Origin: Macrostomum lignano
Lineage: Eukaryota
NCBI GenBank assembly: GCA_002269645.1
Contig: NIVC01001486.1
Location: 186,001 to 250,000 of the forward strand
Reading direction: 5' to 3'
Length of the DNA stretch: 64,000 nucleotides
Shown here: piece after piece, positions 1 through 64,000 of the stretch
Layout of the letters: each line of letters opens with the position of its first letter
How positions within the stretch are numbered: position 1 is the stretch's first letter
Notes under the pieces: model-generated
Databases searched by the model: none
What the model was told of the DNA's origin: nothing
The model's input: only the letters and a program-made list of their open reading frames with translations
Position numbers and translations under genes: made by a program

Positions 1-264
1 TTTTGTCGAGGTTGAGAGCCTTGATAACGCGTGAAGTAGGGCGGGTGCCTTCAAACTTGGCGCAGTATTGGCACCACTAGTCGATCGGACTTGGATTTCC
101 TGGTTTCACGCTTAAAGTCACAAATCGCGTCTTGATAAGCGCCCAGCTCAGCTGGGTCCTTGCTCTTGCCAGCTTTCCGTTGGAGGCACTTTGCCTTGCG
201 CCGTAGTTGATGAGTGTAGTGTACGCTCTGCGCGGTAATAATGTACTTGGCTTGGTCGATGAAC
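1..264 (-). mobile_element. Degraded non-LTR retrotransposon (LINE) ORF2 fragment
   Basis: The minus strand reads ...QLRRKAKCLQRKAGKSKDPAELGAYQDAICDFKRETRKSKSD, then after a frameshift *WCQYCAKFEGTRPTSRVIKALNLDK. This resembles the basic linker between endonuclease and RT in LINE ORF2. Recognised by eye; it has a stop and a frameshift. Confidence 0.45.
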
Positions 265-389
265 TAACTCGTAGCAATACTCTTATTACGCAATGCTCTC
301 GGGCCTATAAATATATTGAATTGAGCAGTCGGCTCATTTAAGTGCATCGTTTCTCTCGCCAAACTAAATAGCTAGTCTGAGTCATTACA

Positions 390-405
390 TGGCGTCGCAA
401 GCAAA
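390..405 (+). promoter_or_regulatory. Putative primer-binding site (PBS) of the Gypsy element
   Basis: TGGCGTCGCAAGCAAA directly follows an LTR-like end ATTACA (384-389) and lies 70 bp upstream of the gag ATG at 460. TGG is the complement of tRNA CCA. A TATA-like CTATAAATA lies at about 305. Confidence 0.6.
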
Positions 406-459
406 CTCTCAGTGAGGCCAACCCCCCGCGCACTGATAACGACCGGTGATTCAGCAAAT

Positions 460-2034
460 ATGGCACAGGCCCTGCAACTCGCGGCACCAGACGCCTTTGA
501 CCTCGAAGGCGATCCTCTGACAAGAGCTCAGCGATGGAAAACCTGGACGCGAAGGTTCAGCAGCTACATACGCGCAGCTGGCATCACAGATGCGACACAG
601 CAGCTGGAGCTCTTAGTTTACACTGCGGGCGAGAAGCTGGAAGACTTCATGGACGATAACGGCATCAAGAAAGGAGAGTCCGCGGAGGAGCTCATCAAAA
701 AGTTGCAGGGTATCTTCGACCAAAAGAACAGCGTTGTCTTCCTCAGGTACCAGTTTGAAATATGCCGGCAGGAGGAAGGAGAGTCAATTGAGGCCTGGTA
801 TCATCGGCTACGCAAGGCTGCGGACCAATGTACGTTCGGCGAACTCCGAGACTCGCTCATCAGGGACAAGATCGTGGCTCATTACCGGTCCGAGAGGATC
901 AGGAGGGAACTCCTGCAGCTCAACGATGTCTCCTTAGACGACGTTTTGAAGCGAATCCGAGCGAGGGAGGCAGCGGAGCAGCAGGCCCAGGCCATGGAGA
1001 TCGGCGCCGCAGCCGACACGGGCCATCCTTCCGCTTCGAATGTGGCGGCGCTGCGTCCACCTCGTAACCGACCATCCCATACAACCAGGCCGGCTGCCGC
1101 GGCAAGAGACAGCGGCATCAACTGCGATCGCTGCGGGCGACCAGGGCATCAGACGTGCGAGGCAGCCCGTAACAAGGCGTGTCGACGCTGCGGCAAGATG
1201 GGTCATTTCGCTCGGGCGTGTCGAGGAGCAGCTAAAGTCCCTCTGAGGACCGTTGACGAACCGCAGGAGGAGGCTCCGCCGGGTCGAGTCGAATATCTGC
1301 AAGACGACCCCATCGAGCACGAGCTATTCACCCTGAGGAACTACGGCTCTACTTGGACGCCTGCGACAATTAACGGGCTCAAGACAAAGGTGCTCATCGA
1401 CAGCGGCGCGGCCTGCAACATCATCGACAGGGCGGCCTACGACAGGATGCCGCAAAAAGCCGCGCTGCAGCCCGCAAGCGACAAGGTCTACCCATACGGA
1501 AGCCAAGAGCCGCTGAGATTGCTGGGCAAGGCAGACCTGCAAGTCAGCGCGTTCGAGATCCACGAGACACTACCGTTCTTGGTGCTCGACGGTGAGGGCG
1601 CTTGCATCATTGGCCGGAGAAGCGCTGAAAGACTTCAGATTCTGCGAGTCGGCCCGGAGAACAAGGTGGCATGCCAGCTGCGTCCGTCTCCCGAGGTCTC
1701 GCTAGACAGCATGCTAACAGGGATCCCAAAGGACGTCCTACATGCGCCGGGGGCACCGGCCCTGCACAAACTCCTAACGGAGAACGCACAGGTCTTCAGC
1801 GGAATCGGCAGGCTCAAAAACTATGCCGCCCGCATCTTCCTGGAGGAGGGAGCCAGGCCGATCTGTCATTCCCCATCAAGGGTGCCAATACATCTCGCAC
1901 AGGCAGTCGACGCCGAGCTGCAGTGCCTCGAGGACCAAGGCATCATCGAGCCGGTGGAAGGCCCCTGTCCGTGGGTAGCCCGCATCGTCGTCGTGCCCAA
2001 GCAGACTCCAGGCGAGATCAGGATTACGCAGGAC
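460..2034 (+). CDS. Gypsy gag-protease and start of RT (in frame up to the frameshift)
   Basis: ORF 412..2481; first ATG at 460. Gag, CCHC knuckles, DSG protease and the RT start PWVARIVVVPK...IRITQD. Past 2034 this frame loses RT similarity. Confidence 0.85.
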
Positions 2035-2035
2035 T

Positions 2036-4486
2036 TTGAGAGACCTGAACAAGTCGGTCATCAGAGAGCGGCATCCCATCCCGACATTCGAGGAGGTGAC
2101 GGGAGACATGGCAGGAGCGCAGCTATTCTCAGAGCTCGACATCGCGAAGGCATTTTATCAAATCCCAGTCGCCGACGAATGCCGCCATCTTCTGACTTTT
2201 TCGACACCACGAGGCCTGCGGCGGCTGACACGGCTCTGTATGGGACTGTCTACGGCCCAGGAAATTCTCCAGGCGGTCATGTCATCCGTGCTAGCTGGAC
2301 TCCCGAAAGTAAAATGGATTCACGACGACATCATCGTGTATGGGCACAGCGTGGCGGAGCACCACAGCAACCTGCAGGCATGTCTGCGACGACTGGCGCA
2401 GCACGGGCTGACGCTGAATCCGTTAAAATGCAAGCTCGCCCGTACCGAGGTCACGTTCATGGGGATGCAGCTGTCCAGTGAAGGTGTCAGACCAACCCAG
2501 TCCAAGTTGGAAGCCATCCATGCATTTGCCGAGCCAAAGACCGCCACAGAGGTGCGCTCGTTCCTAGGCCTGGTCAACTATCTGGCCTCATTCACCCCCG
2601 GGCTGGCGGATGTAGCGAGGCCACTGCGCAATCTGACTAGGAAAGGCGAGCCCTGGGCATGGACCGACCTCGAGAAACGAGCTTCTGACGACGTGAAGAC
2701 CCGGATTGCGACCAGCGGCACCCTCGCCTTCTTCAACCACCGCCTAGCGACGCAACTCATCGTCGACGCCGGCCCAGCGGGCCTGGGCGCGATCCTAACG
2801 CAGACGCAAGCGGACGGCACCAACCGGCCTGTCGCGTACGCCAGCCGGACGCTGTCCGATGTTGAGCAGCGCTACTCCCAGACTGAGAAGGAGGCGCTGG
2901 CCGTCAAATACGGCTGCTTGAAATTTCAGTACTATCTGCACGGCGCTCCGACATTTACGGTGGTGACAGACCACAAGCCGCTCATCGCATTGTTCAGCAG
3001 TGGCTCAAGGCCTCCCCCGAGGATCGAAAGAATGGCGCTGCGCATTCAGCACATTAAATTTACAGTCGAATACCAGCCTGGCCCACTAAACCCAGCGGAC
3101 GTGCTGAGCCGGCAGCCGCTGCCAACACGAGAAAGAAATGTCGGCGAAGAGCTCGACACCCTCTGCATCGCTGCAATCGTCCAGGCGGCCATACCGAACG
3201 CGCTGTCGCTGTCCTCAGTGCAAGAGAGTTCGCTGCAAGATGCAACAATTCAAGCCGCTATTCGATCGCTGGAGACAGGACGATGGAGCCTCGAGTCGGC
3301 GGAGACGCGATCGCTCCACGCCCTACGGAATGAGCTATCGGCAGCAGACGGCGTGCTCCTGCGGGGCCAGAGAATCGTAGTTCCAATGGCGCTTCGGCGC
3401 CTGGTTTTGGACCTGGCACACCGCGGTCATCAGTGCCTGCGCAAGACGGTTTACCGTTTGAGCACCAAAGTCTGGTGGCCGAGGATGCAGACAGAAGCAG
3501 AGCTCTTCGTGCGTGCCTGCCGAGCCTGTGCAGCTACGTCGCACGCGGCCGACGTGACCGCCGCGCCGCTGAAGCCGACGCCGATCCCGAAAGCTGCATG
3601 TCTAACACTAGGGGCAGACCTGCTAGGCCCCATTCAAGGCAGCATGCTGCTCGTCTGCGTTGACCACTACTCGCGCTTCCCTGAAGTCGAGATCGTCCAG
3701 ACCACAACGGCCGAAGCGCTGATTCCCAAGCTGAGGAATTCGTTCGCCAGATTCGGCATCCCGCAGGTACTGGTCACCGATAACGGCCCGCCATTCTCCT
3801 CGGCCCAGTTCAAAGGCTTTCTGGACAGCTACGGAATCCGGCAGCGTCTCATCACACCGCTGCATCCGCAGGCCAACGGCATCACTGAGCGCCTGAACCG
3901 CTCCATCAATAAGGTTGAACCAGCTGCCATTGCCCAGAAGCGCGACTGGAGGGCGGCCCTTGACGAGTGGCTGCTGGCCTACCGTTGCACGCCGCAGCGA
4001 ACCACCAAACGGGCACCAGCCGAGCTGCTCTTGGGTCGCGTCCCAAACGACGCCATCCCGTCAATCAGGCCGTCGAGACCGGTGGCCATCGCAGACAGGA
4101 GGCTCCGACAGCAGGACGCCAGCAGCAAGGCAAAGGGCAAGCGCTACACGGACAAGCGACGGCAGGCGAGACCGCATGGGCTCAAAGTCGGCGACACGGT
4201 GCTCCGGCGCCGACTAAATCCGCTCAAGGGCGAGACTCCGTTCGAGTGGACACCCTGGCTGGTCGAGAGTGTCAAGGGCGACTCGATGACCATTCGGCAG
4301 GGCGCCAGAGTTTGCAGGCGGCACTGCACTGACCTGAAGCGGGTAGCGCCAGATGCAGAGCCCGATTTTCCTGTCGGGGAGACCGCACCGCCGATCCTGC
4401 AAGCTGCGGGGAGCGAACCCGCGACCCCTCCAATTGCGCTGCGACCAGCGAACACTCTGACTGCGTCCTGGCTCCAACTGAGGTAG
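2036..4486 (+). CDS. Gypsy pol continuation (RT, RNase H, integrase), joined to the upstream frame by a 1-nt frameshift
   Basis: The ORF begins LRDLNK, which continues the RT motif D-x-R-x-L-N-K from GAC at 2032-2034. There is one extra T in TTT 2035-2037. Confidence 0.9.
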   Translation: MRDLNKSVIRERHPIPTFEEVTGDMAGAQLFSELDIAKAFYQIPVADECRHLLTFSTPRGLRRLTRLCMGLSTAQEILQAVMSSVLAGLPKVKWIHDDIIVYGHSVAEHHSNLQACLRRLAQHGLTLNPLKCKLARTEVTFMGMQLSSEGVRPTQSKLEAIHAFAEPKTATEVRSFLGLVNYLASFTPGLADVARPLRNLTRKGEPWAWTDLEKRASDDVKTRIATSGTLAFFNHRLATQLIVDAGPAGLGAILTQTQADGTNRPVAYASRTLSDVEQRYSQTEKEALAVKYGCLKFQYYLHGAPTFTVVTDHKPLIALFSSGSRPPPRIERMALRIQHIKFTVEYQPGPLNPADVLSRQPLPTRERNVGEELDTLCIAAIVQAAIPNALSLSSVQESSLQDATIQAAIRSLETGRWSLESAETRSLHALRNELSAADGVLLRGQRIVVPMALRRLVLDLAHRGHQCLRKTVYRLSTKVWWPRMQTEAELFVRACRACAATSHAADVTAAPLKPTPIPKAACLTLGADLLGPIQGSMLLVCVDHYSRFPEVEIVQTTTAEALIPKLRNSFARFGIPQVLVTDNGPPFSSAQFKGFLDSYGIRQRLITPLHPQANGITERLNRSINKVEPAAIAQKRDWRAALDEWLLAYRCTPQRTTKRAPAELLLGRVPNDAIPSIRPSRPVAIADRRLRQQDASSKAKGKRYTDKRRQARPHGLKVGDTVLRRRLNPLKGETPFEWTPWLVESVKGDSMTIRQGARVCRRHCTDLKRVAPDAEPDFPVGETAPPILQAAGSEPATPPIALRPANTLTASWLQLR

Positions 4487-5609
4487 CACCAGTCCTAACT
4501 GACATGGACCACTTTCGAAGCACCGCTGCCCCACCTCTTCCACATGCATCAGACTCGATTGCAACATGTTTCTTGAAGACGGGCCAGAGCTCCACCCAAC
4601 AGGCCGACTCCAGCGCCACAATCCGCCAGCTGAGTTGATCCCAGAGCTGTAAGCTGACTTTAATTCGCTAAGTTTGCTGGTTCTGGTTTTGCTCATTTTT
4701 GCGCATTCAAATATTTACTCTCATGCTCCCATCTGAATACCTGCATTCTATCTATTGATTGTAATACATAAAACACTTTTTATTACACTAAAGGTGCTGT
4801 CGGATAGACTAAAAGGTTAAAGCCTCTGGGACGAGATAGCGATACAACAGGTTAATATACACATAGACACATCGATTTTACTGGAAGAATTCATACTTGT
4901 AAGGCAAATATTAAATTAATCAAACGCTAAATTTTAGACTGAAGAAAAGCTCAGAGGCTTGAAACCGATCGTCAGTTTCAGAACTCAAATACGCCGTGAC
5001 CTCTCATATTTCTCTTCTGCGCTTCTTGCCTTTGGTCCTTGATCTTGAGCAGCCGAACAGATGTCTTGAAAAGCTGCCCTGTTAGACTAACAGAATATGA
5101 GGTGACGGAGAACACGAAGAACTATTCAGCTTATCTCCAAGTAAGCTTTCTTGTCAAAAAATCGACAAACCCATTATTTGCAGGGATGCAAAAAGCTAGG
5201 ATAAGGTAGGAACACATGTGTATTTCCGTGAAAACATCTCCTAAGGAAGAATTACAAGGGAAGGAGAGAAAACGTTTGAATCCTTAAAAATTTATTGGCT
5301 TTTAATGAGAATATTCGCTTGTGATTTCAAAGCAAATCAAAGGTATGAATTAAGGAGAATTTACTCCGACTGGATGTTACTGAGAGGTCTGCAACCACTA
5401 CAATTATAACTATGAATGGATAGTCTGCATGGATATATCAATATTACCCATAGTACAGGCCACGGGTTGGCAAACTTTTTACCTCCTGGACCAGATAAAG
5501 AATTCAGTCCTTGGCCGCGGGCCAGATAAGAGTGGAAAGGAGAAGGAACAGAATACAAGAGCTAAGAGAAGATTGGAGGCAAGAGGTGGGTTGAGAGTAG
5601 AGAGGGTAG

Positions 5610-5805
5610 AAGGTGAAGAGTAGAGGGGGAGGGGAGAGAAGGGAGAGGAGGAGGTAGGAGATAAAAAGGGGAGAGAAGAGAGAGCAGAGGAGAGGGTAGC
5701 GAGGGGAGAGAGTAGAGATAGAGGAGAAGGGAGATAGAGGAGATGAGAGGGGAGAGAGAAGAGGGGAGAGAGAGGGGAGAGAAGGGAAAAGAAGAGAGTT
5801 AAAAG
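5610..5805. repeat. Purine-rich (GA) low-complexity tract
   Basis: Almost only G and A on the + strand. Confidence 0.85.
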
Positions 5806-6334
5806 GAAAGCTTAACCGGGCCGGATTGAGAGACTCAATTGTAGAAATCAAGCTACAAGAACTTTTAACTGAGACAATCCTGTGGAATCCAACAGGCTTT
5901 TCAACACAGAATTTTGCATAAAATTCCCAAATATCGTCAGAAGTGTGCATGAGGCGTTGAGGCGGATTGGGTGAGCCTTGACGCTGAAATTATCGGAGAA
6001 CATGGAATTAATGAAGAGGCTGGTGGTGAACAGGCTGCAGCTGGCAGGACACTTCTTCATCATTGAAATAATCAGTTCGCACAATGACGCCAAAGACGGT
6101 CCTGTGAAAAATCTGACTCAATAGAGAACTCGCAGCAAATCAGCGCAAAACGTTTTGGACGAAATATCGGACAGGACCGTTGGCCACACATCTTCTGGCA
6201 AGCGTGCTGAGTAGCTTAACCGCGTGTTTGCCTAAACTATTTTTTTGCAAGCACCGTCTGCAATGCAACCAAGGACTACTCAAGGATCAAATATATAGGA
6301 CGCAACACTCGAAATCTGTGGTAAATGTTTTGAA

Positions 6335-6580
6335 AGCAACTTTTCGCCGAAAAATACACTACAGAGATAGGAGGTTTTAATTTTTTCAGCACAAAAATTG
6401 TTATTGCTTTTGATAGGAGGCAGATCCAGTGTTCATGCTTTTATATCTTGTGCCTTTCTTTTTGCTCTATCGATATTTATAAAGCTTTTCGTTCAGAAAT
6501 AGTTTTAAAGGCAGGTTTCACCGGAAAAATACACTACGGAGATATGAAATTTCACGATTTTCAACACTAAAACAGTGATT
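6335..6580 (+). repeat. Dispersed repeat, probable non-autonomous DNA transposon piece with GAAAAATACACTACGGAGAT subrepeats
   Basis: 6340-6510 matches the reverse complement of about 40050-40215. The motif occurs at about 6350, 6525, 39918 (+) and 40190 (-). Confidence 0.7.
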
Positions 6581-6970
6581 GGATCTCTTAACAATGTCAG
6601 AGAAAGCTTTCCTTGAATGCAACCACTAGTCAGCTCACAAATATTGTCAATTGCAATACCAGTCAAGACCGATTTTCCAAAAATACATGTTCAACGCAAT
6701 TAAAAGAAACTATTGTTTTTCCTTTGAAGTTTTATCAGTGCACAGTCGCCACTAATAAGCGGTTTTAGCTGTCTAGACAACTGACAGGCAATAAAAGAAT
6801 TCGTGTCAAAAGGCACGTCTTAAAACTTTTGATTTGCATTCGTTATTATAGATAGATTATATTAAGATATAAACCATGGCCAAAATATGGCTCTCTTGTA
6901 TTTTAAAAAGTTTCTCACGATTATTACTAAGAATTTTTATCAATGCTTGATATTACACCGAACAGATTCG

Positions 6971-7110
6971 AAGCTTCATCCAGACCTACTCAGCCTCACA
7001 GCTTCATCCAGACCTACTCAGCTTCAAAGCTTCATGCAGACCCACTCAGCCTCACAGCTTCATCCAGAACCACTCAGTCTCACTGCTTCATCCAGACCTC
7101 CTCAGCCTCG
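6971..7110. repeat. 28-bp tandem repeat x5 overlapping the stop codon of the WSC-PAN gene
   Basis: Unit CAGCTTCATCCAGACCTACTCAGCCTCA; the last copy is coding sequence (EAEEVWMKQ). Confidence 0.85.
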
Positions 7111-7933
7111 CTGGCCACCTCAGCGGGCACAGCGGCGAATCTCAGCAGGCGGCACATGCGGCTCGAAGGCACGAAGGCGCAGCCCTGACAGTCCGGGCTG
7201 CTGTAGCAGATGGCGGCGCATTCAACGGCACTGCTGGCTGCGATGCTGCGGTGAGTGACGGAGCTCTCGGAGGCTGTGATGTTCGGCAAAGACGTCACGG
7301 GCAGTTTCGGCATCACCGGACCGACTGCAGATGGGTTGGTAGAAAATAATTTTGACTTAAGTATTTTGATTGGTCATTATTATACTATTGCTGGCAAAAT
7401 GGCCCAGTTCGAACTACATTCAAGAATGACCTCAGAACACTGGGTCTTTAAGTCGTCTGGCTCAGTGAGACTCTCTTTACGCCTCTAGCTCGTACGTGCT
7501 GCGTTAATCCAGAATGCTCACTTGGCGAGTAAGTCAGTTCGTAGATAGAGTTTCTCGAGACTCCACCGCAAATCTGAGACGAGTTTCCGCTGCAAGCTGA
7601 GCTGCAGTCGCCAGCCGGTGCGATGCCGTGCGATCCGTAGGCCGAGCTGCAGCAGCAGTAGGCCGCAGACTGAACCCCAAAGTAGCGAAATCGGCCGTAA
7701 GAGCACATCTGGCTGCACAGTTGTAGTGTCATCTTGGCGAAGTAGTAAACGAATGCTATGGAATGAGGGTGAGTCTTAAACTGTCCGAACGTTTTGACCC
7801 CCTGCAGTCCTACAAGATCTCGGTTGCCATCAGCGCCATCCACGTAGCAGCCGAGGTGGCGAAACTCCAACGGTTGAGGCGGCACCGCAACAGCGGCTGC
7901 CCAACAGAGCAGCAAAGCGCAGAGTTTCAGCAT
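7080..7933 (-). CDS. Secreted WSC-domain + PAN/apple-domain protein, 2 exons
   Basis: Exons 7933-7522 and 7324-7080, GT-AG, phase 1. Signal peptide MLKLCALLLCWAAAVA; WSC motif HLGCYVD...MTLQLCSQMC...YFGVQ..YCCC...C...CSG..SQICGG; PAN motif ECAAIC...DCQGCAF...MCRLL. Confidence 0.85.
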
Positions 7934-9057
7934 TGGGAAAAAATCCCAGAGAGCGGCCGAACCGCGGTTTCTGAGACGCTTCTTCTGATTCAGGTAACAA
8001 ATTTAAGCAATATATTTGCTGGAAGAAGCCAATGGAAGAATCGCCCAAAAATGTCGTGAATCCATTGGCCTAAGATTTCATCTTCATGGGCATTAGAGAT
8101 CGTCTACTTTTGATTAGAAAGAAGAGAAATATCCGGCTAATCTCCGGCAAGAGTTTTTTTAGGATTAATGCCTCCATTTCTCTTAGGGCTCCTTTGTTTG
8201 TGCACTGTCCTCTCCACCCCTCCTTGGGGCGGATGTTTTGCTCACCCGCTTATTTATCTGTGCGCCGCCCTCTGTGCCACGTCGTTCGCTCTGACTTTGC
8301 AGTTCAAATTTTTCAAAACTCCTTTTATTCTTTTAATCTTGTTTTTTTTGCCAAATAAACTTATCGTTTCCACGAGGTCGCTTTCCCGACCTCTCGCGCT
8401 GCTTCGGTCATAGACATTTGCCTGCCTGCTGTTCGTCTCCTTTGCTAATGGGGTGTGATAATAGAGGAAAGAATAGAATATTCTTTCTTCCATGGGTGTG
8501 ATTGGTTAATTCAAACCGACTGTAAACAACTCAAGAGACTGTTTAAGAGAGCCGGGCTAAATAATGCTTGGGTGAGCAAATGAGTTCTAATTCTGTGGTT
8601 TTCTTCATGGCTGCTGGGCTTAAACGCTTGCACATCAGTTGATCAATTTCATCCTCTTATCTTGTTTAAATAAGATGATTGGCTTTCGTTTAATTGACAT
8701 GTTCAACAGCAATGCTTGTAGAGATTTGGACCTCAAGCTTTGCTCGTCAGTCAAACTTGAGTTGATGAAGAATTTGTAATTATTTGATAGCCATCAGCTT
8801 CATAACGAGGAACTACCAGCTAGAATGCAAAGATTGCAAAGATGTTTAGCTGTCAGTTAGGATATGTTACAGATGCAATTCGATGTTTAATTTTGTTTGT
8901 TATTCAGCATAATTTATAAAAAATAGTTCCATTTCGAATTATTTCTTCCATAAATTTTGAAAAATTAGATTGTTACTAGTCATATTATAACTGTAAAGAC
9001 TTCACTTTCGGTTGTAGAACGATATACGCTTGATACGGGGCAAGCGACAACGATTAA

Positions 9058-9510
9058 TGTTGTAAATGTTGAGCACGATAAATTTAGTCGATAAGGCTTA
9101 GGGATGGAGGACAACAAGTGGCCAGAATGAAGAACGTACATGAGCACACAGCGAAACAGGTGAAAACACCACCCTCAAACACTGAATAAAGTGATAAACA
9201 TTGAAATCAACACAGCCAAGTCACCACACTCCTCCCCACAAGGATTAAGCGTTGGATTAAAACGAAAATAAAAGACGCAAATCAGTTCACAGTCCATAGA
9301 AGAACAGTTCATTGTCACTGGTAGCGCAGCCTGTCAGGTTCGGCTCTCGCCCTGGTCGAACGTCGAAGTGGCGCCTCAGAACTCAACTCTGGCGCCTGGC
9401 CAGGCGTCTCTGCAGGGACCTCCGGTTGATCGTCAGGCACCTCGGCACATAGCGGTTGCTCGGCTTCGGAAGGCGCTGGAGGCTCCGGCTGCCAGGTTGT
9501 ACGCCGAAGA
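9058..9510 (-). mobile_element. 3' remnant of a second Gypsy element (pol C-terminus, PPT, start of 3' LTR)
   Basis: The minus strand encodes ...APLRRSTRARAEPDRLRYQ* (stop 9315-9317), a typical Gypsy pol terminus. It is followed by a polypurine tract GGGGAGGAG (9237-9229) and TGTGGTG (LTR start at 9228). The LTR end is uncertain, possibly TACAACA at 9058. Confidence 0.7.
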
Positions 9511-10130
9511 ATGAATGTCCACCCAATGAGCAAATTCTGGCGCAAAACTCGTGGGTCATACTTTGCTGGTCTTTGATGCTGAAAAACCCAGTTAGTCTCA
9601 TATCTAACAAGCTTGCTAACTTTTTTGATCTCATCAAAGCCTCGTTCGGTATTTCCATCGACGCTGCATGCCAACAAAGTGCAGGCCGTGACCAGTGCAA
9701 TTATTGACTGTTCGGAGCGCATTTTTAAGATTCCTTGCCAATAAATTCTGCTTCCGATGCAACTTCCCTAACTCTTTTATAATGTTTTTTGAGCGGCGAA
9801 GAGAGGCTTTGCAAGTCTTTTTCAACAATCTTGAAGCAATTAAAATACTACCTACTGGATTGCTACTTTCAGTAGTAACAGCCCTACTGTAAGTATAAAA
9901 TGAAGCCAAAGTGTTGTCTTTTGTCCAATAGCATTTTAACAGGGGATTATGTAATAATTGTAATTGCTGGAAGGTTTTAAGCACTCGGGAGCTACGCCTT
10001 CGGCAAAATCGTCCCACAAACAGTGGTCGAGACAATTCTGTCCATTCCTCGGACTCCTGAACGCAGAGAGAGGAACTCTGCTTTCCAAAAAGTTGTTGTT
10101 CGTCACACAAACATAACTTGCTTGCATCGA
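9510..10130 (-). mobile_element. Possible degraded P-element/THAP-type transposase N-terminal remnant
   Basis: A frameshifted basic coiled coil KKTCKASLRRSKNIIKELGKLHRKQNLL followed by ...PAKYDPRVLRQ loosely resembles P-type transposase N-termini. No catalytic region or TIR seen. Confidence 0.3.
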
Positions 10131-10574
10131 AAATGTACAATGTTAATGCTGTTCCTTCTTTAGCTTCTGATGGCTTTGGCTCCCAAGTCGACTTTCTCTA
10201 TAGGCTCGAACACTATAAAGTTCTGTTGCATAATGAGTGACTTTGAGTAGTAAAACATAAGCTTATTGGAGTAATATGCTGTTGATCCAGTAACTTAAAA
10301 ATTAGCGTTTATTGCCCATATTTTTGTATTGTAGATTTCTGTACAATATTTAAGCGACTGGCAACCTAAAACCGTTTGTATTGAAAAATAATGATGCAAA
10401 TCTGGCTGATGCATATTGAGTGTTTTCCTATATTTAATTTCCTATTTTCCTTGATTAATATTGATTAAGTTTTCAAATTTAAATTGAGTATCATCTACCG
10501 CTGAGGTCAACAAACTTAATTCTTACCTCAAAAGCCAGGTAAAAATGCAGCTCATGGTTGCGGTCGAGTTGAAT

Positions 10575-11825
10575 GAAGAGAGAGTCGAGGAGAAAAAAAA
10601 GAAAGAAGAGTTAAGTGGGAAGAGAGGAGAGAGGAGAAATAAAAAGGAGAGAGGAGAGACAAGAGAGAAGAGATGAGAAAGAAAAGAGAAGAAAGGAGGG
10701 CAGAGAGAAGAGAGAATAGAGGAGGGAGGAAAGGCAAATAGAGAAGAGAGAAGAGAGATGAGCCGGATGAGAATGAAAAAAGGAAAGAGGGAGGAGAGGA
10801 GAGAGGGACGAGGGGAGAGAGGGAGGAGAGGAGAGAGGGAGGAGAGGAGAGAGGGAGGAGAGGAGAGAGGGAGGAGAGGAGAGAGGGACGAGGGGAGAGA
10901 GGGAGGAGAGGAGAGAGGGACGAGGGAAGAGAGGGAGGAGAGGAGAGAGGAACGAGGGGAGAGAGGGAGGAAAGGAGAGAGGGAGGAGAGGAGAGAGGGA
11001 GGAGAGGAGAGAGGAACGAGGGGAGAGAGGGAGGAAAGGAGAGAGGGAGGAGAGGAGAGAGGGAGGAGAGGAGAGAGGGAGGAGAGGAGAGAGGGAGGAG
11101 AGGAGAGAAGGAGGAGAGGAGAGAGGGAGGAGAGGAGAGAGGGACGAGGGGAGGGAGGGAGGGAGGAGAGGAGAGAGGAACGAGGGAAGAGAGGGAGGAG
11201 AGGAGAGAGGAACGAGGGGAGAGAGGGAGGAAAGGAGAGAGGGAGGAGAGGAGAGAGGGAGGAGAGGAGAGAGGGAGGAGAGGAGAGAGGGAGGAGAGGA
11301 GAGAGGGAGGAGAGGAGAGAGGGAGGAGAGGAGAGAGGGAGGAGATGAGAGAGGGAGGAGAGGAGAGAGGGAGGAGAGGAGAGAGGAACGAGGGGAGAGA
11401 GGGAGGAAAGGAGAGAGGGAGGAGAGGAGAGAGGAACGAGGGGAGAGAGGAAGGAAAGGAGAGAGGGAGGAAAGGAGAGAGGGAGGAGAGGAGAGAGGAA
11501 CGAGGGGAGAGAGGAACGAGGGGAGAGAGGAAGGAAAGGAGAGAGGGAGGAAAGGAGAGAGGGAGGAAAGGAGAGAGGGAGGAAAGGAGAGAGGGAGGAG
11601 AGGAGAGAGGGAGGAGAGGAGAGAGGGAGGAGAGGAGAGAGGAGGAGAGGAGAGAGAGAGGAGAGAGAGAGAGGAGAGAGGAGAGAGGAGAGAGGAGAGA
11701 GGAGAGAGGAGAGAGGAGAGAGGAGAGAGGAAAGTGGAAAGTGGAGAGAGGAGAGAGGAGAGAGGAGAGAGGAGAGAGGAGAGAGGAGAGAGGAGAGAGG
11801 AGAGAGGAGAGAGGAGAGAGGAGAG
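10575..11825. repeat. 1.25-kb purine-rich satellite (GAGGAGAGGAGAGAGG-type units)
   Basis: Nearly pure G/A on the + strand; the long ORFs here are repeat artefacts. Confidence 0.95.
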
Positions 11826-12292
11826 AAGTTTCAAAGAACCGAGGGCCTGCAGATAGAGACACAGTCAATCCCAGCAGAAATTTGAAATCCGCCCAGGGAA
11901 AAGCCATGATTTTACGAGCGTACATTTTTGACCCACAAACATGATCATCTTTATTTTGGATTATTTATATCGCTGCGCGTTCGATTAGTTTTCTAAAAAT
12001 ACATTTAAACCCGGAATAGCTACAGTTGCAGCGATGAATTCTGTTATTGAATGTTGACGACCAGAATAAAGACGTCTGTTCAAAGAAGAAAATAATTAAT
12101 AACACTAATTTTTAAGACACTGAAAAAAGCATAAAGGAAAGCATCTAGTTGAAGTGTTTACTATCTGTCTAAGTCTTTGAAAATAATGTGTACAATCAAT
12201 ATTTATCGGACAAATTAGAATTAACTCCTGTTGGAGGTTTTCAGTATCTATCTGAACATGAACATGCAATTGTAAGTAAATTCATGTCTGTA

Positions 12293-12477
12293 CTCAACAA
12301 CATTAGAAAGTCGCCACCTTTGAGAGTGAGCAGTAAATTTTAGCTCAGCTTCCGCCCGGTTTTCATTGTTTTTTTCAAGCTTTTTTAATATCACAACGGT
12401 TGGCCAGGTGATATAGAGGCTGGTGGAAAGACACTGCTCACTGGGGCAAAGGGTGGCGACTTTTCAATGTTGCTGAG
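12293..12477. mobile_element. MITE with about 45-bp imperfect TIRs and TA target duplication (Tc1/mariner-like)
   Basis: TA|CTCAACAACATTAGAAAGTCGCCACCTTTG...CAAAGGGTGGCGACTTTTCAATGTTGCTGAG|TA. Confidence 0.7.
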
Positions 12478-13316
12478 TATATAATACCATCTATCCGATA
12501 GTCGAAAATATTCTGGTTACTACGGTTGAAAATATCGTGTGTTGCGTTGACGGTGCACTGGTGCTTGTAACACTGCTAAAGAAAGTCCTACTAAAGTTAT
12601 TTAAATAAAAATCAATTATCCAAAATAGTTCTACCAATAGTCTCAACTAAGTAAAAGGGTAAAAAGTAAATTGTCAAAAAACAAGTTTGCTAAAAAATTA
12701 GTCTGACATCTGAGTATAGCAAAAAAGTTGTGTACAATAATTAGTATTAGCACGAACAAGACAGAGGACGGAGAGTGGAGCCACTTAAAAGTTTGGGTGT
12801 CATGTTAAAGAGAACAATGCATAGGTAGCTAGTCACTTGCTACTTGCTACCTTGAGCAGCAATATTTCTGCTACCTACAGGTGTAAAAAGCGTTGCAAAA
12901 CTACGTTTAAGCGGGCGGACACTATAACGCTCAGAAAAAAATAGAAGTAAAACCGATTGACCGCTCTGATTACGGATTAGTACACAGGACACATAATTGT
13001 AGATAACAAAGAGTCAAATTGCAGCTTCCTTTGGTAGCGAAGCGTGTTTTGAACGTAGCGAAATCCATGCTGAGCAAAGGGAGGCCAAACCTTGTGTCGG
13101 CATTGTTCACGCCGGGACGCCAACGGCACAATTGAACACAAAAAAGTAAATAAACCCGGAACAAGCTATACACACAAGTGTCGACTAAAGTCTAGAAACT
13201 TGGAGAGAAAAATAGGAGAACACGCACAGTGTGAGTAAAGGTAAATTCAGGAAGCAATAAAATATCCGAATAAACAACTTGTTGCTGAGGCATTAAGCAT
13301 TGCTGCAAGTCGGCAG

Positions 13317-16300
13317 TCACTTTTTCGCGACATTTTTCTTAGCCTGGCCAAGAGCCACCTGGCGAGCGTTCACTCCGAACAGTAAAGTGCTCAGCGTCTC
13401 CTGCAGGTTCGACTCGTTCGGGCTGACGTTCACAAATAGACAGGCCTGGGGGAATTGCGAGTGTTCGAGTTTATTTGATTAGATAAGTAGATGATTTTCA
13501 ATGGCTGCAATTAGACACTTTGGATCGGTGCATTTTGCACTGACCACAGAGCGACTACTGCTTCAGCTGTCACTGCGGAGCGCACCTTTTTTGTGAGGCG
13601 TTTCACAATCTCGAAGCTTCAAAGCTCGAAAGCTCCTATTTTTGAAATTCTTACTAGTTTAATTCCCTGGAGCAAGGGGCCGTATCCTAGCGGTCTAGCG
13701 CGGTGCTACTATGAGCCAGCAGCCAAGGCTCGGTTCCAAGTGCAGTCACATTTATTTGGGGCTGAATTGGAATCTCGGCTTGGCTCTGCTCGTATAATGA
13801 ACGCCCTTGAGGACCAACCCCCAAGGCACATTAAAGTGTACATGCCTAACTATAAATAAAGTTAAGGCTGTACACTCCTGTGTGAGTGTGTGCCTGCGTA
13901 CAGTACGTATCCGCGCGCTTGTATGCCTGCTCAGGGGAGTCGGCGGAATGGGTTGTGCGACAATAAAGTCGCTTAAAATTTGTTGAATTCCCCTGAGCGA
14001 AACTTCCCAACCTCGTCTGATGGACTTTACTATCAATATTTGAGCAGGAGCTTTAATCGAATTTTTATGGAACAAAAGCACAACACTCCTGTCCTTTGTG
14101 GTATTTGAGTGTGTAGCTTTTTAATATTTTGAGCATACTGGCTACATTGCTTGATCAGTAGTAAACTGTAAAATTCTGTTACCTTGGCGTCTCCGCCCAG
14201 GCTGGGCATGAGCAGGTGCGTCAGTTTGCTGTTCCTGTACGGCACGTGCAGCTGATTGTCGCGCAGAGCCGCGAACACCTGGCCCAGTGAGGTGAGCGAC
14301 TTGTTGATGAAGGCAGCTTCGGCCAGTTGCTCGCCTGTGGCGCCAGTCTTACCGACTCGCTCGGATCCGGCCAGGTCGCACAGGGTCAGCGTGCCCTTGG
14401 TTCGAGTCCCGGTGACCAGGTCCTTGCCGATGACCGTCAGAATGAGCACCAGGTGAGAGCGGGAGCTGGCGGTGTGGAGGTGGAATGAAACTCTTAAAAC
14501 TATCATTTTAAATTAAATAAATTATCATGAGCCTGAGTCGCTAATCTATAAATCACCTGTAACTTTAAATTTAGTTCTTTATGCTTTATTCTGCATCCTA
14601 ATATACTTCAATCAAAGATGTTTACAACATGCACGAATCATAAGGAAACTGGTAAAAATTCACAAAACATACGTTTAAATCAATAATACTTTATGATTGA
14701 CATTCTCGCCGTAACCAATACTCTTACAAACAAATTTACAAAGACTAGAAATGAGTGAGCATAGACTGGGCTTGCTGTCAGTGCAACAATGATGTGTGCA
14801 AAATTGTGCAATTGCGTGTTGCCAAAATGTTTTTACTGTCTACTGTGCATAGTAATTAACGCGCTGACCAAATCCGTCTTAAGTTGGCTTTAAGAAATTC
14901 TAGGAAAGTTTTAAACCCGAATTTGCAGAAATGCGAGCAATCTCAGCCACCCTTTGGGGAGGCAAACAAAAGAAGGAATAATAATTATTAAAAAAGAAAC
15001 TACACTGTAAAAAAACTTTTATAGTCATTGTTACTCGTATTTCTAGTTTATGATATCAACTCCCCCCAATGAGCCATGGCATCTCAGCAACTCCCCCAAT
15101 GAGTCATGGCATCTCAGCAACTCCCCCAATGAGCTATGGCATCTCAGCAACTCCCCCAATGAGCTATGGCATCTCAGCAACTCCCCCCAATGAGCCATGG
15201 CATCTCAGCAACTCCCCCAATGAGTCATGGCATCTCAGCAACTCCCCCCAATGAGCTATGGCATCTCAGCAACTCCCCCAATGAGTCATGGCATCTCAGC
15301 AACTCCCCCCAATGAGCCATGGCATCTCAGCAACTCCCCCAATGAGTCATGGCATCTCAGCAACTCCCCCCAATGAGCTATGGCATCTCAGCAACTCCCC
15401 CAATGAGCTATGGGATCTCAGCAACTCCCCCAATGAGTCATGGCATCTCAGCAACTCCCCCAATGAGCTATGGCATCTCAGCAACTCCCCCAATGAGCCA
15501 TGGCGTCTCAGCAACTCCCCGTTCAACCTTGAAATTTCAGCAACTCCCCATTGAGCCTTGACATCTCAGCAACTCCCTCTTGAGCCACTGCATCTCTGCA
15601 ACTCTCAAAAAACTCCCTTTGAGCTCACTGAGTTTTGGCCTCAGAATTGCCTAGCCCTATGGGCCAATAATAACTTGTTTTCGGTCCCAACTGGTTTTTG
15701 GATGCTAGAGTAACATAGGGATAATTTTTAAGAATTAAAAGTTAAGTATTTTTAAGCAGTCAGAACATATGCCCGATGTTACTCTATGTTACTCTTCACG
15801 TTGTGCATGAAGTATCATATAACGATAATAACCTGTACGAATGTTGCTGATGACACACAAGTTGATGCGAGTGAAACTGCAAATAGTGTGGAGACTTGTG
15901 AACAGGACGATAGAACAAAAAGCAAAACTTCTTTTAAAATTCGACATATTAATACCGTATACTTCGTAAGTTGATTTTATTTTTTCTATAACACAAAACG
16001 ATCCTCTTTGCAAAGAGTAGCCAACTTCTATTGTAGGAAGATTTTGCCATAAAAAATTGCTGGGATAATATGCAGGGCGCGAAGGTTAAGAATGTGCGGT
16101 TCGTTGTCTGTGACGGTTATCATGATCATATAATCATGATTAATCATGATAACTATAATCATGATTATAGTGAGCAATTGCAAATGCGCTGTGAACGTGA
16201 ATATAAAACTTTAGTGAGGTCGAAGGCAGTGGTTAAATTAAAATGGGTTAAAATTTATTGTATTTTAGGACACAAGGATATCTGACTTTGATTTTTCAGT

Positions 16301-19300
16301 CGTCTTTGGCACTAAATCGACTGTCCAACCATCTGAATTCCGTGATTTCAAATCAAACAATAATTTGACATTTATTCAAATATTTTTCAACTTTAAGAAG
16401 GTATAAATAACAGTGCCAAAAACCACCGGTAGCTTGTGAATACTGAAGCACGCTTTCAGATATGAATGAAAATACGTAGTGAAATTATTCTCAACAACCG
16501 CTCACCTCTGCGAGTTCATCTTGGTGGCGGCTACCTTTCTATTGGAGGTGCCCTGGTCCAACGCATCCAGGATGTCCTTCTCCTTTCCAATAGGCTGCTC
16601 GGTGATGTCTACCAGTGTCACCTTCGTTCCGGTACTGCGCAGGTCCACTTGTTTTACATCCTTTCTGAGCAGATCCTGGATGCACTCGTTATAGATCTCT
16701 ACCATGGATATGTGCATGGTGTAGTCTGTGGTGTCCTTCCTCTCCGCGCACAGTCGGAACAGCTCCTGGATGGCGCGAACGTTGACGCCGGGGTTGCTAA
16801 ACGGATTGGGCGACGGGCCCAGCATGGTGTAAGTCTTGCCGCTGCCCGTCTGCCCGTAAGCCATGATGCTCACGTTGTAGCCGTCGGCGCACGATGTAAT
16901 GATGGGGCTGACCACCGAGTACACCTGCAGGCGCCCAATTGGGTCAGTTTAGTTGATTTAGAGTTGACTATGGTGCCTTGTCGTCTTTCCACTGCTATAA
17001 ATGACGTCAATTTGTCAAACAATATAGCCTAAATCCGTGAAAGCCTTTTGTTTATAGGCTAGTTTTTGAACGCAAAATTTTTCTTAGCTTTTCATATAGT
17101 TTTTAACAAAAACTGTATATAAAATTTTAAGTCCTGAACCATCATGAACTTGAACCATTTAGAAATTTCTTGTTTTATGACTAACCGGACGAATAGTCAC
17201 TATTTATTGGGTTACATGTACAGTACGTAATAAAAAGTGTGCACCATTTGCAGCTTTCAAGTGGGGCCGTAGCCCAGTGGTCCAGCGCGGCGCTCTAATG
17301 TGCCAGCGGCTCAGGCTCGATTCCCAGTGCAGTCACATTAATTTGGGGGCTGAATTGGAATCTTAGCTTGGCTCTGCTCGTACATGTAAACTCCTATGAG
17401 TGTATAAAACCTCTTGCCGGTTTTGTGACAATGTCGCTTCAAGTTTGCAAGAATGCACACAGCCCAGCCCCCTGCATTCAATCGGATATAAAATGCTTAC
17501 GGATTTTTTGTTAAAAGTCCTAGGTTCTAAGCCGTGCCCTTTGTTCAACATTTTGACATGTACTTAGCCGGCCAAGCAAAAAATACACTCTACCTCATCC
17601 TGTGTGGAGTTGACGCCGAATGCCCTGTCGAACTGGAACATCTTCTTGTCATTGCCGCCAACCGTGACAACGTCCTGGTCGTTGGGCGTAGCCAGGCTCA
17701 TCTTGGCCGAAGTTTCATTCCGCACCCTGCAGAACACGCGGATGTTGCCGCGCAGTTCCTGCAGCTGGTTGTAGAGCAGCTTCCTCTGCAGGGCCTCTCT
17801 GCGGTACAGGGTTCGAACTTCTTCAATCTGCTCTTCGGTGACGCTGCCGCACTGCTTCAGTCGCTTCATGGACTCCTTCAGCTCGGTGATCTTCTTGCTA
17901 GTGAACTCCTTCTGCGTTTTAGTCTCGCTGACCAGCTGCAGGTAGACTTTGTGCATCGATTTAACTCCGTTGTAGAGTTTCTTCAGCTCATCCTTGGAGA
18001 TTGTCTCCTGCGTTTGAGCTGCCGCTGCTGCCGCGACTGCCGCTGCTGCGGCTGCCGAGGCTCCACCACCACCGCTGCCGCCGCGGGACTTCGCCGTGAC
18101 GGGACGCTCTCGCTGCAGAACCTCCACCTGCGCGATGGTGGCAGAGCACTCGGCCTTGGTTGTTGCCAGCAGCTCCTCTACTTCGGCAATCTAGTGAATG
18201 AATGAGGTTTGATATTTTTCACGTATTTGGTTCCTGTGGGTTACTACGAGTAATTACTGTAGTTGCCTCGCAATATTGTTTATCGATTTGTTCTAACTGA
18301 GTGAGTGAGTTAGTTATATTCTATCATAGATTTACATCTTGGGTTGCATAATTTATGTACGTCTTATTGATATTGTTCGCTTTTAAAACCTCCAATACAT
18401 ATATCGTTAACTTGGCCAGTTTGGGCCTCACGTATTTTTCTCGCTCAGCTTAAATAAACCGCAGTCTTCAGACTTTACAGTTACTGAACTACTCGTAACA
18501 TGACCCATTGAGTTACATGACCCATTGAGTTACATGACCCATTGAGTTACATGACCCATTGATTTACATGACCCATGAGTTACATGACCCATTGAGTTAC
18601 ATGACCCATGAGTTACATGACCCATTGAGTTACATGACCCATGAGTTACATGACCCATTGAGTTACATGACCCATGAGTTACATGACCCATTGAGTTACA
18701 TGACCCATGAGTTACATGACCCATTGAGTTACATGACCCACTGAGTCATGGCATCTCAGCAACTCCCCATTGAGTCATGGCATCTCAGCAACTCCCCACT
18801 GAGCCACGACATCTCAGCAACTCATCATTAAGCCTCGACATTACTAAGCAACGGTTGCGTATGCTTACAAACAGTATTTCTGCTTTTGAGAGATACAAGA
18901 TATGCTTACATAATTATTTTGCAATAACTTCGAAGAAAATTTTACTAAAATAAGCAGCTTTTTGTAGGGCTCACCTTTGACTTCAAATAGTTGTTCTCCT
19001 CCTCAAGTTTCTTGACTCTGACTTCACGCCGTTCCAGCTTACGTTCCTGAAAAGTAAGGCAACATGTATCACATGTGTCAAAGTTTATATGTTAGACTAG
19101 TCTAAGATGTACGGCCTCACACCGCTCATGATTAAGTGCAGGCGTTAAAACTAAACTATAACGGTCCACTCTATAAAAGTGAACTGTATAGATCCTCTGG
19201 ATAGATGTCATTTAGGTAGGTGTCATGTGGGTATATGTTAATGCGGGCAGATGTTATGTGGGTAAATGTCATGTGGGTAGATTTCATGTGGGTAGGCGTC

Positions 19301-22300
19301 ACTTGGGTAAATTGATTCGCTGGAAGTAGTTGAGGTAGTCTTTAATGAGTAGCTTTATCGGATCAGGTCATTTGCCCTTCGCAACTATTGATAGAAAAAA
19401 GCGACCCTAACCGCCGTGGTGAGTTTAGCGGCCATCTCATCGTAGTTCTCATTCTGCATTATGATTGACTTCTCCCGGCTCAGAGCGCCCTCAAATCCGG
19501 CCGCGACCTCTGGCCCGTAGGTACCCTGCGTGGCATGGAAAGTGTTGATGCAGTCTTCCACATTGTAGTTGCTGGCCCGTAAGCTGGCGAGCAGGTCGCA
19601 TTCATCGCGCCATTGCGGGCACAGCTCCTGCGGTAGGAGTTCGATTAGGGTTTGATTAGGGTTCGAATAGGTTTCGATTAGGTTTTGATGAGGGTTCGAT
19701 TAGGGTTCGAAAAGGCTTCGATTAGGTTTTGATTAGGGTTCGATTAGGGTACGATTAGGGTACGATTCGGGTTCGATTAGATCTCGATTAGGGTTCAATT
19801 AGGTTTCGATTAGGTTTCGATTAGGGTTCGATTAGGGTTCGATTAGGATTCGATTTAGGTTCGATTAAGGTACGATTAGGGTTCGATTAGGGTCCGATTA
19901 GAGTTAGATTAGGTTTAGAATAGGGTTCGATTATGTTTTGATTAGCCTTTGATTAGGGTTAGATTAGGTTTCGAATAGGGTTCGATAATGTTTTGATTAG
20001 GTTCGATCAGAGTACGATTAGGGTTCAATTAGGGTTCAATTAGTGTTCAATTAGGGTGCAATTAGGGTTCAATTAGGGTACGATTGGGGTTCGGTTAAGG
20101 TACGATTAGGTTTCGATTACGGTACGATTATGATTCGATTAGGGTTCGATTAGGGTACGATTATGGTTCAATTAGGGTCCGATTAGGGTACGATTAGGTT
20201 TCGGTTAGTTTTCGATTCGGGTTCGATTAGGGCTCGATTAGGTTCGATTAGGGTTCGATTAGGGTTCGATTCGGGTTCGATTAGAGTTTGATTTCAAAAT
20301 TCAGTGAGGATCATAATTTTTTAGACTGACTGAAGGATGTGATTGAGATGGAAGAATGTAAGGAGTAAGTACATGTATGGCTTATTAAAAATATTTTTTA
20401 CCTGAGTCTGTCTGACCAGCTTCTTAGCGACATCAGTTTTTAGCTCCCATTTGAGCGGCAGTTTGATCCAGGCCGATTCATCCGGGTCATAGTAGCAGTG
20501 GACGTTGCGCCTGTGCTGTAAAAATGAAGTCAGGGAAGTTTAGGAATTTCTGGGATGTCTGAGATTTCTGGGATGTCAGGGATGTCAGGGATGTCAGGGA
20601 TGTCAGGGAAGTCAGGGATGCCAGTGATTTCAAGAGTTTCAGAGATGTTAGAGATCTCAGGGAAGTCAAGGAAGTCAGTTATTTCAGGGATGTTAGGGAT
20701 GTCATACCGTAGATGCAAATTGTTATTCGAATTTGAGATCAATCGCCAATAAACGATGATGGTACCGGTGGAGTAGACTATCATTGGTAAGGTATTTCAT
20801 CGGTTTCAGATCACATCTCAGAGGACCAAGAGTTACGGTAAGATATGTACAATTCCGAATGCCACAAATTGTACTGTACGAGTACGATGGTGCAGAGAAT
20901 TCATTCTCAGTGGATTTTAAGTAAAATATTGACTCACTATTGAGATCACGCGATAAGACTATGCTCAAAACGATTCACAGTGAAAGTCGTCCAACTCCCC
21001 CCTTAGCTCTCTCTCTATACTCCAAGCTGAGCAAGTTGAAGTGACTTCTTCTTATTCTCTAAAGAACAGCTGGGCAGTGGAGAGGGGAGTTTTATGCTGT
21101 TTTATGGCCTGGCTGGAGGTTCACCCTAGCGATATGTTGACAGACTCTTAATTTGGGATCGGCAGAATTTAATCAATCGATACGCGCTTCCCTTTTCTAG
21201 CTTTCTCGGACATGGACAACTCACTGTGGAACTCTGGGGAAACAGAGATCTGAGTAAGGATCAAATAATATTTTAAATATGAGCTCAATCTTTAGTTTAA
21301 TTGTGCTGAAAAGTAAATTTCCTAGGACTGTAAAATTAGTTAGACTGGTATTTGACTTTTGATAGAAATTTTTCATCGCTTGCATGCTTCAGCTAATTAC
21401 GAGTACGAAGTATAACAAAATCTTTCTTTCTGATATCTTAGACCATCTGACAAATGGTTAGTTTATTCAGCTTTGACCTGAGTTTTAGCTGATATCTCTA
21501 TAAATGTACGTCCCAAAGTTGTAAACAAAAGCCTCCCATTCCAGATGTTCTCTGAAGGACTCCCTGGCTTCCTTGACCAACTCTTCCTCCTATAGGGGGA
21601 GCGGAGCAAACTTGCACCCCTGCAGACGAATCATGTGCATGCAGCAGCGCCCGCTTTTAGCGTTGAGACGCCCACAAGCAGTCGGAATGAGATCGAGAAC
21701 ATTTTGATCGGCAGAGGCCACCGAAGACAGTCTCGAGTGCCATAAAACAGCGAGATATCCAAGCTGACTTACATGTAGCTGCTACCCAGTAGAGCAACAG
21801 CAATAATTTGAGTCATGGCTGGCGCAGCCCAGACACTGCAGGCTGCTCTTGAGCAGTTTGTGCGACCTCATATGGTTCACGCGAGCTTCCCTGTGGACCG
21901 GTTCTTTAACAAGATGGCTTTTATGACGACAATTTTGCAGGCTGTTGCCATCATTGTTGCCAACTTCGCTGCCAGTAAGTTTTCATCAAGAATGTTTAGT
22001 GAACAGACAAATAGAGTGAACTTATCACACTCGACACTTCATCTGCTCAAAGTTTCGCATTGGTTCAAAAGCCAAGTTTTGCGATGTGAACAGTTAAGCT
22101 TGTTAAAGGGCCTGTCAACTTAAGCTCATAAAGTGGAGCCCAAGTAACCAATGTACATAAATGATGGATCATTCTGCTCAGTGACACCAGGAAGCTGGAT
22201 TTGGCAAAAAAGCGACAAAAGATAGAATGAGAATGAAAAGAGAATTCAAGAGGATAATTAGGGACTCCAACAGCTTAAGTTGATATAATATTCCCAATTA

Positions 22301-25300
22301 TCCCGTCAATAGACTCTCGGAAACGTCAGCTGACGTCGGATTGCTGTAGGGGCTGCTCTTTAACCTGTACTGGACTCCAGGTTGCTGCGGGTGTTTCGAA
22401 TAGAAAAATATGGCTTTACTAAGCAAGGCACCAAAATTTCCCGTTGACAGAAGCCAAGATCAGCTGCACACCGGAGGGCGGAGGCGGCGGGTCGAGCAAC
22501 TCCTCTAGCGGCTCGGGCCCAGACATCAGGCACAAGGCTTACGCAGAGAGCTACTGCTACTCGCAGGGCGTGGACCAGAGGCTAACGCCCAACCACACCA
22601 TACCAGCTGACCTGCAAGGCGTCCTAAACCACTACCTGCTGCAGTTCTACTTTCCGCTGCTGTTCCTGCTGCAGGCTGTGTCCCTGTACATGCCCTACTA
22701 CACCTGGAGCAAAACTGTCGGTGAGCAGCTTAGAGAGCAGCTCCAATTCGTGGTGGATTTGTCGCTTAAGCTGTTGGAAGATAAAGAGGAGCAAGCCGAA
22801 GGCCACGTGCACTCAGAGTCCTGCAAGAGCCGCCGGATGCAGCAGGGCCGGCCGTCCAAGTCGGACGTGCTCACGGACAGCGCACTCAAACAACGGCTTA
22901 AACGGTGGTACTGCAAGGGCAAGCACACCAGAAACTATTACCTGTTCCAGATAGCCAGGGTGACTCTGTTGCTGTTCTGGATCAGTTTCTACGTCTTCTG
23001 TCCGGGCTTCCGGCACCGGGACATTCGCTACGAGTTCATGTGCGTCATACGGAATCGGGACGATTACCGGTTCATGTGCGTGCTGCTGCAGGCCAGCATC
23101 TTCGAGCTCGGCTGGACGGGGAACCTCTGCATCTTGGTCTTCTGTCTGCTGCTCGTTTCGCACCAAATCTTCTACGTGTTCCCATTTGTCTTCAGCTGCA
23201 GGTGCACCTGCTGCAAGACTAAACGCTGCCTGCCATCGTGCAGGAAAGAGTGCCGGTCGCACTACTTTCAGCGAATTCTTGGCCTCGTTGTCCAACCGAA
23301 GCGGGAGCCGGTGGGCTCGGTCTGCTGCACTATCTGCATCGGTGGCAACGGTGGCACCACCTACGAGCAGCTGAACGGAGGTACGGACTACTACTCGCCC
23401 AGGCTGGTGGATCGGTACTACATATCGCGGCTTTGCTACGAGAATTCGCACCTGCTCGACAAGGTACTGCCGGATATGGGCAGCGCCAATGCGCCAGACG
23501 AGTTCAGCAGCATGGGCAACATAGCCTCCATCGCCATGAAGCTGGACAGTAAAGCCGACGAAGCAACTGACAGCGTCGATCAGGGTCTTCAAGAGGCCGG
23601 AGGGCAGGTTAAGAAATCTTTCAATCCGTTCTTGAGCAAACTAAAGCAAGCAAAATCTACGGCTGAGTCGAGTCTGAGTGAGGCCAAGTCGGCAGCTGAG
23701 TCAGGCCTGGGTGAAGCCAAGTCGGCAGCTGAGTCAGGCCTGGGTGAAGCCAAGTCGGCAGCTGAGTCAGGCCTGGGTGAAGCCAAGTCGGCAGCTGAGT
23801 CAGGCCTGAGTGAGGTTAAGTCGGCAGCTGAGTCAGGCCTGAGTGAGGCCAAGTCGGCAGCTGAGTCGGGCCTGGGTGAAGCCAAGTCGGCAGCTGAGTC
23901 AGGCCTGGGTGAAGCCAAGTCGGCAGCTGAGTCAGGCCTGAGTGAGGCCAAGTCGGCAGCTGAGTCAGGCCTGAGTGAGGCCAAGTCGGCAGCTGAGTCA
24001 GGCTTGAGTGAAGCTAAATCGGCAGCTGATGAAAAATAGAAAACCGGTTATATTCCTATCGGTGTGAGTTTGCTGAGCTCAAAAGAAGTGCTTGAGCACT
24101 AAAACTAGAAGCTAGAGCAAAAAACTGATGAAAACTGCATGCAGCAATATTTATTCATTGTATTTAAGTTTTAATTTTGTCATTTTTTCATGAATTCTGT
24201 TTTGAATTTGTTCCGCACTCTTTACGTACGAGTACTCGTATGTGCGCTCGTTCTTGGCACTTAACGGTGTTGGAAACATAATAATAAACAATTCCCAAAA
24301 CATTGTACATTCAGTCCAACTTGGTTGATCCAGGATTTAGATTTGGGTTTGTTATTGGACATAAACTCGATCAGCTGATTGTAAGGTTCAGGAAGCAAGA
24401 ATATGGCTACAAGAAGTTACGGATACTGAGCGGTAGATCAGTGGAAATGAATGTATGTTGGCGGTTTCAAAGCTTTTGTGAGGGAAGGGGGAACTCTTAA
24501 GTCCCTACCTAAGGTTGATGACTCAAACAACAGGGATTTTCTACGCCATTCTTCTTGTACAATACGTGAGTGTATTGTAAATTACTTTCGAATTTAAAGT
24601 CAATGAGACCTGTAAATTACTGATAGGTTAAACTAATGTTGTCATTCTTTACTTCATCCTTATATAATAGTGAATGATGGAATATCTGTTGCCATGGGAT
24701 TCAAAATCATCAAAAGTTATAAGAAGTTACGGGAAATTATAATTACCTATGGATACGGATTTTGGTTGCACCAATAGATCCTATATTCCCTAGATAGGCC
24801 ACTTTGTATTTCGGCTATAGGGAAAGCGCGACCGCTATTTTTCGTATATATGATACTTGGTTGCACCTCAAAAAACATTTCTCACCTCAAAGATGTAGGT
24901 CTGGAAGACTCCCTTCCCTGGAATCTTGATCACACCCTCGCGCTCGTCCTTCTTGCCTTCGCTGATCTCCACATTGACGGCCTGCGCGTTGGATCCGCTG
25001 GGTGCCTCCCCGCCCTGGCCAGCGCTTGCCTGCGAGTGAGTGCAGAAAAGTCCAATATAAAGCCGACTACTCAATTCATTGTACACAGGCAGATGCACTG
25101 AGATGCCCGCGACTCACCTCACTGCCTCCAAGTACGTCATCGACTTCGAGCGCGCCTTCGGAATACCACTCCAAAGGAAACTCCAGCCACTCCTGTGCGA
25201 GATGAATAAAAAAATGCGGCGTGTGGCTTACAAGGCTTTGATGACTCTACGTAAGACACGTCGTACTGAGTACACGCGCTCACACAGGGTGTAAGAGTCC

Positions 25301-26449
25301 CTGACTTTCTAATTGTCAGAAATTTACACTCTTATGTGTCTTTAGGGCTATAGCCATCATGGGTGTGAATCGCATAGCAACTCTCGGGCCAGTTTTCGGG
25401 TGCACAGAAATGAGTGAAATGAGTGTGAGAGCACAATATTGCCCTACCGGGATATAGACAAATTTTCGAACGCAAGATGCAACGCCTGCTGGCTAATCAT
25501 GAAATAAAACAGACTCACTCCAGTCTTGTAGCTGTCCAAATAGTAGCGGACATCGTTAACGAACATGCAGGTGAAGTTTTTACCAGACGAGTGGTAAAAC
25601 GTTTCAAATATGATGTCATTCGGGTCGCGCACCTACAAGAATACAGTGGTAGTAGTATGATAAGTATTTTGCAAGAATTAAAACAATCCTTTTTGCAAGA
25701 AATTAGACTTTAGTTTATGCTTTCATTAACTTCTTGTATAATGACTTTAAATAATCTCCAAATTGTGTGCAAAAGTAAAAAAACAGTAGTATTTAATATA
25801 TTTCAATAAATATTTTTAAAATGCATATATATATGTACCTGATTGATGGGCATTTTGGTCAGAATACTGCTGCTACTGCACTCTTTCGTTTTACTTTAAC
25901 AGTCAAACCTGAGTAATTTTTTTTATTTTTTCATTGCAAGATCCTGCATGTCACCACACTTCAATAATTACCTAAATATATAAAATATATTTGAACTATT
26001 TTCGAATTTAAAGTATAATTGAATTTACTACAAAAGTACATGGTCTTGATCTTTTGTAAAGAGACCCACCCAAAATTGTAAATTTAAATTTTTTCATTTC
26101 GAATTTTCGGAAATTTCAGGTTTTTTTCATCTTCTTTTTAGGCTTTTTCACATCTACATTCCACAATTGAGACCAGAAAGCCTACCTCAGGAATTGCATC
26201 TGCTCGGCCGCCCCGAATAATGCGAGGTGCAGCTGACGGCTTTGAAGAGCTTGATTGTTGGCTCGCTGCTGGCTGTTGCTGCGAAGTGGAAGCAGTTTGT
26301 TTACTTGCTGTTTCGGTTGTTTGCCTTCCTGTTGGTCTCGAGACACTTTGAGCTTGATTTGATCCTGATCCTCTAAAATCCGGCACAGAAGCAACTCTGC
26401 GTGTTTGAGCCTGAGAACCTTGCACTTCAGTCGATGGTGCTGATCCCAT
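13317..26449 (-). CDS. KIFC3: Kinesin-14 family C-terminal motor (KIFC3-like), 12 exons, about 833 aa
   Basis: Exons: 26449-26186, 25632-25519, 25192-25118, 25029-24886, 21589-21510, 20510-20402, 19627-19412, 19046-18975, 18190-17594, 16924-16506, 14465-14183, 13445-13317. All junctions are GT-AG with consistent phases. Kinesin-14 neck [23 protein letters not shown]-loop [29 protein letters not shown]. The symbol reflects family resemblance; the motor exons are more certain than the five 5'-most exons. Confidence 0.88.
13676..13794 (+). mobile_element. tRNA-derived SINE copy 1
   Basis: GGGGCCGTATCCTAGCGG (A-box-like)...GGCTCGGTTCC (B-box-like), then a shared tail TGCAGTCACAT...GGGGCTGAATTGGAATCT...GCTTGGCTCTGCTCGTA also present at 17263. 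Confidence 0.7.
15055..15605. repeat. 30-bp minisatellite (CATCTCAGCAACTCCCCCAATGAGYYATGG)
   Basis: About 18 copies in kinesin intron 10. Confidence 0.95.
17263..17382 (+). mobile_element. tRNA-derived SINE copy 2
   Basis: GGGGCCGTAGCCCAGTGG A box and GGCTCGATTCC B box; same tail as the 13676 copy; no complete cloverleaf acceptor stem. Confidence 0.75.
18495..18830. repeat. 16/17-bp minisatellite (ATGACCCATTGAGTTAC) grading into the 30-bp family
   Basis: The tandem array runs to about 18740, followed by degenerate GAGTCATGGCATCTCAGCAACTCCCC units. Confidence 0.9.
19200..19300. repeat. Degenerate 16-bp repeat (GTAGATGTCATGTGG)
   Basis: About 5-6 imperfect copies. Confidence 0.7.
19645..20285. 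repeat. 11-bp minisatellite GATTAGGGTTC containing TTAGGG
   Basis: About 58 imperfect copies in kinesin intron 6. Confidence 0.95.
20530..20700. repeat. 9-bp repeat GGGATGTCA
   Basis: Tandem, degenerate, near the acceptor end of kinesin intron 5. Confidence 0.85.
21815..24039 (+). CDS. Pannexin/innexin-family 4-TM channel, about 582 aa, nested in kinesin intron 4
   Basis: Exons 21815-21974 and 22451-24039 (GT-AG, phase 1). Motifs PVDRFF-TM1, ISC...AYAESYC (EL1), [21 protein letters not shown] (TM2), EFMCVI...FMCVL (EL2), TM4; two Cys per extracellular loop. Confidence 0.88.
23671..24036 (+). repeat. Coding 33-bp repeat x11 (GL[GS]EAKSAAES)
   Basis: In-frame C-terminal repeat of the channel ORF, ending 3 nt before TAG. 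Confidence 0.95.
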
Positions 26450-27916
26450 TGTGCTATTATAGTGTGAGAATATTGAAACACAAAAAAATGCACCCCGACA
26501 CCCGTACCGGACGAGTCTGCAATAGAAGGCGTTGCAGGCGTTATGCTGTTTAAAAATGATATTTCTCGTGGAATGTTAAATAGCACCACCAAACAATACA
26601 AAAGATCACCAATACAAAAAATTTTTATTATATAAAAGATTAAAATTTTACTTGTATTTAAAAATAGCGCAGAGGGTATCTGAATGACAATGTGTTAAAT
26701 GAGTAAAAATTTCTTGTTTAACATAACGTTTCCATGAAAAGTAGCGAACTATTTATTTTAAATTCGGTTAATTAGGGCTGAAAATGCGCTGCGATCAGCA
26801 CTTGATATTTGCCACTTACGGTGGTTACCTACCTATGTAACTATGTCATAAACTCACACTCATACTTAAAAGACTGTAAAAGTGTATGCCTAGTTAGTAG
26901 GGACACGATGGATTGCTCTAGCCAGCGTATTAGAAATTAAATTAATCAAGTCACATGCACGCACTTTGATACCACTTTTCGAAGCTTTTTGTAGATCTGT
27001 TATTCACGCAGACTCTCGCTGCCCTTTAGGCTTTACTGAAATTGTTTATAGACCAAAATACTATAGTAGCATAGACCAACTGAGCTGTGCTGTGCCTGTG
27101 TTTCAGATTTAACAATCAAGTGATTACTGCAAGTTTCAACAATTTACGCCTATCAATAATATGACTGTATATAGTGTATAAGTTAAACAACAAAACAGTT
27201 TTTAATGCCTAATGGTTAACTATCTAGGCCTAGGGTGTTTATTTAAGGTAACCATATAAATAGCAAAACTGATATTTTTATGGTCACCATAGGTAGGAAG
27301 CAAAATGGCTATTTTTATGGTCATGTGGAAGCAATTTTGGTTAAATTTCAATGTAATAATTAGGCCTAACAATAACAATTACCTAAAGTAAGCTACCATG
27401 ACAAGAACCACTAGGAGTTCCCATCATATCAATATATTTATTAATAACAAATTTCTTTACTTTAAATTTAACCACCTTAGTATTTGCATTGCAAGACTTA
27501 CAACACAAGTTCATTACTTCATCATTTAGTTTAGATAATATTTGTTTGGCAGTGCTTATCCCCACGGTACCATAGGAATAGATAAATAAAGGTAAATATC
27601 AACATGAAGTATTATTTGAGTTGCCGATGCATTTCGTCCATTTGCATTAGGACATTGTCAGGGTCTTTTTATTGAGAAACAATTTGAACGAATATTCAGT
27701 ATATATAGATAGTTGAGAGTAACAAGAATAGTTGAATTGAGTTTTTAATTGATGGTTTAAAACTTGTACATAGTAATCAATTTTTGATACAGTATTGGTT
27801 GGGTAAAGTGCATATCAGTTTCAAGCCAGACCGGTCATTGACAAATCAGCTAAAAAATTCTGAGTTGACGGCTAGCCCCACCCATCGCAAGTTGGTTATT
27901 TAACGTTTTAAATTCT

Positions 27917-29017
27917 TAAACTCTTATAGGCTACATAGAACAAAATGCAAATTACGCAGCAAGTTTTAAGTGCAGCCATCCTTTGCAAATATGACTGCAT
28001 TTTATGCAGCTCATATCCCTCCGTGGTTGAAAAAACTTCGACACCTTGAAGAATAGTTGAAATTTGAAACGCGCTTGAAAACACCAGCCACGAGTTATAG
28101 TAATGTTGGACTCCTCCAGCCGGGTCGCTACCATTCTTCAGTTCGCGCTGCTCTAAGGGGGTCAACCTTGAAGTCCGCCACCTCGGAAACAGGCATGCAG
28201 TCCTCGTGAGCTATCTTAAGTAGCTTGACTGGCATGTCCCTTGCATGCACAGATCGTGCTCCGGTCTTCCTGCCGGATGCATCGCAGATTTCCCTCACAG
28301 TCTTCTTGCTGTGGGGAGACGACTCTTGGCCTTTGGGCCGAAACACTGCTCCGCTTTTGAGACGCATCGCCTCTCAGAGCAGGAAACTTGATCTGCATGC
28401 CGGTCGCCGAGACAGTGACGCCGTGGCTGACTCTCTTCTTGTCGATCCATCCGAACGGCTGTTGAACACGCGTCAGTTGGGGCGGCGGCTGCACCGTGGT
28501 GGCAGTTGAACTGAACCACCGTTGCGACTTAATGCCGTCAAGCACGCCAACGACGCAAGATGTTCTCTGGTTGCCGGATCCCGATTTGCTGATGTTGTGC
28601 TGTTCATCAACCAGCTTCTATTCAACCCTCTGTTATCCTTCGTGACAGGAACTTCGTCTAGCAGACTCACGCGGTCAGGGAACCATTGTAACAGGTAGGA
28701 TTTTGTGTCCTGCCTGCCTGCACCTTCTGCTCACATCGGATAACAGAGAATTGAACTCGAAGCACGGTTTTCTGGGCCCAGGCTGCTGCGGCCTACAGCC
28801 CAGCCGAGGCAATGGCCATGCCTTTAGGCCCGCAGATGCGGGCGAGAGGAAAGTGAAGCGAGCGCCTCCACTGTCTCTCCCTTTATTTAAAACACAGCAG
28901 AACATGCGCGTGGGAACGTAAACTCTTATAGGCTACATAGAACAAAATGCAAATTACGCAGCAAGTTTTAGGTGCAGCCGTCCTTTGCAAATATGACTGC
29001 ATTTTATGCAGCTCATA
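27917..29017. repeat. 99-bp direct repeats (27917-28015, 28919-29017) flanking a GC-richer 0.9-kb segment
   Basis: The copies differ at only 2 positions; the flanking DNA is AT-rich. Confidence 0.85.
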
Positions 29018-29107
29018 GTGTTGATCCAGATCAACATCTTCTTAGTATCCTCAATTCAAATTCCCTTTCAAAAAGCTATAAAGTATTCATATACAGCATA
29101 TATATGT

Positions 29108-29290
29108 AGAAGATATGGCAGCTATCTTGTCAGTGTGCCATGCAGATAAGCAGAAAAATTTTACCACGGCATATTTAGAAGATGGGGCAGCTATCTTGTC
29201 AGTGTACCATGCAGATAAGCAGAAAAATTTTACCACGGCATATTTAGAAGATGGGGCAGCTATCTCGTCAGTATGCTATACGGATAAACA
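29108..29290. repeat. 69-bp tandem repeat x2.5
   Basis: GAAGATGGGGCAGCTATCTTGTCAGTGTACCATGCAGATAAGCAGAAAAATTTTACCACGGCATATTTA. Confidence 0.85.
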
Positions 29291-29959
29291 GAAAATTATT
29301 CCCATGGTACCGTTGGAATAGGCCTAAGACAGAAATTATTCCTATGGTACTGTGGGGATAAGTACTACCTATTTGTTTTAGGTGTTAACTATAAAAATAA
29401 CTATCTAACTATTAATACAGTCACCATAATAATAAAAACTGCCAGCAAAAAGTCAAATGCTAAATTTAAACAATATACTATAGGCCTAGTTTCTATAGTT
29501 ATATACTTAGCTAGATATAAGTTACCTTAATAAATTAAGCATGAGGCAGGCTGTAGGCAGGACCTAGGCTTATATAAATAGAAACTAAACTAAATTATAA
29601 AGTTCCTTAAATTTAAAAGCCCTAGAAAATAGCCCTTAGGCCTGCCTTTTAGCATTAAAAACTGTTTGTAATATTTAATTCTATTCATATTTACTTTATT
29701 AAGGGCCTATCAAATGTTTTAAAATTTATAGGACCTATTAATTATATAAAGTATATCTGTATCATTAACCTACAATCAATGCATAGTATATTTACTAGTT
29801 GATGCTCAATTGTATAGCTCCCTATCTTTTTTATTTTAAAATTGCAAGTAGGTCTTGTTTGATGCCTTTCACTCTTTCATAAAGCCTATGAAGTCTATAT
29901 TTTGTGGTTCTTTTTTACTAAATAGTGATATCCTTGACAAAATTTCTTAAGTTTAATGG

Positions 29960-30360
29960 TAGAGGTTAGATGGAATTGAAATCTTTGGGTGGGATTGGGA
30001 TCAAGAATAATTTTTTTCTTGGGATTAGGATTGGGATTGGAAATCAGGATCAGGTCTTTTAGTGTATTATAGTTTGTAGGTCTATATAAAGTTAAATAAA
30101 ATTAAGCAAAAAATGTCAAGATCAAAAGTAAAACACAACAAAAATTGATGCAAAATTTTGCAACAAACAAAGCAATAATATAATGAATACAAGTTAAAAC
30201 AAAATACATTTAAGTAATCACTAATTCTATAAACTTTTCATCAAAATACCTATTCCAAATTCTTGTGTTTTTAGGGTTGGGATCCTGGTCCCACAGGAAT
30301 ACAATTCTCCTTGGGATCCCATGATTTTGGGATTAGGATTGGGATCTTGTCCAACCTCTA
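29960..30360. mobile_element. hAT-like MITE
   Basis: TIR TAGAGGTT(A/G)GA; near-perfect 8-bp TSD TTTAATGG / TTAAATGG; internal GGGATT subrepeats. Confidence 0.6.
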
Positions 30361-30954
30361 TTAAATGGCTAGGCCTACCCTAGCTTAGTAACTTAATCAA
30401 TTGCATCATTAGTGGCTACTAAAAAGTAGGCCTATATAACTATGATAATTGTATTGTTTAAAAAACTTATAATAAATTAATTAGGCCTGTGCTTCTTTAT
30501 TTTGGCCACATGTCTTTTGACTTTAAGAAAAAGATAGAAAAAACTTTTTATAATTAGCTTGATTATAGAGGCCTAGAATTTGCATTTTTTTATAAAAATC
30601 AATTGGTTTATTATTAGACTTAAATTGCTTGTTCCTCTAGCTTTTTAAGCAGCTGTCATAAACCAATTTTGCTATTTTATTGATTTGAACATTTCCTATA
30701 TTAGAAAGACTAAATAGCATCTATACTAGAGCTACAAAATTATATAGAACACAAACTAAAAAAAGTTATACTGTTTGACTACGACAATTTCTAATTGTCA
30801 AATATGCTATCACTAAAATGATAGAAAGTTTTAGAATATTGGATGCCTATAAAATGAGTCTATTATAAACTTAAATTGATTGAAGCATTGTATATCAAAG
30901 TGTTTAAGCTGATGCTTAATATCAAATTGATAAGTAGGATAGGAAAATGCTTGG

Positions 30955-31112
30955 GCGCAACCTTGGGATTCACTCGGCCATTTCTATTGGCAACACACAC
31001 ACATGTAAGTCGCTATTGGACAGAATAGTAGTCACATGACTGCTCTCAGCCAATAGCGACTTACATGTGTGTGTTGCCAATAGAAACAGCCGAGTGATTC
31101 CCAAGGTTGCGC
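30955..31112. mobile_element. 158-bp palindromic element (fold-back MITE)
   Basis: About 63-bp arms (GCGCAACCTTGGGA...GTAAGTCGCTATTGG) with few mismatches and a 30-bp spacer. Confidence 0.8.
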
Positions 31113-31877
31113 ATGTATGGATAGGAAAGATAGAATATAAGCTCAAAGTGCTCTAATAGTATACTCTCTTTATACTGGCTAGACTGACTTGACTTATACT
31201 TGGGCTATATACTTTTGCATTAAGAACTGCTTGTATGCTGAAGACATAAAAAGAGCAAGTTCAAATCCCAAAGGCCCTTTTTCCAATGTTTGCTAACCTA
31301 GAATAGCTACCTAATATGTTAAAAGTTCTCTTATTAATTTGATGCAACTTTTATATATCCAATATTAAAAATAAAAATTATTTTTAATGATTCAATATGC
31401 TTAATACTAATTGATTCATGCTATTGTTTTTTAATTTTTTAAGTAATATTTTTATTCAATTTTTGTAAAAACAAAAAAACTAAATTATACTTATGAAAAT
31501 CTATGAAAACAGCTTCAAAGAATTAAAGTACTATATTACCATATCTTTAAAAGTAATATAGTTCTATACATAATAGATTTGAAAAGCTGTTTGTATAATT
31601 TAAATTAAAAATATAATATTGTTATAATAACTAATTTATCTAATCCAATTCTCCTAAAATTAAAGTTTTACAATTTTGCATGGTCATTTAAGGTAGCTAG
31701 TACAAAAAATGATAATATAAAATTTTAAAGCAATTAACATTTTAACAATTTTATTGGACAAAAGTGAAGTTTATCCAATATTTGATTAAATATGTGAGTT
31801 TGATTTATTCTTAACTCACATTTGACTATAGACTATGGTTAGGGGGTAGGAAAAGTTGATTTAGTCAAATGCCATAT

Positions 31878-32259
31878 CCTAGGTTTTTTAGGCCATACAG
31901 TAGCCACCGGCTACCCAAAAAAGCCATTGGCAACTAGATTTTAGGTATCAGAGACCAATCTTCATTTTAACTTCATTTTATCCGTGCCAGTTGCCAATTT
32001 CAAAAATTGTTTTTGTAAGTCTAATAAAAGTGCCATATGAATTGATATTATATGATGGAATTGTTAGGCCCTAGTTTGTTACTGTTATTGTCAGTATAAC
32101 ATGTACATATTACTCAAAATTTAGTGTCTTGGAAATATTCATCCTCGAGAATTTGGCTAGGCCTAGTTGCAAATGGGCAACCAAAAATAGCCATTGGCAA
32201 CTGGATTTTGAGCCCCAAGGGCCAGCTGGCAACTGGATTTCCAACCTTAAAAAACCCAG
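31878..32259. mobile_element. Putative hAT-like MITE
   Basis: Exact 8-bp TSD TGCCATAT on both sides; imperfect TIR CTAGGTTTTTTAGG / CCTTAAAAAACCCAG; internal TGGCAACT subrepeats. Confidence 0.5.
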
Positions 32260-33365
32260 TGCCATATATTTTAGCCTTTCTGTGTCTTGATTTTAGTCCA
32301 AATGAATTAAATTTAGTTGAATTTCAAGGAAAGGATCAAGGCAAGACAAGGGGTAGCACAAAATGGAATCTCTAGGTGAAACAAAGCCTGCAGATAATTT
32401 ATTTCTTGCAAAATATTTAATAGTCAAATAAAAAAGTAAAAATATCTGAGCAAACAAGAATACATAGGTGTACAAGTGGAGACCAGACTAAATATGAGCT
32501 AGAATCCACACATATGCACCCTGCCCCCCCTGCAACATATGCAACCTCGCATGCACCCACCCAGCCAAGCAAGCCACCTTACCTTGCAGTTTAAATGCCC
32601 TCATCACCAACACAGTGGCAAGGGTAACATCACTAATATGGAGGCTGCACTTAGCCAAGTAAATTTATAACAGCAGTTTAGGGACAGGGATGCAGCTAGT
32701 GTTCTTGGTATCACTCTGCAAAAACACCACACCTGCATCCACACTGTAAAGCTTGTATGGCACAGAGAAAGTCTTTGTTATGTTCTACATTGTGTTGCAA
32801 TTGAAGTCATTATTGCCTAAATTGTTGCCTGAACTTTTTGATTTGTGATTTGACTTAATTGAATTCACTGTGACTAAAACAAAATTATAAAAACCATTGC
32901 TTGTGCTGCATGTAACTAAATCAACCTCATTTTTGTACAATAAATTTGTTCAAAGGTATTTTTAAATTCTATATATTTCTTTAGAAGGCAAGCTTATGAA
33001 ATATTCTAAGTCCATCAAGTCAATGTATATCATATTCAAGAATTATAAAGAAACTTTTTGTAGACATAGTCTATGATTAGATATTTATTGTATTGTAATA
33101 AAAGCTATTAATTCTCAATGGCTTTATATCCCTAAGGACTATAGGCTATAAGGACTATACTTTATGGCAAAGATTGGAAGTACAAGCTATATATAGATAT
33201 AGATTTTTTACATTAATTTTAACAATTTACATTTATTTTTTACATAAATATTTTGCCTTGAACACTTTGGCATTCTGTACATGTAAGCCATAATTATCAC
33301 TTGAATAATATATCTCTTAAGTTACAAACATTATAACTAAGATATTTAATTCCTTATTCCAGGAT

Positions 33366-33862
33366 ATGTTTTTGAATACCCTGACGCCCAAATTTTATGT
33401 GGCGTTGACGGGCACCTCTTCTCTTATCTCTGGCCTAATTTTGGTAAGCTGTCATTAGTTTCAATACAATGGGGATTAAACATTCAAATAGATTTGATAT
33501 TAATTCCCATAACTCAGAATTGGGTATCAGATATCCCAGGACTCGACCCAGATGGGAATCTATCTGGATTAAGAATCAGATATCCCAGGAATAAGTTTTT
33601 GCACTATTGATGCAAGTTAAACATTAGAAAAACCGCCAACACAATTGACAGATCTTCGAATGGTGGTACTTCAAAAAGTACGGCACGTCCTTCATTGAGC
33701 AGATCTCGCTGACTCATATCAGCCCGCTGCTGGGTGGAGCAGACGATGATGAGTCCATTGAGTATGGAGAGTCTGGCAACAACAACCAGAATAGCATTCA
33801 GGGTGAGTGTGGAATCCGCCTATCTATCTGTCTGTCTATCTATCTGTCTATCTGTCTATCTG

Positions 33863-33921
<59 letters not shown>

Positions 33922-33966
33922 GTCTTTCTATCTATCTATCTATCTATTTATTTATCTATATATCTG

Positions 33967-34013
<47 letters not shown>

Positions 34014-34088
34014 GCCTATCTATCTGTCTGTCTATCTATCTATCTATCTGTCTGTCTATCTATCTATCTGTCTTTCTATCTATCTATC

Positions 34089-34119
<31 letters not shown>

Positions 34120-34123
34120 CTAC

Positions 34124-34185
<62 letters not shown>

Positions 34186-34242
34186 GTCTGTCTATCTATC
34201 TATCTGTCTTTCTATCTGTCTGTCTATCTATCTGTCTATCTG

Positions 34243-34289
<47 letters not shown>

Positions 34290-34454
34290 GCCTATCTATC
34301 TGTCTGTCTATCTATCTATCTATCTATCTGCCTATCTATCTGTCTGTCTATCTATCTGTCTGTCTATCTATCTGTCTATCTGTCTATCTATCTATCTATC
34401 TATCTATCTGCCTATCTATCTGTCTGTCTATCTATCTGTCTGTCTATCTATCTG

Positions 34455-34505
<51 letters not shown>

Positions 34506-34510
34506 GTCTT

Positions 34511-34583
<73 letters not shown>

Positions 34584-37539
34584 TTAACTATCTATCTATC
34601 TATCTACCTATCTACCCGCAGCCCCACCCCAATCCGCAGAGTGCAAGGTATGGCGCAATCCCTACAGTTTATTCCGTGGTGCCGAATACCAGCGCTACAA
34701 AGAGGTGACCAACCTGGAGCCTCTCACCTATTACGATATGAATCTGTCGGCACAGGATCATCAAACATTCTTCATCTGCGAGGCAGACAATGGCAAGCCG
34801 GAGTATGAAAGTGAGTTACACTTTTGATTGATATTTATGGCCAATATATATCCTTGAGCGTCCATCTCAACACCTTGCAACTGCACTCCACACGACTGAC
34901 TCCCTTGACCCACTTCCGGGTGTCCCTTGACCCACTTCCGGCTCTCCCTTAACCCACTTCTGACTCTCCCTTGACCCACTTCCGACTCTCCCTTGACCCA
35001 CTTCCGGCTCTCCCTTAACCCACTTCCGAAGCTCCCTTGACCCAATTCCGACTCTCACTTGACCCACTTTCGACTCACTTGACCCACTTCCGACTCTCCC
35101 TTGACCCACTTCCGACTTTCACTTGACCCACTTCCAACTCTCCCTTGACCCACTTCCGACTCTCACTTGACCCACTTTCGACTCACTTGACCCACTTCCG
35201 ACTCTCCCTTGACCCACTTCCGACTCTTCCTTGACCCACTTCCAACTCTCCCTTGACCCACTTCCGACTTTCACTTGACCCACTTTCGACTCACTTGACC
35301 CACTTCCGGCTCTTCCTTGACCCACACCTGACTCTCTTGACCCACTTCCGAAGCTCCCTTGACCCACTTCCGACTCTTCCTTGACCCACTTCCGGCTCTT
35401 CCTTGACCCACACCCGACTCTCTTGACCCACTTCCGAAGCTCCCTTGACCCCAAGCTCCCGAACTCGCCCCCGCAGTCATGCAGCTGGCCTGGCGGGAGC
35501 GCAGTCCATCTGAGCGAATCAAAAAGGCCAAGGAGGCCCTGGAGAAGAACCCCGACTGCGCACCGGCCATGATACTCCTAGCTGAGGAGGAGTGCTCCAC
35601 CGTGCTCGAGGTTGAGAAGCTGTTGCGGCAGGCCTACAAATCAGCTGAGGCCTCGTTCCGGAGGTCGCAGCAGCAGCAGCACCACAGCGGCAACCACGAG
35701 TCCCTGCACAGACGCGACACCAACGTGTTTATCTACGTGCGCAGGCGCTTAGCCATGTGCGCTAGGAAGCTGGGCCGACTCAAGGAGGCAATCAAAATGA
35801 TGAAGGATCTTATCAAAGAGTATCCCAGCCTCAATTTGTTTAATATACACGAGAATCTTATTGAGTGCTATTTTGAAACTGAGCAGTACGCTGATGCTCA
35901 GGCATTTCTGGCGAAGTATGATGGTGAGTCCTGCTCATGTTCTTAATGTTAAACTGTGTCTATTTTATTCTTTTGGAATTATTCTCTTTCTGAATTTATC
36001 GGGTATAATTCCCCATCATTATAAATCATTCTGGTATAATTCCCCATTATTCTAAATCATTCGGGTATAATTCCCCATCATTCTAAATCTTTCGGGTATA
36101 ATTCCCCTTCATTCTAAATCTTTCGGGTATAATTCCCCATCATTCTAAATCTTTCGGGTATAATTCCCCATCGTTCTAAATCTTTCGGGTATAATTCCCC
36201 ATCGTTCTAAATCATTCGGGTATAATTCCCCATCGTTTTAAATCATTCGGGTATAATTCCCCATCGTTCTAAATCTTTCGGGTATAATTCCCCATCGTTT
36301 TAAATCTTTCGGGTATAATTCCCCATCGTTCTGAATCATAATTCCCCCATTCTAAATCTTCCAGGTATAATTATCCTATTCTAAATCCCTCAGGTATAGC
36401 TACCCCATTCTAAATCCCTCAGATATAGTTCCCCCATTCTAAATCCCTTAGGTATAATCCCCCCATTCTAAATCCTCCAAGTATAATTCCCCCATTCTAA
36501 TTCTGTCTGTTATAGTTGCCCATCATTCTAAATCTTTCGGGTATAATTCCCCATCGTTCTGAATCATAATTCCCCCATTCTAAATCTTCCAGGTATAATT
36601 ATCCTATTCTAAATCCCTCAGGTATAATTCCCCCATTCTAAATCCTCAGGTATAGCTACCCCATTCTAAATCCCTTAGGTATAATCCCCCCATTCTAAAT
36701 CCTCCAAGTATAATTCCCCCATTCTAATTTTGTCTGTTTTAATTGCCCATCATTCTAAATCATTGAGGTATAATTCCCCATCGTTCTAAATCATTCGGGT
36801 ATAATTCCCCATCGTTCTAAATCATAATTCCCCCATTCTAATTCTGTCGGGTAAAATTTCCCCGTTCTAATTCTGTCGGGTAAAATTTCCCCGTTCTAAT
36901 TCTGTCGGGTATAATTCCCCATCATAAATCCTCTAGGAATAATTTTCCCATTCTAAATCCCTGAGGTATTATTCTTTCAGTCTAAAATCCCTTCTTTAGT
37001 ATTATTATCTCTATTCTAAAACTGTTCAAAAGGGATTATCCTGATTTCTCAATACTAACTCAATGAATGCAAGGTATTTGGCTTGCCCTCTGAATGCATG
37101 CAGTTTACACGCCTAGCTAAGCGCATGGCAACCCGGCCCCATTGCAGACATCACATATCCCAAATCGGCAACCATTTGCTACACGGCGGCTCTACTCAAG
37201 GCTAGATTTGTGGCAGACAAGTGAGTGGCCTGAGTTTTTCTCTCTGTAGTAACTCTGCTCTGTGTCTGCTCTATGCACGATTCCCTTTGTTATATTGTGC
37301 ACGGTATTGAGGCTTGGCCGTCCATCAGTCGCTTTGAAATAATTAAAATGATTGTTTTTGTGTGGATGGATAAGTTTGAAAATTAAATATTATCGTGTAA
37401 TCTGTTTTGAGGCGGGTTCCAGCAGTCTGTTGATCAGTTAATCATATTATATGACTTGTGTGGCTGTTGGACAGACAGACAGCCAGCCAGACAAACAACA
37501 GACAGACAGACAGACAGACAGACAGATAGGCAGACACTA

Positions 37540-37637
<98 letters not shown>

Positions 37638-39042
37638 GCACAAAGCCGCGGTCAGTCACCAGCTCCTCAATTTGCAATCGCAGGTTCTCCCCGGACGCGG
37701 CGTCCAAGAAGGGCCTGAGTTCGGCAGAGATGGCCGCAGTTGAGGCTGTCCACCGAGCTGTCGAGTTCAACCCACACGTCCCCAAATACCTGCTAGAGAT
37801 GAAGCCTTTGATCTTGCCGCCCGAGCACATTCTGAAGCGCGGCGACTCGGAGGCCATCTCGTACGCATTCAACCACCTGCGGCACTGGAAACGGGTTGAC
37901 GGCGCACTGCAGCTGCTGCACAGCACCTGGGAGGGCACATTCCGCCTGATCCCCTACCCGCTGGAGAAGGGCAACCTGTTCTATCCCTACCCGCTGTGCA
38001 CCGAGGCGGCGGATAGAGAGCTCCTGCCCAGCCAGCACGATCTGTCAGTGTTTCCCAAGAAGGAGCTGCCATTCTTCATCCTGTTTATAGCCGTGCTGTG
38101 CACCGTGACCGCCCTGCTGGCCCTGCTCACTCATCAGTACCCTGAGCACATGGGCTGGGTGTCTCGGCAGGTAAGAGTTCTTGAGGTTTTATTGCATCTT
38201 TGATTTTGCGCTCTCGATGCTTTTTTGAAATTTCAAGCTTTAAAGTATCGTATCGCAGAAATCTCCATTCTGAGGGAATCCCCATAATGAAAGAATCCCA
38301 TAATAAGGGATTATGCCCACAATGATGGAATCCCCATACCCATAATTAGCGAATTCCCCATAATTAGCGAATTCCCCATAATAAGGGAATCTCCCATAAT
38401 AAGGGAATCCCCCATAATAAGGGAATCCCCCATAATAAGCGAATCCCCCATAATAAAGAAATCCCCCAAAATAAGTTAATCCCCATAATAATGGAATCCC
38501 CCATAATAAGGGAATCCCTCATAAGAAAGGGAATCCCCATAATAAGGGAATCCCCCATAAGAAAGGGAATCCCCCATAATAAGGAAATCCCCCATGAGAA
38601 AGGGAATCCCCCATAATAAGGAAATCCCCCAGAATGAGAAATCCCCATAATAGGGGAATCCCATAATGAGGGAATATGCCCAAAATGATGGAATCCCCAT
38701 ACCCATAATTAGGTAATCCCACATAATAAGGGAATCCTCATAATTAGGAAATCCCACTTAATACAGGATTTCTTATTATGAAAGAATCTCAATGAAAAGA
38801 ATCCCCCATGTAGCAGTGCTTTAATGAAGTGCATTTACGAGATCCATAACCTTTAAAAACCCAAAAAAGTTATCCAAAAAGCTAAAAGTCGAAACAGCAG
38901 TTACTTAAAAATTAGCGAAGCACATTTTTATCTCCAAAAATACCCGCAGGCCATCAGTTGGGTCTCGGCTCCGCTGGGCTACATACTGGACAAGCTGGAG
39001 GGCCTGTTGCCAGTGATGTCGCCTCTGTCAGTGAAGCTGTGA
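33366..39042 (+). CDS. ST7: Suppression of tumorigenicity 7 protein homolog, about 499 aa from ATG 33366
   Basis: Exons 33363-33443, 33652-33802, 34640-34810, 35477-35923, 37148-37220, 37684-38170, 38950-39042; phases consistent. Hallmarks [68 protein letters not shown]. Confidence 0.95.
33820..34612. repeat. (TCTA)n microsatellite, about 0.8 kb
   Basis: Fills the ST7 intron between 33802 and 34640. Confidence 0.97.
34895..35455. repeat. 22-bp minisatellite TTGACCCACTTCCGACTCTCCC
   Basis: ST7 intron; runs up to the acceptor. Confidence 0.95.
35995..36960. repeat. About 31-bp minisatellite GGGTATAATTCCCCATCGTTCTAAATCTTTC
   Basis: ST7 intron. Confidence 0.93.
37470..37637. repeat. (GACA)n microsatellite
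   Basis: Direct observation. Confidence 0.95.
38270..38810. repeat. 18-bp minisatellite CCCCCATAATAAGGGAAT
   Basis: Last ST7 intron. Confidence 0.92.
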
Positions 39043-39904
39043 GCGGATAGTCTGAGTGCTTAGCAGCTAACTTTGATGATGAACCTCTGGCTGAAGGCCT
39101 GGCTCTACTGAATTTTATTAAGCTATTTCACTTTTTCTGGCAATTAGCAGCTTAATTATTATTTTGTGTAGTTGTTCCCCTGCACTATTTCTTGTTATTT
39201 CTGTTCACATGGCAACCGCAGCCCTGTTAGCCACCTACTGTATAATTTTATTGTTGGATCATTGAGCAAATTATTTATATATACATCGGCAGTAGCCCAG
39301 TTTTAGTGTTCGTCTAGTCGAATTTAAAGCATTTTTTCGTTTCTAATTAAGATAATAATGCACAAAATTTAAATATAATCTACTGTCAATTAATTAAGTT
39401 TCCTAATTTTGCTACTCAAAGTAGAAATATAAGCAAATTGCTGATACATTTTGCGGTAGCTTTAAAAATGTATTGGGACTAATTAAGAGATTTGAAATTA
39501 CTATCTATCGCTAATTGTGTTAGCTTCTAGAGCCGGTATTCCCTTCCAGCCTCCGGAATCCCTCATCTTTGCTGCTTTTATTCGGAAATTATAATCCACC
39601 GCTGGACTTCATAAATTACCGTGAATGGCCTACAAACCATGTGCAATTGAATTCTCTTTAGAGCAGTGTTTTTCCTCCATCTTTATTTCTCTATTGTCTG
39701 TCCGCATCACAATCTGGTATTTGGAATGTTTGTCACCGTTGTCTGCTTCATACTTGTGTACTAAGGCTATTTCCTCTCAAATAATGTTTTTCACACAGTT
39801 TACTAATCAGACGGCGGTTTCCTTGCAGGTGGATTGTCAGAGATTAATTAACACAACAAGGACAACTAAAGGACACTCACGTTTCATGGAAAAAAATATT
39901 GAAG

Positions 39905-40215
39905 GCCGCTTTTTGCCGAAAAATACACTACGGAGATAGGAAGTTTTCGCACATTTCCTTTGCCTAAAAAACATATTAAAATGACACGGCTCAGCTCAAT
40001 GGTTTAATGAATCCAAAACTTTGAAAAACCAAAATTAACATAGAATCTTAATTTTGTGAACGAAAAGCTTTTTAAATATCAATAGAGCTATATAAGAAAG
40101 GCACAGCATATCATAATATGAACATTGGGTCTGCCTCCTATTGAAAGCAAAAAAACATTTTTTTGTTGAAAAAATGAAACCTTCCGATCTCCGTAGTGTA
40201 TTTTTGGACGAAAAG
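39905..40215. repeat. Inverted pair of GAAAAATACACTACGGAGAT motifs; same family as 6335-6580
   Basis: The + copy at about 39918 and the - copy at about 40190 face each other. Confidence 0.65.
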
Positions 40216-43200
40216 TCGACTAGAGAGTGTACACGCCTGACGATTAGAAAGACGGCCGATGTACACACTGTATGAGCGCGTGGGGAGTAGTCATCGAAGG
40301 CGTTGCCTTTTGAAAGTTTGAAAGCTTCTATAGCCATGGCTTTATCTAATGCAATGTGACGTTCTGGGCTCTACTGGCTCTTTGTTTCTCAGTTTCTTTA
40401 TTATTATAAATGTCGTTTTCTTTTGCTGTTGTAGCTATCCGTTGTCTTCTACGTTCTTGGCTTTTCCTGCTGGTTTTGTTTAGTTTTAATATAATGCTAG
40501 TTTGAGATCTTTTCGGCTATCTCTAGCTGCTTGCAGACCGCCGTCTCTGTCTTTGTTTTGGCTAATTTATTTTGCAGAAAATCTCAACACAGATTTTATC
40601 AAGAGTTGTCTAAGCTTATTGTTTGCCCTGTCGCCGCGTCTCCTCAGCTCCCAGTGCAGTCGATTAATTTAAATTTTCTTAATTAGGTTTGTATGAATGA
40701 CTTTTGACTCTATCATTGCAAGTTTGTTGACGCCTGAAAGAAACTAATAAAGGCAATATAAATCTGACCTTTTTCTGACCGTGTTCACGCTTTCTTTAAC
40801 AGCTGTTTTTTGCCCGAGTTTTGTTGTTTTCGTATTTTGTTTCAATGAACCGTAAAGTTGATTATGAATTGATAATGAGTTTTTGGTTGCGTTCCCACCC
40901 TAGTAATGGTTAGCTGCCGTTTGAATTGAATGCCAGTTCGAATAACTTGTCTGCTATTTTATCCTATTTATTTGGGTCTCATCAATCAAGCTCGAGAGGA
41001 TGAATTCTTTGTTGTTAATTAAAAAATACACAAATTAGGACAAGAGCCAGGCGATATCAGTCATGAAATTGTTCTCGCAATGTTTGTATAACTTTTAATT
41101 GGCTGTTTGTGCAACTATATCAAACATTGACGGTCTGCTATTGTCTTCTTTCTACTGGATAACTTTTTTATTACTGATTTGCAAACTGCACTAACTAGCT
41201 TTTTGTGGCATCCTCCTACACTGTAGGCTAGACGTGACAAATTTTAAACTAGCTAGCGCTGGTTAAATTAAAAAGCCTGAAACCTGAAGTCTGGATTTTT
41301 TATGAAACTACGTCTACGTCTAGCCAACGCTTGAACATCTTGCCGTCCTTAAGCTTTTTAATTCCAGCCATGGTCATTGAGCGGCAGTTGGACAAGCCTT
41401 CAAATAGCTGATATCCACGAATTAAAATGTCGAACCGAATCCCATCAACGACATACATGTATTTGGCGTAGCTCTAATTGTTTTGGCAGTCGACTTTGTC
41501 AGCCGACTTTGGTCTGCTCGTAGCCTCAGCAATGGCTATTCCCTTTTTTATCCTTTCTTTCCTTGGGCTTTTGCGCCTCACATCCCTTCCCTTCCGAAGT
41601 TCCGAGGGCCTGTACCGAATAAAGGCCTTCAACACCATAGACAGCTTCCCAGCTGCAAATAAAAGCGTAGCTACAGAATCACATGTAACTTGCACTTTTA
41701 CAAAGTATAAGCAAATAGCGGAGCTTGTCAATAACACGCTCGTAAATTACTTTTTTATCCTTAAATTTGTAAACTTCAAGTTACTAATTTTTGACGTTGG
41801 TCGCCGTTTAAAGTGATGAAAGTTATAATAAACGAACTTTAACATGCAGAGTAATCAATTTAAAGGCTGTTATAGTCAAGTGGCATATCATTTGGCCCGG
41901 TGAGGAGGAAATTAAACCTAATAATATTAGGTTATGTAAACTGAACAAATTGAATATTGTGTGACAGTGTGATTCGTAGAAGCGTGTATCGTATTTCTTT
42001 ATTTTCAGATGCATACCGTACTACTGCTGTATTCTTTCATTTATTTTAACAATATTCGTACGTATTATTATCGCGCTATTTTTACTGTTAATTGCTTTGT
42101 TTTTGTAGCCTCGTATATATTTATTCTATTATTTGTATTTCATTCATATCGTTATTATTTGTCGTAAAGTAGTTCTACTTATGTACATGTACTGACATAT
42201 GTTATTCTTGCATGATATATTTATCGATTAATTTGTACATGTACATTGCGCGCCGCGTGGGGGGTTGTTTGTCTGGGTTTTGGATTAAGGGTGTTGTTAT
42301 TATCTGTTTACCTTTAAATATATGCTTACACTACAGTCGGCAGCCACTCTCGCCCTTCCCCTTGCTTCGCTTCTCGACCTAGGCTCGCTAACCCTTAGCT
42401 GTGACGCTGTCTGGCCTCCTTACACCAACTCTTCCGCCGTCTACCTTGGCACACCAATTAGTTAATTAACTGATCCAGCAAATTTAAGTAGCACTAGCAA
42501 AAGTCTAAGGGTTGAAGCGGCTTGCCGATCTGCTAACTAATCGTGAACTATCTAAATTAACCGCTACACAAATCCGTCTTATTCGCCTTATTCGTCACAA
42601 TTGTCTAGTATAGGAGAATCATTTCAAAGTTATAATTAAACCGGTGTTGCCTTGTATTCATTTTTATAACAAACAGTAAAACTTAAAAAAATCAGCACAA
42701 TAGCAATAAAAAATGTTTCCAAGTAGTTTTTTAGATATTAGGTTTATTATGCAAAAAATATTTTCATATAACACGAAATATAATATAAATGTTAATATAA
42801 ATAAAGCATCAAATTTAAAATCATCTATGCCCCAAAAGCTCTAAAGTTACGTATATATAGCTGGAGCCTGTGCGAAGATTCTTTAAAAGCGCCAGCAGCC
42901 TCGCCTCCATCCCCATCAGGCAAGGAGCACTAAAATTAAGAATTGCGTCGCCGTGCTGGCTTTTTAATCTACCTGCATTAAAAGGCCCATAAATTTTGGC
43001 TGCGTTTGTGAAAGTCGATGTACCGTGAATATAAAAACAGACCAGCTGGGCCTAATCTTGACATTGACAATACTTCAAATATAAGGTAGGGCTTCAGATA
43101 CTAAATAGGCCTACATAATAGAGATAATATTTACCTACCTTCAAAGTTCACACAATGCCAGATTTTAAATTCATTACTTATATAGTTTGTTTACTAGATT

Positions 43201-43970
43201 ATAAACAAACTGATAGGCCTACTGTGATAAGATGTGTGAGTTTTATCTACCATAATATATGAGTATACTATATACACATATGTTACTAAGTTGCAACTTA
43301 GGCTACGCCGCTACTAAGCCTAAAGTCGCCTAACCTTAGCCAGTTAGCCCATTGCTTCATATTCCTAAGACCTAAGTAGACTCTGGACTTGGAGTAGACA
43401 CCATGTATAATTGCATGGCTATCTATCCTGCAGAATTGTTCATTAAATTCATTGTCTGCATTTTTTAGCTATTGACATGAAAGTTTCCAAAAATGAATGT
43501 TCTCATTAGGCCCTATGCCATTATGCCAACATTATGCCAACAAAGTGTTTAGAACCATATTTGTTAGTTCAAGGGCTGCGCAAACCTTTTGAAGTGGCGC
43601 AATCTATGTTAGGGCAGAAGGTCGTCCACCAGCCATTTTTAAGTGGAAAGCACTTTTTTTGCAATATTTGCAGCCTTTGAAAATTGCAAGATTCTTGGGA
43701 TCAGGACATCCTATCCTAGACTTTGCCAATCCTAAGATCCCACTAAATTAGGCTAGGATTCCAAGATTGAAAATAGAGTCCAACCAAGATCAGATTTTTT
43801 TCAATTAAAATTGAGTAAGAACTTTATGAAAAAATAAATATTGAGAATAAGTCAATTAAAAATTAGAGATCTAGCTGCAAAGCCTGCAATTGTGAATTTG
43901 AATAGCATTGTAAGATTAGTAGTAGGCCTAGTTAGTAGTACATATGATAAGTTATAAATTTAGCCTATAA

Positions 43971-44561
43971 CCATAGTCAGGATCATGTCATGGTATATGC
44001 CAGAATAAAAAGTCCCCTAAAAAATCTATGCCACTTCATACTGAAATGTACGCCAAGGTGCTAGGAACTTATGCCAGGTTTTCTAGACTTTGATCTTATG
44101 ACCTTTTTGCGTGTTACACATTTTTGCCTACTTTATAATTATAATTATTTAACAAATGTGTGGTTTTCATTTAAAGTAAATTGGCTTAGAGATAATGCCA
44201 ACAAAAATCAATTTTTTGTTTAAGTTTTTTTATAAAATTATACGATTAGTTTGCGTGGAATTTTACATTTTTATAAATCACAAATAATTATGAACTTTCA
44301 TCTTACAAGTTTTATGGTTTTTATGCTTTTATAATAAGATTCTGAGGTTATGGCGTTATGCCAACAATTGTTAATATTAACTTTGGCGTAAAGGTTGGAG
44401 TTGGTATACGCTGCTTGGCATATTTACGCCACGGCATCACGCCAAAAGGTACACCAAATATATTTTGCCTCATTTTTTACACCAATTCTACGCCAAAAAA
44501 ATTAAAATTTTCAATTGTATGCCAGAAATTTCCAGCATAATATACATCATCCTGACTATGG
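43971..44561. mobile_element. hAT-like MITE, 591 bp
   Basis: Perfect 13-bp TIR CCATAGTCAGGAT and perfect 8-bp TSD GCCTATAA; internal TATGCCA/TACGCCA subrepeats. Confidence 0.85.
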
Positions 44562-47253
44562 GCCTATAATAAAAGTATAAATTTCTTTGTCATCTTATAT
44601 TATATTTTAATTATACTCAGCAGTCACAATCTCTGTTGCTCTAGGCCTAGTAGTAGTAGCCTCTGGTTCTTAGTAGCTCAAGTCCTATAAGAAGCATTGG
44701 CCTTAAACTAGGCCTAGCAAGGCACTAAGGCCAAGTGCTGGCAGAGTCTCAATATTGTTAACTACGAGTATATCTAATAGCCATATTATGAGAAAAATAC
44801 TTTGAAAATCTAGCCAAAAAAGTCCAATGGTATTAAGCTAGCTATTGGCTAGGCCTATCTAGCCAAGCTATTATCCTAGCTCAACCTGCTTAGGCTAGGC
44901 CTATACTTAGACTATTGGAACCTGATTCTTAGTGCTAGTAGGGTAAAGGTCTAGTTTCCTATGCATAGGCCTAAAATATGCTAGTGGCTAGCAGCAACTA
45001 TTTTATAGTTACATTTAATTTAGGCATGTTCAAAGCCAAAGCCTCTTGTCTAGAGCTCAAAGCTATATTGCCAAGGACCTGTAGGCTATGCTACTGTTTG
45101 TGTAAATTGGCTTGTTGGCTCTGTTAGTTGATTAGGCTAAGGATATTATCAATACAGTGTTGCATCTTCATAATATTTTTATACTTTTTGTATTGAATTC
45201 AATCTTGCTCAACTGATTCTTGAATTCTAAGCCTAAAGTCTCAAAATTTCAAGCTTGAAATTGAGATCTTAGTTAGACTTCAATTTCAATTTCAATTTCA
45301 AGCTTGAAATTGAAAAGATTATCTAGTTTTTGTTAGTTTAATTTTGGTTTAAAAAGCCATCTAACCTAATTTTAAATGGGTTTTTAATAATACAAATAGA
45401 ATAGAATAAAATATTTTGCTAGGCCTAATAAAAAACTGACAGTTGGCTTTGAATTGAAGTGTGATATATAGGCTAGTAGCATAATAGATATGTTTTCTTT
45501 ATATATTTATATCAGCTCATGAAAATTATACTTGATTATGATATAACCTAGGGAATGATAGCTTATAGAGCTATGGCCTGAGGTACTGATGATACTAAGG
45601 TAGAAAAGGATTAGACATCAACCTCTCAAAGGGCACCTACCCTTAGATAGAGAATTGGTAGCTTTGGTTACAGTCTAATAGCAAGGTCCAAATGTTCTAA
45701 TCCCAAATACAGCCAATGAGTTTTGTAGGTAGGGACTGCTTAAAGTAGTTCTGTATAAATCTTTTATTATCTGCTAACAGCTTCTGTTTTATATCATTGC
45801 AACCCTATAGCCTTCTACATACTTAAAATATTACAAAATCAAAATAGGACAACCCTATCATTATTTTCATTTGATGAGTATCTCAGCTATAGATACTACT
45901 AGGCCTACTGAGAAAAATGATTAAATTATTACAAATTAGGATTGGGATCCCAATGGTCCATTCTGGGATTTTTCAAATCCACGACAATTGTGATAATAAG
46001 ATTTATAATCCTAGGATTTAGGCCTTGTCTTATAATTCTAGGATCCTAAGATTGTATTCTATAATCCACACTATATGCACCAAATTACAAATAGACCAGG
46101 GACTAAGGTGAGACTAGAACCAATTGATCAACAAAGCTATAGTAGCAGGCAAACTGGCTATGTGATAGGTCAGTTGGGACCAAGGCAAGGAATAATTATT
46201 TAGTCAATTATATATAAATTGTATAGTAAGACCTATCAATACAACAATAGGGAACTATTCTATAGAATATTTTGGTAAATTATTTTTTCATTGTTTAAAT
46301 GATTTTTTGGCTTCTAACATTTGAGCATTAGAATCCAAAGAATCCAAAAAGCTTCTAACAAACGTTAAGGCATTAGAACATAGCAATGATATTGTTCTAT
46401 AGCAACTATCTAGTCTAATAGTATTAGTCATGGCTATTTGTTGGCCTAACCCATTGGTTTATATGCACCTTACTAAAAAGCTTATATTTTGTTACTTTAA
46501 AAGCTAAATTTTGCCACTGGGTATAAGTTACATAGTCTTGACCATTGAAATAGCATGGAATTTAAATAAGTATAAGCAAGCTATCTGCATTAGATGACTT
46601 ATATGATCATAATTCATAGGTTACCATAGACAATTGCATGCCATATATAACTTATAAGTACTAAGTTATTGTGCCTCGATGTGTTAATGACATATATGTT
46701 AAATTTAAAAGCAGCAATTGAATATATATGTAGTACATTATACAATTTTAGATTGTTTAGTATGTTGCAGAATTAAACAATAGCCAAAACCAATAGCAAT
46801 TTCTTTTAAACATATAATTACATATTGCTTAGAGCAACAAAGTTGTTTAAATGCATTAATTTTTACAAGTATTTAGTAGGCATTTTTGACTTCCAAAATG
46901 CTAAAAATTACCTAAACAATGAAAAAAGTTTTTTTGACACAATGTTTTTCTTTCTAGAAAATTTGCCCTATGCTATGTGATGGCAAGTCATGGGAGCCTT
47001 ACTGAAGTCTCTGTTTAAGTCATGTGGTTTGGCTTAATAAATGTTAATTGTTGCAATTAGAGTTATAGCCCAGGCAAGGTATAAAAATTCCTATGTTATA
47101 TGATACAATAGTATTGTTAATGTCATGTTAAAGATTTTATTAAACATGATAATTTGTATAACTTTTTTAGCATACAGTAAGAGAAAATATTTCTTACATT
47201 TCATAGCAACAGAACGTGCAAGTTGTTAATCATTGTCAATCCTTAGATTCTAG

Positions 47254-62153
<14,900 letters not shown>

Positions 62154-62782
62154 CTTGGAACAGGCGGCATTTTTGCACTGGCGCTGCTCGCAAATTAACT
62201 GCTCAAATCTTCTTTGAGCTGCTTGTTTGTTGAGTAGCGCCTTGCGCCTGTTCCAAGTTTTCTAATGACTCTGTCCTCCACCTCTCTGTCTCCAAGATCC
62301 TTGTTTCCTGTAGAGTCACCCAGTATGCCTTGATTGTTGAATTAATTTTTATCATTCCCTCCTAAAGAATTAGTCTTTAAAAATAACGGTGGGTGATCAG
62401 AATAAATGGGACTAAATCTGAATTGAAGAATATCCCAAATTTGGAGAGCAACTCTCAACTATCATTGAAGTCATTTGTTGTGTTTCTTTCACAAAAAGGC
62501 CAGTTTTTTACACATGGATGCAAACTTTTCCCATGTTATTTGATCACCCATCCACGTCAGCAAAATAATTGACTGTCAGTATATTTGGTTCTTCAGTTTC
62601 GGTACATGAGATGACCTATATATTATTCCGCATGTGAATTTAAAAATCGCTCAGTTCGGTGAATCAGTGATTTATATATTTTGTATTTTATATGCGCCTA
62701 CATAGATGGCTCAATATGCTCCCGGTTATTAACAACCCTGCCGTCTCCCTCTCACTCCTGTCCTCTGCTCTCAACTGAGTAT

Positions 62783-62861
62783 CCTCGAGCTCATGACCGA
62801 TCGGCCGATAAAAAGTGTCTTCACACTGGGGCTTCGATCGCGACAAACTGCTCATTCGAGG
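62783..62861 (+). promoter_or_regulatory. Candidate type-2 SECIS element in the TGR 3' UTR
   Basis: ATGA core at 62793; helix CGATCGG/TCGATCG; unpaired AAAA; apical mini-stem AGTGT-CTTC-ACACT; 3' CGAC; lower helix CCTCGA/TCGAGG. Folded by eye. Confidence 0.6.
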
Positions 62862-63813
62862 ATCGTGCCCGCCACCCTGAATTATCTTATCCTAGCGCCT
62901 TTGTGAAAGTCAAAGACAACACGGTTAATATTTACTATAATAATCTAACTATTCTTTGGGCTAGCATATTTTATTTAAATATTACCGATTGCTTGGTCCT
63001 TTGTTTTTTTGTTTTTTTAATCGAATTTTGATGACGTAATTATAAAAGATTCATGCGGTAATCGGATGTGTCTAAAAGCTGAGATAGATGGCTTTAGTGA
63101 CTGTAGAAGGCCAAAACCTACATGTAGTTTATTATTATTTTCTTTTCTTGACTCTTCATCAGGGGGGGGGGCAGATCGCAAGTTTAGCGCACTATTAAAT
63201 CAATTCGTTTGAAATGATGGATTTCGGCTCGCTTTAAACACTAGGCTGAGCAAAGATGGCCTGGGTTCAGCCACTCTGCTGGAGCTACAAGTTACGGCTC
63301 CATATTCTTGCTTCTTACAAGAAAATTTAACGGAAATTGATGCGTGACTTCGCTCGCAGTCTTCGTCTTTCTGTCAATCAAAGCACGTGAGAGAAGTTAT
63401 TCTCAGGAAGCTGGGAGGGAAGCTGATTCTACAGGCTTTCCTTCATCGCAGCTTTTCGACAGAGGCGGGCATTGTTTGCCCAGACAAAAAAACAATATTT
63501 TCTCTTCCTGTGGCTGAACCAAGGAAGCAGCACTTCCTCTGGCATAGAGTCCGAGAGACGCTGTGAGGTTTCTTTTGCTTCTAGCAACTTTTCTTGACTC
63601 ATTCGTTTCGATCTGGTAGCGATTCATGTAGCAAACAGGCTCCGTTAGATTTATGCTGCAGATTTTTGCCTTCTTTTAATAAGACTTCTCTGTCTTATTA
63701 AAATTCGGCATTAACGATGGCTTTGTGTATTTTACTTCTTAGACTGCGTTCAGTTGGATTTTCAGTGTCACTCCTGACTTCCGGTATGCCGTTGCTATGC
63801 TGTTGTTATGCCG

Positions 63814-63999
63814 CTAGTCGCGCTGGTAGAGAGTCCAGTCGGGTCCGGTCAGGCTGGCTGGCGGGTAGGCGAACGCCAGCAGGTGGCAGGCGAGCAGCCG
63901 CTGGGAGAAAACAGCGGCCTGACAGTCGGCTCTGGCGCTGCACCGGAGCAGGCAGTCAGCGTCAGTCTGGGCAGCGGTCGGCCAGGACGAGGTCCTGGA
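63814..63999 (-). CDS. 3' end of a PAN/apple-domain protein gene (runs off the window)
   Basis: ...DADCLLRCSARADCQAAVFSQRLLACHLLAFAYPPASLTGPDWTLYQRD*; GC-rich codon pattern; same Cys spacing as the PAN domain at 7080-7250. Confidence 0.7.
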   Translation of the reverse strand, partial: SRTSSWPTAAQTDADCLLRCSARADCQAAVFSQRLLACHLLAFAYPPASLTGPDWTLYQRD

Positions 64000-64000
64000 G

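Follow-up and report, generated by a model that had tools for sequence, protein, structure and literature searches.

The gene that begins at position 21815 of the analysed stretch of Macrostomum lignano DNA (64 kb, hereafter the window) raises the question of whether a pannexin-type channel exists outside chordates, as a preliminary description had proposed, or whether its product is an ordinary innexin. The gene comprises two exons (Table 1) and encodes a protein of 582 aa with four transmembrane segments (TM). Its ATG lies directly 3' of an in-frame stop, and the donor GTAAGT (at 21975) and acceptor AG (at 22450) can be read from the sequence. The start given in the preliminary description stands, but 23460, which it took as the end, is not that of the coding sequence. 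Indeed, the frame stays open to 24039 and the product therefore also includes a Cys-rich juxtamembrane stretch and a tail of 11-aa repeats. The NCBI model of an M. lignano paralogue (PAA56329.1, P0019) likewise reads past the point equivalent to 23460, with conserved sequence. The suspected flatworm origin is confirmed by the UniRef entry A0A1I8G5P7 of M. lignano, automatically named "Innexin", which is 100% identical to the window protein; over exon 1, UniRef model P0001 is identical.

Table 1. Features of the gene and of its product (window positions; EL, extracellular loop)
Feature	Positions	Strand	Basis or remark
Exon 1	21815..21974	+	ATG, N-terminal helix, TM1; aa 1-53 and first base of codon 54
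TM1, aa ~30-53	21902..21973	+	Hydropathy; AlphaFold helix 19-52
Intron	21975..22450	+	GT..AG, phase 1, directly after TM1
Exon 2	22451..24039	+	EL1, TM2, cytoplasmic loop, TM3, EL2, TM4, C-terminal domain, repeat tail; uninterrupted ORF
EL1 Cys1, C59 in KISCTP	22465..22467	+	Clade-invariant column; aligns with pannexin ISCF(S/P)P cysteine
N70-S-S sequon, EL1	22498..22506	+	Candidate N-glycosylation site, conserved clade-wide
EL1 Cys2, C89 in ESYCYS	22555..22557	+	Invariant column
N101-H-T, second EL1 sequon	22591..22599	+	Window protein; not kept in paralogue
TM2, aa ~116-139	22636..22707	+	Hydropathy; stands in place of innexin YYQWVP motif
TM3, aa ~217-241	22939..23013	+	Hydropathy; AlphaFold helix
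EL2, aa ~242-267	23014..23091	+	Short beta-hairpin, C251 and C263 (EFMCVI...FMCVL)
TM4, aa ~268-300	23092..23190	+	Hydropathy; AlphaFold
Cys-rich juxtamembrane stretch, aa 301-324	23191..23262	+	Sequence
Conserved post-TM4 cytoplasmic helix, aa 374-389	23410..23457	+	D374 and N385 clade-invariant
Tandem repeat, C-terminal tail	23662..24029	+	TRF: 33 bp x 11.2, in frame
Stop codon TAG	24037-24039	+	End of exon 2
AATAAA, candidate polyadenylation signal	24283..24288	+	244 nt past stop; consensus match alone

It is very improbable that the gene is an artefact, i.e. a pseudogene, a mis-assembly, a contaminant or a horizontal transfer from a non-flatworm. The window is extremely rich in repeats, the tail at the C-terminus consists of a tandem array of recent origin (93% DNA identity according to TRF) and the other relatives are known only from amphioxus and metagenome eukaryotes. 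However, all 582 codons are read without interruption and the splice sites are canonical GT-AG. A paralogue 55-57% identical to the window protein conserves the TM, EL and C-terminal blocks, and protein models exist both among UniRef/WormBase-type entries and among the BOX15_Mlig entries of NCBI. Furthermore, identity to the closest relative outside flatworms is only about 24%, which excludes recent contamination. The tail unit is AAESGL[S/G]EAKS; its matches to the Pfam Mucin-like and ApoA1 models are both sub-threshold, and the paralogue has no such tail.

All the motifs listed in the preliminary description are present where it implied: MAGAAQ (aa 1), PVDRF (aa 26), KISCTP (aa 56), AYAESYCYS (aa 83), a 10-aa motif (aa 118), SLYMP (aa 131), LQFVVD (aa 151), EFMCVI (aa 248), FMCVL (aa 261), IFEL (aa 270) and, in the helix following TM4, RLCYEN (aa 380). 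The innexin hallmarks are missing as stated, neither "YYQW" nor "NEK" occurring in the translated protein. AlphaFold models display four long helices and beta-hairpins in the ELs, with a modest mean pLDDT of 60-61, and the best 50 Foldseek matches are exclusively PANX1/2/3 or LRRC8 (TM-score ~0.5).

When 1.84 billion proteins, flatworm proteomes included, were scanned exhaustively with HMMER, only four related clusters (P0004, P0005/P0011, P0006/P0015 and P0007/P0017) and a multi-copy nematode innexin fragment emerged besides the protein itself. One cluster corresponds to an amphioxus "uncharacterized protein" (XP_035661843.1, LOC118406090) and three originate from metagenome animals (members P0004, P0015 and P0017); these are the best full-length matches (35-52 bits). 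The M. lignano profile gives clade members 30-50 bits, whereas no pannexin or innexin exceeds 19 bits, and hhalign matches it to the rest of the clade at 99.1% (E 7e-19). The amphioxus and metagenome members are shorter (about 340-420 aa) than the window protein, 20-25% identical to it, and devoid of the repeat tail and of the Cys-rich stretch, which the paralogue keeps. Clade monophyly reaches 77-97% in neighbour-joining (NJ) bootstraps. Depending on the members aligned, 14-19 columns are invariant, including both EL cysteine pairs, P122, Q128, A129, P135 and W139 in TM2, W275 and N278; D374 and N385 are likewise invariant in those members that have a C-terminal region. Three genes (that of the window, P0004 at L001 and P0017 at L004) have a phase-1 intron at the equivalent site downstream of TM1; the P0015 gene has no intron at this site. 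The clade, with a pair of paralogues from the flatworm, a single amphioxus protein and three metagenome clusters as its known members, is a small, divergent, previously unclassified and unnamed branch of the innexin/pannexin superfamily.

The similarity of this branch is closer to pannexins than to innexins. Among all PDB chain sequences, the only significant matches of the window protein are pannexin-1 entries (E 1e-5; 3e-7 with a profile including the paralogue), so the pannexin likeness exceeds chance; neither query matches innexin-6, LRRC8 or CALHM even at E<=10. The clade profile retrieves PANX2 (8e-19), PANX1 (6e-18), PANX3 (4e-10), INX-6 (3.7e-4) and LRRC8A (0.04), with about 70 bits over the full length for PANX2/PANX1 versus 22.7 bits for INX-6. 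Likewise, hhalign yields 99.4% for the clade against pannexins (E 2.7e-21, 297 columns, score 163) versus 93.6% against innexins (E 2e-7, ~104-110 columns, score 63), with a score of 116 against tunicate homologues. The Pfam Innexin model PF00876, which gives the Hydra innexin 90.6 bits over its full length, does not match the window protein; its matches to the clade are weak and restricted to the N-terminal half (18-30 bits), those to pannexins being of the same kind (35-46 bits). The four non-flatworm members score 63/9, 48/7, 35/11 and 32/18 bits with the pannexin and innexin HMMs, respectively. On their own, however, the flatworm proteins are nearly equidistant from the two families and their pannexin preference is marginal: 23.4 bits (pannexins) versus 20.4 (innexins) for the window protein, which reaches 30.9 with the tunicate HMM, and 17.6 versus 13.2 for the paralogue, whose best single innexin in phmmer (16.7 bits) exceeds its best pannexin (10.1). 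The pannexin case leans largely on the strong link of the flatworm protein to clade members that are clearly pannexin-like.

This near tie is one reason to consider a fast-evolving flatworm-specific innexin, which would have lost YYQWVP and NEK, come to resemble pannexins through convergence and long-branch attraction, and kept ordinary innexin function. The paralogue also has a sub-threshold Pfam Innexin match (18.3 bits), and TM2 retains an innexin-like "QA" pair and "Y.P...W". In the NJ trees, which are distance-based and unrooted, use saturated data and give every clade member a long branch, the M. lignano protein joins the innexins in 0-2% of bootstraps, also on the well-aligned TM1-EL1-TM2 block, the innexin sample being limited to one lophotrochozoan subfamily and one Hydra sequence. 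The absence of flatworm innexins from the tree leaves room for such an origin, but no flatworm innexin was found at E<=1e-3 in the HMMER scan, and the hhalign match to the amphioxus and metagenome proteins, together with the phase-1 intron and EL1 sequon common to the flatworm gene and clade members, points elsewhere. Moreover, the ENA contigs that carry full-length lophotrochozoan innexins list each of these as a single ORF, so that they apparently lack the post-TM1 intron. A derived innexin is accordingly considered unlikely, and the earlier statement that sets the protein apart from ordinary innexins agrees with the missing motifs, the lack of a PF00876 match and the tree.

The innexins-versus-rest split receives 97-100% in the same bootstraps, and the tunicate homologues (Welzel & Schuster 2022 dataset) form their own clade at 94-100%. 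The proposal of a pannexin-type channel outside chordates holds for its affinities with pannexins but not for orthology: the chordate pannexins form a clade at 97-100% that excludes the flatworm protein, and amphioxus carries both a member of the flatworm protein's clade and a true pannexin, a separate protein (E 1e-53 to PANX3/PANX1). Orthology to PANX1, PANX2 or PANX3 is thus rejected, and the PANX1-type motifs pointed out earlier do not amount to PANX1 orthology. The clade joins pannexins in only 51-76% of bootstraps and tunicate homologues in 15-39%. Since the tree is unrooted and the window protein scores higher with the tunicate than with the pannexin HMM, the clade could be a third, ancient lineage within the superfamily, with pannexins standing no nearer to it than tunicate homologues or innexins do; its likeness to pannexins would then reflect retained ancestral features and the choice of references. 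This seems rather doubtful given the full-length clade profile matches and the order of the hhalign scores; furthermore, the N-terminal block alone places the clade with pannexins at 76%, against tunicate homologues with innexins, and the clade has its EL1 sequon at the same position as PANX2 and lamprey pannexin.

With chordate pannexins (PANX2 and PANX1 being the closest solved structures, also PANX3, lamprey and lancelet), the flatworm protein shares the four-TM fold with two cysteines per loop, a TM2 opened by (F/L)P and not by YYQWVP, a short EL2 with (E/D)(E)F.C before Cys3 and C.L....(I/V)F.L....N(L/I) into TM4, a post-TM4 helix D..(L/I)....C.EN near the PANX2 "FCNEN" (counterparts DINILALFCNENRDH in PANX2 and NDLSLYLLFLEENISE in PANX1), and an EL1 N-x-S/T at a PANX2/PANX3-type position. 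However, identity is only about 12-19%, the "QA" pair remains in TM2, W74, the pore-ring tryptophan of PANX1, has no conserved counterpart, and the Cys-rich stretch and 11-mer tail are extra; a tail with a caspase site is not apparent. With innexins (PF00876 core; Aplysia Q29ZM7, Hydra A0A0H5FNA2, C. elegans INX-6) it shares the superfamily, the topology, an alignable TM1-EL1-TM2 with conserved Cys2 and the TM2 pattern P...QA...Y.P...W, but it lacks YYQW(V)P and P-x-N-x-x-NEK, and its pannexin-length EL2 is about half as long as theirs. Tunicate homologues resemble it in the N-terminus (…LQA.LE…H…), "W.C" before TM3 and the TM2 "QA", but have much longer cytoplasmic loops. The pannexin-like domain of LRRC8 (VRAC) has the same fold (Foldseek E about 1e-6) and a "YFPY"-type TM2 start, whereas the flatworm protein has no LRR domain and no PF12534 match, the LRRC8 sequence match being marginal (E 0.04).

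In pannexins, a glycosylation site in the loop is thought to prevent gap junction formation. Both sequons reported in the preliminary description, NSS at 22498 (N70) and NHT at 22591 (N101), do lie in EL1, between TM1 and TM2. N70 is conserved in the paralogue, and all six clade members carry exactly one sequon 6-10 residues past Cys1, which in the alignment falls on the NFT of PANX2 and the NFS of lamprey; the chance product for a sequon at this common place in every member is 4.6e-5. This conservation and the PANX2/PANX3-type alignment strengthen the idea that a glycan may be present here. However, EL sequons are widespread among non-chordate innexins, and seven sequon-bearing innexins still form gap junctions (PMC8769644); therefore, a sequon alone does not prove a single-membrane channel.

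The best explanation, to which we give a probability of roughly 60%, is that this is an intact M. lignano large-pore channel gene of a new clade on the chordate-pannexin side, working mainly as a single-membrane conduit. The protein has the innexin/pannexin/LRRC8 fold of oligomeric channel subunits, in which four TM helices are joined by two extracellular loops held by disulfide bonds and both termini lie in the cytoplasm; its subunits would assemble into a ring. The conserved N70 would be N-glycosylated in the ER, and its glycan on the docking surface would disfavour head-to-head pairing, as in PANX2 and PANX3, so that the channel would operate mainly in a single membrane, probably conducting ions and small metabolites (ATP, for example), rather than joining cells as a gap junction. 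The extended C-terminus, with its Cys-rich stretch, conserved helix and 11-mer tail, is likely a regulatory or anchoring part. If this is true, a flatworm gene carries a pannexin-side channel outside chordates, with a sequon thought to bar gap junctions.

The gene at 21815-24039 comprises two exons separated by a single phase-1 intron and encodes a 582-aa protein. Hydropathy predicts four hydrophobic segments (aa ~30-53, 116-139, 217-241 and 268-300), giving the topology of the superfamily to which innexins (INX), pannexins (PANX) and LRRC8 belong: four TM helices, two extracellular loops (EL1 and EL2) and both termini in the cytoplasm. The preliminary description had placed the end of this gene at 23460, which is not the end of the CDS, as the frame continues to 24039. 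Neither can 23460 be kept as a splice donor, because in the NCBI model of a Macrostomum lignano paralogue, P0019 (PAA56329.1), the coding sequence runs on past the corresponding position and is conserved.

That the DNA comes from a flatworm, first proposed as an inference, proved correct. Indeed, UniRef entry A0A1I8G5P7 from Macrostomum lignano, a truncated model named 'Innexin', matches the window protein over 319 aa with 100% identity, and the paralogue (A0A1I8J165 / PAA56329.1) is 55-57% identical to the window protein. The family placement is therefore already in databases, by automatic naming. Judged on its sequence, however, the window protein is not an ordinary innexin, as the preliminary description had also maintained. 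The Pfam model PF00876 (Innexin, gathering score 25 bits) gives no match to it at E<=10, and gives 18.3 bits for the paralogue and 30.3 bits for full-length P0004, a metagenome-derived relative. For comparison, the whole model aligns with a Hydra innexin at 90.6 bits, and a lancelet pannexin, ray PANX1, ray PANX2 and one tunicate homologue score 35-46 bits over its N-terminal half only. The low scores of true pannexins and of these proteins indicate that PF00876 performs poorly on pannexin-side sequences, and the window protein and its relatives behave toward it like pannexins. Furthermore, unlike canonical innexins, the window protein has no YYQW(V/I)P at the start of TM2, where LLQFYFP is found in its place, no P-x-N-x-x-N-E-K at the EL2/TM4 boundary (no NEK at all), and an EL2 of about 26 aa instead of ~55 aa.

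The relatives of the protein are very few. When a profile built from both flatworm paralogues was run with HMMER exhaustively against 1.84 billion representative proteins, only six reached E<=1e-3: the query, P0004, P0005, P0006, P0007 and a nematode match, which is a mis-assembled innexin with four repeated copies, aligned over EL1/TM2 alone. No flatworm innexin was among them at this threshold. Word-indexed searches with the window protein, then with the alignment of six sequences, gave only two Macrostomum clusters among the matches listed; low-complexity words had probably filled the 8000-candidate stage. P0005/P0011 is the Branchiostoma floridae protein XP_035661843.1 ('uncharacterized protein LOC118406090'), whereas P0004, P0006/P0015 and P0007/P0017 were found solely on eukaryotic contigs derived from metagenomes (ENA or Logan); one of these contigs spans 546 kb and has ankyrin and SH2 genes close by. 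These proteins and the flatworm paralogues are hereafter called the clade (six members). Its invariant columns include both pairs of extracellular cysteines (C59 and C89 in EL1, C251 and C263 in EL2), which align with the pannexin cysteines, as well as P122, Q128, A129, P135, W139, W275, N278, D374 and N385.

A literature search found no paper on this clade or on XP_035661843.1. Macrostomum is not covered by the most extensive survey published on innexin/pannexin glycosylation sites, which credits lancelets with a single innexin/pannexin homologue (PMC8769644). The canonical lancelet pannexin listed in its supplement is a different protein from XP_035661843.1, with E 1e-53 to solved PANX3 and PANX1; amphioxus therefore has both kinds. 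The first 'tunicate' entries of supplementary file 8 (Figure 2-source data 3; Tu_Cin_01/02 and Tu_Cro_01/02) are identical to lancelet sequences. Species labels in that file thus appear shifted and were not relied on.

By sequence and fold, the protein is closer to pannexins than to innexins. Against PDB sequences, the only significant matches were to PANX1 (E 1e-5 for the window protein, 3e-7 for the two-paralogue profile), and neither query matched INX-6, LRRC8 or CALHM at E<=10. The comparison with innexins, pannexins and LRRC8 that had been suggested at the outset is clearer still with the six-member clade profile, which matches PANX2 at E 8e-19 (71 bits, nearly full length), PANX1 at 6e-18 and PANX3 at 4e-10, versus 3.7e-4 (22.7 bits) for INX-6 and 0.04 for LRRC8A. 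In profile-profile alignment with hhalign, the clade aligns with pannexins at 99.4% (E 2.7e-21, 297 columns), with tunicate homologues at 98.4% (E 8.6e-15, 293 columns) and with innexins at 93.6% (E 2e-7, 104 columns). For the flatworm pair, the values are 95.9% over 309 columns with pannexins, 94.5% over 119 columns with innexins and 99.1% (E 6.9e-19, 200 columns) with the remaining clade. Membership of the LRRC8/VRAC family was rejected, as the protein has no LRR domain, its tail being an 11-aa repeat, and no PF12534 match in Pfam; a connexin or CALHM relationship was likewise rejected (E>0.3 or no match with the clade profile).

The clade as a whole strongly favours pannexins over innexins; the flatworm protein by itself does so only marginally. 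Against family HMMs, the window protein scores 23.4 bits with pannexins, 20.4 with innexins and 30.9 with tunicate homologues, and the paralogue 17.6, 13.2 and 17.7 bits; in single-sequence phmmer searches with the paralogue, the best innexin even scores above the best pannexin. The non-flatworm members separate the two families more widely (63 vs 9, 48 vs 7, 35 vs 11 and 32 vs 18 bits for PANX vs INX). With direct scores so nearly tied, the link of the flatworm proteins to pannexins is therefore mostly transitive, by way of their strong match to clade members that are clearly pannexin-like. AlphaFold monomers of the paralogue and of the window protein's first 319 residues, predicted with modest confidence (pLDDT 60-61), reproduce the fold, with helices and EL beta-hairpins consistent with the superfamily. 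In Foldseek searches of the PDB with these models, the best 50 matches are all PANX1/2/3 or LRRC8, both at probability 1.00, with no INX-6 among them.

The phylogeny was explored by neighbour-joining (NJ) with scoredist or Kimura distances, 200-300 bootstraps and three MAFFT strategies, on the whole core or the TM1-EL1-TM2 block, and also on the TM3-EL2-TM4 block. The innexins of these trees are a narrow sample (one lophotrochozoan subfamily and one Hydra sequence, with no flatworm or ecdysozoan innexins); a search seeded with an Aplysia innexin had only mollusc, annelid and brachiopod innexins among the matches listed. Within this sample, innexins are opposed to all other sequences with 97-100% bootstrap, and the flatworm proteins group with them in only 0-2% (8% on the TM3-EL2-TM4 block alone). 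The clade is monophyletic in 77-97% (42% on that block alone) and joins pannexins in 51-76% (11%) and tunicates in 15-39%. These values come from distance-based trees in which every clade member is a long branch. As chordate pannexins are monophyletic without the clade in 97-100% (62% on the TM3-EL2-TM4 block alone), the window protein is not an orthologue of PANX1-3. Its motifs, loop lengths, sequon and profile matches are nevertheless pannexin-like, and all the PANX1-type motifs listed in the preliminary description are present.

These motifs include two EL1 sequons, N70-S-S at 22498 and N101-H-T at 22591, located as first described. The second is not kept, even in the paralogue. The first belongs to a clade-wide pattern, since a single N-x-S/T occurs between the EL1 cysteines of every one of the six members, 6-10 residues past the first cysteine, and lines up in a joint alignment with the NFT sequon of PANX2 and the NFS sequon of a lamprey (PANX3-type) pannexin. 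Segment shuffling gives a chance of 0.11-0.28 per protein for such a sequon (product 4.6e-5), and its retention among poorly conserved neighbouring residues suggests that it is under selection. Three of the clade genes also share a structural feature: in the window gene and in the P0004 and P0017 genes, a phase-1 GT..AG intron directly follows TM1 and ends 5-8 codons ahead of the first EL1 cysteine. For P0004 and P0017, the ORFs as called contained exon 2 alone; exon 1, with the N-terminus and TM1, lies about 4 kb upstream in the former and 1.5 kb in the latter. This intron is missing from the P0015 gene, and a literature search on intron positions of pannexins gave nothing usable.

By analogy with its family and from its fold, the protein would oligomerise into a large-pore channel. 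The EL1 sequon would lie on the docking face, where PANX2 and PANX3 carry a glycan, with N70 as the putative glycosylated residue. Glycans at this site are reported to block the docking of pannexins, as summarized in PMC8769644. With a conserved sequon on this face, the most likely mode would be that of a single-membrane channel. EL sequons are also common in non-chordate innexins, and seven sequon-bearing innexins still form gap junctions (PMC8769644).

Downstream of TM4, the flatworm proteins have features of their own. A Cys-rich juxtamembrane stretch, which could be a palmitoylation or metal site, is kept in the Macrostomum paralogue and missing from amphioxus and metagenome clade members. 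It is followed by a post-TM4 helix, which is the homologous element here, and not the five-mer 'LCYEN'. Tunicate homologues carry, in the TM2-TM3 cytoplasmic loop, a '(R)HLFSMLCYENF' motif closely similar to this helix, whether through internal duplication or chance; the 'LCYEN' common to the tunicate loop and to EL1 of LRRC8A was taken as a short-word coincidence. The tail repeat, a young array that the paralogue does not have, encodes the 11-aa unit AAESGL[S/G]EAKS and gives only sub-threshold Pfam matches (ApoA1, E 4e-4, and a borderline Mucin-like match). Its periodicity is of the amphipathic 11/3-helix type, reminiscent of apolipoproteins, synucleins and LEA proteins. The Cys-rich segment and the repeat tail are additions specific to the flatworm; our guess is that they have a regulatory or anchoring role.

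The channel gene forms a 54% GC island amid AT-richer repeats. Long minisatellite arrays make up most of what surrounds it in the window; their periods range from 4 to 35 bp and their copy numbers reach about 174. The first of them in the table, a purine-rich 16-bp array, causes a GC-skew spike at 10-12 kb. From their domains, the two ORFs at the start of the window are assigned to an LTR-retrotransposon-type element, and the Pyr_redox_2 ORF probably represents part of a gene for a flavoprotein oxidoreductase, either an exon or a fragment.

Coordinates of features in the window and, where a locus is named, of exons in two metagenome-derived clade genes
Feature	Position	Strand	Remarks
Two long overlapping ORFs	412-4486	+	zf-CCHC (gag-like); RVT_1, RNase H, integrase (pol-like)
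Minisatellite arrays	10781-11826, 33820-34614, 47826-51205, 51809-57063, 58841-60077, others		
Channel gene, ATG	21815	+	Immediately after in-frame stop (translation of 21000-24500)
Channel gene, exon 1	21815-21974	+	GTAAGT donor at 21975
Channel gene, intron	up to AG at 22450	+	476 bp, phase 1; splice sites read in sequence
Channel gene, exon 2	22451-24039	+	TAG at end
Cys-rich juxtamembrane stretch	23191-23262	+	aa 301-324, directly after TM4 (translation)
CCTIC	about 23323-23337		Near Cys-rich stretch (translation)
Conserved helix			aa 374-389, downstream of Cys-rich stretch, in continued frame
Additional conserved block			29 residues, between aa 374-389 helix and repeat tail
C-terminal tail repeat	23662-24029	+	33 bp x 11.2 copies, in frame; copies 93% identical
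ORF with Pyr_redox_2 match	57856-58773	+	E 7e-21; overlaps part of 33-bp array 57441-58331
P0004 gene (locus L001), exon 1	5831-6007		Donor just after AAA Lys codon
P0004 gene (locus L001), exon 2	9965-11065		
P0017 gene (locus L004), exon 1	732-894		
P0017 gene (locus L004), exon 2	~2390-3217		

In the standard view, innexins and pannexins are one family divided by speciation, invertebrates using innexins and chordate pannexins being the few homologues that were kept, as glycosylated single-membrane channels (PMC8769644, PMC3928549, PMC6391747). Our tentative reading, to which we give a probability of about 40%, is that a pannexin-side lineage survives in Macrostomum, in amphioxus (beside a canonical pannexin) and in some animals known from metagenomes, and that glycosylated single-membrane large-pore channels are, as a gene lineage of their own, older than chordates. 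Should improved phylogenies return the clade to innexins, the window protein would simply be a flatworm innexin of unusual divergence. Should the clade stay on the pannexin side, pannexin-type genes would be older than the protostome-deuterostome split; a separate pannexin-like group shared by a flatworm and amphioxus, which the largest survey missed, would imply an older duplication and widespread loss, and pannexins would not simply be 'the chordate innexins'. The clade would also offer a predicted conserved EL1 glycosylation site outside chordates and adds candidates for unrecognised large-pore or junctional proteins in animals without innexins and connexins. Transgenesis and RNAi work in M. 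lignano, which, if this reading is true, would be a protostome model for the biology of pannexin-type channels.
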